DNA of 64,000 nucleotides from Bacillota bacterium (GTDB lineage: Bacteria > Bacillota > Dethiobacteria > SKNC01), in contig SKNC01000040.1 in NCBI GenBank assembly GCA_007120745.1, positions 3 through 64,002 of the forward strand. Reading direction: 5' to 3'. A model generated the notes under the pieces. The model had not been told where the DNA came from. It saw only the letters and a list, made by a program, of their open reading frames with translations, and did no database searches. Within the stretch, counting starts at the first letter, position 1. Each line of letters opens with the position of its first letter. Made by a program: the position numbers and the translations under genes. Below are positions 1 through 64,000 of the stretch, in pieces.

Positions 1-259
<259 letters not shown>

Positions 260-446
260 TTAAAAAATAATAATTTTTGAATAATACATTTTTAATTAAG
301 TACGTTTAAACTGTACACTAGGTAAATCTGGCCTTTATTCCTTTAGATGGTAGAGAAGCCACCACTCCTTTCAAAATATTCAAAACATATTTCACATGAA
401 TATTTTTGGCTCCTGCCCCGCTTTGCTGCCGGGGTCACAGCACCGG

Positions 447-1154
447 TTAATCCATCCCCATGGTGATGTAGGTCATGGTCAGCATCACGAAGATCAATGT
501 CTGAATCAGGCCCGCAAAAAGGTCAAAATACAGGTGCAGTGGTATAGGTACCAGAATTGGAGCAAAGTGATAAATAAGGCCCATCATGACCAGTCCACCC
601 AGCATGTTACCGAAGAGACGGAACCCCAGCGAAACCGGGTTTGCCAGCTCTCCTACCAGGAATAAAGGAAACAAAAGCGGTACCGGTGAAAAGAATGTTT
701 CCTTAACATACTTCCCGAGACCTTTCTCTTTAAATGCATAAAACTGGGTGCAGATAAAGGTCAAGATTGAAAGAACAAATGTCGTGTTGAGGTCGGCTGT
801 GGGCTGCCTGATACCGATGAGCCCCGTCAGGTTTGCAAAAACAAGGAACAGGGCCAAAGTCGTGATATATGCGGCAAAACCCCTTCGTGCAGGTCCCATG
901 GTGCTGTCTAAAAGGTAATGAATGCCGTCTATAACTACTTCAAAAAAGTGCTGCAGTCCCCTGGGAACCATGGTCAGGTTTCGCGTGGCTAAAATAGATA
1001 ATACAACCAGTATTGCCATGATAACCCATGTGGTGGTGACCGTTTCAACAATCTGAAACCCATTAATTTCAAACATTACTGCGGGTTCAAATGTCAGGCC
1101 GCCGCCGTTATCAGCCGAAGCTGCGAATGTTGCCGCGTTGAAAATATTGATCAT
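447..1154 (-). CDS. atpB: F0F1 ATP synthase subunit a
   Basis: Hydrophobic 235-aa protein with PVSLGFRLFGN (essential Arg) and FAGLIQTLIF; upstream of atpE. Confidence 0.97.
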   Translation of the reverse strand: MINIFNAATFAASADNGGGLTFEPAVMFEINGFQIVETVTTTWVIMAILVVLSILATRNLTMVPRGLQHFFEVVIDGIHYLLDSTMGPARRGFAAYITTLALFLVFANLTGLIGIRQPTADLNTTFVLSILTFICTQFYAFKEKGLGKYVKETFFSPVPLLFPLFLVGELANPVSLGFRLFGNMLGGLVMMGLIYHFAPILVPIPLHLYFDLFAGLIQTLIFVMLTMTYITMGMD

Positions 1155-1349
1155 CTTCTTCCCTCCTTTATAATTAATTTTTTATATTGAAAATTGCTTT
1201 TTAAAGCCGTCTTTTGGCTCCCAAAGAGGGGAAAAGCAAAACACCATTGAGCCTTCTATACAGGGCTCATTGACTGCCTGTACATATGTCTTTATTACGT
1301 TAAAGAGCCTTTTGTCAGGAGCTGCTTTCAGCCCGGCCGAACCGTGCTT

Positions 1350-1760
1350 TTATGTAGGGCCGTTCTCGTTGGTTTTACGGGAAGAACTGAGGCTCTGCTT
1401 AAGAAAATTAAATACATATCCTCCAACAATCACGACCTGGGGAAGTAAAATTCCACCCACAGCCCAAAAAAAATTAATCCCGTCTATTAACAGCGCCCCA
1501 ATCAGGACGCCCGCAGTAAAAAGTTGTCTCATAATATAGCGGGAATAAGTATATGCAGCAGCTTTGCTGGAACTCATATCGATAGATTTAGTCACCGCAC
1601 CGGCCATCAGGTAAAATTTAACAATAGCCGCAACGGTACCTAAAAGAAGGCCTAACACGGCCGGGTAATCCTGTCTGATAAACAAAACGGTCATAACCAC
1701 CAGACTGATTTTTATGCAGTTCATGATGACCTGGACCCAAATGGCATCCGGACTTTTCAT
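1350..1760 (-). CDS. atpI: ATP synthase protein I (AtpI-like membrane protein)
   Basis: Four hydrophobic segments, directly upstream of atpB. Start refined to MKSPD, 2 nt after the upstream gene's stop. Confidence 0.8.
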   Translation of the reverse strand: MKSPDAIWVQVIMNCIKISLVVMTVLFIRQDYPAVLGLLLGTVAAIVKFYLMAGAVTKSIDMSSSKAAAYTYSRYIMRQLFTAGVLIGALLIDGINFFWAVGGILLPQVVIVGGYVFNFLKQSLSSSRKTNENGPT

Positions 1761-1762
1761 AG

Positions 1763-2023
1763 CTAAAACCTCATCTTCGTGATTAAGCGGTATGCATTCC
1801 AGAAACCCACAAAAAGACCTGATAAAATAAGAATAATTAATACCCAAACGCTTTGCAGATAATTATTCATAATCCATTGGGCTAAGAAAACCATAAAAAC
1901 CAGCGGTAATGCAATAGTAATCCCCAGCTGCATTACCAACCCCATATACTTCAGGGGACGCAGATCAATTTTCTTTGTCTCTTCGCTGTTGTCTTTCTTA
2001 GGTTTTTGCGGCAAAAAAACCAC
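1763..2023 (-). CDS. AtpZ/AtpI-family small membrane protein (ATPase gene 1)
   Basis: Two TM helices (MQLGITIALP..., GLFVGFWNAYR); first gene of the atp operon. Confidence 0.8.
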   Translation of the reverse strand: MVFLPQKPKKDNSEETKKIDLRPLKYMGLVMQLGITIALPLVFMVFLAQWIMNNYLQSVWVLIILILSGLFVGFWNAYRLITKMRF

Positions 2024-2133
2024 CTTTTTCTTAAGGCCAGAGGCAATGCCTGTACGGCACTTACCTATAACCCTTTATTCGACGGAATTTTAAAAATCCC
2101 TGCAAAAATTAATTTTTTTTTGCCCTGTGGGCC

Positions 2134-3174
2134 TTACCGGGACAGGCGCCGGGAAGCCAAGAAACCTCCCACCATCAGGTACAGGTAATAAGTGAAAAAG
2201 CGCCAGCTGACCACGAATATACCGATGATGCTGGAGGGCACATACCGGCTGAAAAAGGTGGCCAGGGTCAGCTCCACCACGCCGCTGCCCCCCGGCAGTG
2301 GGGTGTACCCGATAATCAGGACGATGAACACCTGCCACACCAGAATCCGCCAGAAATCAAAGGTCAGGTCCAGTCCCATAAGGAGCACCGGGGCCACCAG
2401 AAAGTAGCTGAACCAGTAGCCGAAGGTCAGCAGCACCGGTATAATCAGCCGGGTCCGGTTAGTCCTTTTCAGCTTGCTCAGGGACTGCTGGAAAAGCTCC
2501 GCCTCCTCCCGCAGTCTCTGTACAAAACCCTGAAGTCTTCTGGAGTTGGCCAACCTATTGAGGAACGGAATTCTTTTTAACGTTCTAAACACCGTCCAGA
2601 TCAGCCGGGGCTTAAAAAGTACGATAAAATAAATGACCGAGGTAAAGGCCAAAATCACCAGGGCGGAACGGAAAAAAGCATTCATGGTATCTCCGCCCCC
2701 CACCCGGCCATCATAAACGATGAGAAGAACCAGGGCCAGTACCAGGAACAGGAACCGGGTCAGGGCCGTCCGGATGACCATTGTGGCCGTGGACTCTCCC
2801 AGGGAAACTCCGCTCTGGTGAAGAAAATAAATCAGGGCGGGCCATTCCCCCAGGGTCATGGGAGTTATCCCCGCAAAAAAGAAAGCGGAAAGAAAGACCC
2901 GGGTTCCGGCGAAAAATCCGATTTTCTTCCCTTCCTCCAGGGAGGCCGCAATATAGCGAATGCGGGCCCCCTCCATAAGCCAGGCCCCCACTACCACCAG
3001 AAGGGCCAGCAGGAGAAATTCCGGGCGGACTCTCTGCAGCCCGACCCAGGTTTCTTCATCTGTGGTAAAAAACAGAATCAAAAGAACGGTAATCAGGCTG
3101 AACCCCAGCGAAAGGTACAGCCCCCTCTTCTGCCGGGAGGGCAGCACGCTTTGGGGCATAATTATCACCGGCAC
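2134..3174 (-). CDS. YbhN/UPF0104 (lysylphosphatidylglycerol synthase TM domain) flippase-like membrane protein
   Basis: Multi-pass membrane protein with FFAGITP, YTPLPGGSGVVE and VSWRFFTYY motifs. Confidence 0.85.
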   Translation of the reverse strand: MPVIIMPQSVLPSRQKRGLYLSLGFSLITVLLILFFTTDEETWVGLQRVRPEFLLLALLVVVGAWLMEGARIRYIAASLEEGKKIGFFAGTRVFLSAFFFAGITPMTLGEWPALIYFLHQSGVSLGESTATMVIRTALTRFLFLVLALVLLIVYDGRVGGGDTMNAFFRSALVILAFTSVIYFIVLFKPRLIWTVFRTLKRIPFLNRLANSRRLQGFVQRLREEAELFQQSLSKLKRTNRTRLIIPVLLTFGYWFSYFLVAPVLLMGLDLTFDFWRILVWQVFIVLIIGYTPLPGGSGVVELTLATFFSRYVPSSIIGIFVVSWRFFTYYLYLMVGGFLASRRLSR

Positions 3175-3222
3175 TTTCCGTGTTCAATAAAACACTTTCC
3201 TCAATTTATACAGCACTTTTGT

Positions 3223-3251
3223 TATTATATGACAGCATGGAGAATTATGTG
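3223..3251 (-). promoter_or_regulatory. Candidate sigmaK-type promoter for the YbhN-like gene
   Basis: Minus strand CACA-N16-CATATAATA fits the mACm-N16-CATAnnnTA consensus. Confidence 0.4.
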
Positions 3252-3391
3252 GCAGGAAGAAATCAACACTCAGATTTATGGCCACACTTTACAAAGGTAC
3301 TTATTAAAACACATCATTTTTACAGGAAGAATATATTAGATAACTCTTCCTTTCCTTATATATGTAATAACATTAGAAGATATTCATTCCT

Positions 3392-3862
3392 TTATGGAGT
3401 AATCCACTCCACCTCACCGTCGGACTTCCAGATTTTTACCGTTACCCCTGCCTCCTTCAGCAGGTCCAGAGACATTTCATCGGGGTAGTTGTCCTTGATT
3501 ATTATACCTCTGATACCGCCATTTATTATCATTTTGGAACAAAGAATACAGGGCTGGTGGGTGGCGTACAGCATGGAATCTTTAATGGAAAAGCCGTACA
3601 GCGCTCCTTGAAGAATGGCGTTCTGCTCCGCGTGCAGGCCCCGGCACAGTTCATGCCGCTCTCCCGAAGGGATGTTCTTCTCCTCCCGCACGCAGCCCAC
3701 CTGGTCACAGTGCCTCATCCCTGAAGGCGGCCCATTATATCCTGTAGCCAGAATTCTCTTGTCCTTTACAATGATGGCCCCTACCTGGCGCCGCAGGCAG
3801 TTAGACCGGGTGGACACCACTCCCGCCACTTCCATAAAATAAGCATCCCAACTGGGTCTCAT
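3392..3862 (-). CDS. dCMP deaminase (ComE operon protein 2 family)
   Basis: Zn motifs HAEQNAI and PCILC; ATGYNG. Confidence 0.93.
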
Positions 3863-3938
3863 GATTTACTCCCTCCCTTTCCTTCTATATAGGTTTTTAT
3901 CGTTCTTATCCCCTCATAATTCTTTTACCCCTTTAGAC

Positions 3939-3968
3939 AAAAATACCGGCTAGCTGTCGAAGCCGGTA
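3939..3968 (-). terminator. Intrinsic terminator after glyA
   Basis: Stem TACCGGCT/AGCCGGTA followed by a T-run on the minus strand. Confidence 0.7.
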
Positions 3969-4026
3969 ATCGCTTTCCCTTTATTTTCAGCGGAACGGAG
4001 CAAAGAGCCCTGCCCCGCTTCTTATT

Positions 4027-5262
4027 TTACGTATACAGAGAAAATTCTTCACAAAGTTCCGTTACCCGGGACCGGACCTCTTTCAATGTGGTGCTGTCTC
4101 CGCCGCTCTGCAGGGTCTGGTCAATGAGCCGGGCAATTTCCCGCATCTGCTCCTCATTCATTCCCCGGGAGGTTACCGCCGGAGTCCCGATGCGGAGCCC
4201 GCTGGTAATCAGGGGACTTTCGGTATCATAGGGAACGGCATTCTTGTTCACCGTAATACCCACCCGGTCCAGCATCTCCTCGGCATCTTTCCCCGTCAGG
4301 TTCTTGCACCGGAGGTCCACCAGGAGAAGATGGTTGTCGGTACCGCCGGACACCAGGTTGTAGCCCATTTCCAGCAGGCAGTCCCCCAGGGTGGCGGCAT
4401 TTTTAATTACCTGCTGCTGGTATAGGGTAAATTCCGGCTGCATGGCTTCTTTGAAAGAAACGGCTTTAGCAGCGATTACATGCATCAGGGGACCCCCCTG
4501 CAGTCCAGGGAAAATGGCCTTGTCAATGGCCTGGGCATATTTTTGCGTGCACAGAATCAGCCCACCCCGGGGACCCCTGAGGGTCTTATGGGTGGTAGAG
4601 GTGACAAATTCCGCATGGGGAACGGGATTGGGATGCAGTCCGGCAGCAATAATTCCCGCAATGTGGGCGATGTCCGCCATGAGATAGGCCCCTACTTCTT
4701 CGGCGATTTCCCGGAAAAAGTTAAAGTCAATCTTCCGGGGGTACGCGCTGGCTCCGGCAATAATCAACTGCGGCCTGCACTTTAGAGCAATCTCCTTGAC
4801 TTTATGATAATCAATCCTTCCGGTATCCCTCTCCACCCCGTAGCTGCATACTTTAAAATACTTGCCTGAAATATTCACCGGGCTTCCGTGGGTCAAATGG
4901 CCTCCGTGAGCCAGGTCCATACCCATTATGGTATCCCCTGCCTTCAGCACCGCCAAAAAAACCGCGGTGTTGGCAGAGGCGCCGGAGTGCGGCTGGACAT
5001 TGGCATGATCGGCGTCAAAAAGCTTTTTGGCCCTTTCTATGGCAATTTCTTCCACATCATCAACGTGCTGACAGCCCCCATAATACCTGTGTCCGGGATA
5101 CCCCTCGGCATATTTGTTGGTCAGCACCGAACCCTGGGCCTCCAGGACCGCTTTGCTGACAAAATTTTCCGATGCTATGAGTTCCAGGCTGGTTTTTTGC
5201 CTGTTGTACTCCCTCTCTATGGCTTTAAAAATATCTACATCCACCAACCGAAGAGTCGACAT
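4027..5262 (-). CDS. glyA: Serine hydroxymethyltransferase
   Basis: [27 protein letters not shown] (PLP lysine). Confidence 0.99.
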
Positions 5263-5292
5263 CTTTTCACGCCCCTTATCTCCACTAAAAAA

Positions 5293-5763
5293 TTAACGGC
5301 TAAAAATTTCTATTCCATTACCATACTTTTTCTCTATGGCTCCAATCTTATCCAGCCGCCTCTGGTGGCGCCCCCCTTGAAACGGGGTGTGTAAAAAAAC
5401 TTCCACAATAGAAAGCGCCAGACCGGTGCCCACCACCCTCTCCCCCAGAGCCAGTATGTTGGCATCATTATGCTCCCGGGCATACCGGGCGGAGAAACAG
5501 TCGGCACAAAGAGCTGCCCTGATCCCGGGCACTTTGTTGCATACCATGGAAACTCCCAAACCGGTGGAACAGATTACAATTCCCTTTTCATACTCACCTG
5601 CGGCTACCCCTTCAGCCACCTTCAGGGTAAAGTCGGGATAATCCACCTTTTCCCGGTCATAGCTTCCCAAATCCTCATACAGCAGGCTTTCATGCTCCAG
5701 GTAGTCTAAAATCATTCCCTTAAGATTAAACCCTCCGTGGTCGCTGGCTAACGCAATCTTCAA
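5293..5763 (-). CDS. rpiB: Ribose-5-phosphate isomerase B
   Basis: ASDHGG, VDYPD, CSTGLG, FQGGRHQRR. Confidence 0.96.
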   Translation of the reverse strand: MKIALASDHGGFNLKGMILDYLEHESLLYEDLGSYDREKVDYPDFTLKVAEGVAAGEYEKGIVICSTGLGVSMVCNKVPGIRAALCADCFSARYAREHNDANILALGERVVGTGLALSIVEVFLHTPFQGGRHQRRLDKIGAIEKKYGNGIEIFSR

Positions 5764-5897
5764 TTTTGGAACCCCTCTTTCTTTATGAAAAATATGTTGG
5801 CCGGGTGTTTCAAAAATTAACTAAAGCGGTAAAAAGTATCCTTCTACCTATTCTTTTTTTCTGCCGCTTATTCCTGCCGCCATATGGCAAAAATCGA

Positions 5898-6392
5898 CTA
5901 AACATTCCCCTTTATTTTTTGCCGCAGCAGGGGCATCAATTCCGTCAGCTCTTCCCGCACTTTCCGGTAGGCTTCCAGCGACAGCCCGAAGGGGTCGTCA
6001 ATATCCGGGGAACCCATTTCTTCCCAGGGCAGGCAGTATTCTTTCAGAGTAAATACCCTGCCCTCCGCCTCAGGCATCAGGGCCAGGATGGTCTCCTTAT
6101 GCCGCAGAGTCATGGTCAGCACCAGGTCAGCCTCCTCCACCATCTGTGGAGAAAGCAGCCGGGCTTCATGGCTCTCCAAATCCAGCCCCTCTTCCTTCAC
6201 AGCCTGCCTGGCATGGGCGGAGGCACCTTCTCCGGGAAACGCTGCCAGCCCCGCTGAAATAATTTCCACAGCTTCTGCTTCCTCCGGTTCCCCGTGGATG
6301 CTCACCTGGTGAGCAAAAAGGGCTTCTGCCATAATGCTGCGGCAGGTATTCCCGGTACAGACAAACAATATTTTCTTCATCACGGCAAACAC
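5898..6392 (-). CDS. ywlE: Low-molecular-weight protein arginine phosphatase (YwlE-like)
   Basis: P-loop CTGNTCRS with the Thr typical of YwlE; DIDDPFG; position between tsaC and rpiB. Confidence 0.88.
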   Translation of the reverse strand: MFAVMKKILFVCTGNTCRSIMAEALFAHQVSIHGEPEEAEAVEIISAGLAAFPGEGASAHARQAVKEEGLDLESHEARLLSPQMVEEADLVLTMTLRHKETILALMPEAEGRVFTLKEYCLPWEEMGSPDIDDPFGLSLEAYRKVREELTELMPLLRQKIKGNV

Positions 6393-6679
6393 CCCTTCCT
6401 CCCTATTTTAAGGAAATCCCCGCAGATTATCCGCTGTTTTAGCCGGTTTTGCAATATATTTCGTCCGTGCAATAACAGGATAATTATGATATTTCCCTTC
6501 GACATTTCCCGGGAAATAATTTTCTTTTCCCCCGGTTATTTCCCTTATTCTTCGACGTATTTCCCTGGTTTTATCCAGGTTCTAACGGCTGAATCACCGC
6601 TGCGGAATGCAGCAGGACTTATCCAAAAGCCCCCATTACCCGCCATCCTTCAACCCAGTATTTCTTTTGCTTTTCAGGT

Positions 6680-7744
6680 TCAGCGGGCTTTAATGGTTCG
6701 GCCGGAGGCCGCTTTGCGCAGGCGGTTCATCAGGGCCAGCCCTATGCCCGTTTCTTCCACGGTTTCCGCCAGAATCAGGTCCACTCCTGAAGCATCCAGG
6801 CGCCTCAAGGAATCAAACAGCCGGGCGGCCATTTCCTCGGGGGAACGGCGAAGGCCCAGGACCTCTACGGCGTCCGCCCGAAACTGGCTTCGGTTTTCCT
6901 CCGTAACCAAAAGCCCTACCCTCCTGCCCTTCAAGTGGTTTTCCCGACAGATTTTCTTTATTTCTTTAACCACCCGCGAGGGTTCCCCTTCCACCATGTA
7001 CATGGGGGCCCGGGGAGCATAATGACGATATTTCAGTCCCGGGGAAGGGGGAGCTTCCCCCTTTTTATAGCTGTGGGGGTCCAGCAGGTGAACTTCTCCC
7101 AGGGTCTCCTGCAGCTGTTCCAGGGTTACCCCCCCGGGACGAAGCAGCAGCGGCACCTCATGGGTCAGGTCCAGCACCGTAGACTCCAGCCCCACCGGAC
7201 AGGGGCCTCCATCCAGCAGCATCTGAATACGGCCGGCCAGGTCCTCCAGCACATGTTCCGCAGTGGTGGGGCTGGGCCTTCCGGACCGGTTTGCGCTGGG
7301 AGCGGCGATGGGCAGGCCGGCTGCCCGAATCAGGGCCAGGGCCACCGGATGCCGGGGCATCCGTACCGCCACCGTGTCCAGGCCGGCGGTCACCTCCGGG
7401 GGCACCCGGGGTCCCCGGGGAAGCACCAGGGTCAGGGGGCCCGGCCAAAACTTCTCCACCAGCAGGCTCACCAGGGGAGGCCGTTGGGCAGCCAGTTCCT
7501 TCAGGTCCTTTTCTTCGGCGATATGCACAATTAAGGGATTATCTCCAGGCCTTCCCTTTGCCCGGAAAATCCGCTCTACCGCAGAACCGGAAAACGCGCT
7601 GGCCCCCAGCCCGTAGACAGTCTCCGTGGGAAACGCCACCAGGCCTCCCCGGCGGATTATTTGTGCTGCCTCCTGGATTCCCCGCTCTGCTTTTTTAAGG
7701 TCTTTCGCCTCCACTACCAGTGTTCCCTTTACTTTACGCCACAT
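6680..7744 (-). CDS. tsaC: L-threonylcarbamoyladenylate synthase (Sua5/YwlC type)
   Basis: FPTETVYGLGA, KGRPGDNPLIVH, SANRSGRPSPT, and a Sua5 C-terminal domain (PGLKYRHYAP). Confidence 0.97.
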   Translation of the reverse strand: MWRKVKGTLVVEAKDLKKAERGIQEAAQIIRRGGLVAFPTETVYGLGASAFSGSAVERIFRAKGRPGDNPLIVHIAEEKDLKELAAQRPPLVSLLVEKFWPGPLTLVLPRGPRVPPEVTAGLDTVAVRMPRHPVALALIRAAGLPIAAPSANRSGRPSPTTAEHVLEDLAGRIQMLLDGGPCPVGLESTVLDLTHEVPLLLRPGGVTLEQLQETLGEVHLLDPHSYKKGEAPPSPGLKYRHYAPRAPMYMVEGEPSRVVKEIKKICRENHLKGRRVGLLVTEENRSQFRADAVEVLGLRRSPEEMAARLFDSLRRLDASGVDLILAETVEETGIGLALMNRLRKAASGRTIKAR

Positions 7745-7942
7745 GTCTCTGGCACCCTTCCCGGTTTTTTTGTATAATGAAGAGTAGCATCCATTAGTAT
7801 TGCCTTTATTTCATGAAATAACTTCACTATCTCAATTTTTAGAAAAAGCCTATGCCCGAACAATTTTATATGGGGGTGAGCTCACGCCTTTCCCCTGGAA
7901 AAGAATCAAGCCTGTCTAATACGACGTTGGGAGAAATCACAC

Positions 7943-8707
7943 ATGGATGAAAAAATGCTGAAAAAACTGTTACATGAAATACAAGAGGAAAAAGTCAGTG
8001 TAGAAGAAGGGGTTCGGCTGATCCGCTCCTCCGGATACGAAGACCTGGGTTTCGCCCGGGTTGATCATCTACGCCCCCTCCGCCAGGGCTTTCCCGAGGT
8101 GATATACTGTCCCGGTAAAACCATACCACAAATTGTGAATATTGCCAAGAGCCTGCTGGCCCGAGGAGACACCCTGCTGGCCACCCGGGCGGAGGAGGAG
8201 GTTTACCGGGCGGTGCAAAGGGAAATCCCTCAGGCCCAATACAACTCCCAGGCCCGCCTTGTATACGTCCAAAAAAAACTGCCGGAACCCTTTGGCGGCA
8301 CCGTCCTGGTGGTAACCGCCGGGACCTCGGACCTGCCCCCTGCGGAGGAGGCTGCGGTTACCGCAGAGGTCATGGGCTGCCGGGTGGACCGCCTCTATGA
8401 TGTGGGAGTGGCAGGCATACACCGCCTGCTGGACAGCCAGGACAAACTGTATGAAGCTTCGGTGTTGATTGTGGTGGCAGGGATGGAGGGAGCCCTGGCC
8501 AGCGTGGTTGGGGGACTGGTCAACCGGCCGGTCATCGCTGTTCCCACCAGCGTGGGATACGGTGCCAGCTTTGATGGCCTGGCGGCCCTTCTGGCCATGC
8601 TGAACAGCTGCGCCTCCGGTGTTACCGTTGTCAACATCGATAACGGATTCGGGGCAGGATACGCAGCGGCACTGATGGTCCGGCTGGCCTGTGAGGAATC
8701 CCGGTAA
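7943..8707 (+). CDS. larB: Nickel-pincer cofactor biosynthesis carboxylase/hydrolase LarB
   Basis: [48 protein letters not shown] (PurE-like fold). Confidence 0.95.
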
Positions 8708-8807
8708 TACGGAAAATAATAAGTGCTTATACACAAGGCTGGTAACTGCATACTCTGCAGCCGGGAAAGTTTTGCTGCAGTTAAAGGAGTTAAAGGAGGG
8801 GAATCGG

Positions 8808-10094
8808 TTGTCAAATAACCAAAAAGCCAAAACAACCCTGTACTTTCATTGTTTTTCCGGAGTCAGCGGAGACATGGTTTTGGGAGCCCTGCTGGACACA
8901 GGAATGGCAGATATTTCCTTTTTAGAGGAAGGGCTGCAAAAAATTAACCTGCAGGGATATCTTTTACAGAAGGAAAAAGTACAGCGGGGAGGCCTCTCCG
9001 GCACCCGGATGATTGTACGGGAACTGGAACCGCACCGTCAGCCCCTGAGAACCCTACCGGACCTGGTAAAACTGGTAGAGGAAAGCCCCTTCAGCGGCCA
9101 TATAAAAGAAAAGGCCTGCGGGGTATTTCACCGGCTGGCCCAGGCTGAGGCAGCGGTGCATGGCACCACCCCGGAGAAAGTGCATTTTCACGAAATTGGA
9201 GCGGTGGATACCGTGGTGGACGTGCTGGGCACCTTGATCCTGCTGGAATCCATGGGAGTGGACCGGATCATATCCTCTCCCCTGCACCTGGGCAGCGGTT
9301 TTGTTCGCTGTCAGCATGGGCTTCTTCCGGTCCCTGCACCGGCCACGGTGGAGCTTCTGAAGGGGGTTCCTGTATACTCCCGGGGAGTGGAGGGGGAGCT
9401 GGTTACTCCCACGGGTGCTGCCCTGCTGACTGTCCTGGCTTCCTCCTTCGGCCCCCTTCCCCCGGGGAAAATTCGGGCCGTGGGGTACGGTGCCGGGTAC
9501 CGGGAAATAGAACACCCCAACCTGCTTCGGGTCCTGCTCCTGGAGGAAAAAGAGAAATTTTCCGGGGATAAATTTCAGCCCTTTTGGCCGGATAAAGAAA
9601 TGGAATTCCTTCAGCGGCAGGAGATTCTGACCGTGGAAACCAACATCGATGATATGAATCCCGAGGGCTTCTCTTACCTGATGGAAAATCTGCTGGAGGC
9701 AGGGGCCTGGGATGTCACCCTGACGCCCCTTTACATGAAGAAAAATCGCCCTGCCACCCGGTTGAGCGTCCTCTGCAGCCCGGACCTCTTTCCAAAATTG
9801 GCTCCTCTGATTTTCAAGGAAACCACCAGCCTGGGCCTGCGGGTCTATCCGGGAGAAAAGTACTCCCTTCCCCGGGAAACCCGAGAGGTAATAACTCCCT
9901 ACGGCCCTATTCGGGTGAAGCTGGGGTTCCTGGGGGAAGAACCCGTCACCATATCTCCGGAATATGAGGACTGCAGAGAGGCTGCCCGGAGCAGTGGAAT
10001 TCCCCTGAAAGAGATTTACCGGGCTGTTTCCCGGGCTGTTGAAGAAAACAACGGGAAAGAAAAACACATGAATGAAAAGAACAACGGTGAGTAA
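8808..10094 (+). CDS. larC: Nickel insertase LarC (fused C1+C2)
   Basis: CFSGVSGDM, VHFHEIGAVD, PVPAPAT, ETNIDD, PEYED. Start refined to TTG after the AAAGGAGG SD. Confidence 0.94.
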   Translation: MSNNQKAKTTLYFHCFSGVSGDMVLGALLDTGMADISFLEEGLQKINLQGYLLQKEKVQRGGLSGTRMIVRELEPHRQPLRTLPDLVKLVEESPFSGHIKEKACGVFHRLAQAEAAVHGTTPEKVHFHEIGAVDTVVDVLGTLILLESMGVDRIISSPLHLGSGFVRCQHGLLPVPAPATVELLKGVPVYSRGVEGELVTPTGAALLTVLASSFGPLPPGKIRAVGYGAGYREIEHPNLLRVLLLEEKEKFSGDKFQPFWPDKEMEFLQRQEILTVETNIDDMNPEGFSYLMENLLEAGAWDVTLTPLYMKKNRPATRLSVLCSPDLFPKLAPLIFKETTSLGLRVYPGEKYSLPRETREVITPYGPIRVKLGFLGEEPVTISPEYEDCREAARSSGIPLKEIYRAVSRAVEENNGKEKHMNEKNNGE

Positions 10095-10118
10095 ATGTAA
10101 AGCCGATATCTACTGCTT

Positions 10119-10985
10119 GTGGAAAGGAACATCACCATGATGGAAAATGAACTGAAAGAAAAATACCGATACTTGAAGAGCTTGATTTCGCCGCTTCCGG
10201 GGGCTGCGGTGGCTTTTTCCGGGGGAGTGGACAGCACTCTCCTGCTGCATACCTGCCTGGAACTCCTGGGCCCCCAAAAGGTGACGGCCCTGACCGCCTG
10301 CTCTCCCTTGATGCCCCGGCAGGAACTGAAGAACGCCATGAAACTGGCCCGTTCCCTGGGAGCTATGCGGTACCTGCAGGTGGATACCCCCTTTTTGGAG
10401 GCAGAGCCTTTTCTAAGCAACCCCAGGGACCGCTGTTACCACTGTAAAAAAATCATCCTGTCTTCTTTTCTGGAGGTTCTGGGAAACGGAGAAAAAAAGA
10501 GGGGAAACGATGAAGCCGCCTGCGGTATGGTCTCCGGAATCCCGCTGCTGGAGGGAACCAACCGGGATGACCTGGAGGTGTACCGTCCCGGCAGGCAGGC
10601 GGTGCTGGAACTGGGGGTAGGATCTCCCCTGCTGGAAGCGGCCTTCCGTAAGGAGGAAATTCGGACCCTGTCAAAAGAACTTGAGCTTCCCACCTGGGAC
10701 ATGCCCTCCCAGGCATGCCTTGCCTCCCGCATCCCCTACGGGCAGTCCGTGGACCGGGAAAAGCTTCTCCAGGTAGAAAGGGGGGAAGCCTGTTTAAAAG
10801 GGTTGGGTTTTGAGGAATGCCGCCTGAGACACCACGGCCCCCTGGCCCGGCTGGAGGTTCCCCTGAGGGACCTGGAGCGGCTGCTGGCCCTTGCTCCGGA
10901 GATATCGGAAAAAATAAAGGCCCTGGGCTTTATTCATGTAACCCTGGACCTTAATGGACTGCAAAGCGGCAGTTTTGATTTCTAA
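10119..10985 (+). CDS. larE: ATP-dependent sulfur insertase LarE
   Basis: PP-loop SGGVDS, RCYHCK, ACLASRIPYG, RLRHHG. Confidence 0.94.
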   Translation: MERNITMMENELKEKYRYLKSLISPLPGAAVAFSGGVDSTLLLHTCLELLGPQKVTALTACSPLMPRQELKNAMKLARSLGAMRYLQVDTPFLEAEPFLSNPRDRCYHCKKIILSSFLEVLGNGEKKRGNDEAACGMVSGIPLLEGTNRDDLEVYRPGRQAVLELGVGSPLLEAAFRKEEIRTLSKELELPTWDMPSQACLASRIPYGQSVDREKLLQVERGEACLKGLGFEECRLRHHGPLARLEVPLRDLERLLALAPEISEKIKALGFIHVTLDLNGLQSGSFDF

Positions 10986-12586
10986 AACTCTCCCAGCACC
11001 ACCTGGGCAATGTTGGTGGCATGGTCAGCAATCCGTTCATAGTTGCTGAGAATATCCAGGTATACCACCCCGGAAGAGGGCAGGCAGCGCTTATAATTGA
11101 TCCTTTCAATATGGTTTTTCCGCAAACTTTTTTCCATGTTGTCCACCAAATCATCTTCTTCAATCACGGTACGGGCAACTTCAAAGTCATCATTTTCAAA
11201 GGCGATAATCACTTTCTCCAGCATCTGGTCCACCGTTTTGTGCATGGCCCGCAGGTCATCCAGGGCTTCTTTAGAAAACCGAAGCCGGTCCCCCGCCTTA
11301 ATGTCCGCCAGATTGGATATGGTCTGGGCATGGTCTCCGATTCTTTCCAGGTCGTTTAAGGCATGCATCAACCCTGCCACCTTGTTGGACTGGTCAATGG
11401 TCAAGGAGTGCACGGACAGCTCCGCCAGGTACGTGGTAATTTCCTTTTCCAGGCTGTCCAAAATATCTTCGGTCTGGTCCACCTGAGTCATCAATTTATG
11501 GTCCTCCTTGATAAAGGCCTGGGTGGCATCCCTTACCATCTCCCTGGCCAGGGCAGCCATACGCAATGCCTCTTTCTGGGCAGAGCCAATGGCCACCGCC
11601 GGGGTTTTCAACATTCTCTTGTCCAGATATTTGGGTCCCATTCCCACGCCCCCCTCATCCCCGGGAAGAACCCGGGTTATGAATTTCACAAAGGGGGTAA
11701 AGAAAGGTATCATGATGACCGTATTGGCTATATTGAACACCGTGTGGGCATTGGCAACCTGCCGGGGTACAGTGCCGGCGGTTTGTATCATCAGCTCGGA
11801 AAACGGGTGCAGTATCGCCAGAAACAGTAAGGAACCTGTGACATTAAAGGCAATATGGGCTACAGCCGCCCGCCTGGCAGAAAGGGACGTCCCCAAACTG
11901 GCCAGAATGGCGGTGATACAGGTTCCAATATTGGTTCCTAAAATCAGGCTCATGGCAGAAGAAAAGGTGAGTAAATCCTGGAGAGTCAGGGCGATAATCA
12001 CCCCGGTGGCAGCGCTGGAACTTTGAACGGCTGCGGTGAACAGGGCACCTACCAGCATCCCCAAAAGGGGATTGTGGGAAAAGCTGGCCAGCATGTCGAT
12101 AAAGAAGGGTAATTCCCGTAAGGGACTTAAGGCATTAGACATGGTAGTCATGCCCAAAAATAAAAGGCCGAAACCTAAAATGGCCTGACCAATATATCGT
12201 TTGAGCCTTCTCTTACAGAAAAAATTAAGCACCGCGCCCAGTCCGATGGCCGGAAGAGCAATGACATCCAGCTCAAATGAAATAGCCTGGGCAGTAATGG
12301 TGGTTCCAATGTTAGCCCCCATAATGGTTCCTACCGCCTGGGACAGATTCATAAGCCCGGCGTTGGCAAAGCCCACAACCATCACCGTGGTGGTACTGCT
12401 GCTCTGCACCAGCACCGTCACTATGATCCCGGTGAGCACCGCCACAAAACGGTTAGAGGTTAACACTTCCAATATTTTCCTCAGCTTGTCCCCGGCTGCT
12501 TTCTGCATGCCGGAGGCCATAATCTGCATTCCAAAAAGAAAAAGCCCCAGGCCCCCTGCCAGGCCCATCAGTATCTGCCAGGTCAT
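10982..12586 (-). CDS. Na+/phosphate cotransporter with PhoU domain
   Basis: Twice-repeated QSSS...GANIGTT / GTNIGTC motifs and a C-terminal PhoU-like region (LERIGDHA, YERIADHA). Confidence 0.93.
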   Translation of the reverse strand: MTWQILMGLAGGLGLFLFGMQIMASGMQKAAGDKLRKILEVLTSNRFVAVLTGIIVTVLVQSSSTTTVMVVGFANAGLMNLSQAVGTIMGANIGTTITAQAISFELDVIALPAIGLGAVLNFFCKRRLKRYIGQAILGFGLLFLGMTTMSNALSPLRELPFFIDMLASFSHNPLLGMLVGALFTAAVQSSSAATGVIIALTLQDLLTFSSAMSLILGTNIGTCITAILASLGTSLSARRAAVAHIAFNVTGSLLFLAILHPFSELMIQTAGTVPRQVANAHTVFNIANTVIMIPFFTPFVKFITRVLPGDEGGVGMGPKYLDKRMLKTPAVAIGSAQKEALRMAALAREMVRDATQAFIKEDHKLMTQVDQTEDILDSLEKEITTYLAELSVHSLTIDQSNKVAGLMHALNDLERIGDHAQTISNLADIKAGDRLRFSKEALDDLRAMHKTVDQMLEKVIIAFENDDFEVARTVIEEDDLVDNMEKSLRKNHIERINYKRCLPSSGVVYLDILSNYERIADHATNIAQVVLGEF

Positions 12587-12918
12587 AGGCGCATTCCTGC
12601 CTTCCCCGTTGAATTGACAGAAAACTCTGCCATAAATTCATGGTACCGATAATTTCTGCAAAAGGCACAGCACTTTTATTATAAAACATTAATTCTGCTT
12701 TTACAATCCTGCTCCGGCCTTATTTTATTTTTTTCTTCGGTGACCTGTCAGGCAGGAGATTGAGAAATCAAGTAAAATGGAGCCTGGCGGGTTGTGTAGA
12801 ATTTTGTCTGTGGCCGGAAAATATTTCTTTCCAAAGAAGCTGCTCTGTGAAAACCTATAAAAAATTAAGCACCGAATTAATAAGACAAAGGCCCGTAAGT
12901 GCAAATGGTCCGCAGGGC

Positions 12919-12956
12919 TTGACCTGAGGGCGAAACATACTTTATAATAACTCTAA
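12919..12956 (+). promoter_or_regulatory. sigmaA promoter of rubrerythrin overlapped by a PerR-like box
   Basis: TTGACC-N18-TATAAT; TTATAATAACTCTAA differs from TTATAATNATTATAA at 2 positions. Confidence 0.6.
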
Positions 12957-13044
12957 GTTGATAATTATTTTCCTTCATTGAGCCGCCCCCGCTCCCCGGA
13001 ACAACCTGGCGGTTCAAAATCCTATGGAAAGAGGTGCATTACAT

Positions 13045-13542
13045 ATGAAAACCAAAGAAAACCTGATGACGGCATTTGCTGGAGAATCCCAGGCAAACCG
13101 GAAATACCTGGCCTTTGCAAAGAAGGCCGAAAAGGAAGGATTCAAGAACATCGCCAGAATATTTACGGCCATTGCCGAAGCGGAAACTTCCCATGCCCTG
13201 AAACATTTTGAGGTGGCCGGAAAAGTGGGAAGCACCCTGGAAAACATGCAGAGTGCCGTAGAGGGTGAAAAGTATGAAGTAACCCAGATGTATCCGGAAT
13301 TTATTGAAGCCGCCAAAGCCGAAGGCCAGGACAAAGCCCTGAAGTCCTTTGAATATGCCATTGAAGCGGAAAAGGTCCATCATGAAACCTTTCAGGATCT
13401 GAAATCCCTGGTGGAACAGGGAAAAGACATGGAGGATAAAGAAGTGCTTATGTGCCCCATCTGCGGTTGGGTAGGCACCGAGCCCGCTCCGGAAAAATGC
13501 CCTATCTGCGGCGCCGCATCCAAAGTGTTCAAGTCTTACTAA
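13045..13542 (+). CDS. rbr: Rubrerythrin
   Basis: AFAGESQA, AETSHA, EKVH di-iron ligands and a C-terminal CPICG...CPICG rubredoxin-like site. Start refined to MKTKE. Confidence 0.95.
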   Translation: MKTKENLMTAFAGESQANRKYLAFAKKAEKEGFKNIARIFTAIAEAETSHALKHFEVAGKVGSTLENMQSAVEGEKYEVTQMYPEFIEAAKAEGQDKALKSFEYAIEAEKVHHETFQDLKSLVEQGKDMEDKEVLMCPICGWVGTEPAPEKCPICGAASKVFKSY

Positions 13543-13565
13543 CCTAACCCTGTACGTCAAGATTG

Positions 13566-13608
13566 GCGGGGGAATTCCCGGGGTCAACAACGCCGGGAAT
13601 TCCCCCGC
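13566..13608. terminator. Strong hairpin between convergent rbr and metA
   Basis: Perfect 16-bp inverted repeat GCGGGGGAATTCCCGG / CCGGGAATTCCCCCGC with an 11-nt loop. Confidence 0.8.
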
Positions 13609-13610
13609 TT

Positions 13611-14558
13611 TCAATTTTTGGAGGAACAGTGGATTTCTAATTTTTTTATGTCATTCAGGTCGTAAGGTGTTTCCTGGTATACGTTATAATTGAGCCAGTT
13701 TGTAAAAAGCAGGTTGGCATGGCTTCTCCAGTTGACCAGGGGAGATTTTGACGGGTCGTCATGGGGAAAATAGTTTTTGGGCACGGCAATATCCAGCCCT
13801 TTATTGATATCACGTTCATATTCAGCTTTCAAGGTACTGGGGTCATATTCCGAATGGCCGGTTACAAAAACCTGCCGCCCGTTTTTTTCCGCCACTATAT
13901 ATGCTCCTGCCTCCTTGGACTCCGATAAAATTTCCAGTTCAGGCACCTTTTCAACGTCTTCTCTTTTTATTTCCGTATGCCGGGAATGAGGAGCAAAGAA
14001 GTAATCATCAAAACCCCGTAACAGGGGCACGTTTTTTTTACATGCCCGGTGAGGAAAAACACCGAAAATCTTGGTGGTAAGAGGATACTTATTAATTCCA
14101 TAATGATAGTAGAGTCCCGCCTGGGCAGCCACACAGATATGAAGAGTTGAAAATACATGGCTCCGGCTCCAGTCCATGATATCCTGTAATTCCTCCCAGT
14201 AACATATGTCTTCAAATTCCAGGTGTTCAACCGGCGCACCGGTGATCACCATGCCGTCGAATTTCTTATCCTTTATTTCATCAAAGGTATTATAAAATTT
14301 AGATAGATGCTCCTCCGGCGTATTTTTAGAATCATGTTCCTTGATGCGCAGAAGGCAGATATCCACCTGCAGCGGAGAATTCCCCAGCAGGCGCAGAATC
14401 TGTGTTTCAGTAACAATCTTTAGTGGCATCAGATTCAGTATGACGATCTGCAGTTCCCTGATATCCTGGCTCCTGGCTCGCTCTTCCGACATAACAAAAA
14501 TATTCTCTCCCCTGAGAATTTCAAATGCCGGGAGGTTGTTTGGAATTTTTATGGGCAT
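13611..14558 (-). CDS. metA: Homoserine O-acetyltransferase (MetA family)
   Basis: MPIKIP, LNLMP, TGAPVE (Glu indicates acetyl rather than succinyl specificity), HSRHT, TGHSEYD. Confidence 0.95.
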
Positions 14559-14589
14559 CTCTCCACCCCTTTCTTTTAGCTGATTTTTA

Positions 14590-15879
14590 TTAAAGCCGTG
14601 CTTTTTTAAGAGCCTGTTCTAAATCATAGATCAGGTCTTCTGCATCCTCCAGCCCTATAGAAAGCCTGATCATATCCGGTGTTACTCCCGCAGCCAGCTG
14701 TTCCTTCTGGGTAAGCTGGGCATGAGTGGTGCTGGCCGGGTGAATAACCAGGGATTTGGCGTCTGCCACGTTGGCCAGCAGCGAGAAAATTTCCAGGCTG
14801 TTGATAAATTTCTTCGCCGCCTCAGTTCCTCCCTTAATTCCAAAGGTAAATATGGATCCAACTCCCCGGGGGAAATACTTTTGGGCCAGCGGGTAGTACC
14901 TGCTGGCTTCCAGCCCGGGATAGTTTACCCACAAAACCTGGGGATGGCCCTTTAAAAGGTCAATCATTTTTGTTGTATTGGCTCCATGCCGTTCTATCCG
15001 CAGGGAGAGGGTCTCCAGGCCCTGAAGGAACAGAAAAGAGTTAAAGGGGCTTAGAGAAGCTCCGGTATCCCGGAGGAGCTGCACCCTGGCCTTTACTATG
15101 TATGCCAGGGAACCGAAGGCCTCCACGTAATTGAGGCCGTGGTAGCTGGGGTCCGGCTCCGTCAGCCCGGGAAACCGGCCGCTTTCTTTCCAGTCAAATT
15201 TTCCGGAATCCACAATAATCCCGCCGATGGAGGTTCCGTGGCCTCCGATAAATTTTGTGGCCGAATGAACTATAATATCGGCACCGAATTCTGCGGGCCT
15301 GATGAGATAGGGGGTAGCAAAAGTATTATCCACGATTAATGGTACCCCTTCCTCATGGGCCATATGAGCCACTGCTTCAATATCAATCAGGTTGATCCCG
15401 GGGTTACCGATGGTTTCTATAAAAATAGCCTTTGTTTTTTTGTTTACTGCCTTCTTAAAATTTTCTGGGTTGTCCGGATCTACAAAAGTTGTTTTAATCC
15501 CCAGTCTGGGCAGGGTAATAGAAAACAGGTTATATGTGCCGCCGTACAGGGTACTGGCAGACACAATTTCATCCCCCGCCCCTGCAATATTCAGCACGGC
15601 ACAGGTAATTGCAGCAGAACCCGAAGCTGCGGCTAAGGCCCCTGCCCCACCCTCCAGGGCCGCCATTCTCTGTTCAAACACATCGGTGGTGGGATTCATA
15701 ATTCGGGTATATATATTTCCAAACTCCTTCAGGGCAAACAAATCTGCCGCATGCTCCGTGCTGTCAAACAAGTATGAGGTGGTCTGGTAAATGGGGACAG
15801 CCCTGGAGCCTGTGGCCGGGTCAGGTTTTTGGCCTGCATGCACCTGCAGGGTATCAAATTTTAATTTTCTCTGGTTCAT
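14590..15879 (-). CDS. metY: O-acetylhomoserine sulfhydrylase
   Basis: [26 protein letters not shown] (PLP lysine), [10 protein letters not shown]. Start refined to MNQRK. Confidence 0.95.
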
Positions 15880-16088
15880 TTTTTCTCTTCCTTCCTTCGG
15901 TATTTCTGGAAAATAAAATTGGCCTTCGTGGGAATAATTTTTTCCCAATCATAATAGTCCTTGTAGGCAGCGTAAATCCTTATAGGTAATATAGCCCTTG
16001 TCAGTAGTATGGCCAAAACAACGGAGTTCAGCCGCATACGTTCCAATTAACTGCAGTTATTCATGGATACTGCTGCCCCGGTGCTCCA

Positions 16089-17255
16089 TTACAGCATGTG
16101 TGGGGTCAGGGGAGACATCTCCCTGAGGTTATGAATAACCCCGGGTAAAACCTCTATGACGTAATCCACATCTTCTTCCGTATTATTTTTGCCCAGGGTA
16201 AGCCTCAAAGAACCGTGGGCGATTTCGTGAGAGAGGCCCATTGCCAGCAGCACGTGGGAGGGATTCAGGGAACCGGAAGTGCAGGCTGATCCACTGGAGG
16301 CCATTATGCCCAGATTATCCAGCATTAAAAGGATGGACTCCCCTTCCACAAACTCAAAACAGACGCTGACATGGCCGGGAATACGGTGAACCGGGTGGCC
16401 GGTCAGCCGGGTGCAGGGAATATTATTCAATATGCCGTCCTTCAGCCGCTCCGCCAGATAAACTAACGTTTCATTTCTTTCCAGGAGGTTCTGCCGTGCC
16501 AGTTCGGCAGCTTTTCCAAAGCCCACGACTCCCGGCACGTTCTCCGTTCCCGGCCTTTTTTTTCTTTCCTGCGCTCCGCCGTGAAGGTAATTCTTTATCC
16601 GCGTCCCCTTTCTTATATATAAACACCCTGCTCCCTTGGGACCATAAATCTTGTGGCTGGAAGCAGAAAGCATGTCAACCCCCAGGTCTTCTACATTTAC
16701 GGGAATCTTCCCCACAGACTGCACGGCATCGGTATGAAAAACGGCTCCGGCGCTGCGGCTGACAGCCGCCAGTTCCTTCAGGGGCTGTATAGTGCCCACC
16801 TCATTATTGGCATGCATAATGGACACCAGGAGGGTATTTGCTTTTAATGCCGACCTCAAATCATCCGGATCTACCAGTCCCTCAGGACTCACCGGAAGCA
16901 CCGTCAGCTCAAAACCCTGCTTTTCCAAAAAGCGGCAGGCATCCAAAACTGCGTGATGTTCCACGGCAGAGGTGATGACGTGATTTCCCCTGTTCCTGTT
17001 TCTCAGCATGTAAGAAATAATGGCCTGGTTTGCGGCTTCGGTTCCTCCACCGGTAAAATATACTTCACCGGGCTGCGCATTGATTAACGATGCCACCTGT
17101 TCCCTGGCTTTCTCCACCGCCTCTTTGGCTTCCCGGCCCAGGGAATAAATAGTAGATGGATTGCCATAGCTGGCCATAAAGTAAGGTTTTATGGCCTGAT
17201 AAACCTGCGGGTCAGCCGGTGTGGTGGCGCTGTGATCCATGTACACCTGTTTCAT
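16089..17255 (-). CDS. nifS: Cysteine desulfurase, group I (NifS/IscS)
   Basis: DHSATT, SSHKIYGPKG (PLP lysine), SSGSACTS (catalytic Cys). Confidence 0.96.
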   Translation of the reverse strand: MKQVYMDHSATTPADPQVYQAIKPYFMASYGNPSTIYSLGREAKEAVEKAREQVASLINAQPGEVYFTGGGTEAANQAIISYMLRNRNRGNHVITSAVEHHAVLDACRFLEKQGFELTVLPVSPEGLVDPDDLRSALKANTLLVSIMHANNEVGTIQPLKELAAVSRSAGAVFHTDAVQSVGKIPVNVEDLGVDMLSASSHKIYGPKGAGCLYIRKGTRIKNYLHGGAQERKKRPGTENVPGVVGFGKAAELARQNLLERNETLVYLAERLKDGILNNIPCTRLTGHPVHRIPGHVSVCFEFVEGESILLMLDNLGIMASSGSACTSGSLNPSHVLLAMGLSHEIAHGSLRLTLGKNNTEEDVDYVIEVLPGVIHNLREMSPLTPHML

Positions 17256-17314
17256 AAGTTAACTCCTCCCTGTTGATTTTTTTTTCCTTTAGGTATTCAT
17301 ACAACCATGGAGAC

Positions 17315-17349
17315 ATTATACTATATATCCTATAGAATTACTAGGTTAT
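17315..17349 (-). promoter_or_regulatory. nifS -10 box with an upstream imperfect palindrome (Rrf2-type operator candidate)
   Basis: TATAAT at 17315-17320; ATATCCTATAGAATTACTAGGTTAT at 17325-17349 covers the expected -35 position. Confidence 0.5.
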
Positions 17350-17427
17350 TATTTAACATTTTTCTGGCTGCTTTCTCCCTTTAATGATGCGGCTTTTCTG
17401 CTGGGTTTTTCCTTATAAAATAAGAAA

Positions 17428-17462
17428 CCCATGCAGGAAACTGTACTGCTTCCCTGCATGGG
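17428..17462 (-). terminator. Terminator after spoIIR
   Basis: CCCATGCAGG / CCTGCATGGG stem followed by TTTCTTATTTT on the minus strand. Confidence 0.75.
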
Positions 17463-17519
17463 ATGTTTAACTGAAAAATATTTACGGCTTCATATTTCTT
17501 TTACTTTCCCCGACATACA

Positions 17520-18290
17520 TTAATTGCTGCGGCCGGAACCGTAGTAGGAGGGTAGAAAACTGCTGACCCATTCCACCACCCGGAAACGAACTTCTACTTC
17601 GTTATGGGATTTTTCCGCTGCTTCTTCGCTGCAGGACTCTCCCGGTGAAGGGGCCTGTTTTTCCTTTGAATTGTGGGAAACCGGGTTAGCGGAAACGCTG
17701 TCTCCGGCACAGCCCATATCCGAAATGGTCTCGCTCTCTCCATAGCTGTGATCCCGGCTTTTCTTCTCGGGTGCATGGGTAAAGCACAGGGGTGGGAAAA
17801 GGACGCACCACCAGTTCTCTCCTGCTCCGCTGCCGATGACAATCCTCAACGCTTCGTATTCCCCTGCGGGGAAATCACCGTACAGATACTGGCGGGGGGG
17901 AAACATTTCCCGCTGCAGGCTTACTTTCACCGGATGAGGAGTGCCCTCAGCCTGAAGAACCTGCTCCACCCTCTCCTGCACCAGGGGAATTTCCTCCAGC
18001 AGGGCCTGACGGGCCAGTTCCCTGGACCCGGTATCCTGAAGGCGGTCCCCCACGAAGGCCAGGACCTCCCGGGTGACCTGCTCCTTAACCTCCTGGTCCC
18101 GGGCCTCATCGCTGTGTGCCACCACGTGGAAGCGCAGGACCTCCTCCAGGTCCAGGGATTCTCCCCCGGACAGGAGGATTTTCTGTTCCGCTGTTTCCGG
18201 CTCCCGGGGAAGGTTTCCAAAAAACAATCCGCTGTACCCCTGTACTGCCATGACTGCCAGCATTATAAATATCCATAAAGGTCTTATCAT
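17520..18290 (-). CDS. spoIIR: Stage II sporulation protein R
   Basis: Signal peptide, LRFHVVAHSD..DQ..K, FP..Y.....PAGEYEALRIVIG.GAGENWWCVLFPPLCF; syntenic position after prmC. Confidence 0.95.
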   Translation of the reverse strand: MIRPLWIFIMLAVMAVQGYSGLFFGNLPREPETAEQKILLSGGESLDLEEVLRFHVVAHSDEARDQEVKEQVTREVLAFVGDRLQDTGSRELARQALLEEIPLVQERVEQVLQAEGTPHPVKVSLQREMFPPRQYLYGDFPAGEYEALRIVIGSGAGENWWCVLFPPLCFTHAPEKKSRDHSYGESETISDMGCAGDSVSANPVSHNSKEKQAPSPGESCSEEAAEKSHNEVEVRFRVVEWVSSFLPSYYGSGRSN

Positions 18291-18297
18291 AATATAT

Positions 18298-19083
18298 CTA
18301 CTCCTCTGACTGGAGGTTTTTGCGGATCATCTGCAGTGCGTTTTTTTCTATCCGGGAGACCTGGGCCTGGGAAATGCTGATCTCCTCCGCTACCTCCATC
18401 TGGGTTTTTCCCTCAAAAAATCTCATTTTCATAATATCTCTTTCCCGCTCCGGAAGCTTGTTCAGAGCTTCATTTATCGCCAGGTCCTCTACCCATAAGT
18501 CAGCGCTCTGTTTCTGGTCGCTGATCATGTCCATAACGTATACCGGGTCCGATGGGTCATTGAATACCGGCTCATGCAGGGATACAGGGTCGTAATTTGC
18601 ATTAAAGGCAAATACCACTTCTTCGCAGGTGATCCCCAGCTCTTTGGCAATATCCCCCACGGTGGGCTCTGCCTGGTTCACCCGGGCCAACTTCTCCCGG
18701 GTCTGCATGATTTTTTGTGCCAGGAGTTTCAGGGACCGGCTTACCCGTAAAGAACTGTTATCCCTGAGGTACCGTTTAATCTCTCCAATAATCATGGGCA
18801 CCGCATAGGTGGAAAACTGCACGTTCTGCCCCAGGTCAAAGTTATCGATGGCCTTCATCAACCCGATGCATCCCACCTGGAACAGGTCATCCACATATTC
18901 CCCACGGTTATTAAATTTTTTCATCACGCTGAGCACCAGTCGAAGGTTTCCGTTTATCAACTGTTCCCTTACCTCTTCTTCTCCCTGCCGCAGGCGCTGG
19001 AAAAGCGCCATAATTTCTTTATTACTCAGGGCGGGAAGCTTAAAGGTGTTCACTCCGCTAATTTCTACTTTTCGAGGCAGCAT
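18298..19083 (-). CDS. sigG: Sporulation sigma factor SigG (or SigG paralog)
   Basis: KVEISGVNT.KLP, GNLRLVLSV..FNNRGEYVDDLFQVGCIGLMKAIDNFDL, GKTQMEVAEEI.ISQAQVSR: the SigG-specific N-terminus and core. Confidence 0.92.
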   Translation of the reverse strand: MLPRKVEISGVNTFKLPALSNKEIMALFQRLRQGEEEVREQLINGNLRLVLSVMKKFNNRGEYVDDLFQVGCIGLMKAIDNFDLGQNVQFSTYAVPMIIGEIKRYLRDNSSLRVSRSLKLLAQKIMQTREKLARVNQAEPTVGDIAKELGITCEEVVFAFNANYDPVSLHEPVFNDPSDPVYVMDMISDQKQSADLWVEDLAINEALNKLPERERDIMKMRFFEGKTQMEVAEEISISQAQVSRIEKNALQMIRKNLQSEE

Positions 19084-19112
19084 AGTTGTCCCTCCTCACA
19101 CTTCTCTACTTT

Positions 19113-19142
19113 TAGTATTGCCAAATTTTAGCTGCCTTAGAC
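19113..19142 (-). promoter_or_regulatory. sigmaF/sigmaG-type promoter upstream of sigG
   Basis: Minus strand GTCTA-N15-GGCAATACTA against consensus GYATA-N15-GGnrAnAnTw (one mismatch). Confidence 0.65.
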
Positions 19143-19274
19143 ATGAAATTTATAATATTTTTGATATATGGTTAAATTAAGGGCAAAAATAAAAAACTCC
19201 CCAAAGGAAAAAGGGAAGTTAAAGCGAATTATAGTACAGTTAAAAAAATAACGTTTGATCCGGAGGGATTAAAT

Positions 19275-19694
19275 ATGAGCAAGTTAATTCGATTCGGGAT
19301 TTCCATGAATGAACAGCTTTTGGAAAAGTTTGACCGGCAGATTGTAAAGAAGGGCTATAACAATCGCTCCGAGGCCATCCGGGATCTGATTCGGGACCAG
19401 CTGGTACAGCTGGAGTGGGACAACGAAGACCAGGAGGTGGCAGGAACTGTCACCCTGGTTTATGACCACCATGTCCGGGGCCTTACCAACGTGCTGACGG
19501 AGATACAGCACGATTTCCATGACCTGGCCCTGTCCACCATGCACGTGCACCTGGACCACCACAACTGCCTGGAGGTGCTGGTGCTCAAGGGCAAAGCCTC
19601 CGATGCCCGAAAGCTGGCGGAAAAGCTGATCAGCATTAAGGGAGTCAAGCACGGCCAGCTCTCCATTACCAGCACCGGCAAGAACCTGGATTGA
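19275..19694 (+). CDS. nikR: Nickel-responsive transcriptional regulator
   Basis: Ribbon-helix-helix RFGISM...[11 protein letters not shown]; Ni site [16 protein letters not shown]. Confidence 0.96.
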
Positions 19695-19709
19695 GGTCCC
19701 CGGAGAGAA

Positions 19710-20573
19710 TTACCGGGAAGCCAGAAGTACCCGCTCAATGCCGCTGTAATCCTTCACTGCCTCCAGCCCTTTAAAACCAGCAGCTGCGGCCAGGGACATT
19801 ACCCCGGGAATCTGGCCCATTCCCACTTCCAGGGCGGCCATGCCCCGGGGCTCCAGAAAATCATGAATTCCGGAAAAAATTCGGTGGTAAAAGTCCAGGC
19901 CATCCTCCCCGCCGTCCAGGGCCAGAAGAGGCTCGTGGTCTTTTATTTCCCTTTGAAGAAAAGCCAGTTCCCCCGTAGGTATGTAGGGGGGGTTGGAAAC
20001 AATCACAGAAAAGGTAAGCCCCTGTAAAGGTATCAGGGGTTCCCAAAGGTCACCTTCCAGGAAGGTGATTTTTTCTTTCACCCCGTGACGGAGGGCATTT
20101 TCCCTGGCCAGAGCCAGGGCTTCCGGGGAAAGGTCCACAGCCCAGGCCAGGCATTGAGGGATTTTTTTTGCCAGGGTAACGGCTAAAACTCCGCTGCCGG
20201 TACACAGGTCCAGCAGGTTGAAAGGCTTTGAAAAACCCTCTGCGGCCCGGTCCATCACCGCCTGACAGAGAATTTCCGTCTCCGGCCGGGGAATCAGAAC
20301 CCCGGGGGTTACCTTAAACCCCAGGCCCATAAACTCTTTTTCCCCCACCAGGTAATGAAAGGGCACCCCCAAAGCCCTTTTTTCCACCAGTACGCGAAAG
20401 CGCTCCAGGGTCCGGCCGGGCAGCTCCTCCCGGGGGTGGGTGTAGATATAGGCCAGGCCTTTTTCCATGGCAAATGCCAGCAGAAGAGCCCCTTCGCTTT
20501 GATAACCGGGTATTCCCGCTTCTTTTAACGTCAGAGAAGCCCATCTCAGGGCTTCTTTAATGGTTTTCGTCAT
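19710..20573 (-). CDS. prmC: Release factor glutamine methyltransferase
   Basis: LIPRPETE, LDLCTGSG, SNPPYI, ALDGGEDGL. Confidence 0.97.
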   Translation of the reverse strand: MTKTIKEALRWASLTLKEAGIPGYQSEGALLLAFAMEKGLAYIYTHPREELPGRTLERFRVLVEKRALGVPFHYLVGEKEFMGLGFKVTPGVLIPRPETEILCQAVMDRAAEGFSKPFNLLDLCTGSGVLAVTLAKKIPQCLAWAVDLSPEALALARENALRHGVKEKITFLEGDLWEPLIPLQGLTFSVIVSNPPYIPTGELAFLQREIKDHEPLLALDGGEDGLDFYHRIFSGIHDFLEPRGMAALEVGMGQIPGVMSLAAAAGFKGLEAVKDYSGIERVLLASR

Positions 20574-20583
20574 CTCATTGTCC

Positions 20584-21651
20584 TTACTGGGCCTGCTTTA
20601 AGAGCTCCGCCTGCTCCGCCGCCGCCAGGTTATCAATAAATTCCGCAATATCGCCGTCCAGCACCATGTCCAGCTTGTGCAGAGTCAGCCCTACCCGGTG
20701 GTCCGTCACCCGGCCCTGTGGAAAGTTGTACGTACGAATTCTTTCACTGCGGTCTCCGGAGCCCACCTGGCTCTTCCGTTCCTGGGCCAGCTCCTCATCC
20801 TGTTCCCTCTGGATAATTTCCAGAAGGCGAGCCCGCAGAACCCTCATGGCCTTATCCCGGTTTTTATGCTGGGACTTTTCATCCTGACAGGAGGCCACAA
20901 TTCCCGTGGGAACATGGGTAATCCGAACCGCAGACTTGGTGGTATTGACGCTCTGCCCTCCCGGACCGGTGGCGCAGAAGGTGTCAATCCTCAGGTCCTG
21001 GGGGTTAACGTCCACTTCCACGTCTTCTGCCTCGGGAAGAACCGCCACGGTGGCCGCCGAGGTATGAATTCTTCCGCTGGACTCCGTGGAGGGCACCCTC
21101 TGCACCCGGTGCACCCCGGACTCATATTTCAGGCAGCTGTATGCTCCATGGCCCTCCACCAAAAACACAATCTCTTTAAATCCACCGATATCCGTGGGGT
21201 TGGAATTGAGAATCTCCAGCTTCCAGCCCCGGCGCTCCGCATAACGAGAGTACATGCGAAAGAGATCCCCGGCAAAGAGCGCAGCTTCCTCTCCCCCGGT
21301 GCCTGCCCGGATTTCTACGATGACGTCCTTCTCGTCGTTGGGGTCCTGGGGAATCAGCTGCAACTTCAGCTCTTCCTCCAGTTTCTCTTTCTTTTCAGAA
21401 AGAAGAGCAATTTCCTCCTTGACCATCAGGGCCATGTCCTCATCCTGTTTTTCCTTCTGCATTTCCCGGGCCTCCTCCAGCTCCTGGCAAACCTGTTTAT
21501 AGGTGCGAAAAATTTCCACCGTTTTGCTCAAGCGGGAATGTTCCCGGGTATATTTCTGCCATTCCTGCTGCCGGCTTATCACTTCAGGGTCGCTGATCAG
21601 ACCCTCCAGCTCCAGGTAACGGTCTTCAATTTCCTGTAATTTTTCTATCAT
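20584..21651 (-). CDS. prfA: Peptide chain release factor 1
   Basis: [14 protein letters not shown] tripeptide region, [10 protein letters not shown] (GGQ), [15 protein letters not shown]. Confidence 0.99.
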
Positions 21652-21763
21652 CTTATCACCTGCTTCTGCAGCCTAAAAGTCCCCGACTTTATCCATGGGA
21701 AACTTTTCTGGCTGGTAAAATTTATAGATTTAGGCATGAAATTCATGCAGTAAATCTTCTGTC

Positions 21764-22657
21764 TTATGCTTCCGATGCCTCTGCTGCTTCCTCCGCCTTA
21801 TCCCTGCTCACCAGGGGCTCCAGGGCTTTTAATGCCACTTCCAGCTGGGAATCCTCGGGAATGCGGGTAGTAAACCTCTGCAGAAATACCCCGGGGCAGG
21901 AGATTACCCGGCTGATCCAGTTGTTTTTCTTCCCCAGGTATCGTATGGCCTCATAAGACAGGCCGGCCACTAGAGGCAGCAGAGCCAGCCGGGTCAAGAT
22001 TCTAACCCAAAGGTTGGGCCAGCCGAAGAAGGAAAAAAAGATAATGCTGATTACCATAACCAGCAGAAGGAAGCTGGTGCCGCAGCGGGCATGAAGAGGG
22101 CTGAATTTCCGGGAGTTCTCCACGGTCAGGGGGATTCCCGCTTCATAACAGTGAATCACCATGTGTTCCGCCCCGTGATACTGAAAAACCCTCTGGATAT
22201 CCTTCATCCGGGAAATGGCCGCCAGGTAGCCTAAAAAAATCAACAGCCTCAATGCTCCCTCGGAAAGATTCATTAACAGGGGGATCTGGGGTGCCGACGC
22301 CATAATATATCGAACCAGAAAGGTGGGAAACAGGATAAACAGAAGAATTCCCAGGGCCAGGGCAAAAAATGTGGTTGCCCACATCTGCCAGTCCTCCAGG
22401 GTTTCCTCTTCCTCCTCCAGGGCCAGTTCCACAGAAAGGTTTAGTGTCTTTACCCCCAGCACCAGGGATTCAAAAAAGGTAAGAACTCCCCGCAGCACCG
22501 GGAGCTTTAAAAATGGATATTTTACGGCCAGCGAGTTTATATTTTTTCGAATCACCTGGATTCGCCGGTCGGGACAGCGTACAGCAATGGACATATCCTC
22601 CTGGTCCCTCATCATGACCCCTTCTATTACCGCCTGGCCTCCAATGGGTCGTTCCAT
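21764..22657 (-). CDS. DUF1385 (YqhQ-like) membrane protein
   Basis: GGQAVIEGVMM, FQYHGAEH, HARCGTSF; usual position between rpmE and prfA. Confidence 0.92.
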   Translation of the reverse strand: MERPIGGQAVIEGVMMRDQEDMSIAVRCPDRRIQVIRKNINSLAVKYPFLKLPVLRGVLTFFESLVLGVKTLNLSVELALEEEEETLEDWQMWATTFFALALGILLFILFPTFLVRYIMASAPQIPLLMNLSEGALRLLIFLGYLAAISRMKDIQRVFQYHGAEHMVIHCYEAGIPLTVENSRKFSPLHARCGTSFLLLVMVISIIFFSFFGWPNLWVRILTRLALLPLVAGLSYEAIRYLGKKNNWISRVISCPGVFLQRFTTRIPEDSQLEVALKALEPLVSRDKAEEAAEASEA

Positions 22658-22703
22658 GGTTCTCCCTCCTAAAAGAAAAAGCAGAGCTCTCCCGCCCCGC
22701 TTC

Positions 22704-22904
22704 TTATTTCCTGCCGTATTTACGCTTGAATCTCTCTACCCGTCCGCCGGAGTCAACGAATTTTTGTTTTCCGGTAAAGAAAGGGTGGCAGGCGGAGCAG
22801 ATCTCCACCTTCAAGTCTTTCTTCGTGGAACCGGTTTCAAAAACAGCACCGCAGGCGCATTTTATCGTGGTTTCGTGATATTCGGGATGAATTTTTGCTT
22901 TCAA
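22704..22904 (-). CDS. rpmE: 50S ribosomal protein L31, Zn-binding type
   Basis: [25 protein letters not shown]. Confidence 0.98.
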
Positions 22905-22940
22905 TGGACTTCACCTCTTTCGGCAGAAATTACAGTATAA

Positions 22941-22969
22941 ATCATAACACAGCTGAAGGGCGATTGCAA
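22941..22969 (-). promoter_or_regulatory. sigmaA promoter of rpmE
   Basis: TTGCAA-N17-TATGAT with an extended TG. Confidence 0.7.
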
Positions 22970-23010
22970 CTAAAAACTTCCGGGCCATGTAAAAAATCTG
23001 CCCAAAAGGC

Positions 23011-23994
23011 TTACCTTTTGGGCAGATAGTTGACGGGATTCAACTTTTTGCCATCTTTGATGATTTCCAGGTGCACGTGGGGACCGGTGGCATTCCCGGT
23101 GGAGCCTGACAGCGCAACCACCGTGCCCTGGTTTACCCACTGCCCTCTGGATACTTTAAGGCTGGAGGCATGGGCGTAAAGGCTTTTCCAACCGTCCCCG
23201 TGGTCCACAATGACCGCCCGGCCGTACCCGCCCCTCCATCCGGAATACTCTACCGTACCGGCCGCTATGGCCTTCAGGGGGGTTCCGGTAACCACGGCAA
23301 TATCCAGTCCGTAGTGAAATCCGCTGCTTCGAGGGCCATAAGGAGAAGAAATCCACCCCTCAAGGGTTGGCCAGATGAAGCGGGGTGCTTCCCGGGCAGA
23401 TCGGCTCGGGGTATCGGAGCTGGTACCGGTTCGCACCGTGGTCCGGCTTGCAGCCTGCTGGCTCAGGGCATATTCCACGCTTTCTTCATTGGCGGGAATA
23501 ATGAGAATGTCCCCAATCTGCAGGCCCTCGGGATTATCCACCTGGTTTAATTCCATCAGCTCGGATCTTTTCACCCGATACTTTGCGGCAATGTCCCAGA
23601 TGGTATCTCCACTGGCTATTTCATGAATGATCACCAGCCCCCGGGTTATCTGAAGAACATCGCCCTCCTGGATCTGGCTTGAACTGTTCAGGTCATTGTT
23701 CAGGGCAATTACCTCCGCTGAGGATCTGTACCGGTCCGCAATGCTGCCGACCGTTTCCCCTCTTCGAACCCGGTGGTAAATTATCTCCGTGGGATCTACC
23801 TCTTCCAGATCTTCTTCCTCTTCCTCTTCCTGCGGCGTATTACTCTCCACATATTCTACAAGCTTATCCAAAAACGGCGGGCGAATATTAGCCCCTGCCG
23901 CCTGTTCCAGCGCCTGGGCGTTGTTCGGAAAGGCTGCAAACAAAAAGGCTGCCAGCAGCAGTGCCCAGGGAGAACAGCGAATTTTCCCAACCAT
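23011..23994 (-). CDS. Secreted LysM x2 / M23 metallo-endopeptidase
   Basis: Signal peptide, poly-Glu linker, two LysM repeats, HYGLD and HVHLE Zn motifs. Confidence 0.9.
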   Translation of the reverse strand: MVGKIRCSPWALLLAAFLFAAFPNNAQALEQAAGANIRPPFLDKLVEYVESNTPQEEEEEEDLEEVDPTEIIYHRVRRGETVGSIADRYRSSAEVIALNNDLNSSSQIQEGDVLQITRGLVIIHEIASGDTIWDIAAKYRVKRSELMELNQVDNPEGLQIGDILIIPANEESVEYALSQQAASRTTVRTGTSSDTPSRSAREAPRFIWPTLEGWISSPYGPRSSGFHYGLDIAVVTGTPLKAIAAGTVEYSGWRGGYGRAVIVDHGDGWKSLYAHASSLKVSRGQWVNQGTVVALSGSTGNATGPHVHLEIIKDGKKLNPVNYLPKR

Positions 23995-24068
23995 TTTTTT
24001 TCACCTCATTTTTAAGTTAAAAACTCACCCCCTATTCTTGTCCGAAAACAAAAAAAATATGCATAATT

Positions 24069-25331
24069 CTATAAATTATGCATATTTGCCAAAAATTCTT
24101 CATTGGAATTGGTTTTGGAGAGCTTGCTTATGAGTAATTCCACAAATTCTCCGGGGCTGGAGTTGTGCATGGCCCGTCTCAGGGTCCACATCAGCTCCAG
24201 CTTCTTCTCCGGCAGGAGCAGTTCCTCCCTGCGGGTTCCCGACTTGAGAATATCTATGGCCGGGAAGACCCTTCTCTCTGCCAGCTTTCTTTCCAGGTGA
24301 ATCTCCATGTTGCCGGTACCTTTAAATTCCTCGTAAATCACATCATCCATTCGGCTGCCGGTTTCCACCAGGGCAGTGGCCAGGATGGTTAAACTTCCCC
24401 CTTCTTCGATTTTCCGGGCGGCCCCAAAGAAGCGCTTGGGCTTATGAAAAGCCCCGGGGTCAATCCCTCCGGAAAGGGTCCTGCCGCTGGGGGGAATCAC
24501 CAGGTTGTAGGCCCGGGCCAGCCGGGTTATGCTGTCCAGGAGAATCACCACGTCCCTTCCGTGTTCCACCAGACGCTGCGCTCTTTCCAGGACCATTTCC
24601 GCCAGGCGAACGTGATTCTCCGGCTGCTGGTCAAAGGTGGAGCTCAGCACATCTCCCTTTACGGATCGGCGCATGTCCGTAACCTCTTCCGGCCTTTCGT
24701 CGATTAACAGAACAATCAGTTCCAGCGCCGGGTAGTTGGTGGTAAGGCTGTTGGCAATTTTTTTCAAAAGCAGGGTTTTACCGGCCTTGGGAGGGGAAAC
24801 AATCAGGCCCCTCTGCCCCTTGCCGATGGGAATGAGGAGGTCAATAATCCGGGTGGCAAAATGCTCCGGAGAGGTCTCCAGCACCATCTGTTCATTGGGG
24901 TGAATGGGAGTCAGTGAGGGGAAGTAAGGTCTCTTGGAGGCCAGTTCCGGGTCACTGCCGTTAACTGCGCCCACATGGAGCAGGGCATAGTACCGTTCAT
25001 TGTCCTTGGGAGGTCTTACCTTACCGCTTACCTGGTCACCGGTGCGCAGGTCGAACCGCTTGATCTGGGAAGCGGATATATAAATATCGTGATCCCCCGG
25101 CAGATAGGTTTCGCTTCGAAGGAAACCGAAGCCGTCGGGCATAATATCCAGCACTCCTTCGTCAAAATAGTAGCCCTCCTGCTCTGCTGCTGCCTTCATA
25201 ATGGCAAAAATTAACTCCTTTTTTTTCATGGTGGAATAACCCTTAACCTCCTGCTCCTGAGCGATTTTGCTCAGTTCCGGCAGGGTCATCTTTTCCAGCG
25301 TTTCAATTTTTAACGTTTTTACGGCTTCCAT
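24069..25331 (-). CDS. rho: Transcription termination factor Rho
   Basis: [30 protein letters not shown]. Confidence 0.99.
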
Positions 25332-25789
25332 AAATTACGGCCTCCTGGTTCATAATGTAGGATACTGTGGCAGCACGTTTAGTCCTATGGCAGATGCCAC
25401 CGCATTTTGTTTGTCAGAGCCAACAGCTCCAATCCCCCCTGCTTGTTAAGCAGACGGTCATAGTTATAATCGGTATAAAAACATTTTCCATAATACATTA
25501 CGGATACATTCCTTACTTTACTGATTACATTTCATTTTTTTATTGGTTATCCACTTCCCCGTATAGGTTTTCGCTTATTTATTTTATTATTTCAACCGCA
25601 TGGTGCTTAAAAAGCTTATGTGAAATCAGGCAGGAACTGCTCTCTATACTCATAGAAAGGAGCTTAAAAGGAAGGAAGGAAAGAATATATAACTCAGCAA
25701 AAAACCTCTCTATTTAAAAAATGGGCAAAGGGCATTTCCTTACATTGAAAAGATATATCTGCAGGGCAGGAACATTACGAAGCTCTATT

Positions 25790-26788
25790 TCAGGAAGCAG
25801 CACCCATGTAGAACAGCAGGACTACGGTAATTAAATAAGTAATAATAATGGTAATGGAGTCCAACCCCAGGGAGGCGACCTGCCTCTTGGAGCGGTAGAT
25901 AAGACCTATTATTGCCACTGCCATCAGGAATATACTCACCTGAGCGGTAAAAATATGGCTGATGCTCACTTCTTTCAGGACCGGTCCGGGACGGTAAAAT
26001 ATTTCCGCCACAAAGACAATAAAAAGATTTAAAAAATTGGCCCCAAAAATATTTCCAATGGCCATATCCAGCATACCCATGCGGGCGGCACTGGCGGTGG
26101 TGGCCAGTTCCGGAAGGGAGGTGGATATGGCGATTAAAATAGCTCCCACCAGGGTTTCCCCCAGCCCGGTAATCTGGGCCAGGTCTTTCCCGGAGTCTGC
26201 CAGCATAATCCCCGCGAAGATAATAATCACGGAAGAAATAGCAAAGCCGGTGATTCCCTGGGTCAGGGTTTTCCCCTCCAGGTGGTGGCAGGAAACGTTC
26301 TCCCCCTTCAAAACCGGGTAGCGTTTTTCATATCTCATGAGTAACCGGGAACCCAATATGTAGAAGGCAAAAATCATCCAGCTCTCCACCCCAACCCCCA
26401 GGAAGGAGACCGTGGTGGGGAGCATGATATTTAAGGTAATGAAACTGGTCATGGCAATCGCCATTCCGGCGGTGAGGATATGGCCCACCTTGACCTGCCG
26501 CAGAACCGGAGCTCCGGGACTGATTAAATCGATAAAGGCAATGATGGCCACATTAAAAATATTGCTGCCGAAAATATTTCCCAGGGCCAGGTCCGGTGCA
26601 CCAATCAGGGATGACCGGGCAGAAGTTACTACCTCCGGCAGGGAGGTGGCCAGGGGAAGCAGCAGAGCACCGGCCCAGACCATTCCCAGCCCGGTTTTGT
26701 CGGCGATGAGGTCCGCATTTTTGGTCAGCCGGGTTCCGGCCCAGATAATAAGGGCCGCACTTACGAAAAACTTCAGCCAAACGAACAA
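25790..26788 (-). CDS. Cation:Ca2+ antiporter (CaCA / YrbG-like)
   Basis: Duplicated alpha repeats ATSLPE...GNIFGSN and STSLPE...GNIFGAN. Start provisionally set at a TTG after GGAG. Confidence 0.88.
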   Translation of the reverse strand: MFVWLKFFVSAALIIWAGTRLTKNADLIADKTGLGMVWAGALLLPLATSLPEVVTSARSSLIGAPDLALGNIFGSNIFNVAIIAFIDLISPGAPVLRQVKVGHILTAGMAIAMTSFITLNIMLPTTVSFLGVGVESWMIFAFYILGSRLLMRYEKRYPVLKGENVSCHHLEGKTLTQGITGFAISSVIIIFAGIMLADSGKDLAQITGLGETLVGAILIAISTSLPELATTASAARMGMLDMAIGNIFGANFLNLFIVFVAEIFYRPGPVLKEVSISHIFTAQVSIFLMAVAIIGLIYRSKRQVASLGLDSITIIITYLITVVLLFYMGAAS

Positions 26789-26893
26789 AAAATCAACTCC
26801 ATTGATCTGCTTTGAAGAATAGAACAGGCAGTCTGATGATTTTACTTTATTTGATTTCGTTGAAAAAAGCAACAATAATCTGACCGGCAGCCT

Positions 26894-27880
26894 TTAAACC
26901 TGGGAGGAACACCCCCTGCTGACCACAAACTTTGGTTTTTTGTCCAGCCGGTGTATGGCCTCTACAAAACGTACCGTCCCCGTCTTGCCCCGCATTACCA
27001 GGGAGTGGGTGGAGGCGGTTTTGCCCAGGAAGCGCACTCCTTTCAGCATATCCCCATCGGTGATACCGGTAGCAGCAAAAATCACATCGTCATCCTTTAC
27101 CAAGTCGTCCATATGTAAAAGCTTATTCATGTCAGCAATGCCCATCTTATGAATTTTCTCTTTGTCTTCCTCATCCTCGGGGTACAGCCGGGCCTGGATG
27201 TCTCCCCCCAGGCACTTCAACGCAGCCGCCGCCAGGACTCCCTCGGGAGCGCCGCCGACTCCAAAGAGGATATCCACGCCGGTGCCCTCCAGGGCAGTAG
27301 CGATGGCCGCAGAAACATCCCCGTCAGTAATTAATTTCACCCGGGCTCCGGCCTCCCGGACCTCCTGGATGATTCTTTTATGGCGGGGACGATCCAGGAT
27401 AATGGCCACCAGATCCTCCACATCCCGGTTCAAGGCCTGGGCCACGGCCTTCAGGTTATCTTTCACCGGTGCATCCAGATGCACTGCCCCCGCAGCCTTT
27501 GGGCCCACGGCAATTTTATCCATGTAAATATCCGGAGCGTGCAGCAGGCAGCCCCGGCCCGCAACGGCCAGAACCGACAGAGAGTTGGGCAGTCCCTTGG
27601 CCACCAGGTTGGTGCCCTCCAGGGGATCCACTGCCACGTCCACCTCCGGTTCATCACCGGTTCCTACTTTTTCCCCCGTGTAGAGCATGGGGGCTTCATC
27701 CGCCTCTCCTTCCCCAATAACCACGGTTCCGTCGATAAGAACTGTGTCAAAGGTCCGGCGCATGGCATCCACTGCTGCCTGGTCTGCAGCAATTTTATCC
27801 CCCCGGCCCATGAGCCTGGCTGAAGCAAGGGCCGCAGCCTCCGTCACCCTGACAAATTCCAGAGCCAGTTCTCTCTCCAA
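26894..27880 (-). CDS. glpX: Fructose-1,6-bisphosphatase class II
   Basis: [38 protein letters not shown]. Confidence 0.97.
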
Positions 27881-28004
27881 TTTTATCCTCTCCCTTTTTC
27901 TACAATCCTGTATCCCGTGCTGCCTGTTTTCAGGACTGCATGATTACAATTAATCCGCCGGATTAAATGACCTGCTTTGCTCCTCAGATTTTATTTCCCG
28001 GTCT

Positions 28005-28649
28005 TCATCTTCCGGATTTCTGCCAGTCTTCCAGAAACTTTTCTACGCCTGCATCCGTCAGGGGATGCTGAAACATCTGCCGCAAAACCGTAAAGGGTAT
28101 GGTAGCTATGTCTGCTCCGGCCCGGGCCACTTCCGTTACATGAAGAGGGTGCCGGATGCTGGCAGCAATAATTTCTGTTTCATAACCGTAGTAGTTGTAC
28201 ACTTCTACAATCTCCCGAACCAGCTCCACTCCGGCATGGCCTATGTCATCCAGCCGGCCGATAAAGGGACTGACATAGGTAGCCCCAACATTGGCCGCCA
28301 GCAGGGCCTGGTTCAACGAAAACAGCAGGGTAACGTTGGTCTTTATCCCCTCCGGGGCCAATACGCTCACTGCTTTCATGCCCTCATCGGTCATGGGAAT
28401 TTTAATCACCACGTTGGGAGCCATCTCCGCCAGCTTTCTGGCCTCTTCCACCATATCCTCGCCTTTCAGGCTGAGTACTTCAGCACTGACGGGGCCCGGA
28501 ACCAGGGTGGTAATTTCCTTTACAATCCCCTGAAAATCCCCTTCTTCCCTGGCAATCAGGCTGGGATTGGTGGTAACTCCTGAAATGACTCCCCATCCGG
28601 CAGCCGTCCGTATTTCTTCCAAATTAGCGGTATCCAGGAAAAGCTTCAA
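28005..28649 (-). CDS. tal: Transaldolase (TalC/FSA family)
   Basis: [14 protein letters not shown] (Schiff-base Lys); SAEV (Glu) and SPFIGR (Phe) indicate transaldolase rather than FSA. Confidence 0.93.
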
Positions 28650-28878
28650 TTCCTTTCACCTTCCCATCTTTAAATTTTCTTTTCTACTTGCGGTTTTTCT
28701 TCTTGGACATTCATGCAGCAAAAAGCGCTGCACCATCAGAAGGATGAAAATAATAAAAAATCATTTTACAGGCTAAACAGTATTATCTACAGATAGTATG
28801 TAACAATGTTTCTGAAACCATTACCGTTCCAATAAGATTCCTTCATTTATTCTGATTCATTTTATAAGCTCCGGCCTT

Positions 28879-29730
28879 TTATGCTTTGGCCGAACACTTG
28901 AAAAGCCTCATTTTTGTTTTAATGACTTCTTTCATCTCCACCTTTGCGGGGCCAAGGATTTTTCGGGGGTCATATTCCTGGGGAGTCTCTGCCAGCACCC
29001 GGCTCACCCCCCGGGCAAAGGCCTGTCGAATATCGGTATCAATATTAATCTTGCAGATCCCCATCTCAATGGCCCTGCAGATGCTGGCGTCAGGAACCCC
29101 GGAGGCCCCGTGCAGCACCAGGGGAATGGCTACTCTTTTTTTAATCTCCCCCAGCCGGTCAAAGTCCAGCTTTGGCTCTCCCTTGTAGGGCCCGTGGGCT
29201 GTACCGATGGCAATGGCCAGGGCATCTACCCCGCTTTTTTCCACAAACAGGGAGGCTTCCTCGGGGTTGGTAAAAAGAGCATCCTTTTCGTCTACGGTAA
29301 TATCATCCTCGGTACCGCCGATTTTCCCCAGTTCCCCTTCCACAGAAACTCCTACCGCAGAGGCTGCCTCCACCACCCTGGCAGTCAGGGCGATGTTTTC
29401 CTCCAGGGGAAGCTTGGAACCATCAATCATGACGGAACTAAAACCATGGCGGATGCACTGCATAATCTGTTCAAAACTGGTCCCATGATCCAGGTGCAGC
29501 GCCACAGGGACCGAAGCCTGTTCAGCAGCGGCCTTGACCATGGCCACAATATACTGAATTCCCGCATATTTTAATCCTCCCTGGCTGGCCTGTAAGATCA
29601 CCGGGGCCCTTTCCTCCTCTGCCGACTCCACGATGGCCTGAACAATTTCCATGTTGTTGGTATTAAAGGCCCCCACGGCGTATCCGTTTTTCTGAGCCTC
29701 TCCCAACATCTCCTTCAAAGTAATTAACAT
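28879..29730 (-). CDS. fba: Fructose-bisphosphate aldolase class II
   Basis: LHLDHG, VMIDGS, GTAHG, VLHGASG, KINIDT. Confidence 0.97.
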   Translation of the reverse strand: MLITLKEMLGEAQKNGYAVGAFNTNNMEIVQAIVESAEEERAPVILQASQGGLKYAGIQYIVAMVKAAAEQASVPVALHLDHGTSFEQIMQCIRHGFSSVMIDGSKLPLEENIALTARVVEAASAVGVSVEGELGKIGGTEDDITVDEKDALFTNPEEASLFVEKSGVDALAIAIGTAHGPYKGEPKLDFDRLGEIKKRVAIPLVLHGASGVPDASICRAIEMGICKINIDTDIRQAFARGVSRVLAETPQEYDPRKILGPAKVEMKEVIKTKMRLFKCSAKA

Positions 29731-29777
29731 ATCTATGGCGCCTCCTTAGATTTAATTTATAAAAGGAATTAACGGGT

Positions 29778-30152
29778 TTATTCTTCTTCATCTCTTAGAG
29801 CCAGGCTAATTTTGTCCAGCATTTCCTGGATTTCAAAGGGTTTGGTTAAGCATCCCATGGCTCCCCTCTCCGTAACCTGGGAAAGAGTTTCCGGGTCGCC
29901 ATAGCCTGTCATCATCAAAACCTTGATATCTGGCTTTACTTCCTTCATCGAGCTCAAAGTTTCCAGGCCGCACATCCCTGACATTTTAACGTCCAGCAGC
30001 ACCAGGTGCACCCGCCGCTCTTTTATAATTCCCAGGGCCTCTGCACCGTTTTTGGCCTCCAATACGGTGTAGAACTCCTGCAGAATTTCTTTTAAAAGAG
30101 CCCGGATTCCCTCCTGGTCATCCGCCACCAGTATTATTTTGTCACCGCTCAT
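29778..30152 (-). CDS. spo0F: Single-domain response regulator, Spo0F-like
   Basis: DDQEGIR.LL.E, LLD (phospho-Asp), MTGYG, KPF; directly upstream of fba as in Bacillus. Confidence 0.75.
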   Translation of the reverse strand: MSGDKIILVADDQEGIRALLKEILQEFYTVLEAKNGAEALGIIKERRVHLVLLDVKMSGMCGLETLSSMKEVKPDIKVLMMTGYGDPETLSQVTERGAMGCLTKPFEIQEMLDKISLALRDEEE

Positions 30153-30308
30153 AAAAAAACCCCCATGGGATATAATGGAATTTATAAAGCCCTGGGTACA
30201 AAAATGTTATGTAATATTAAATACTGCCTGTGAGAGCCTCTGGTATCCGGTGCTCCTGATATAATTATACCAATTGTTCCCTGCCGATTCAAAAGAGAAG
30301 TAAAGCCT

Positions 30309-30770
30309 TTAGCAAAACTTAATAATTTTCTTAATCAAGCCCTGTTCAATGGCCCAGCGTTCCACATCTTCTTTCTTCCATACCGGACCCATCTTCAGCT
30401 CGTAAATAGGCTGCGGAAGCTTACCCCTCTGGCGGTATACGCTGACCTTTTTTGGGCTCCAGCCCAGCATGGCCGCTACCTCCGCGGTGCCCACGATATC
30501 TAAGGGGCGGTGGTGGTGGGGAAAGTCCTTCCGTAAAATCACCGTAACCTTCTTTTCGTTTTCATTAAAAAATTCTATAATGTATTTTTTATCCAGGGTG
30601 CTGCAGCTTCTTACCATGAAGCCTTCCCCTTCCCATAGAATGGTCCCTTCATCCGAAGGGTCCAGGGTAATATCGTGAATTTTTAAAAGCCTGAGAAATT
30701 CCAGACTGTAATCTCCCTCGTCAGAGACTTTGAAAGTTCCCAGTATTTTTCCCGGTCGGTATATGCTCAT
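30309..30770 (-). CDS. Hypothetical protein with C-terminal AlpA/excisionase-like HTH
   Basis: C-terminus IVGTAEVAAMLGWSPKKVSVYRQRGKLPQPIYELKMGPVWKKEDVERW. Start refined to MSIYRP. Confidence 0.7.
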   Translation of the reverse strand: MSIYRPGKILGTFKVSDEGDYSLEFLRLLKIHDITLDPSDEGTILWEGEGFMVRSCSTLDKKYIIEFFNENEKKVTVILRKDFPHHHRPLDIVGTAEVAAMLGWSPKKVSVYRQRGKLPQPIYELKMGPVWKKEDVERWAIEQGLIKKIIKFC

Positions 30771-31035
30771 GAAAAAACCCCCCTGTTGTAGATTACAACA
30801 ATTAATTATAACGGGAGATTTTCCAGTTGTCAACTTTTGAAAACAAGGGTAAAAGCTTCCATTGGATAAAAAACCTCCCCTAATCTCTCTAACAGGCCCT
30901 TTGTCGAATTTTTTGCTGCCTGTTTTCATCTATATGCAAAAGCAAGGAAATATAGGACAGGCGGGAGAATTTTGGTAAAAATCAGATGATTGGTTTCAGA
31001 GTGGCTGATAGGGCTTCCCATTCTTAGTCAGCCAA

Positions 31036-31647
31036 CTACATTAATTCTGCCAGGAAGGGACCCAGTAAAATCCCTGCAAGCAGCAGAAATAGCACCAGAA
31101 GCCCAAAGAGGAAAATAAAGGGCAGAAAGTAGGATACCAGCGCACGGCCCAAGGAAATGTTGTAAACGTTACGAATTCCATTGACCTTCAGCACCAGGGC
31201 CCAGATCGATATGGCCAGGGAAAAGAATCCCGTGGGATTAAAGGGAAAATATCGGGCTGCCAGGCTTACGGGGAGCATGAATATATAGGGAATATGTCCA
31301 TAACCCAAAACCGCACCCAGCCGGGAAATCCGTCCTTCTCCCCCTAAAAGTTCCACCGTCAGGTGCAAAACCGCGGTGAATAGAAAAAAGTACAGGGGGA
31401 TTAAGGGCAGGTTAAGAAAGGGCATAAACCGGGCCATCCCCTCCATCAGTTCCGGGGACACAGGAAAACCTCTGAATTCCTCAATCATTTGACCTGCCTG
31501 GCTGGCAGTGTTGGAAAGAGTAACAATAACGGATACTACCAGGTATACCAGGAACCCCTGCCAGATATTTTTCTCCCGGCTCACTTTTTCCATGCCCCGG
31601 GAGGGCTTAAACAAAATGTCATAAACGTCATCTAAAAAACTGCCCAT
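31036..31647 (-). CDS. Yip1-family membrane protein
   Basis: N-terminal DILFKPS.GM pattern and five TM segments; abuts sppA. Confidence 0.75.
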   Translation of the reverse strand: MGSFLDDVYDILFKPSRGMEKVSREKNIWQGFLVYLVVSVIVTLSNTASQAGQMIEEFRGFPVSPELMEGMARFMPFLNLPLIPLYFFLFTAVLHLTVELLGGEGRISRLGAVLGYGHIPYIFMLPVSLAARYFPFNPTGFFSLAISIWALVLKVNGIRNVYNISLGRALVSYFLPFIFLFGLLVLFLLLAGILLGPFLAELM

Positions 31648-32585
31648 TACTGCATCTCCACTCCTTTAATCACCCGAAATAAGCTCAAATTTTCCATCAG
31701 GTATCGGGTATAGTTATCATTTTGCAGAGAACTTCCCCAGAAGTAATCCCAAAAGGTAAGCCGGCCGAACTCCACAACCATGGGATCTTCTATACCGGAA
31801 AGTTCCGCCGCCCGATCCAGGGCGTCATACAGATTCCCCAGCTCATCCACCAGGCCCAGTTCCAGCGCCTGACGGCCGGTAAAAATCCTGCCGTCTGCCA
31901 GTTCCAGCACCTGTTCCCTGGACATATTTCTGCCGCTGGCCACCGCCTCCACAAACTGTTCATATACGTCCTGGGAAAAGGACTGAAGAATTTCCCTTTC
32001 CTCCGGGGTCAATGCCCGGGAGATGTCTCCCATATCTTTGTGCTCTCCGCTTTTGATGGTTTCGAATTCCACGCCGATGTTGTCCAGCAGTTCCTCCAGG
32101 TTGGTGTGTTGAAGAATTACACCGATGCTGCCGGTGGTGGTGCCGGGATTGGCCATAATGTGGTCCGCCGCCGCCGCAAGATAGTAGCCGCCGGAGGCCG
32201 CCATGTCGGACATGGATACCACCACCACTTTGCCTTCCTCCCGGATCTTTAAGATTTCACTGTGAATTTCCTGGGTAGCTGAGGCGGTTCCTCCGGGACT
32301 GTTCACCCGGATCACCACTGCCTCTACCCCGGGGGTTAAACGGGCTTCCCGCAGGTGCTCCAGGATATAATCCATTCCCCGGGAAGCCATGAGGCCGCTT
32401 CCCTGGGTCCTGCCCCCGGATATAGGGCCCTCCACATAAATCAGGCCCACCTGCCCTCTCCGGTCCCGGGGAGCAGACCGCTGTTCTCTCCAGAAGAAAG
32501 CGTCCCTGACCGTAAAGAACAGGGCAATCACAATCACTGCCAAAATTACTGCGGTAAATATTTTTTTACCGTCCATTTTTTTCAC
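31647..32585 (-). CDS. sppA: Signal peptide peptidase SppA (36K type)
   Basis: RVNSPGGTA, MAASGGYY (catalytic Ser), TTGSIGV, IKSGEHKD, DGRIFTG. Confidence 0.95.
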   Translation of the reverse strand: MKKMDGKKIFTAVILAVIVIALFFTVRDAFFWREQRSAPRDRRGQVGLIYVEGPISGGRTQGSGLMASRGMDYILEHLREARLTPGVEAVVIRVNSPGGTASATQEIHSEILKIREEGKVVVVSMSDMAASGGYYLAAAADHIMANPGTTTGSIGVILQHTNLEELLDNIGVEFETIKSGEHKDMGDISRALTPEEREILQSFSQDVYEQFVEAVASGRNMSREQVLELADGRIFTGRQALELGLVDELGNLYDALDRAAELSGIEDPMVVEFGRLTFWDYFWGSSLQNDNYTRYLMENLSLFRVIKGVEMQ

Positions 32586-32861
32586 TTCCTTGTTCCCAGG
32601 TCCAATAACTACCTGGCTTCTTTAAAACTTTTTTCTTGCTGGATAATACTAGATAATACTACAAAATTACCTGACGGAGTCATCCGCCGGAAATACCCGT
32701 TCCTTTGGAGCCCGGTAAAGCTGCCCTGTGGGACAGCTGCTCACAAAGGATGGTCACCATACTCTGGTGATAAGAAAAAGAGCGACATTTCCAGGGCTTT
32801 CCCCATACAAAAAGGAAAACGGTTCCCCATGTCGCATGATGTTTTCATGTTCACTCAACGG

Positions 32862-34481
32862 TTACGCTTTTTGGTTTTTCCGATACTGCAGGGCGCTCTG
32901 CACAAAGTTTCTGAAAAGCGGCTGCGGATTATTGGGGCGGGACTTAAATTCCGGATGAAACTGGGTGGCCACGTACCAGGGGTGGTCCTTTACCTCGATA
33001 ATTTCCACCAGCCTGTTATCCGGTGAAATCCCGCTGAAGACCATGCCGCCTTTCTCCAGGTCCTCCCGGAAGTTGTTGTTCAGCTCATAGCGGTGGCGGT
33101 GCCGTTCCTCAATTTTTTCACATCCATAGGCTTGATGAGCAGAGGTCCCCTCCTGAAGCACGCAGGGGTAGCTTCCCAGGCGCATGGTTCCTCCCTTATC
33201 GGTGACCTTTTTCTGCTCCGGCAGAAGGTCGATGACCGGGTAGGGGGTTTGGGGATCAATTTCCGAGCTGTGGGCACCTTTCATGCCCAGCACATTGCGG
33301 GCAAATTCCACCACGGCACAGTGCAGCCCCAGGCAGACTCCCAAAAAAGGAATCCGGTTTTCCCGGGCATACTGGACCGCTTTAATTTTCCCTTCGATTC
33401 CCCGGCTTCCGAAACCGCCGGGTACCAGGATTCCGTCCACCCCTTCAAGACAGGGGGCTCCAGGGTCCTGTTCCAGCTCCTCGGCATGGACCCATTTTAT
33501 TTTTACCTGGGCACCGTTATCTATGCCCGCATGGTTCAGGGCCTCCGCCACGCTGAGATATGCGTCATGCAGCGTCACGTATTTGCCCACCAGGGCAATA
33601 TTTACCGGAGGGGTTTCTTTTATCTTTTCTATGCGATCCACCAGCCTTTCCCATTCCACCAGCTCCGGGGGACCGCATTCCAGTTTCAATTTTTCCACCA
33701 CGATGTCGTCCAGGCCCTCTTTTCTCATCATCAAAGGCACCTGGTAAAGGCTTTCCACGTCCAGGTTTTCAATCACCGCTTCGTAGTCAGTATCGCAGAA
33801 CAGCGCAATCTTTTCCTTCAGGTCCCGGGCCAGGGGCTTCTCGGTGCGGCAGACAATAATGTCCGGCTGAATCCCGATGCTCCGAAGTTCTTTTACGCTG
33901 TGCTGGGTGGGCTTGGTTTTTAATTCTCCCCCCATTTCCAGGTAGGGGATCAGGGTGACATGGATATACATCACTGAGTTTCGGCCCACCTCCACTTTCA
34001 TCTGGCGGATGGCTTCCAGGAAGGGAAGCCCCTCGATGTCCCCCACGGTGCCGCCGATTTCCGTAATCACCACATCAAGGTCGTCTTCCCGGGCGGCCAC
34101 CTTAATGCGGGCTTTAATTTCATCGGTGATATGAGGTATCACCTGGACAGTGCCTCCCAGGTATTCGCCCTTCCGTTCCTTGGTAATCACCGACCAGTAC
34201 ACCTTTCCGGTGGTAACGTTGCTGTTTCTGGTCAGGTTGATATCAATAAACCGCTCATAGTGCCCTAAATCCAGGTCGGTTTCCCCGCCGTCATCGGTCA
34301 CATAGACTTCTCCGTGCTGGTAAGGGCTCATGGTTCCAGGGTCAAAGTTGATGTAGGGGTCAAACTTCTGAATGGTTACCTTCAGTCCCCGGTTTTTCAG
34401 CAGGCGGCCCAGGGAAGCGGCAGTTATACCTTTGCCCAGGGAAGAAACCACACCGCCGGTAACAAAAATGTACTTGGTCAT
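32862..34481 (-). CDS. pyrG: CTP synthase
   Basis: [22 protein letters not shown] (catalytic Cys), FHPEF. Confidence 0.99.
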
Positions 34482-34502
34482 AAAAAAATCACCCTTCCTT
34501 TT

Positions 34503-35366
34503 TTAGCCGTGGGCAAGAATTATCTCCCTTATAATTTTTGCGGCCAACAGAGAAGTAATCTGGCCCGAATCGTAATCCGGCGCCACCTCCACCAGGTCAA
34601 AGCCCACAATCCTCAGGCCCTCCAGCCTGGATACGACCTCCAGGATCTCCCGGGAACTGCACCCGCCGGGTTCCGGCGTGCCTGTCCCCGGTGCATATGC
34701 CGGGTCTACCACATCTATATCCAAAGTTACATATAAGGGACGCTGGTTCAGTTCAGCCTTGATTATCTCCAGCGGCTTTACTACATCGCCGGGGAAAAAT
34801 CGGGTGTTCTGCCGGGCAAAGGCCAGTTCCTGTGCAGTGGCAGACCGGATCCCCAGCTGGTAAATGTCTTCTACTCCCGTCTCCCGGTAAATCCGGTTCA
34901 TCACCGAGGCATGGCTGTTTTCCTCCCCCAGGTAATGGGGCCTTAAATCCGCATGGGCATCCAGCTGCAGCAGGGCCAAGTCCGGATACAGAGAGGCTGC
35001 GGCCTTTACCGCAGGATAGGTCACCAGGTGCTCCCCTCCCATCATCAGGGGCAGTTTGCCGTCTTTCAGGAGGTTTTCCCAGGCCTTTTCAATAATCTGC
35101 AGGCTTTTATCCACATTTCCAAAGGGGAGAGCCAGGTCACCGCCGTCAAAAAAGGAGACCTCCCGCAGGTCTTTCCCCAGGGTCATGCTGTGCTCCTCCA
35201 AAACCCGGGAAACCCGGCGAATGGCACCGGGGGCCATGCGGGAACCGGGCCGAAAGCTGGCGGTATAATCCATAGGGGCACCGAACAGCACCACCCTGGA
35301 CCCTTCATAGTCCAGGCTGGATTCCATAAAGCCCTGTTCATTTTCCAGGCGGTGTAAAAAATTCAC
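34503..35366 (-). CDS. speB: Agmatinase (ureohydrolase family)
   Basis: GGEHL, DAHAD, DIDVVDP..APGTGTPEPGG. Confidence 0.95.
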   Translation of the reverse strand: MNFLHRLENEQGFMESSLDYEGSRVVLFGAPMDYTASFRPGSRMAPGAIRRVSRVLEEHSMTLGKDLREVSFFDGGDLALPFGNVDKSLQIIEKAWENLLKDGKLPLMMGGEHLVTYPAVKAAASLYPDLALLQLDAHADLRPHYLGEENSHASVMNRIYRETGVEDIYQLGIRSATAQELAFARQNTRFFPGDVVKPLEIIKAELNQRPLYVTLDIDVVDPAYAPGTGTPEPGGCSSREILEVVSRLEGLRIVGFDLVEVAPDYDSGQITSLLAAKIIREIILAHG

Positions 35367-35367
35367 T

Positions 35368-36198
35368 CTACTTTTCCTCCATCAGTTCTCTCACAAATCC
35401 CGGCAGCACAAAGGAACTCTTGTGGAGTTCCGGGGAATAGTACCGGGTGTCCAGTTCTTTAAAGGCCTTGACTTTCAAAGGGTCATGGACCTTTGAACCC
35501 AGGGTAAAGCTCCACAGCCCGCTGGGGTACGTGGGCACCGCGGCCAGGTACAGCCGGGTCAGGGGAAATACCTTTTGTATTCTTTGGGTGACGGAATGAA
35601 TCAGGTCCCCGTTGTAAAAGGGGGATTCCGTCTGGGCCACCATGATTCCCTGGGGTTTCAGGGCCTCAGAAATATTCTGATAAAACTCCCCGGTGAACAA
35701 CCCCACCGCCGGTCCCACCGGCTCCGTGGAATCCACCAGGATCACATCAAATTCCTCCCTGCAGGATTTTACATACTCCAGTCCATCGGTAATAATAACC
35801 TCTACCCGGGGGTCCTCCAGGGCACCTCCGCTGATTTCCGGCAGGTATTCCCGACAGGTGTTTACCACTTCTTCATCTATTTCTACCAGCACTGCCCGGG
35901 TAACCTCCGGGTGCTTGATAATCTGCTTTATGGTTCCCCCGTCTCCTCCCCCAATCACCAGCACTTTTTCCGGATTGGGATGGGTAACCAGGGGGACATG
36001 GCTGATCATTTCGTGATATACAAACTCGTCCTGCACGGTAGTCTGGACCATTCCGTCCAGCACCAGCATTTTGCCAAACTGCAGGGTATCCAGTATCGCC
36101 AGTTCCTGAAAGGCCGTCATTTTGGTACAGAGAGTTTCCTTTACCTGGCAGGTAATACCCAGGTGGGGGGTTTGTTTTTCGGTGTACCACAGTTCCAT
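35368..36198 (-). CDS. speE: Polyamine aminopropyltransferase
   Basis: YHEMISH, IGGGDGG, VEIDEEV, DSTEP. Confidence 0.96.
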   Translation of the reverse strand: MELWYTEKQTPHLGITCQVKETLCTKMTAFQELAILDTLQFGKMLVLDGMVQTTVQDEFVYHEMISHVPLVTHPNPEKVLVIGGGDGGTIKQIIKHPEVTRAVLVEIDEEVVNTCREYLPEISGGALEDPRVEVIITDGLEYVKSCREEFDVILVDSTEPVGPAVGLFTGEFYQNISEALKPQGIMVAQTESPFYNGDLIHSVTQRIQKVFPLTRLYLAAVPTYPSGLWSFTLGSKVHDPLKVKAFKELDTRYYSPELHKSSFVLPGFVRELMEEK

Positions 36199-36271
36199 GT
36201 TATACGTTCCTTCCTGTATATAGTTATATATCTGCGTGGTCCGGAGACCCCGTAACAGAAAAAAAGCCCGG

Positions 36272-36730
36272 CTAGTAGCCCAGGACCACTGCCGCCAGGG
36301 CAGAAGCTGTTTTTTCTACCACGTGCTCCACTGATTTTATCCTGATCTCCTTCAGGGGCAGGTTCCTGATCCTGAAGGCCTCCGCAATCATGGAGGTAAT
36401 CCGGGCCTCTGCCTCCTCTTTGCCGCACTCTCCGGCAAACTCCATAATCACTCCAAAGGTATCCGGGGAAAGTCCCACTCCTACGGCCGCAGCTATTTTC
36501 TTGCCGGGAGTTTCCGAACAGATGGAACCATAAGCCGTAGGTGCCAGAGTTCCGGGGGCAATGTCCAAATCCTGGTCCTGCTGAGCACCGGGGGGCAAAA
36601 TACTGCTGATCCTGACCAGGTTTATATTGGCAATGCCGGCTTTCAGCAGGGCATGGTCAAAGGCGGTAAGCCTGTGCTCTCCTTCCGCCGCGCCGGCCAC
36701 AATTTTAAATTTTGTGGGTACAGGTATCAT
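36272..36730 (-). CDS. pdaD: Pyruvoyl-dependent arginine decarboxylase
   Basis: AFDHALL.AGI.N.NLVRISSILPP including the Ser-Ser self-cleavage site. Confidence 0.92.
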   Translation of the reverse strand: MIPVPTKFKIVAGAAEGEHRLTAFDHALLKAGIANINLVRISSILPPGAQQDQDLDIAPGTLAPTAYGSICSETPGKKIAAAVGVGLSPDTFGVIMEFAGECGKEEAEARITSMIAEAFRIRNLPLKEIRIKSVEHVVEKTASALAAVVLGY

Positions 36731-36826
36731 CTATCACAGCACCTTCTTTCCTACACAGAGTATAATTGTCCAATGCAAACAAATACATATGCAATTATAC
36801 CAAAAAGACGTCAAAAAATAAACAAA

Positions 36827-36860
36827 TTTCCGGGAGGATAAAAGAAAACCCCGGAAATTT
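36827..36860 (-). terminator. Inverted repeat, probable terminator of the upstream hypothetical gene
   Basis: AAATTTCCGGG / CCCGGAAATTT followed by GTTTATTTTT on the minus strand; ends approximate. Confidence 0.55.
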
Positions 36861-36869
36861 CGTTTCCTT

Positions 36870-37544
36870 TTAAACAGGGGCTTCGTAGAGAATCAGGGGG
36901 TTCAGCAGAGCCGTAAGATTTTTCTTTACCTCTCGGTAGGCTTCCTCATCCCTCATCTCCAGAGTAACCGTTAAATATTCCGTAATCTTATAGACCCGGT
37001 CGCCGTCAGCAAAAAACAGCAGTTGAAACTTTCGGGTGGCCATTTTACCCAGCACTAAAAATTCTTCAAAGTTTTCCACCACGGCCCCCCGGTAATCCTG
37101 CCTGCACCGGGGAGTTCCCAGGTCAACCACTCCCGCCTGGGCCAGCAGCAGGGCATAGCGATGGTGATCCGCTTTTTCCCAGGTTTTTCCCTTGGGAAGC
37201 TTCATAGGAAAGTGAGACCCGTGGGGAAACCAGTAATCACAAAGGTTGGGAGTTACAATAGCACCGGAATCCGGGAGGAATACGGGTTCTGCCTTTTTCA
37301 GCCAGGAAAAAAACTGTTCCTCCAAAAGCCTCCACTGCTTAACCTCCAGGGAAAGAGGAGCATTTACGTTATTTACCGCTTCATAACCCCAGGAATCATA
37401 AAAGTTTGGAACCTCCAGGGTTTCCAGAATTTCAGGGGACATCCCCAGATTAATAGAGAGCTTATCATCCTGTTCCTGGTCCCAATCAAAAAAGGAATAC
37501 TCCGCCAGGCGTTGAATTAAATCCGCGGTTTTCAGGGGCAGCAT
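36870..37544 (-). CDS. Hypothetical protein
   Basis: 224-aa ORF with a GGAGG SD filling the gap between pdaD and pbp; no motif recognised. Confidence 0.8.
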   Translation of the reverse strand: MLPLKTADLIQRLAEYSFFDWDQEQDDKLSINLGMSPEILETLEVPNFYDSWGYEAVNNVNAPLSLEVKQWRLLEEQFFSWLKKAEPVFLPDSGAIVTPNLCDYWFPHGSHFPMKLPKGKTWEKADHHRYALLLAQAGVVDLGTPRCRQDYRGAVVENFEEFLVLGKMATRKFQLLFFADGDRVYKITEYLTVTLEMRDEEAYREVKKNLTALLNPLILYEAPV

Positions 37545-37811
37545 AAAAATCCTCCAGTAAACGTTTTTTAAATAAAAACAGGTATTACTAGTTATATTTG
37601 TTATTGGGAACAGAAATCCTTCCTTTTGTATAGAAAACTATTGTTTAGAAATGATAATATTCAAAAACCCCGCTTTTCCTCTACTGCCTGCAGGCAGTCC
37701 GAAAATGAGGTGGTTGTAGATTATGGTATAATATGTACAGGGTACAATATATTTTTTATAATACTTGAAAGAACAACCTTTTAAAGGTTTTTTTATAGAA
37801 CAGGAGCATAT

Positions 37812-39878
37812 ATGATTATGGCCAAGCGAAGAATCTCTTTATTTAAAATCATCGTTTTAACCTTTGTCCTGGTGTTCATGGCCGGAAGCGTGGGAGCTGC
37901 TTATATTTTTTATTCCATTCTATCCATGGACGGTCTGCCCGACGGGGAAATCGCCCTGACCAGCACCTTTTATGATAAATATGGTGATCCCCTGACCTTT
38001 ATGGCTGTAGAAAACCGCATTATTGTGCCCCTGGAGGAAATCCCGCTGGAACTGCAGCAGGCGGTGATTGCCGTGGAGGATGCCTACTTTTACGACCACT
38101 TTGGAGTTAATTTAATCTCCATCGGAAGGGCTGCCCTGAGAAATATTCAAAGCGGGCGGGTGGTGGAGGGGGGCAGTACCATCACCCAGCAGCTGGCAAA
38201 AAACCGGTTTTTAACCCACGACCGCACCTTCCATCGCAAGGCAGAGGAACTGATCCTGACCCTTCACCTGGAGAGGACGTATACCAAGGATGAAATTTTA
38301 AATGAGTACTTGAATATCATTTACTTTGGCCACGGGAACTACGGAGTGGAAGCGGCTTCCAGGCATTTATTTGATAAGTCCGTACATGAGCTGACCCTGG
38401 CGGAGGCGGCCTTGATGGCTGGAATTCCCCGGGGGCCCGGCTATTATTCGCCGCTGATTGAGGGAAATGAGGAGGCCTCCCGGCGCAGGCAGGAACACGT
38501 GCTGAGCCGCATGGTGGAGCAGGAGTATATCACGCCGCAGCAGAAGCAGGATGCCCTGGAACAGGAGCTTATTTTTCGCAGCTCCCCTGCCAGAAGGGAA
38601 CGACCCGCAGCGTATTTTATTGATTATATAGTGAATCATCACCTGGTGGGCCGGTTGGAATTAGAACGGGAGGACATCTATCGGATGGGCCTGAACATAT
38701 ACACCACCCTGGACCCCTCCATGCAGAGAGCGGCAGAAAAAGCCCTGCGGGAGGGACTGGAGGGGTATGCCGGCAGCTATGTGGATGAACAGGGAATCCG
38801 TCAGCCCCAGGGATCCCTGGTGGCCGTAGACCCCACCAATGGACATGTACGGGCCCTGGTGGGAGGCCTGGATTTCCAGGAAAGCAATGTAAACAGGGCT
38901 GCAGGCAGCAGGCGTCAGCCGGGCTCGGCTTTTAAACCCTTTCTTTATGCTGCCGCCCTGGAGTCAGGATATACCGCCGCATCTAAAATCTTATGTGAAC
39001 CTATCTCCATACCCATTCCCGGTTCTGACAAAAACTATGAACCCACGGATTACGGGGGAGATTTTCACCACCGCCACCTGACCCTGCGGGAAGCGGTGAC
39101 AAAATCCTGCAACGTCAGCGCCGTAAAAGTGCATATGGATATCGGGCCTGAAAAAACCATGGAATATGCACAGAAGATGGGAATAAAAAGCAGGATGTCT
39201 CCCCTTCCTTCCCTGGCCCTGGGCACCTATGAGGTGACCGCGCTGGAAATGGCCTCGGCTTTTATCCCCCTGGCCAATCGGGGCATTGCCTCGGAACCGG
39301 TCCTGGTCACCCGGGTCACAGACCACCGGGGACGGGTATTGTGGGAGGCGGAAAACAATCAAACGATAGTGCTGGATGAACGGGCGGCTTACATTTTAAC
39401 AGACATTCTGAAGGGAGTGCTGGGTCCTCAGGGAACTGCCTCCCCCGTTCACAATATTTTCAACCGGCCCGCTGCCGGGAAAACCGGAACCTCCAGCGGC
39501 CCCAACAGCTTATACATGGTAGGTTATACCCCCCAGCTGGTGGCCAGCGTGTATGTGGGAGACGACCACGGCAGGTCTTTAGGGGCAGGGGAAACGGGAG
39601 GCCGGGTGGCAGCTCCCATCTGGGCCAACTTTATGGCAGAGGCTCTTCGGGATTATTCTCCCCAGGAGTTTCCCGTTCCCGATGGAATTATCCGGGTAAC
39701 CCTCTGTGAGGAGACCGGGCTGATACAGAGCAGCCGCTGTACCGGGCCAACCACCAGCGAAATCTTTATAAGGGGCACGGAACCCCGGGAGGAATGCGGA
39801 GAAGAAATTTGTCCCCACGTGGAGCCGGAGCAGCCCAGGTGGCCCTGGCCAATTCCTCAGCTTCCCTGGTTCAGGTAG
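37812..39878 (+). CDS. Class A penicillin-binding protein (PbpG/YwhE-like)
   Basis: Transglycosylase EDAYFYDHFG and GGSTITQQLAKN; transpeptidase SAFK, SCN, KTG; near speE as in Bacillus. Confidence 0.93.
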   Translation: MIMAKRRISLFKIIVLTFVLVFMAGSVGAAYIFYSILSMDGLPDGEIALTSTFYDKYGDPLTFMAVENRIIVPLEEIPLELQQAVIAVEDAYFYDHFGVNLISIGRAALRNIQSGRVVEGGSTITQQLAKNRFLTHDRTFHRKAEELILTLHLERTYTKDEILNEYLNIIYFGHGNYGVEAASRHLFDKSVHELTLAEAALMAGIPRGPGYYSPLIEGNEEASRRRQEHVLSRMVEQEYITPQQKQDALEQELIFRSSPARRERPAAYFIDYIVNHHLVGRLELEREDIYRMGLNIYTTLDPSMQRAAEKALREGLEGYAGSYVDEQGIRQPQGSLVAVDPTNGHVRALVGGLDFQESNVNRAAGSRRQPGSAFKPFLYAAALESGYTAASKILCEPISIPIPGSDKNYEPTDYGGDFHHRHLTLREAVTKSCNVSAVKVHMDIGPEKTMEYAQKMGIKSRMSPLPSLALGTYEVTALEMASAFIPLANRGIASEPVLVTRVTDHRGRVLWEAENNQTIVLDERAAYILTDILKGVLGPQGTASPVHNIFNRPAAGKTGTSSGPNSLYMVGYTPQLVASVYVGDDHGRSLGAGETGGRVAAPIWANFMAEALRDYSPQEFPVPDGIIRVTLCEETGLIQSSRCTGPTTSEIFIRGTEPREECGEEICPHVEPEQPRWPWPIPQLPWFR

Positions 39879-40150
39879 CACACATTCAGGTTAGCACACA
39901 GCCTGTCCCCGCTGTCGGCTTTCCGGCTTTGCGACACCGGGGACGGTTCTCCATTGTCGCAGCAATTGAATTGTCACCGCCAGGCTATCACCCATGTCCT
40001 GCACTAAAAAGGCCGGTTCCGAAAAATGGAACAGGCCTTTAGCTTTGAAAATTTTATATTTTATAAATGGACAATGGAGAACCGTCCCGACTGTAGCACT
40101 GCAGCCCGCTGTAGCATGCGCCTTCGTTGCGCACAACCGTCCCCGGTGCG
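39871..40150. repeat. Cluster of REP-like palindromic units
   Basis: Perfect 19-bp inverted pair (39940-39958 / 40070-40088), a third 14-bp copy (40135-40148), and a CCTGTCCCC variant near 39902. Confidence 0.75.
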
Positions 40151-40188
40151 GTGCCGCCCGCCGGTGCCGCTTCCATGGTTTTAGTGCG

Positions 40189-40812
40189 TTACCGCAGGAA
40201 AGGATTGACTTTCTTTTCCCTTCCTATGGAGCTTTCCGGGCCGTGGCCAGGATATACAACGGTATCATCCCCCAGGGGGAATAATTTTTCCTTAATGGCA
40301 TTAATCAGCTGCCGGTGGTTTCCACCGGGAAGGTCGGACCTGCCGATGGAAGCTGCGAAAAGTGTGTCACCGGTAAATACTTTACCGTTCATGTGCAGGC
40401 TCATCCCTCCCCGGGTGTGTCCCGGGGTATGAATTACCTTCAGGGCATGACCACTGCCGAAGGTTATGGTGTCGCCCTCTTCCACGATTTTTTCCGGGGG
40501 GTCCAGGGTCAGCTGGGACCCTACAAACATGGAAAGGTTCTCGTGGGGATTTTCAAAAAGAGGGGCGTCCTCTTTATGCATCACAACCGGGGCTCCGGTC
40601 TTTTCCCGAATTTCTTTTACGGCACCGATATGGTCAATATGACCATGAGTGTTTATAATATATTTTACCGTTAAATTCTCTTCTTCCAGAGCCGCCATAA
40701 TCACTTCCGGTTCAGCCCCCGGATCAATCACGATGCCTTCATTGGTCTTTGGGCACCCGACAATATAGCAGTTGGACATAAAGCCGCCTACTTCAAGTCT
40801 TTTTATTATCAT
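40189..40812 (-). CDS. MBL-fold metallo-hydrolase (glyoxalase II-like)
   Basis: THGHIDH, HTPGHT, FTGDTLF, YPGHG. Confidence 0.93.
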   Translation of the reverse strand: MIIKRLEVGGFMSNCYIVGCPKTNEGIVIDPGAEPEVIMAALEEENLTVKYIINTHGHIDHIGAVKEIREKTGAPVVMHKEDAPLFENPHENLSMFVGSQLTLDPPEKIVEEGDTITFGSGHALKVIHTPGHTRGGMSLHMNGKVFTGDTLFAASIGRSDLPGGNHRQLINAIKEKLFPLGDDTVVYPGHGPESSIGREKKVNPFLR

Positions 40813-40828
40813 ACTTCACCTCCTAACG

Positions 40829-40856
40829 GGTCAGGCTTAAAATTTCAAGCCTGACC
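40829..40856. repeat. 10-bp perfect inverted repeat just upstream of the MBL gene SD
   Basis: GGTCAGGCTT-AAAATTTC-AAGCCTGACC. Confidence 0.7.
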
Positions 40857-40991
40857 TCGTTGCCTTTATGTGTAATTATACTACAATTTTCCTCAAATTC
40901 CTTTTCTAAAAATCCAATTTTTTGATTTCTTTTCCTGTATTATCCTTCATCGGGCATTAAAATATTCTATCTCTGGATATTTTGTCAGTGT

Positions 40992-42368
40992 TTACAGGTC
41001 CATATAGCGGTTTAGTTCCCACTGGTGAACCGCTTTGCTGTACTGCTTCCACTCCCAGCCTTTGACCGTAAGGTATATATTTAGTATGTGTTCTCCCAGG
41101 GTTTCTTTCATCAGGGAGCTGTTTTTTAATTCCTGCAGGGCTTCATTTAAGTTTTCGGGAAACTTCATGATCCCCCGGTTCTTCTGGGTTTTTCCATCCA
41201 GATCATACATATTTTCTGAGCAGCATTCTGGAGGAGAAATTTTATTCTTTATTCCCTCCATCCCCGCTTTTAAAACAGCGGCAAAAGCCAGGTAGTGATT
41301 GGCCATGGCGTCCGGATTCCTCAGCTCAATCCGGGTGCCCTCCCCGCGGCTGGCGGGGATTCTTACCAGCGGACTTCGGTTCCCTTCGGCCCAGGCAATA
41401 TGGGTTGGAGCCTCAAAGCCGGGCATCAGCCGCTTATACGAATTTACCGTGGGATTGGTAATGGCGGAAAACTCCCGGGCATGTTTTAAAAGGCCTCCGA
41501 TATAATAATAAGCATCCTGGCTCAATCCCTTTTCATCCTCAGGGCAGTGAAAGGTATTTTCTCCATCTTTGAACAGAGACTGGTTCAAGTGCATGCAGTT
41601 TCCGTTTTCATCAGCCAGGGGTTTAGGCATAAAGGTTGCATGCAATCCATGTTCCTTCGCTATGGTTTTTACCACCAGTTTAAACGTGGAAACATTGTCT
41701 GCTGCAGTTAGAGCGTCACTGTATTTGAAGTCCACCTCGTGCTGCCCCGGTGCCACTTCATGGTGTGAAGCTTCGATTTCAAAGCCCATCTCTTCCAGGG
41801 TCAGGCATATGTCTCTCCGGGCATCTTCACCCAGGTCATAAGGAGCCAGGTCGAAATATCCGGCTTTATCATGGGTGCGGGTGCTGCGCACGCCGTTTTC
41901 ATCCGTCTCAAAAAGAAAAAACTCCACTTCCGGTCCCATGAAAAGCTCATAGCCCATGCTTTTAAGTTCCTTTAAAACCTTTTTCATGACACTCCGTGGA
42001 CAGCCTTCAAAGGCCTCCCCCTCCGGAGTATGAACGTCACAGATTAATCGTGCGGTCTTAGTCCCTTTCCGGGACCTCCAGGGGAATATGGTAAAGGTGG
42101 AGGGGTCCGGGGCCAGAAACATGTCGGATTCTTCCACCCGGGCAAATCCCTTAATGGAAGACCCATCAAACATAATCTGATTGTCCAGGGCATTATCCAG
42201 CTGTTTGGAGTTAATTGAAACGTTTTTTAACTGGCCAAAAATATCTGTAAACTGCAGCCGAATAAACCTGACGTTCTCCTTCTCCACAATTTTCTTTACC
42301 TCTTTCTTCATTTCCTTTGTCTGGTCACTGTCCGGTTCCAAAATCATCATCTCCTGTTCATTTTTCAT
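40992..42368 (-). CDS. glnA: Glutamine synthetase type I (start codon uncertain)
   Basis: RLQFTDI, FDGSS, GPEVEFF, HHEVAPGQHE, TFMPKP, GFEAP, NRSPLVRIP. Confidence 0.92.
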   Translation of the reverse strand: MKNEQEMMILEPDSDQTKEMKKEVKKIVEKENVRFIRLQFTDIFGQLKNVSINSKQLDNALDNQIMFDGSSIKGFARVEESDMFLAPDPSTFTIFPWRSRKGTKTARLICDVHTPEGEAFEGCPRSVMKKVLKELKSMGYELFMGPEVEFFLFETDENGVRSTRTHDKAGYFDLAPYDLGEDARRDICLTLEEMGFEIEASHHEVAPGQHEVDFKYSDALTAADNVSTFKLVVKTIAKEHGLHATFMPKPLADENGNCMHLNQSLFKDGENTFHCPEDEKGLSQDAYYYIGGLLKHAREFSAITNPTVNSYKRLMPGFEAPTHIAWAEGNRSPLVRIPASRGEGTRIELRNPDAMANHYLAFAAVLKAGMEGIKNKISPPECCSENMYDLDGKTQKNRGIMKFPENLNEALQELKNSSLMKETLGEHILNIYLTVKGWEWKQYSKAVHQWELNRYMDL

Positions 42369-42369
42369 T

Positions 42370-42397
42370 AAAAAGACGCTGTTCCTGCCAGCGTCTT
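42370..42397 (-). terminator. Terminator-like hairpin in the glnA 5' leader
   Basis: AAGACGCTG-GCAGGAA-CAGCGTCTT followed by TTT, between the promoter and the CDS. Confidence 0.6.
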
Positions 42398-42411
42398 ACA
42401 CCTTCGTATAT

Positions 42412-42451
42412 ATTGTATCAAAAATAACCGCCCATCTCAAAAAGGCTGACA
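42412..42451 (-). promoter_or_regulatory. glnA sigmaA promoter with an overlapping GlnR/TnrA-like box
   Basis: TTGAGA-N17-TACAAT with extended TG; TGTCA-N7-TGAGA against TGTNA-N7-TNACA (one mismatch). Confidence 0.65.
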
Positions 42452-42575
42452 CCGCCTCAGGGCATATTATGTGCTGTGAGGCCGATTTCAGGTTCTTCAG
42501 GGAGCTTATTTAGATATATAGTGTCCGGTACTCTTCAGCAGAGACCCGGGTTAACTTCAAAAAGTCATGAAGAAG

Positions 42576-42767
42576 CTATTTTTTCCCCTTCCCCCCGAAA
42601 AGACGCAGCGTGGTTCGTTTATTGGGGCATAGATTTCCCTCCAGCCCCTTTCGGGAGTAATACTTCATCCATCCCCTGGCGGCCCTGAGGTTTACCTGGT
42701 CTTTAGAGAGACAGCAGGTTACCGGTTCCGTTTTTTTGTCGGGGCTTTCCTTTTTGTCTTTTTTCAT
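42576..42767 (-). CDS. Small basic hypothetical protein (63 aa)
   Basis: Strong AGGGGAGG SD before ATG; MKKDKKESPDKKTEPVTCCLSKDQVNLRAARGWMKYYSRKGLEGNLCPNKRTTLRLFGGKGKK. Confidence 0.55.
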   Translation of the reverse strand: MKKDKKESPDKKTEPVTCCLSKDQVNLRAARGWMKYYSRKGLEGNLCPNKRTTLRLFGGKGKK

Positions 42768-42926
42768 GGCTTCCTCCCCTTTCCTTTGCGTTTGGTTCAA
42801 ACTCCCGCTTTTCCTTTCCGGGATGCAGCCGTTATTACGGTTTATTATGTTCCATGGAATCCCTGGATCCTTCACAATCACCCGCCATCATACGGTTTAC
42901 CTCTCTGGGAAGAAGCCGCTGTATGC

Positions 42927-43406
42927 TCAGCGATGATAAGGTTCCCCCCGGTTTATTTTAAATGCCCGGTACAGCTGTTCTAAAAGGATCAGTCTCATCA
43001 GCTGATGGGGAAAGGTCAGTGGGGAAAAAGAGAGCAGCAGGTCAGCTCTTGTCTTTACTTCGGGGGAAAGCCCCAGGGCCCCTCCCACCGCAAAAGAGAT
43101 TTTACTCCTTCCCTGCAGGGCACACCGTTCCAGCTGGCCCGCCAGTTCTTCTGAAGAAAGGAGGTGCCCTTCCACTGCCAGTACAATGAAGAAGGAGTCG
43201 GGGTCCAGCAGTTTCAGGACCCTTTCTCCTTCTTTTTGCATGCATATTTCTTCCCGGGCAGCAGAAACCTTTTCCGGAATCTTCTCGTCCATCACCTCAA
43301 GGATATCAATTCGGGCATACTTTCTCAGGCGTTTCAAATAATCTGAAACCCCCTGCTGTACATATTTTTCCTTGAGCCTGCCCACGGTTATTATTTTAAA
43401 CTGCAT
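42927..43406 (-). CDS. rlmH: 23S rRNA pseudouridine-1915 N3-methyltransferase
   Basis: VGRLKEKY, FAVGGALG, TFPHQLMRLILLEQLYRA, GEPYH. Confidence 0.98.
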   Translation of the reverse strand: MQFKIITVGRLKEKYVQQGVSDYLKRLRKYARIDILEVMDEKIPEKVSAAREEICMQKEGERVLKLLDPDSFFIVLAVEGHLLSSEELAGQLERCALQGRSKISFAVGGALGLSPEVKTRADLLLSFSPLTFPHQLMRLILLEQLYRAFKINRGEPYHR

Positions 43407-43537
43407 AGCCCATGCCTTTCTCCAATCGTTACGTTTCCTATTTATTCCCCTACGTTATGGGGTTACGGCACCAAGACCCTGCCGCAGAGAGTGATGATGA
43501 CGGCCAGTAAAAAAACCTGAATTACATAGTCCTACCA

Positions 43538-44680
43538 TTACGGCATTTCTTCAAAGGTCAGTTCTATTTCCTGTTCTTCGCCATTTCTGAAAATTTTAAT
43601 GGTTACCACCTGGCCCACTTCATACTGGTGGACCACCTCCCGGAGACGGTTCAGGTTCTGAATTTGTTTGCCATCAATTTCTAAAATGACATCTCCCGCC
43701 TGCATACCTGCCTTTTGGGCCGGTCCGCCATCCACGATTTCCTCGACAATTAATCCCTGTCCCGGGGTTAACCCCAGTTCCGCTGCAGTATTCTCATCCA
43801 GCTCCCGAATCACCACTCCAATCCAGGGACGTATGATTCTGCCGTGTTCAATTAAATCATTGACAATTTTCTTGACGGTATTGCTGGGAATGGCAAATCC
43901 CATACCTTCAACCCCTGGCACATTAATTTTGGCGGTATTAATTCCAATTACGTCCCCTGCTGCATTGACCAGGGGGCCTCCGCTGTTTCCGGCATTGATG
44001 GCGGCATCCGTCTGAATGAAAGAAAACGTCTGCTCTCCAATACGGATAGAGCGGTCCAGGGCACTGACGACTCCCACCGTCACTGACTGCTGAAAAGCCA
44101 GGCCCAGGGGATTCCCGATGGCAATGGCCAGCTCCCCTACCTGCAGCTGATCGGAATCGCTAAAACCGGCCGCCGGAAGGCCGGTCCTGTTAATCTTTAT
44201 GACCGCCAGGTCCGTTGCAGGATCTGTGCCCACTACCTCCGCGGCAACTTCCTCTCCATCCGCCAGAGTAACCAAAAGCTCTTCTGCATTGTCAATCACA
44301 TGATTGTTGGTGGCAATATAACCGTTGGAATCAATAATTACCCCGGAGCCGGTGGCTGTTTCCTGCAGCCGGGTTCTTCCCTGGAAGAAGTCATGTGCAG
44401 TAGCCATGCTGGTAATACCCACGACTGTGGGGGTAATCTTTTCCGCCGCCTGAACCACAGAGGTTCTCTGGTATTCATGGTAATCATCTTCCGCTGCCCC
44501 GGGAGATTCCCAATCCACAGGGGGCCTGTCCCCATTCAATGCTTCTCTCCGGTCCAAAATATCCGGTAGACAGTATGATACCAGTAAACCGCCAAGGAAA
44601 ACTCCGATAATAATCATGGCAATATACGGGAAAATTCTATTTCTCCCGGATTTTCGCTGATAGTTATCATAAGAGTCCAC
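43538..44680 (-). CDS. htrA: HtrA/DegP-family serine protease with PDZ domain
   Basis: TNNHV, TDLAV, GNSGG catalytic triad, N-terminal TM segment and PDZ. Confidence 0.96.
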   Translation of the reverse strand: MDSYDNYQRKSGRNRIFPYIAMIIIGVFLGGLLVSYCLPDILDRREALNGDRPPVDWESPGAAEDDYHEYQRTSVVQAAEKITPTVVGITSMATAHDFFQGRTRLQETATGSGVIIDSNGYIATNNHVIDNAEELLVTLADGEEVAAEVVGTDPATDLAVIKINRTGLPAAGFSDSDQLQVGELAIAIGNPLGLAFQQSVTVGVVSALDRSIRIGEQTFSFIQTDAAINAGNSGGPLVNAAGDVIGINTAKINVPGVEGMGFAIPSNTVKKIVNDLIEHGRIIRPWIGVVIRELDENTAAELGLTPGQGLIVEEIVDGGPAQKAGMQAGDVILEIDGKQIQNLNRLREVVHQYEVGQVVTIKIFRNGEEQEIELTFEEMP

Positions 44681-44917
44681 GTTTATCCACCTCGCCTGCG
44701 CACGTTCACTGAAGCTAAACAGAGAACATGCTTTTTTTAACTAAAATTATCTATTCTGCTCATGTATCCTGGTCACTGCTTAGCCTTACCTGCAGTAATG
44801 TAGGTTGATTATATCAAATTTTGGTAGAAAGGACAATAACAGTCCCGGGAACTCTATTATTATTAAGGAAGTTTAACGTATCGTGGGATATTAATTTTAA
44901 CCATTTATTTTGCTTGT

Positions 44918-45532
44918 TCATTCTTCTCTTTTCAGGTGGCAGGTATCATTAAAATAAATCAAGACCCTCCTGCCCTCCCGGTTCATCTCCAGAAGAGAAA
45001 TTGAACCGTGGGAAAAGCGGAAAGGCCAGCTTTTTTTTGGGTGCATTCCCAGAAACCCCACCATGAAAGCATTTAAAAATCTTCCATGACTGACCAGCAG
45101 CACCTTTTTCCCGACAAAAGCCCCGCAGAAAAAGTTGATGGTTCGTATCACCCGGTTCCAGAAGATATCAAAGGGTTCCTGTCCGGGGATGGAGCCCCTT
45201 TGGAAGCCTCTTCTCAGGCTGTAAGCCAGGTCCGGGTGCTCCCTTTGAATCTGCTCTCCGGTCAGCCCCTCCAAAATACCCCAGCTAAATTCCGTTAAAG
45301 AGCTTAAAACCCGAACCTCCTGGTTATGGGGCCGGGCAATGATTTCTGCAGTGTCGTAGGCACGGCGCAGGGGACTGCTGTAAACCGCATCAATAGAAAG
45401 GGAAGCCAGACGGCATGAGGTCTGCTGCGCTTCCTGCTTACCCGTCAGGCTTAAGGGATAGTCTATACACCCCTGAAAACGATTTTCTTTGTTGGCCTCT
45501 GTACAGCCGTGTCTCACCAGATATAGTTTCAA
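44918..45532 (-). CDS. Histidine phosphatase (phosphoglycerate-mutase family)
   Basis: LVRHG, SSPLRRA, VSHG. Confidence 0.9.
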   Translation of the reverse strand: MKLYLVRHGCTEANKENRFQGCIDYPLSLTGKQEAQQTSCRLASLSIDAVYSSPLRRAYDTAEIIARPHNQEVRVLSSLTEFSWGILEGLTGEQIQREHPDLAYSLRRGFQRGSIPGQEPFDIFWNRVIRTINFFCGAFVGKKVLLVSHGRFLNAFMVGFLGMHPKKSWPFRFSHGSISLLEMNREGRRVLIYFNDTCHLKREE

Positions 45533-45570
45533 AGCAGAATGTCCTTCCTAAAAAAACATACTACCTTAAA

Positions 45571-46830
45571 CTACTCCTGCCGAACTCTTTTTATTCCTGC
45601 TCCGATCCTGTTAAATTTTTCCTCGATTTTTTCGTATCCCCGGTCGATATGCTCAATTCCGCTGACTGCGGTTTCACCTTCTGCCAGCAGCCCGGCGATA
45701 ATCAGAGCTGCGCCGGCTCTAAGGTCCGTTGCTTTCACCGGGGCACCGGTCAGGCCGCAGCCTCCTTCCACGATGGCGGACCTTCCGTCCACCCGGATAT
45801 TGGCTCCCATCCGCTTCAGCTCATCCACGTGTTTAAACCTGCCCTCAAAAACATTTTCGGTAATGACGCTGGTTCCCCTGGCCCGGGTCATGATCGGCAT
45901 GAACAGCGCCTGAAGGTCCGTAGGCAGCCCGGGGTAAGGGAAGGTCTTAATGTTAATGGGTTGGGGGCAGGAACATCCCTTCACATGAATCCAGTCTTCT
46001 CCCACCTCCAGGTCCACCCCCAGCTCCTTCAATTTGGCGGTAACTGATTCCAGGTGCTTGGGAATAACTTCCTTGACCAGCACGTTCCCATTGGTGCTGG
46101 CCGCAGCCATAATAAAAGTGCCGGCCTCTATGCGGTCTGGAATGACCATGTGGGCCGTCCCCTGAAGTTTTTTGACTCCGCAGATTTTAATTTCATCCGT
46201 ACCGGCGCCCACAATATCGGCGCCCATGGCGTTTAAAAAGTTGGCAATATCCACGATTTCCGGTTCTTTGGCCACGTTCTCCAGGACAGTTTTCCCCCGG
46301 GCAGTTACCGCAGCCAGCATCAAGTTGACGGTAGCCCCCACGCTGACTACATCCAGGTAAATCTGTGTTCCTGTCAGCTGCTCCGCCTCAATCTGGATGA
46401 ACCCGTGTTGAATGTCCACCCTGGCCCCCAGGGCCTGAAAACCTTTTATGTGCTGGTCTATGGGGCGAGGACCCAGGGGACAGCCCCCGGGCAGGGGGAT
46501 GACCGCCCTCTTAAAGCGGGTCAGGAGGCTTCCCAGGAAATAATAGGAGGCCCGAAGCTTGCTGACCAGCTCATAGGGAGCCTTCCAGCTGTGAACTTTT
46601 TCCGGGTAGATGGTTATACTTCTGGAACCGTTGGTCTTAACCTCGGCACCCAGGTACTGTATCAATTCTATTAAGGTAAAAATATCATCAATGTGTGGTA
46701 GGTTTTCTACCGTTACAGGAGTGTCTGCCATCAGTGCAGCGGGCAAAATGGCTACTGAAGAATTCTTGGCTCCGCTGGTTACCACTTCTCCTTCCAGGGT
46801 AACTGTTCCGTTTATCACAAAATGATCCAT
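45571..46830 (-). CDS. murA: UDP-N-acetylglucosamine 1-carboxyvinyltransferase (MurAB-like)
   Basis: GAKNS, LRASYY, PGGCPLGPRPIDQH (active Cys), DRIEAGT, TDLRAGA. Confidence 0.97.
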   Translation of the reverse strand: MDHFVINGTVTLEGEVVTSGAKNSSVAILPAALMADTPVTVENLPHIDDIFTLIELIQYLGAEVKTNGSRSITIYPEKVHSWKAPYELVSKLRASYYFLGSLLTRFKRAVIPLPGGCPLGPRPIDQHIKGFQALGARVDIQHGFIQIEAEQLTGTQIYLDVVSVGATVNLMLAAVTARGKTVLENVAKEPEIVDIANFLNAMGADIVGAGTDEIKICGVKKLQGTAHMVIPDRIEAGTFIMAAASTNGNVLVKEVIPKHLESVTAKLKELGVDLEVGEDWIHVKGCSCPQPINIKTFPYPGLPTDLQALFMPIMTRARGTSVITENVFEGRFKHVDELKRMGANIRVDGRSAIVEGGCGLTGAPVKATDLRAGAALIIAGLLAEGETAVSGIEHIDRGYEKIEEKFNRIGAGIKRVRQE

Positions 46831-46974
46831 TCTAAAATGTGCCTCCCGTGCAAAATATATGGGCGTGTTATTTTAAACCTATTCTGCAGAAAGTGTCGTT
46901 TCCCTTCCTGATTTACAAAAATAAGTAAAGTGGGGATAAAAAATTCTCAGGGGTTCCGGATTCAAAAAGTAAAA

Positions 46975-47892
46975 TTAGAAAAGTTTATCCTCCATTCCCT
47001 CCTGTTCACCGGTGTACGCATTAATGTAATAAACCCTGCCGTTTGACAGGCGAATGCGCCAGACCGGAACCATATCCCACTTCTGAGCATCAAAGGCCTG
47101 GCTGTAGTATCCCAGATTCACTGATTCCACCGCCTGCCTTTCCGAAGAAGGGGAAAGAGTATCTGCCAGCCTGGACAGCGCTGCCGCCGCAGAAATGGTG
47201 CTGATTTCCTGCCCGCTGAAACCCTGAGGGTCCAGCCAATACATTTCCAGCTGCTGAATTCCCCGGGGGGTGATCCAAACGTTGAGGTATCCTCCGTACA
47301 GGGAATGATTTTTATAAACCTGGTGATAGGTTGCCAGGTACCTGTCTTCTTCCAGGCAATATACCTCCTCCAGCCGGGCATCCGGTGGAAACAGCTGCAC
47401 ATCCCGAAGAGCTTCTTCCGCCAAAGACACCGCCGCACTTTCGTCTAATTGGGATTCCTCAAAATTTTCGATTTCCCCGGGAGCCTCCGGTTCCTGCGGC
47501 TCCTGGGGAAATTCCTGGAGGAAGGAAATCCTGCCATTTTCCCAAAGGGAAAGCTTTTTTGACGACTGCTGATAAACACTGACCCTGCCTTCTTCCTCCG
47601 TCTCCAGTTGAATCGAAAGCTCCGGGTCTAATAAACCTGCGGTCAGGGTTTCCTGGTCCTGTATCCTGTTGCTGACGGTAAGAAAGGACATGGAGAAGGT
47701 CTGCCGTGAAAAAGATGCCTTTAATTCCAGGTTAACGGAATCCAGGTTGTCCCTGGCCTGCTCAACTTCTCTCTGGCTCACCACCCGGGAGGGAAAATGC
47801 ATATAGAATTCTTCCCAAATGCTGTATCCCAAAAAAAGATTTAGCGCCAGAAAAGTCAATATCAAGATGTTCTTGGCTCTGGACCATTCCAT
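46975..47892 (-). CDS. yycI: WalK regulatory protein YycI
   Basis: MEWSRAKNILILTFLALNLFL N-terminus and PVWRI...YINA C-terminus; follows yycH. Confidence 0.88.
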   Translation of the reverse strand: MEWSRAKNILILTFLALNLFLGYSIWEEFYMHFPSRVVSQREVEQARDNLDSVNLELKASFSRQTFSMSFLTVSNRIQDQETLTAGLLDPELSIQLETEEEGRVSVYQQSSKKLSLWENGRISFLQEFPQEPQEPEAPGEIENFEESQLDESAAVSLAEEALRDVQLFPPDARLEEVYCLEEDRYLATYHQVYKNHSLYGGYLNVWITPRGIQQLEMYWLDPQGFSGQEISTISAAAALSRLADTLSPSSERQAVESVNLGYYSQAFDAQKWDMVPVWRIRLSNGRVYYINAYTGEQEGMEDKLF

Positions 47893-47904
47893 GGTTACAC
47901 CCCT

Positions 47905-49587
47905 CTATCTAAATTCCTGCAGCGGGAGCACTTCTCCGCTCCGTGCATTGACCTTTACTGTATACCTGTCGTCAATTTCTATGTTCCAGAAAGGCTGCAG
48001 AGATTCTTCACCGGATTTCGTCGCGGGTCTGTACAGCAGGTGTATTCCACTAACCCGCCTGGGATTTTCTTTCTGAAAGAACTCCGGTAAAGTAGTATGC
48101 ACCCGGGAAAGGGCTGCGGCCGCATCCACCTCCAGAAGGCTTTCAAGTCCCGGAGACAGCTGGTAGGTTTGGCAGGTATAACTGACCAGTCCCTGCCGGT
48201 CATACACCAGTTCTACGGTAAAGACTTCCGGGTCCAGGGCCAGCCCTCCGCAGTAGCCCTTCATTCTCATCTGGTAATATTCTTTGTTATCTATAAATAC
48301 CGGTTTCAATTCATTAATTTTCAGCTGCACTTCATCAGGCAGTTCAACGTACAGGCTGACATACTCTGCTCCGATTTCCAAGGCTTCCCGGTAAGACAGC
48401 CTTTTTCCGGCAGCTCTCTGCAGGGGTGCTGTGTATTCCACCATCCCCTGGGAACTGATACGCAGGCCTTTTTGTCCGTCCGTAAAGATGATTGCCTCGT
48501 CTCTCTCCTTAATCTGCCTTACCAGGGAAAGGTCCAAAAAGAATTTTTTGGCCACTAATTCTGCATCTAAATCTCTGCTGAAGTAAAAGTCCGAAAGTGC
48601 AGGGACCGTATCCCACACGAATACTTCCTCAAAAACCATCTGTCCTTTCAAAGAAAATGGAGCTTCGACGATAAGGTCTGATAGAAGAGTATGGTCCGGC
48701 TCTTCCTGTTCAGACAGTTCCTTTAGTTGATTAAAGAGAGGGAAAACAGTTATATTCCAGTTTACCTGAAAGAAGTTTCCCTGGGAATCTTTACAAAAGA
48801 CCAGGGGCTGTTCTCCGTAAACCAAATAAAAGGTTTGAATCAAGGGAAATTCCTGAACTCCTGTAAATGATATTTGGGCGGGGAAAAACAATTCGGCATC
48901 AAAGGGGGCGTTAAAGGCTATTTCCAGATAAGGGTCACTCCCCTCCTCCAGCCCGGTAATAATTTCTTCCTGGTCAACCGATTTTAAGGTTACCGACTGC
49001 ACCCTGCTCAGCTGTTGGATAAAGGAATCCCACAACAGCCTATACTTCTCTTGAAAAGGAGTAAATATATAACTTCTTCGGGGAGGATGTGAGGTTTCGT
49101 TAACTTCCTCTTCGGACTCAGGTTCGCGGTCAGCGGATCCGTTCCCTTGGTTTTCGTCCCCGTGGTTTTCCTGCTCCCCGGGTTCTTCCTCAGCAGGAGC
49201 CCCTGCCCCCGGGTCTTCACCCTGGACAGCTTCTTCGGTTTCTTCTTCAGGGACGCCTGCCTCCGTTTCTCCCACTTCTTCCGCTTCTTCTCCAGGGATG
49301 CCCGCCCCCGTTTCCCCCGGCTCAGAAGATTCCTCTTCCCCGGTATCTTCCCGGGCTGGGATTTCCTCTATTCCAGACGGGTCAGGAGAAAGCTGCTCCG
49401 GGAAAAAGGCAATCTTTTTGGGAAGCAGCAGATTCACCACGGAGGAGGGTTCCCCCAGAGGTTCCCGCTCGTAAATGGGCAGGGTTATGGCCTCATAGTC
49501 GGGAGTTCCAAACCAGAGGTAATAGCTGAAAACAAGGCTTAAAAAAATTAAAAATGCCAGGAAACCGGTTTTATATTTCTCCCACAT
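47905..49587 (-). CDS. yycH: WalK regulatory protein YycH with an acidic low-complexity insertion
   Basis: N-terminal TM (WEKYKT..LAFLIFLS...YLW), AIIFTDGQKGLRI; directly after walK. Start refined to MWEK. Confidence 0.8.
   Translation of the reverse strand: MWEKYKTGFLAFLIFLSLVFSYYLWFGTPDYEAITLPIYEREPLGEPSSVVNLLLPKKIAFFPEQLSPDPSGIEEIPAREDTGEEESSEPGETGAGIPGEEAEEVGETEAGVPEEETEEAVQGEDPGAGAPAEEEPGEQENHGDENQGNGSADREPESEEEVNETSHPPRRSYIFTPFQEKYRLLWDSFIQQLSRVQSVTLKSVDQEEIITGLEEGSDPYLEIAFNAPFDAELFFPAQISFTGVQEFPLIQTFYLVYGEQPLVFCKDSQGNFFQVNWNITVFPLFNQLKELSEQEEPDHTLLSDLIVEAPFSLKGQMVFEEVFVWDTVPALSDFYFSRDLDAELVAKKFFLDLSLVRQIKERDEAIIFTDGQKGLRISSQGMVEYTAPLQRAAGKRLSYREALEIGAEYVSLYVELPDEVQLKINELKPVFIDNKEYYQMRMKGYCGGLALDPEVFTVELVYDRQGLVSYTCQTYQLSPGLESLLEVDAAAALSRVHTTLPEFFQKENPRRVSGIHLLYRPATKSGEESLQPFWNIEIDDRYTVKVNARSGEVLPLQEFR
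49230..49319 (-). repeat. Two degenerate 45-bp in-frame repeats inside yycH
   Basis: Encode GETGAGIPGEEAEEV and GETEAGVPEEETEEA. Confidence 0.75.
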
Positions 49588-51379
49588 GTAAAGAATCACC
49601 TTCTTCCAGGTCCTGAGCCAGGGGGAGGGTGAAACTTACCCGGGTCCCCTGCCCAACACTGCTTTCCACCTGCATGCGGCCTCCATGGGCCTCGATAATT
49701 TGACGGGCAATGGAAAGGCCCAGTCCGGTTCCCCCGTGGTCCCGGGAACGGGTCTTATCCACCCGGTAAAAACGTTCGAATACCCGGGTAAGGTCTTCCG
49801 GAGGGATACCACTGCCGGTATCCTCTATAGATACGGTCACGTCTCCTTCCTCTACCACCGCCCTGAGGGTTATTAGGCCCTCCGGTGGAGTGTACTGGCG
49901 GGCATTGCTCAGAAGGTTTAACAGCACCTGCTTGATACGGTCCCTGTCCAGGAAAAGAGCCGGTAGGTCATGGGGAATTTGAATGCTCCAGTATAACCGG
50001 GCCTCCTCCAGTTCCACTGCTACCTGCTCAAAGGTTTCCTCTGCCAGTTTTTTAACGTCTACCCATTCCTTATTCCAGCGGACCTGTTGGTAGTCCAGCC
50101 GGGAAAGAATCAAAAGGTCCTGCACCAGCCGAACCATCCGGTCGGTTTCATTTTCCACCACCCGGAGAAACCTGTGCTGCAGGCTCATGTCATCCATGGG
50201 ATTGTCTACCAGGGCTTCCACGTAGCTTTTTATGGTGGTCAAGGGGGTCCTCAGTTCGTGGGATACGTTGGCCACAAACTCCTGCTGAAGCTGGCTTAGT
50301 TTTCTCTCCCGGGTAATGTCATGCAGAACCACCAGAAGCCCGCTCAAAGAACCCTCCCGGGTTTTAAAGGGGGCAAAATAAGCTTTTAGAATTTTTTCCT
50401 CCTGTTCGCCCCAGGGCAGCTCTTTTACCAGCTGTTCCTCCTGCTCCAGGCAGTGCCAATAATCCTCCTGGGGAAAAATGTTATAAAAAAGCTTTTGAGC
50501 ATATTCTTGTGACGGGCCCTCTTTCATCCCCAGCATCACTTTCGCCGCTGGATTCATATGAATCAGGGCCCCCTGGCGGTTAAAGGCCAGGATTCCGTCA
50601 GTCATATAAGTAAGGATTGCATCTCCCTTGCTTTTTTCCGAGGATATTTCTTTCAGGGTTTCGTCCAGCTGCTGCGCCAGGTGGTTGAACATCATGCCCA
50701 GCTGACCAATCTCATCATCTTCTTTTACGGAAATTTTCTGGCTGAAATCCCCGGAGGCCATCTTTTCCGCCTTTGAAGTAATGGTTTGGATGGGGACGGT
50801 GATGGTCTTGGTCAGAACAAAACCCAGGGAGGCGGTTATGGCCATCACCAGAAGCCCGCCGGACAGGAGAATGACCCGAATCTGCCTCATGGTATTATCC
50901 AGGCTTTCCAAAGAGCCTACCAGGTACACTACCCCTACCACATTCTGCCCTGTTTTTACCGGCAGGGCCAGGTATTTTGTCCTCTGGTTGGAATCCGGAA
51001 CCACCCTCAGATCCTCGCTTTTATGTCCCGTCAGAGCCCGGGTTACCTCCTGGTGAACAATTCTTCTGCCCAAAAGTTCCGTATCTTCACTGTTGCTGCT
51101 GATGACTCTTCCAAAGCCGTCCAGCACCATGATTTCCGTTCCCGCCTGGATTCCAAATCCTTTTACCAGGTCATGTATGTAAAGTTCTGCCTGCTCATCT
51201 ACCAGGTGCCTCCGGACAAAACTGGCTAAAAGCTCCCCCTGGGTCTCCAGGGAGTCCGAAAAGTCCTTTAAGTAGTATTCCTCAATGCCCTGAAGCAGAT
51301 AAACCCCAAAAAACTGCATGGCAAAAAGAATGAGAAGGGTATACATGAGCGCAATTTTCCACTGCATGCTTTTAAACAT
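49571..51379 (-). CDS. walK: Cell-wall sensor histidine kinase WalK
   Basis: TM-TM, HAMP, PAS, ANVSHELRTPLT H-box, RVDKTRSR..GGTGLGL. Confidence 0.93.
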   Translation of the reverse strand: MFKSMQWKIALMYTLLILFAMQFFGVYLLQGIEEYYLKDFSDSLETQGELLASFVRRHLVDEQAELYIHDLVKGFGIQAGTEIMVLDGFGRVISSNSEDTELLGRRIVHQEVTRALTGHKSEDLRVVPDSNQRTKYLALPVKTGQNVVGVVYLVGSLESLDNTMRQIRVILLSGGLLVMAITASLGFVLTKTITVPIQTITSKAEKMASGDFSQKISVKEDDEIGQLGMMFNHLAQQLDETLKEISSEKSKGDAILTYMTDGILAFNRQGALIHMNPAAKVMLGMKEGPSQEYAQKLFYNIFPQEDYWHCLEQEEQLVKELPWGEQEEKILKAYFAPFKTREGSLSGLLVVLHDITRERKLSQLQQEFVANVSHELRTPLTTIKSYVEALVDNPMDDMSLQHRFLRVVENETDRMVRLVQDLLILSRLDYQQVRWNKEWVDVKKLAEETFEQVAVELEEARLYWSIQIPHDLPALFLDRDRIKQVLLNLLSNARQYTPPEGLITLRAVVEEGDVTVSIEDTGSGIPPEDLTRVFERFYRVDKTRSRDHGGTGLGLSIARQIIEAHGGRMQVESSVGQGTRVSFTLPLAQDLEEGDSLHVGEI

Positions 51380-52064
51380 GTTCCGGCCTCCTCAAATAAT
51401 AACCGATGCCCCTTTTAGTCCGAATGTAATCAGGACGGCTGGGATCCTCCTCCACCTTCTCCCGCAGCCGCCGTACCGTCACATCCACGGTACGGTCATC
51501 ACCGCAGTAGTCATGTCCCCAAACATCTGACAGGAGCTTACCCCGGGTAAAAACACATCCGGCATTTCTTGCCAGGTAGGTGAGCAGTTCAAATTCCCGG
51601 TAGGTCAGTTCCACCAACAGCCCGTTTTTTCTCACCTCTACAGTGTCCAGGTTGATTTCCAGGCTTCCACACTTCATGACTTCCTGTTCCTGCAGGCTGC
51701 CTTCCGCCCTCCTCAGGATTGCCCTGACCCGGGCCGTCAGTTCCCGGGCACCAAAGGGCTTGGTCACATAATCGTCGGCTCCCAGTTCCAATCCCAGCAC
51801 CTTGTCCGTTTCAGTTTCCTTTGCGGTAAGCATCAAAATGGGAACGGAAAGCCGCTTTCGTATTTCCCTGCAGACTGCAAATCCGTCTTTTTTGGGAAGC
51901 ATGATATCCAGGATTACCAGGTCAGGCCTGTCCCGAAAGGTGATATTTACAGCCTCTTCCCCGTCATAAGCCACCAGAACCTTATACCCTTCCTGTTCCA
52001 GGTTGTACTTAATTATGTCGGCAATTGGTTTTTCGTCATCTACCACTAGTATCTTTGCCTGCAC
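51372..52064 (-). CDS. walR: Response regulator WalR (YycF)
   Basis: ILVVDDEKPIADI, LDIMLP, DDRTVDVTVRRLREK; heads the walK-yycH-yycI operon. Confidence 0.94.
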   Translation of the reverse strand: MQAKILVVDDEKPIADIIKYNLEQEGYKVLVAYDGEEAVNITFRDRPDLVILDIMLPKKDGFAVCREIRKRLSVPILMLTAKETETDKVLGLELGADDYVTKPFGARELTARVRAILRRAEGSLQEQEVMKCGSLEINLDTVEVRKNGLLVELTYREFELLTYLARNAGCVFTRGKLLSDVWGHDYCGDDRTVDVTVRRLREKVEEDPSRPDYIRTKRGIGYYLRRPEHV

Positions 52065-52141
52065 CTTGAGCCCTCCAGAATTTCTGATGATGCATTTTTA
52101 TTTCTACATCAAATTATAGCACAACCTTAAAAAGTCCGCAT

Positions 52142-52173
52142 AAAAAAAACGCGCGGCTGATGCCGCGCTTTTT
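52142..52173. terminator. Terminator between the M23 gene and walR
   Basis: GCGCGGC-TGAT-GCCGCGC flanked by A- and T-runs. Confidence 0.8.
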
Positions 52174-52232
52174 AAAAAATATATTAAGAGGGGGTCAAAC
52201 TCCAACTTATGTATGTATTTTACCCTCTCAAT

Positions 52233-52271
52233 GTTACAAACAAATTACAGAAGCATAAATATTCTGTTACA
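52233..52271 (-). promoter_or_regulatory. WalR-type direct-repeat box plus an extra half-site
   Basis: TGTAAT-TTGTT-TGTAAC matches TGTWAH-N5-TGTWAH; another TGTAAC lies 22 bp upstream. Confidence 0.65.
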
Positions 52272-52290
52272 TTTAGACTTTTTTTACTTT

Positions 52291-53673
52291 TTAATAATAA
52301 CGCATGGGGTTCACCCGGGTGCCGTTAATCCTGATTTCAAAATGCACATGGGATCCTGTTGCATTTCCTGTTGCTCCCATACGGGCGATTTGCTGACCCT
52401 TTGTTACCCGGGTTCCTACGCTGACCAGGTTGGAAGAGTTATGAGCATACAGAGTGCTTACTCCACCCCCGTGATCAATAATCACAGTCCTTCCGTAGCC
52501 GCCGGAGAAACCGGAAAAGGTTACTACTCCGCTGTCAGCAGCATATATGGCAGTTCCTCTCGGTCCCGAAATATCAATACCGTAGTGATATCCTCCCCAC
52601 CTTGGACCAAAATATGAACTGATTCTTCTGGAGGCAGAAGGCCATCCAAAGCGTCCCGATGGATTTATGCTGACATTGGAACTGGGGGCGCTGGGCCTGG
52701 CTGTACCCTTTACTACCTCCCGGGTTACAGGTTCTTTAATGATATCTTCATGAACAGCCTCTCTATCAATTTCTACTCCGTTTTTCGAAGTAACCCTGTA
52801 GGTCACTTCCTTCAGTCCATGTTCTCCCTCTTCATTCACTCTAGTTTGTGTGTGAAGCAGCCGGGAACTGTAGGTGGTATTGGTTTTAAAGGGTATCCTT
52901 TCTTCCCTGAGAATTTCCTCTACTACCACCACATTCACCAGCTTTTCTACTACATTCAGGTTTAATTCCTCTCCGATTTGCAGAAAGTCCCCATTTAACT
53001 GAGGGTTGAGATCCCTGAGTTCGCTGGTTCCCAGGTTGTTTCTGGAGGCAATCTCCGACAGGGTATCTCCCCGGGAAACCAGGTAAACCTGCCGGCGATT
53101 TCTTCCTTCCAACAGCACCTGCGCCACATCTTCGGCATCCAATATCCGGGTGGGATCCGCCAGCACAGGGGTAAGGGTAATGTCATCTTCAATAGTTACT
53201 TCAATTAGAGTTTCTTCCTCTTGAACGTAGTATTCCTTCACCAGCTGAATCACTTTATTGTATTCCGCTTCATCCTTCACCAGAAAAGTAGTGGTACCGT
53301 TAATGGTAATTTCGCAGGCCTCTGCTTTATACGCAAGAGCATCCTTTAGCTGTGCCATAACTTTTTCCGGTTCCTCCGTCAGGGACTTGTCCCTGACCGG
53401 TTGGGCAGAGATTCTGCCCACCTGCACAACGTCCATTCCGTAAAGCTCTTCGGCTTCCTCCTGCAGCTGGAGCACAAAGTCCCTGACTTCCACCGGATCC
53501 TTAATGCTTCCCACAACCTGTCCATCCAGGTACACCTGGTAGTAAAAGCTGCCGAAATAGTCATGCAGTGCAAAAGCACCGGCGATGAGCAGGATAACCA
53601 GCATAACCCCCGCCACGGGCTTTGCTGCCCTAATCAATCGACGGTGTAAATCTCCATTCCTCTCAAATGTCAT
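52291..53673 (-). CDS. Membrane-anchored LysM / G5 / M23 peptidoglycan endopeptidase
   Basis: TM anchor, LysM (VSRGDTLSEIA), G5 (EGEHG.KEVTY), HYGID and HVHFE. Confidence 0.92.
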   Translation of the reverse strand: MTFERNGDLHRRLIRAAKPVAGVMLVILLIAGAFALHDYFGSFYYQVYLDGQVVGSIKDPVEVRDFVLQLQEEAEELYGMDVVQVGRISAQPVRDKSLTEEPEKVMAQLKDALAYKAEACEITINGTTTFLVKDEAEYNKVIQLVKEYYVQEEETLIEVTIEDDITLTPVLADPTRILDAEDVAQVLLEGRNRRQVYLVSRGDTLSEIASRNNLGTSELRDLNPQLNGDFLQIGEELNLNVVEKLVNVVVVEEILREERIPFKTNTTYSSRLLHTQTRVNEEGEHGLKEVTYRVTSKNGVEIDREAVHEDIIKEPVTREVVKGTARPSAPSSNVSINPSGRFGWPSASRRISSYFGPRWGGYHYGIDISGPRGTAIYAADSGVVTFSGFSGGYGRTVIIDHGGGVSTLYAHNSSNLVSVGTRVTKGQQIARMGATGNATGSHVHFEIRINGTRVNPMRYY

Positions 53674-53824
53674 CCTAAAACCTCCGTTTTCTAAAAGCCG
53701 GAGCAGAAAAATGTAAAAAAATAGGTTATAAAGAGAATCTAACCTGTTAACCCATATTTATATTTCGCTAAATTTAATTAAATTCCTTCCAAAATCAGAG
53801 GAAATTATTAAAAAAAATTAAAAA

Positions 53825-53854
53825 TTAAAGAAGCAGCAGGAGCTGCTTCTTTAA
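53825..53854. terminator. Terminator after tRNA-Glu
   Basis: 13-bp perfect stem TTAAAGAAGCAGC-AGGA-GCTGCTTCTTTAA. Confidence 0.8.
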
Positions 53855-53858
53855 ATAT

Positions 53859-53933
53859 TGGTGACCCCTACGGGAATCGAACCCGTGTTACCGCCTTGAA
53901 AGGGCGGTGTCTTAACCGCTTGACCAAGGGGCC
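53859..53933 (-). tRNA. tRNA-Glu (UUC)
   Basis: GGCCCCTTGGTCAAGCGGTTAAGACACCGCCCTTTCAAGGCGGTAACACGGGTTCGATTCCCGTAGGGGTCACCA: cloverleaf, TTC anticodon, encoded CCA. Confidence 0.98.
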
Positions 53934-53999
53934 ACAAAATATTAATTATTTTTAATTTTTTCAAAATTTTTGGTGACGGTTTTGCTCTCACAAGTTCAA

Positions 54000-54028
54000 A
54001 TAATACAATAATTTTTTTGATTTGTCAA
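54000..54028 (-). promoter_or_regulatory. sigmaA promoter of tRNA-Glu
   Basis: TTGACA-N17-TATTAT. Confidence 0.8.
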
Positions 54029-54030
54029 TA

Positions 54031-55365
<1,335 letters not shown>

Positions 55366-55568
55366 TTATTTATGCAAATCATTCTTTGCTTATGTTAAAC
55401 TCAAAAAAATAAAACATGAAAAAAACATCAACCTACGAGATAATACCAGAATGTCCTCTTCATGTCAAGGAATATGGCCTTCTTTTATAGTTACTCTAAG
55501 GATAATGTCATGTTGATTTTACTCTGAAGTGTCACCGGTGAGAACGTAAAATCTTCAATGAAAATACA

Positions 55569-56921
55569 TCAGGTGCCGGTTTCCTCCATGTGAGAACGGG
55601 AGGCAATATTTTGAAACCGGGTAAAAGAATCCTGGAAATACAGCCGGACCGTATCTATGGGACCGTTCCTCTGCTTGGCAACAATAATTTCCGCGATATT
55701 TTTATCCTGAGATTCATTATTATAGTAGTCGTCCCGGTATATGAAGGCCACCAAATCGGCGTTGGCCTCAATCCCTCCGGATTCCAGCAGGTCGCTTAAG
55801 ATGGGCCGCTTGTCATTTCTGGTCTCCACCGCCCGGCTCAGCTGCGAAAGGGCTATGATGGGGACGTTGAGTTCTTTGGCCAGGGCTTTTAATGAGCGGG
55901 AAATGAAGGAAATTTCCTGCTGGCGGTTCTCCTGTCTGCCGTGGGCCCGCATCAGCTGGAGATAGTCAATAAAAATGATGCTCAGCCCGTGTTCTGCCAT
56001 GAGCCTTCGGGCCTTGGCCCGGATTTCCATGACGCTGATGGCCGGAGTATCATCAATATAGATGGGGGCTTCCGCCAGGGGGCCCACCGCCCGGACCAGT
56101 TTGGGCCAATCTTCTCCCGTTAAGTAGCCCCGGCGCAGCCGGTGGGCATCGATGCCCGCCTGGGCACAAAGCATTCGCATAACCAGCTGTTCCTTGGACA
56201 TTTCCAGGCTGAATATGGCCGCGGAAAGCTTTTCCCGGGTGCCAATGTGCTGGGCTATATTCAGGGCCAGGGTGGTCTTGCCCATCCCCGGTCGTGCAGC
56301 CACAATAATCAGGTCGGAATTCTGAAAGCCGGAGGTGATATTATCCAGATCCGTAAAGCCAGAGGGCACTCCGGTAATCCCCTTTTTGTGCTCGTACAGG
56401 TATTCGATGCGTTCGAAGGTTTCCATGAGGATGTCTTTAATCACTACGTAGCTCTTCTGAGCTCCCTGATTGGCCACTTGAAAAATCAGTTTTTCCGACT
56501 CATCCAGTATTTCCTCTATCTCATCTCCGCCTTCGTAACACCGGCTGCTTATTTTGGAGGAAACGCTGATCAGCTGCCTCAGTACAGCCTTCTCTTTTAC
56601 GATACCGGCGTATGTAGATACATTGGCAGCGGTAGGAACCAGGTCTACAATTTTGGTCAGGTACGAGGCTCCTCCCACCGACTCCAGCTGGTTTTTCTGC
56701 CGCAGTTCTTCACTGAGAGTTACCAGGTCTACCGGTTCTCCCTGGTCCGAAAGTTCTATCATGGCCTGGAAAATCTTCCGGTGGTTATCGTGGTAAAAAT
56801 CCTCTGCTCTTAAATATTCAACACCGGTGATAATGGCTTCCCGCTCCAGAAGCATGGAACCCAGCACCGATTGTTCCGCCTCCAGGTTGTGGGGAGGAAC
56901 CCGATCTAATAAATCGCTCAT
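55569..56921 (-). CDS. dnaB: Replicative DNA helicase (DnaB; DnaC in Bacillus nomenclature)
   Basis: PPHNLEAEQSVLG, ARPGMGKT, IDYLQL, LSQLSR, KQRNGP. Confidence 0.98.
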   Translation of the reverse strand: MSDLLDRVPPHNLEAEQSVLGSMLLEREAIITGVEYLRAEDFYHDNHRKIFQAMIELSDQGEPVDLVTLSEELRQKNQLESVGGASYLTKIVDLVPTAANVSTYAGIVKEKAVLRQLISVSSKISSRCYEGGDEIEEILDESEKLIFQVANQGAQKSYVVIKDILMETFERIEYLYEHKKGITGVPSGFTDLDNITSGFQNSDLIIVAARPGMGKTTLALNIAQHIGTREKLSAAIFSLEMSKEQLVMRMLCAQAGIDAHRLRRGYLTGEDWPKLVRAVGPLAEAPIYIDDTPAISVMEIRAKARRLMAEHGLSIIFIDYLQLMRAHGRQENRQQEISFISRSLKALAKELNVPIIALSQLSRAVETRNDKRPILSDLLESGGIEANADLVAFIYRDDYYNNESQDKNIAEIIVAKQRNGPIDTVRLYFQDSFTRFQNIASRSHMEETGT

Positions 56922-56939
56922 AAATCTTCCCTCAATCTA

Positions 56940-58871
56940 TTATTTTTGGTTAAATAGAAATTCCAAAAGTTCCTGGGCAGTGGACACGCCGGTTACCTGG
57001 ATATCGCTGTAACTGGCGTAAATATCCCTGAGGTTCCCCTGAGGAACAAATATTTGCTTAATCCCTGCCTGCTTCGCTCCGTAGATTTTTTCTTGAATTC
57101 CCCCCACAGGCTTTATTTTCCCCTGCAGAGATATTTCTCCGGTTACCGCCAGGTCAGTGCTGATGGGCAGGTTTTTAACCGCGCTGTACATGGCTGCCAG
57201 CACAGCCGCTCCCGCAGAGGGGCCTTCGATGTTTCCCCCGCCAATCACATTGACGTGGAGGTCATACTGGGTCAGGTCTTTGCCGGTAAGTCCTTTGATG
57301 GCGGTAACGGCATTAAAGACCGAATCCCGGGCCATGGAGCCCGCGGTATCATTAAATCTTATGGTTCCCTTCCCGTTGGGGGAGGAAAACACAGCGGCCT
57401 CAATTTCCAGGACCACACCCACATATCCACTGGAACCCAGGCCGAATATTCTCCCCGCCTGTTCTTTCTCTCCCGCTTTGACCGGGGCATACGGAGCCAG
57501 GCGGGCGGTTTGAATTACCTTAAAGACTTCTTCTTCCGAAATACATACCAAAGTACTGCCGGGAACCTCTTTTTTCCCCGCCTGCTCGAAAAGAGCCAGG
57601 CCGTACGCATCCGCCAAAATATTGATGGCTTTTCGGCCCTCAATAGTATATTCACTGATAATGTCAGGCACCCGGGGGGCCAGTTTTACCTTCAGTTTTT
57701 TGGCCGCCCCCCGAATAATTTTTTGAATGTCCTCCGGCCCCAGGGGCTCAAAAAACACTTCCGTACAGCGGGAACGCAGGGCGGGAGAAATATTTGAGGG
57801 GCTCCGGGTGGTAGCCCCGATGAGAATAAAATCCGCCGGGGCCCCCTCATCAAACAGCTTCTTAATGTACTGTGGAATATTTTCATCGTTGGGATCGTAA
57901 TAAGCAGAGTCAAAATACACCCGCTTGTCCTCCAGCACCTTCAGCAGTTTACTCTGCAGGTGCAGGTCCATCTCCCCAATCTCATCAATAAAGAGCACCC
58001 CTCCATGGGCTTCGGTAACCAGCCCTGGTTTCGGTTCCGGGATGCCTCCTTCCATCAGGTCCCTTCTGGCCCCCTGGTAGATGGGATCATGAACGGAACC
58101 CGTCAGGGGGTTGGTGGCCTCCCGGGGGTCCCATCGCAGAGTGGTGGCATCCACCTCTTCAAAGGGTGCATCACTCAGAAAAGGCGTATAGGGCAGTTCT
58201 TTAGCGGACTGAAGTGCCAGCCGGGCAGCGGTGGTTTTCCCCACTCCCGGGGGCCCATACAGAATAATGTGCTGGGGATAGGGAGCTGCCAGTTTGGAGA
58301 GCAGGGACTTAACCGCGCTGCCCTGCCCCACAATTTCCTCCAAAATAGAGGGGCGCAGCACCTCCATGATGGAACGGGACAGCCCGACCTGCTCTTTTTT
58401 TTCCAGCAGCGCCAGCTTTTTCAGGGTCTGAGCGTTTTCCGACCCGGATTGTTCCTTTAGAATCTGTTTTTTCAGGTCCTGCATGTATTCATCATGCTTT
58501 TCCTGCATCTTGATGTTTATTTTGGCCTGCAGGGAATCCTCCAGGGATTTCCTGGCCAGTAAGTCAGCAATTTTTTCTTCAATGTCCTCCAGTACCTCCG
58601 GAATCTCCTCCGGTTCCGGGAGATTTTCCAGGGTGGGATCTTCATACACTACTTTCTGCAGCCCTAATATTCTCTCCTCTATTTTATGGGAGCGGAGTAG
58701 TTTCAAGGACTCCAGTTTTCCTGCCTTTAAGATCAGCTTATCCGCCCCAAGAATATCCGCCAGCATATCATAGATGGCAGATACTCTCTTTCGCAACTTT
58801 TCCTTGGAAGATAAGTTTTTCTGGAATCGTTTTACCAGGGAATCAAATTTATCAGGCTCTATGTTTTTCAT
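56940..58871 (-). CDS. lonC: Lon-family ATP-dependent protease LonC
   Basis: GPPGVGKT, IDEIG, EGPSAG (Ser) and KIYGA (Lys) dyad; between rplI and the helicase. Confidence 0.9.
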   Translation of the reverse strand: MKNIEPDKFDSLVKRFQKNLSSKEKLRKRVSAIYDMLADILGADKLILKAGKLESLKLLRSHKIEERILGLQKVVYEDPTLENLPEPEEIPEVLEDIEEKIADLLARKSLEDSLQAKINIKMQEKHDEYMQDLKKQILKEQSGSENAQTLKKLALLEKKEQVGLSRSIMEVLRPSILEEIVGQGSAVKSLLSKLAAPYPQHIILYGPPGVGKTTAARLALQSAKELPYTPFLSDAPFEEVDATTLRWDPREATNPLTGSVHDPIYQGARRDLMEGGIPEPKPGLVTEAHGGVLFIDEIGEMDLHLQSKLLKVLEDKRVYFDSAYYDPNDENIPQYIKKLFDEGAPADFILIGATTRSPSNISPALRSRCTEVFFEPLGPEDIQKIIRGAAKKLKVKLAPRVPDIISEYTIEGRKAINILADAYGLALFEQAGKKEVPGSTLVCISEEEVFKVIQTARLAPYAPVKAGEKEQAGRIFGLGSSGYVGVVLEIEAAVFSSPNGKGTIRFNDTAGSMARDSVFNAVTAIKGLTGKDLTQYDLHVNVIGGGNIEGPSAGAAVLAAMYSAVKNLPISTDLAVTGEISLQGKIKPVGGIQEKIYGAKQAGIKQIFVPQGNLRDIYASYSDIQVTGVSTAQELLEFLFNQK

Positions 58872-58903
58872 CTGTCAATACCCCCCCGATTGCTAAAAGC
58901 CCT

Positions 58904-59347
58904 CTACCCTTCTTCCACAATAACTTCGATTTCTGTAGAAATTTCAGGGTGCAGTTTCAAGTTTACGGTATATGAACCCAGGCCCCGGATGGGTTCCCCC
59001 AGGTCTATTTTACGTCGGTCTATATTCATTCCCTGTTCTTGTAGTTTTTTGGCAATATCTTTACTGGTTACGGAACCGAACAGCTTGCCCCCTTCACCTA
59101 CCCGAACGTTCAGGGTTACCTGTACGTTCTTTAACTTTTCCGCCAGGGCCTCCATTTTCTCTTTTTCTTCTTTCTCTTTCCGTTCCAGGGACTTCTTCTG
59201 GGTTTCCAGGTCCTTCAATGCCTTGGGAGTGGCTTCTACCGCCAGCCCCTTGGGAATTAAAAAGTTCCGGGCATATCCGTCGGAAACCACCTTGACCTCC
59301 CCCGAAGCACCTAATTTCTTCACTTCCTGAAGCAGGATTACTTTCAT
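58904..59347 (-). CDS. rplI: 50S ribosomal protein L9
   Basis: [22 protein letters not shown]. Confidence 0.99.
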
Positions 59348-59580
59348 GAAAATCTCCTTTCTGTACAGCTTACAATTTTATTCTCTAGGGAAAGCAGCTT
59401 TTCCTTCTATTTAGAAGAGTAGTTTATGGTAACTTTTTTAGAAACTTGAAAAAGGTGAAAAGGAGGACACTCATTTATTGAAAATGTCCTCCTCTTTCTC
59501 CCTTATAATTCAGTTTTCCATGCATCTGCCCTGCCAGCCCCGGGCATCTACCTGTTTGTCTTGATTTTTTGTAATAATTA

Positions 59581-59811
59581 TTATTCTATGGTATAGGGCA
59601 AAAGGGCTATATTTCGGGCCCTTTTAATGGCCCTGGTCAGCTGTCTCTGATGCCCTGCACAGTTGCCGGAAATCCTTCGGGGCAAGATTTTCCCCCGCTC
59701 CGTAATAAAACGTCTCAGCTTTTCAGCAGATTTGTAGTCAATATTTTCAATTTTTTCTACACAAAAGCTGCAGACCTTTTTTCTTCCTTTCCTGCCTCGA
59801 TCTCTTCTCAA
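59581..59811 (-). CDS. rpsR: 30S ribosomal protein S18, Zn-binding type
   Basis: [29 protein letters not shown]; TTG start. Confidence 0.98.
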
Positions 59812-59879
59812 GCAGAATCCCTCCTTTGCTTGCTATTCATAATATCCTCTGTGAGGAGGAGACTGCAAAACCGGTTGGG

Positions 59880-60275
59880 CTAGAAGGGAACATCTTCGTC
59901 GGACACTTCTCCGCCAATGAAATCGTCAAAGGAATCTCCCCGGGGAGCGGAATCTTTCTTTTCAAGAAATTGAACATTGTCCGCCACCACTTCCGCAATG
60001 GTTCTCCTTTGACCCTCCTCGGTCTCATAGTTCCTGACCTGGAGCCTCCCGGTCACCCCTACCAGTCTGCCTTTAGATAAATAATTTGCACAAAGCTCGG
60101 CCAGTTTTCGCCAGGCCACAATTTTTATAAAATCGGCTTCTCTTTCACCCTGCTGGTTGGTAAAGTTGCGATTCACTGCCAGGGTAAAGTTGACCACGGC
60201 GTTCCCTCCGGAGGGAGTATATCTCAGCTCCGGGTCCCTGGTAAGCCTTCCTACTAAAACTACGGAATTAATCAT
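59880..60275 (-). CDS. ssb: Single-stranded DNA-binding protein
   Basis: [18 protein letters not shown]; acidic tail ending DVPF. Confidence 0.98.
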
Positions 60276-60298
60276 TTTTTAAAGCACCACCTTTTCTT

Positions 60299-60586
60299 TT
60301 ATTCATCCTCACGAACAATCAGGTAGCGCAGAACTCCATCGGTAATTTTAAAAGACCGTTCCAGCTGGTCGGTTATATGGGCAGGGGCCGTGTAGTTCAT
60401 TAAAACGTAAAAGCCTTCCTTCTGCTTTTTCACTTCATAAGCCAGTTTTCTTTTCCCCCACTTGTCCAGGTTAGATATCTGGCCCCCTTCCCGCTCAATG
60501 ACGGATTTAAATTTTTCGATCAATTCTTCGGTTTTTTCCTCTTCCAGCTGGGATTGAAGGATAAATATGGTCTCATATTTCTGCAT
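60299..60586 (-). CDS. rpsF: 30S ribosomal protein S6
   Basis: MQKYETIFIL, WGKRKLAYEV, GFYVL. Start refined. Confidence 0.98.
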   Translation of the reverse strand: MQKYETIFILQSQLEEEKTEELIEKFKSVIEREGGQISNLDKWGKRKLAYEVKKQKEGFYVLMNYTAPAHITDQLERSFKITDGVLRYLIVREDE

Positions 60587-60590
60587 TAGC

Positions 60591-60638
60591 TCACCTCCCT
60601 TCGGACTGACGGCCCCGCAGCAGAGCTGCGGAGCAGGG
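60591..60638 (-). ncRNA. S6:S18 ribosomal-protein leader (cis-regulatory RNA)
   Basis: CCCTGCTCCGCAGCTCTGCTGCGGGGCCGTCAGTCCGAAGGGAGGTGA resembles the Firmicutes rpsF leader (hairpin, CCG, AGTCC, SD pairing). Confidence 0.75.
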
Positions 60639-60820
60639 ATCATTCGGTTGGTTTCTCCGGAGAAAATCCCGGAGAAATACGCTTCTGGTAACTTAGACCA
60701 GAGCAGCCAACAAATTTTATTATAACAGGCATTTTCCCCAAGAGCAAGAAAAAAGCTTGTCCTCCGCTATATATTTTGCACAGAAAAAGATTTTTGCCTG
60801 TTCCGCGCTACCCACGCAGG

Positions 60821-61918
60821 TTATACATTGAAACGAAACTGTATCACATCACCGTCCTGAACCATGTAATCTTTGCCCTCCAGTCGCATCAGCCCCTTTT
60901 CCCGGGCCTTAGCAAAAGAGCCCTCCCGTTCCAGTGTTTGAAAAGGGATTACCTCTGCCCGGATAAAACCCCTTTCCATGTCGGTATGAATTTTACCCGC
61001 GGCTTTTACCGCCCGGGTCCCCTGGGGCAGTGTCCATGCCCGGGTTTCTTTTCCCTTGGCGGTAAAGAAAGTAATGAGATGTAAAAGCCGGAAGCTGGAG
61101 GTAATCAGCTCATCCAGCCCGGAACGGGACCATCCCAGTTCCTCTAAAAACTCCTGCTTTTCCTCCGGAGAAAAATCCTTTAGCTCCCCTTCCATTCCAG
61201 CACTTATAAGTAAAACTTCGGCGCTTTCGTCCCCTAAAGTGTCCCTCAGTTCCCTTTTGAGGCTCTGCCGCTCCGGCTCAGGCAGGTCCTCGTCTACATT
61301 AAAAATGTACATTACCGGCTTTGCCGTCAGCAGAAAAAGTTCCTGCAGCACGTGGCTTCCTTTTTCAGTTCTTGTAAAATCCCGGGCCCTGCCCTCCTGG
61401 TTCAGATGTTCCTCCAGCATCTCCAGAAAAGAAACTTCCTCTTTAACCCGGGGATCCCCGGTTTTCAACATTTTAGAGGTCCTTTCCCGCCGGTTTTTTA
61501 CCGTTTCCAGGTCCGCCATAATCAGCTCATAATCAATCACTGCCAGGTCCTCCTGCCAGTTTTCTGTTCCGGCGGCATGAGCCACGTTGGGATCGCTGAA
61601 ATGCCTCAGGACATGAATCAGGGCATCCACCTCTCGGATATTGGCCAAAAACTGGTTGCCCAAACCCTCCCCCCGGCTGGCCCCCTTGACCAAACCCGCC
61701 ACATCCACAAATTCTATATGGTTGGGGGTAATCTTTTCCGCTCCAGCAATTTCTGCAACCTTTTCCAGCCGGGGGTCCGGAACAGACACCCGGCCCACAT
61801 TTGGCTGAATGGTACAGAAGGGATAGCTGGCTGCCTCCGCTTCCAGGCAGGTCAGGGCGTTAAAAAGCGTGGTTTTCCCTACGTTGGGGAGGCCAATAAT
61901 TCCGCACTTAAAAGACAA
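60821..61918 (-). CDS. ychF: Redox-regulated ATPase YchF
   Basis: GLPNVGKTTLFN, YPFCTIQPN, DVAGLVKGASRGEGLGNQFL, GKIHTDMERGFIRAE. Confidence 0.98.
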   Translation of the reverse strand: MSFKCGIIGLPNVGKTTLFNALTCLEAEAASYPFCTIQPNVGRVSVPDPRLEKVAEIAGAEKITPNHIEFVDVAGLVKGASRGEGLGNQFLANIREVDALIHVLRHFSDPNVAHAAGTENWQEDLAVIDYELIMADLETVKNRRERTSKMLKTGDPRVKEEVSFLEMLEEHLNQEGRARDFTRTEKGSHVLQELFLLTAKPVMYIFNVDEDLPEPERQSLKRELRDTLGDESAEVLLISAGMEGELKDFSPEEKQEFLEELGWSRSGLDELITSSFRLLHLITFFTAKGKETRAWTLPQGTRAVKAAGKIHTDMERGFIRAEVIPFQTLEREGSFAKAREKGLMRLEGKDYMVQDGDVIQFRFNV

Positions 61919-61974
61919 TGTCCACCATCCTTTCTTCAGAAACTGCTGTCATGAACAATTTTAGGAAATCCACT

Positions 61975-62160
61975 TTACGTTTCCCTTTCCACAATTTTTC
62001 GGGCGCTTTTTTGGAACTTAGAACGGGGAAGCATGATGCTTCTGCCGCAGCGGGTACATTTAATGCGGAAGTCCATTCCCACCCGGAGAATTTCCCAGCG
62101 GCTGCTGCCGCAGGGATGAGTTTTTTTCATTTCTACAATCTGTCCCACTTCATAGTCCAT
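61975..62160 (-). CDS. DUF951 family small protein
   Basis: VEMKKTHPCGSSRWEILRVGMDFRIKCTRCGR. Confidence 0.92.
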   Translation of the reverse strand: MDYEVGQIVEMKKTHPCGSSRWEILRVGMDFRIKCTRCGRSIMLPRSKFQKSARKIVERET

Positions 62161-62349
62161 AGCCGCACTGTCCTCTGACGGGCTGCGGGAACTTTACCTG
62201 TTTAATGCGCTGAATTCCCGGAGCCTGAAGCTCTTACAAGCGTAATCAGAGATAACTCCTTTCTGATAAAATACGGTGGTGTCAGATTTACTACGGTCAA
62301 ATAATTTTTTTAATGTAGAGGAAACGGAACAGGAGTTCGGTGTATCCAT

Positions 62350-62378
62350 ATTATACATGGTTTGGGATATGCTGTCAA
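62350..62378 (-). promoter_or_regulatory. Consensus sigmaA promoter upstream of DUF951-ychF
   Basis: TTGACA-N17-TATAAT, exact match. Confidence 0.85.
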
Positions 62379-62470
62379 TTATAATTTTGCCTTTTAAAAA
62401 AATTTTTATCTTTTTATTTTTCTCATTATCCTGTTTGTCCCAAATATCTTGTTTGTCCTGTTTATCCTTT

Positions 62471-63358
62471 TTATTCTTTTTTTAATTCCCCTTCATGATT
62501 GGGTGAATCCAATTCGTGACGCTGATAAATCACCCTGCGGGGATAAGGTATCTCTATGTTTTCCTGGTCAAACCTGTCTTTAATGGCTTTTCGCAATTTT
62601 CTTTCAATGCTCCACTGCTCCATGGGTTCGGTATAGGCAACCACCCGGATGGTGATTCCGGAGTCCGCCAGAGCAACAACTCCCAGCACTATGGGACCCT
62701 GCTTTACCTGGCTAAAGGCTTGGGAAAACTCTTCGGCTGCTTCCATCAAAACCTGCTCTACCCTTCCCAGATCTTCCTCATAGGCCACATCCACATCCAC
62801 CATGGCTCTCATGTTGCCTGTGTTGTGATTGGTCACCACTTCAATTCTGCCGTTAGGAATGATGTGCTGCTCTCCCGAAAAATCCCTGAGCCTTGTAGTT
62901 CTCAATCCAACCTCCTCCACAACCCCGGAATAACTGCCGGCGGTTATATAGTCCCCTACGGACAGCTGTCCTTCAATGATCAGGAAAAAACCGCTGAGAA
63001 TATCAGAAATTAAGCTCTGGGCCCCAAAACCCACCGCCAGCCCTAGAATCCCTGCACTGGCCAAAATGGGAGTGTAGTCAATATTTAGTTCCCAGAGCAC
63101 CATGATTACAAAGATAAAGAAGATAAAATAGCGGAAAACACTTTTAATCAGGGCTTTTAAGGTATATAGCTTGGCAGGGGCCAGGGTAAATCTGCCTTCT
63201 CTTTCTATAAATATTTTTTCTATGGCCACATACCCCAATCGCAGCACAAAATATGCCATGAGGGCTATGATAAGTATTTTCATCAGAACAAATACCGGCG
63301 CCATTACTTCCTGCTCTAAGGGGATGTACTGATCAAGGGCTTCTAAAATAGAGTGCAT
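62471..63358 (-). CDS. mscS: Small-conductance mechanosensitive channel family protein
   Basis: SAGILGLAVGFGAQSLISD..SG, VGDY, VGLRTT, IPNG, EIPYP. Confidence 0.93.
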   Translation of the reverse strand: MHSILEALDQYIPLEQEVMAPVFVLMKILIIALMAYFVLRLGYVAIEKIFIEREGRFTLAPAKLYTLKALIKSVFRYFIFFIFVIMVLWELNIDYTPILASAGILGLAVGFGAQSLISDILSGFFLIIEGQLSVGDYITAGSYSGVVEEVGLRTTRLRDFSGEQHIIPNGRIEVVTNHNTGNMRAMVDVDVAYEEDLGRVEQVLMEAAEEFSQAFSQVKQGPIVLGVVALADSGITIRVVAYTEPMEQWSIERKLRKAIKDRFDQENIEIPYPRRVIYQRHELDSPNHEGELKKE

Positions 63359-63468
63359 ATCTATGCTCCTTTCAGGACTTTCTTTACATTGCTCAACGTA
63401 TAACAGCGCCGACCCATTCCGGACCGGCGCTATTCTATTCTTATAAAAATCATTATGTGCTTATACTA

Positions 63469-64000
63469 TTATATTTTACCCAGGGCTGCGATTATTTCAT
63501 TCAACACGGCTTTCATATCCTGGTTTCCGTTTATATTGATAAGAATGCCCTTTTTGGTGTAATAATCAATCAAAGGAGCGGTTTGAGAGTGATATACCTC
63601 CAGCCTTTCTTTGGCTGTCTCAACGGTGTCGTCGTCCCTCTGGTACAGTTCTCCACCGCAGCTGTCACAAACATTTCGTACTTTCGGAGGTTTAAACTTT
63701 ACGTGGAAGCTGGCTCCACACCCTTTGCACATTCTTCGGCCGGTCAGTCTGTCCACCAGTTCTTCATCGGGAACATCAATGTTGATGACTCCGTCAATTT
63801 TGATGCCCATGTGCTCCACTACTTTGTCCAGGGCCTCTGCCTGGTTGGCGTTCCGGGGAAATCCGTCCAGAAGGAAACCTTTGCTGGTATCCGGCTTGCG
63901 AAGCCTCTCGGTAACCACACCTACTACGATTTCATCGGGCACCAGCTGTCCCTGATCCATGTACCCCTTGGCTTTTAAGCCCATCTCCGTTCCTTCCCGT
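63469..64000 (-). CDS. adk: Adenylate kinase (5' end cut by window edge)
   Basis: GQLVPDE, FLLDGFPR, Zn-LID CKGC...CDSC, QRDDD; the frame stays open to the edge (REGTEMGLKAK). Confidence 0.95.
   Translation of the reverse strand, partial: REGTEMGLKAKGYMDQGQLVPDEIVVGVVTERLRKPDTSKGFLLDGFPRNANQAEALDKVVEHMGIKIDGVINIDVPDEELVDRLTGRRMCKGCGASFHVKFKPPKVRNVCDSCGGELYQRDDDTVETAKERLEVYHSQTAPLIDYYTKKGILININGNQDMKAVLNEIIAALGKI

Follow-up and report, generated by a model that had tools for sequence, protein, structure and literature searches.

A sigma factor gene directly in front of spoIIR

Why does a gene for a SigG-type sigma factor stand immediately upstream of spoIIR, and does this position mean that the sporulation cascade has been rewired? 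The question was raised by a first-pass annotation of a 64-kb stretch of DNA (hereafter the window), which considered that either sigG had moved or a second SigG copy was present, and which suggested that the arrangement would amount to a rewired cascade. The locus comprises the following features.

20584..21651, minus strand: prfA, upstream context of sigG2-spoIIR (ORF call; Pfam domains on an identical contig)
19710..20573, minus strand: prmC, upstream context of sigG2-spoIIR (ORF call; Pfam domains on an identical contig)
19275..19694, plus strand: nikR, divergent from sigG2 (NF003381 NikR, 9e-64)
19113..19142, minus strand: predicted forespore-type promoter, with the -35 element GTCTA (19142-19138), a 15-nt spacer, and the -10 element GGCAATACTA (19122-19113)
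19084..19112, minus strand: short 5' leader of sigG2, carrying the Shine-Dalgarno sequence GAGGAGGG
18298..19083, minus strand: sigG2, a diverged second SigG-type sporulation sigma gene (261 aa, ATG start; TAG stop codon at 18300-18298)
18301..18306, minus strand: Shine-Dalgarno sequence of spoIIR, GAGGAG, formed by the last two sigG2 codons and located 10 nt before the spoIIR ATG
17520..18290, minus strand: spoIIR (256 aa; PF09551 match)
17417..17462, minus strand: intrinsic terminator 3' of spoIIR, a 14-bp hairpin (17462..17428) followed by the U-tract UUUCUUAUUUU

The elements that the annotation had described (a full-length SigG-type protein ending 7 bp before spoIIR, a Shine-Dalgarno sequence in its last codons, an upstream element, and one terminator) are all present. 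The gap between the two genes is exactly 7 nt (18297-18291), and the single terminator of the pair, located after spoIIR, has a predicted fold of -26 kcal/mol (z -3.37) that was equaled in stability by 0/200 shuffled sequences. The annotation had taken spoIIR behind prfA-prmC and sigG behind spoIIGA-sigE as normal, and had overlooked that spoIIR still follows prfA-prmC in the window (19710-21651), with sigG2 and an opposite-strand nikR in between; the layout that had been called normal is that of Bacillus subtilis. nikR lies between prmC and sigG2 in most loci of the class but is missing from some loci of family f4 and from the SigG2 loci outside the class, and it is probably a conserved neighbor outside the sigG2-spoIIR operon.

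SpoIIR consists of an N-terminal signal/membrane segment, the Spore_II_R domain (residues 49 to 173; Pfam entry PF09551, 1.2e-39, 136 bits for a cutoff of 25), and a low-complexity C-terminal extension of ∼80 aa; its score on TIGR02837 (134.1 bits) is below the cutoff of 151.9. The gene is present in a single copy in this genome, which also carries spoIIGA-sigE (contig C11), and tblastn gave no second spoIIR. As in B. subtilis, the protein belongs to the SpoIIR family, the gene is found in an rpmE ... prfA-prmC neighborhood close to the origin (6 to 15 degrees in relatives with complete genomes), and a forespore-type promoter is predicted. Unlike B. subtilis spoIIR, a sigmaF-dependent single-gene unit, it is the second gene of a predicted operon led by a sigma factor gene, has no promoter of its own, and encodes the C-terminal extension.

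The sigma factor is a second, diverged SigG-type protein

We found the canonical spoIIGA-sigE-sigG cluster of the same genome on contig C11, and the sigma factor of the window, encoded after prfA-prmC-nikR, is therefore a second paralogue, as in one of the two options offered by the annotation. We term the canonical protein SigG1 and its paralogue SigG2. The G+C content of the window contig (50.2%, versus a genome mean of 45.9%) did not reflect a binning artifact, which was ruled out by two observations: the single-copy genes of this contig have no second copy in the rest of the bin, and complete genomes carry both sigG copies on one chromosome, among them a single-contig genome of the same genus (G002).

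SigG2 is 62% identical to SigG1 and 37% identical to the SigF of its genome, whose gene has a different context (on contig C10, after the C terminus of SpoIIAB). It passes the NCBIfam SigG model NF006071 (417.9 bits; cutoff, 372) and falls below the cutoffs of TIGR02850 (399.6 versus 457 bits) and of the SigF model TIGR02885 (288.7 versus 321.45 bits); SigG1 passes NF006071 and TIGR02850, with 476.9 and 481.9 bits, respectively. In a SigF/SigG tree, the two families were separated with a support of 100/99 and SigG2 fell on the SigG side, where all SigG2 proteins, including those from outside the class, formed one clade (99/93) nested within SigG.

The alignment showed that SigG2 retains the sigmaG-type residues of region 2.4, of the SQAQVSR helix of region 4.2, and of the N-terminal extension. 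It shares with B. subtilis SigG (gene sigG, also called spoIIIG) the extension KVEI.GV.T.KLP, the NGNLRLV motif, the region 2.4 sequence STYAVPMIIGEI.RYLRD, and the region 4.2 helix ISQAQVSR; it differs in being a second copy that is not encoded behind spoIIGA-sigE, in its score on TIGR02850, and in its diverged region 3. Replacements specific to SigG2 occur at 17 positions, none of them in region 2 or 4. Those in region 3 affect residues that do not vary among canonical SigG proteins or, in many cases, among SigF proteins (RD..Y to K[LM]..Q at positions 119 to 123 and DGGDPI to D[SP][ST]DPV at positions 161 to 181). Since regions 2.4 and 4.2 are sigmaG-like, SigG2 probably reads sigmaG-type promoters. 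The dN/dS ratio of 0.03 to 0.06 is 2 to 3 times the SigG1 value and corresponds to purifying selection along the whole protein, and no stop codon or frameshift was found in sigG2 in about 80 genomes. Judged from its sequence, SigG2 is a paralogue of the late-forespore sigma factor that has diverged but remains functional.

Distribution of sigG2-spoIIR and of sigG-spoIIR adjacency

We then looked at the distribution of the two types of SigG. At least two SigG-type genes are present in 79 of the 88 sigG-bearing genomes of the class, and the scores of their products are bimodal (466 to 491 and about 360 to 427 bits). The low-scoring SigG2 type directly precedes spoIIR in 82/84 cases in the class, the high-scoring type never does, and SigG2 also occurs in three other families outside the class. 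The gene order rpmE-DUF1385-prfA-prmC-(nikR)-sigG2-spoIIR is shared by the class and by SigG2 loci from elsewhere. Virtually all genomes of the class that can sporulate thus keep the sigG2-spoIIR pair, as do three other families, and the pair is in every case close to the origin and behind prfA-prmC.

Adjacency of spoIIR to a sigG gene extends further. In a broad sample of Bacillota, spoIIR was found directly behind the canonical sigG in 65/101 genomes, including those of Moorella, Pelosinus, Halanaerobiales, and Hydrogenispora, so that most anaerobic Bacillota have sigG and spoIIR linked and the B. subtilis layout would be the derived one. A rewired cascade special to this organism is accordingly not supported; the arrangement is already common in the clade, an outcome that the annotation itself had named beforehand as counting against its claim. 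The spoIIGA-sigE-sigG-spoIIR clusters of Moorella, Pelosinus, Halanaerobiales, and others have the same order of sigG and spoIIR, separated by 0 to 60 nt in most cases (median, ∼13 nt; maximum, 115 nt), and their promoter, G(T/A)ATA-N15-GGCAATAAT, shares its -10 element and spacer with that of sigG2. They differ in that the sole sigG of these genomes lies beside sigE, 84 to 159 degrees from the origin, whereas sigG2-spoIIR is a duplicate at the origin-near prfA-prmC site and has C/T in place of A in its -35 element. In Bacilli-like genomes, spoIIR follows prfA-prmC without any sigma gene; a SpoIIR tree, used to ask whether this order descends from the SigG2 arrangement, was poorly resolved. 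In the literature that could be searched, neither a second sigG nor an operon of sigG and spoIIR was found to be described, and the sigG2-spoIIR pair has apparently not been described so far.

A predicted forespore promoter for the two genes

The element GTCTA-N15-GGCAATACTA has no other match in the 64-kb window (shuffled sequences, 0 expected), and the looser pattern GTYTA-N15-GGnnAnAnTA matches the 1.44-Mb genome once, at sigG2, a single match being not above chance. We take the promoter to be real because it is conserved across orthologous loci and not because it is unique in the genome: GT(C/T)TA-N15-GGCAATA(C/A)TA was found at 22/22 SigG2 loci from four families (f1, f2, f4, and f6), about 50 to 110 nt, mostly 50 to 70 nt, upstream of the start codon. 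Family f5 has a variant of the same geometry, GTCTA-N15-GCTCATACTA, in which the -10 element (CATACTA, without GG) is of the sigmaG type, so that dependence on sigmaF is not obvious in this family. The B. subtilis sigmaF consensus is GYATA-N15-GGnnAnAHTR, with an optimal spacer of 15 nt (PMC5942855). The -10 element and the spacer of the sigG2 promoter fit it perfectly, while the -35 element GTCTA mismatches one conserved A. The promoter would be of the same dual sigmaF/sigmaG type as that of B. subtilis sigG (GxxTA-N15-GGnnAnAnTA), apart from the GTCTA. Every SigG2 promoter has GTCTA or GTTTA, as against 0/85 canonical sigG promoters, and this fixed departure from GYATA is left unexplained by the operon model.

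The two genes have the characteristics of a bicistronic unit: they are on the same strand with a minimal gap, no promoter or terminator was found between them, a terminator follows the second gene, and their adjacency is kept in distant genomes. The distance between the sigma gene and spoIIR ranges from -23 to +13 nt in 25/28 SigG2-type loci, the three larger overlaps being due to automatic start calls. We infer from these features that sigG2 and spoIIR form a two-gene forespore operon, for which the joint transcript, its start, and the sigma factor used are all predictions; the locus therefore does look like the single operon behind a sigmaF/sigmaG-type promoter that the annotation had seen.

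Promoter spacing, distance to the origin, and predicted timing

The spacer is 15 nt long in 51/53 sigG genes linked to spoIIR and 14 nt long in 56/69 unlinked sigG genes, which include sigG1 of the class. This raw association is suggestive only; a phylogeny-aware comparison retained one independent pair on supported branches and thus had no power. In B. subtilis, the sigG promoter has a 14-nt spacer that dampens sigmaF-driven transcription, and the gene has a GTG start codon and a ribosome-binding site sequestered in a hairpin (PMC5942855). sigG2 differs in all three respects, with its 15-nt spacer, its ATG, and a leader in which no such hairpin was found (shuffled sequences fold as stably as 19112..19075; z -0.3).

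In four complete genomes, sigG2-spoIIR is 58 to 127 kb (6 to 15 degrees) from dnaA and sigG1 is 106 to 158 degrees away. In B. subtilis, spoIIR needs its origin-proximal location to be expressed in time (PMC5034851). Given its proximity to the origin, sigG2 would be in the forespore from the start; together with the 15-nt spacer, the ATG start, and the absence of a leader hairpin, this points to sigG2 as the early copy, and the origin-distal position and dampened 14-nt spacer of sigG1 point to the latter as the late copy. By analogy with B. subtilis, sigG2 and sigG1 may thus have early and late roles, respectively.

Proposed origin of the operon and alternative explanations

We propose, with a probability of roughly 0.75, that sigG and spoIIR already formed a forespore operon in an ancestor, that this operon was duplicated to a site near the origin, and that its sigG was retained there as an early paralogue. 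The ancestral cluster would have been spoIIGA-sigE-sigG-spoIIR, from which the sigG-spoIIR unit, with its promoter, would have been copied to the prfA-prmC site in the ancestor of the SigG2-bearing lineages. The spoIIR gene at the old site would have been lost afterwards and both sigG copies retained; a 72-aa ORF behind sigG1, considered as a remnant of that spoIIR, shows no similarity to SpoIIR. After asymmetric septation, forespore RNA polymerase containing sigmaF would initiate at GTCTA-N15-GGCAATACTA, a promoter probably also used later by a sigmaG-type factor. sigG2 and spoIIR would be transcribed on one mRNA ending at the hairpin 17462-17428, with translational coupling over the 7-nt gap. 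Secreted SpoIIR would then trigger the processing of pro-sigmaE by SpoIIGA in the mother cell, and SigG2 would be made simultaneously. As in the SigF/SigG split, a duplication within the sigma family would have been followed by divergence in timing or regulation rather than in DNA-binding residues; SigG2 is, however, much younger and narrower in distribution (one class and three families in our sample) and is nested in SigG rather than located between SigF and SigG.

A bolder reading, which we regard as rather unlikely, gives the cascade of this class and its allies a genuine fifth sigma factor in SigG2. Encoded near the origin, expressed early together with SpoIIR, and altered by the region 3 changes in its control by SpoIIAB or other anti-sigma factors, this sigmaG paralogue would replace a degenerating SigF in early forespore transcription and then activate the origin-distal sigG1, the change from GTATA to GTYTA creating a dedicated trigger site. 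We consider distinctly unlikely the related proposal that SigG2 is a distinct fifth sporulation sigma, an early forespore factor that controls a large part of the former sigmaF regulon or links sigmaF to SigG1, with altered sensitivity to SpoIIAB and with a degenerate SigF that mainly fires the sigG2-spoIIR promoter. In its favor, sigmaF touches SpoIIAB through region 3, to which the replacements of SigG2 at invariant positions are confined, and the only relative with a solved structure (1L0O) is sigmaF in complex with SpoIIAB. Moreover, SigF is strongly diverged in all SigG2-bearing genomes tested (at most 261 bits on TIGR02885, versus 298 to 369 in most others) and has lost its region 3.2 motif in these genomes, and the GTYTA -35 element is unique to the sigG2 promoter within the genome. 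Against a distinct fifth factor, however, the sigmaG-like regions 2.4 and 4.2 of SigG2 indicate no new promoter specificity, and a spoIIQ-like gene retains a standard promoter, GTATA-N15-GGATATACTA. The recognition helix in region 4.2 of SigF shows no consistent change across the class; it varies without pattern, so that its co-evolution with the GTYTA element is unsupported. The divergence of SigF and the presence of SigG2 may also be one shared lineage event (n = 1), and one genome (G155) has a diverged SigF without SigG2.

It is very unlikely that sigG2 is a mere carrier, redundant with SigG1 and without independent function, on whose promoter and translational coupling spoIIR depends. Such a role would suit the tight or overlapping junctions at nearly all loci and the identity of the DNA-binding regions of SigG2 and SigG1, and the Bacilli-like loci imply that a sigma gene is dispensable at this site. 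Over divergence at the level of a class, however, a mere carrier ORF should have decayed or become shorter, whereas sigG2 is intact and under a purifying selection merely 2 to 3 times weaker by dN/dS than that on SigG1, and its product has conserved residues of its own.

Separate transcription of spoIIR from a forespore promoter of its own, within the 3' end of sigG2, is extremely improbable, since no sigmaF/G-type motif was found in the 250 nt before spoIIR at any of ∼60 loci, the Shine-Dalgarno sequence lies inside sigG2 with only the 7-nt gap following, and stop and start codons overlap in many relatives. A sigma-70-like sequence (ATGATA-17-TATAAT, 18290-18262) would favor such a promoter, but it begins at the spoIIR ATG itself and was rejected because such matches in the region are as numerous as expected from shuffled sequences.

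Implications for the sporulation cascade

To our knowledge, the four-sigma cascade (F, E, G, and K) is treated as universal among endospore formers. Here, purifying selection maintains a fifth, diverged paralogue of sigmaG in a whole class and in at least three other families. The coupling of sigG to spoIIR is the common and probably ancestral wiring; early sigmaF-driven transcription of sigG would therefore be old, and the activity of sigmaG would always have been restrained posttranscriptionally, which fits the revised B. subtilis model (PMC5942855). Since the two sigG copies differ in spacer length and in distance to the origin, features that set timing in B. subtilis experiments, they constitute a natural experiment in how the timing of a developmental switch depends on promoter strength and on gene position.

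Two sigG genes in one genome

The analyzed locus is carried by the minus strand and comprises the following elements:

19142..19113, minus: forespore-type promoter GTCTA-N15-GGCAATACTA, with the -35 element at 19138-19142
19083..18298, minus: sigma factor ORF (sigG2), 261 aa
18290..17520, minus: spoIIR ORF, 256 aa
17462..17428, minus: terminator hairpin 3' of spoIIR, 14 bp followed by a U-tract
19275-19694, plus (opposite strand): nikR, upstream of sigG2
19710-21651: prmC and prfA, upstream of nikR

A DUF1385 gene and rpmE are found further upstream, beyond prmC and prfA. The sigma ORF, promoter element, terminator, and 7-nt gap described in the first-pass annotation are all real. The gap separates the sigG2 stop codon (TAG, 18300-18298) from the spoIIR ATG (18290), and the last two sigG2 codons read GAGGAG (18306-18301). 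The promoter is the single match to its pattern in the 64-kb window (0 expected from shuffles), and the terminator fold has a z score of -3.37, with an equal stability reached in 0 of 200 shuffles.

SigG2 exceeds the cutoff of the NCBIfam SigG model NF006071 (417.9 bits for a cutoff of 372) and falls under those of the stricter SigG model TIGR02850 (399.6 versus 457) and of the SigF model (288.7 versus 321.45). SpoIIR, encoded by the sole spoIIR gene of the genome, contains the Pfam Spore_II_R domain (1.2e-39, residues 49 to 173) after a hydrophobic N terminus. Its C-terminal third (17520-17770) is a low-complexity Ser/Glu-rich extension of ∼80 aa past this domain. SpoIIR scores under the TIGR02837 cutoff, and its conservation (57 to 70% identity within the genus) is far below that of the sigma factor.

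The first-pass annotation proposed that sigG had either moved or been duplicated. The genome, a bin of 1.44 Mb in 137 contigs, retains the canonical order ftsA-ftsZ-spoIIGA-sigE-sigG on contig C11, which contradicts a displaced gene and establishes a second copy. The product of the C11 gene (SigG1) scores above the cutoffs of both SigG equivalog models. SigG2 shares 62% identity with SigG1 and 37% with the SigF of the genome. The window contig (C57) has a G+C content of 50.2%, at the upper end for the bin and above its mean (45.9%), so we evaluated chimerism; it was rejected, as no single-copy gene found on this contig has a second copy in the rest of the bin. G002, a genome of the same genus assembled completely into a single contig (3,558,951 bp), has both copies on one chromosome: SigE-SigG1 is found at 2.51 Mb, and a 90% identical SigG2 with its spoIIR at 3.50 Mb.

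Distribution and origin of the sigG-spoIIR linkage

We looked for SigG in 149 species genomes of the class (Dethiobacteria) and found matches in 88, of which 79 contain at least two SigG-type genes. Scores are bimodal, at 466 to 491 bits (SigG1) and about 360 to 427 bits (SigG2). By coordinates, 69 of the 84 spoIIR genes present in the class lie directly behind a same-strand low-scoring sigma gene, and none behind a high-scoring one. Individual examination of 14 of the 15 remaining loci revealed SigG2 upstream in 13 and a contig ending too early in 1, so that in total 82/84 spoIIR genes directly follow SigG2, the other two being located at the ends of contigs. The order rpmE-DUF1385-prfA-prmC-(nikR)-sigG2-spoIIR, often followed by nifS, recurs across the class. 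nikR is kept divergent to sigG2 in most class genomes (here with a 191-nt spacer, 19084-19274), so that sigG2 and nikR have a control region in common; nikR is missing at SigG2 loci outside the class and at some loci of family f4.

We then sampled 121 genomes spread evenly over the broad Bacillota, including Paenibacillus-like and Brevibacillus-like members. Among the 101 with spoIIR, a canonical high-scoring sigG directly precedes it in 65, a SigG2-like second copy does so in 9 (4 from the class and 5 from three other families: G156; G188 and G231; G206 and G247), and no sigG adjoins it in 27. Records with sigG-spoIIR or spoIIGA-sigE-sigG-spoIIR come from Moorella mulderi, Hydrogenispora, Capillibacterium, a Pelosinus MAG, Halanaerobiales MAGs, and a Limnochordia MAG. 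sigG and spoIIR are neighbors in most anaerobic lineages, and the link is missing from Bacilli and Clostridium-like genomes. The layout taken as normal in the first-pass annotation, with spoIIR apart from sigG, is therefore that of Bacillus subtilis, and a sporulation cascade rewired in this organism is unsupported as stated, given how widespread the link is. In six Limnochordia-like loci (L046, L069, L080, L081, L111, and L112), the SigE match upstream of sigG-spoIIR is encoded on the other strand, so spoIIGA-sigE is inverted there.

In an IQ-TREE phylogeny of 70 SigF and SigG sequences, SigF and SigG were split with a support of 100/99, and every SigG2, from the class and from the three other families, fell into one clade (99/93) within the SigG radiation. 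Both the stem (0.30) and the internal branches of this clade exceed those of canonical SigG in length, and the SigG1 sequences of the class form a clade of their own (98/84). Together with the prfA-prmC-sigG2-spoIIR(-nifS) synteny common to SigG2 loci outside the class, the single clade favors one ancient duplication over recurrent ones. In two Paenibacillus-/Brevibacillus-like genomes (G169 and G215; loci L163 and L164), spoIIR follows prfA-prmC, the site occupied by sigG2-spoIIR here; they are the only such cases among 20 genomes with spoIIR away from sigG. Loss of the sigma gene from a SigG2-type ancestor could have given rise to the B. subtilis layout, a question for which the SpoIIR tree had too little resolution.

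Predicted operon structure and promoters

In 25 of 28 SigG2-type loci, the sigma and spoIIR reading frames are separated by -23 to +13 nt, the other three showing larger overlaps from automatic start calls (-53, -134, and -140 nt). Canonical sigG-spoIIR loci have gaps of up to 115 nt, with a median of ∼13 nt. No sigmaF-type motif was found in the 250 nt upstream of spoIIR at about 60 loci, sigma-70-like matches in the window are at chance level, and the one strong terminator of the region is 3' of spoIIR. This comparative anatomy strongly suggests that sigG2 and spoIIR are cotranscribed, and the operon proposed initially is thus well supported.

The sigG2 promoter conforms to GT(C/T)TA-N15-GGCAATA(C/A)TA in 22/22 loci of families f1, f2, f4, and f6, about 50 to 110 nt (mostly 50 to 70) 5' of the start codon. 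In family f5 (L194 to L205), it reads GTCTA-N15-GCTCATACTA, or alternatively GTCTA-N18-CATACTA; the geometry is unchanged, and the -10 element CATACTA is textbook sigmaG-type, without the sigmaF-type GG. Canonical spoIIR-linked sigG promoters read G(T/A)ATA-N15-GGCAATAAT, and the sigG1 promoter of the class reads GTATAAAAA-N14-GGAAATAMT. A -35 element GTCTA or GTTTA occurs in every class SigG2 promoter and at the G231 locus, whereas 85 canonical sigG promoters have G(T/A/C)ATA, none with the A-to-C/T change at position 3, which is also absent from all other forespore-type promoters of the window genome. A standard sigmaF-type promoter, GTATA-N15-GGATATACTA, precedes a spoIIQ-like M23 gene (C17:2597), whose predicted product (263 aa, membrane anchored) resembles clostridial SpoIIQ; it had no NCBIfam match, and its C-terminal domain was judged M23/LytM-like by sequence inspection only.

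In B. subtilis, early transcription of sigG by sigmaF is dampened by the PsigG spacer of 14 nt, the optimum being 15 nt, and translation is lowered by a leader hairpin and by the use of GTG as start codon (Mearls et al. 2018, PMC5942855). In contrast, the spacer of sigG2 in the window is 15 nt long, the start codon is ATG, and a leader hairpin is absent. The spacer is 15 nt long in 51/53 spoIIR-linked sigG genes and 14 nt long in 56/69 unlinked ones. Because shared ancestry confounds this association and a test on independent pairs lacked power, we regard it as suggestive.

Chromosomal position

Distance from dnaA (position 1) in the complete genomes examined
sigG2-spoIIR: G002, 58 kb (6 degrees); G231, 63 kb (7 degrees); G206, 127 kb (15 degrees); G247, 119 kb (15 degrees)
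sigG1: G002, G231, G206, and G247, 106-158 degrees
Canonical sigE-sigG-spoIIR cluster: G199, G207, G155, and G261, at 84, 111, 136, and 159 degrees
spoIIR separated, no sigma: G189, G238, G243, and G166, at 12, 29, 47, and 48 degrees

In these genomes, spoIIR outside the sigE-sigG cluster is always near the origin; when it leaves the cluster, it thus lands near the origin. This position fits the requirement for an origin-proximal spoIIR for timely forespore expression in B. subtilis, as reported by Khvorova et al. (2000) according to a review (PMC5034851). In SigG2 lineages, the relocated spoIIR would have brought with it a copy of sigG together with the sigG promoter. Our full-text literature search found no sigG-spoIIR operon, second sigG, or sigG paralogue, and comparative sporulation papers scored spoIIR and sigG as presence/absence only. 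Two points are new: the class and its allies conserve a second sigmaG gene that lies near the origin and is coupled to spoIIR, and the sigG-spoIIR link is recognized as the common state.

Divergence of SigG2 and of SigF

Seventeen positions conserved at ≥85% in canonical SigG are replaced in SigG2, at residues 4, 9, 54, 119 to 123 (RD..Y to K[LM]..Q), 130, 161 to 181 (DGGDPI to D[SP][ST]DPV), and 194, and none of the 17 is in region 2.x or 4.2. Between close orthologues, dN/dS is 0.03 to 0.06 for SigG2, 0.019 for SigG1, and 0.09 to 0.17 for SpoIIR. The low dN/dS and the location of the replacements indicate that SigG2 is functional, that it probably reads sigmaG-type promoters, and that it differs from canonical SigG in region 3. 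Sigma region 3 contacts core polymerase and, in the one solved relative, sigmaF in 1L0O, also SpoIIAB.

SigF of the window genome (C10:3101-3832, behind the SpoIIAB C terminus) scores under every NCBIfam cutoff (240 versus 321 on TIGR02885). SigF is strongly diverged in 15/15 SigG2-bearing genomes tested (including those of L179 to L187), with TIGR02885 scores no higher than 261 bits, and <200 or undetected in several, and all 15 have lost the region-3.2 motif SIHE..DDGDPI. In genomes without SigG2, SigF mostly scores 298 to 369 bits (G155, at 194, is an exception), and most keep the DDGDPI motif. SigF divergence and SigG2 presence may represent one lineage event, or SigG2 may have assumed part of the role of SigF; this correlation underlies a bolder reading, in which SigG2 would be a fifth sigma factor of the cascade.
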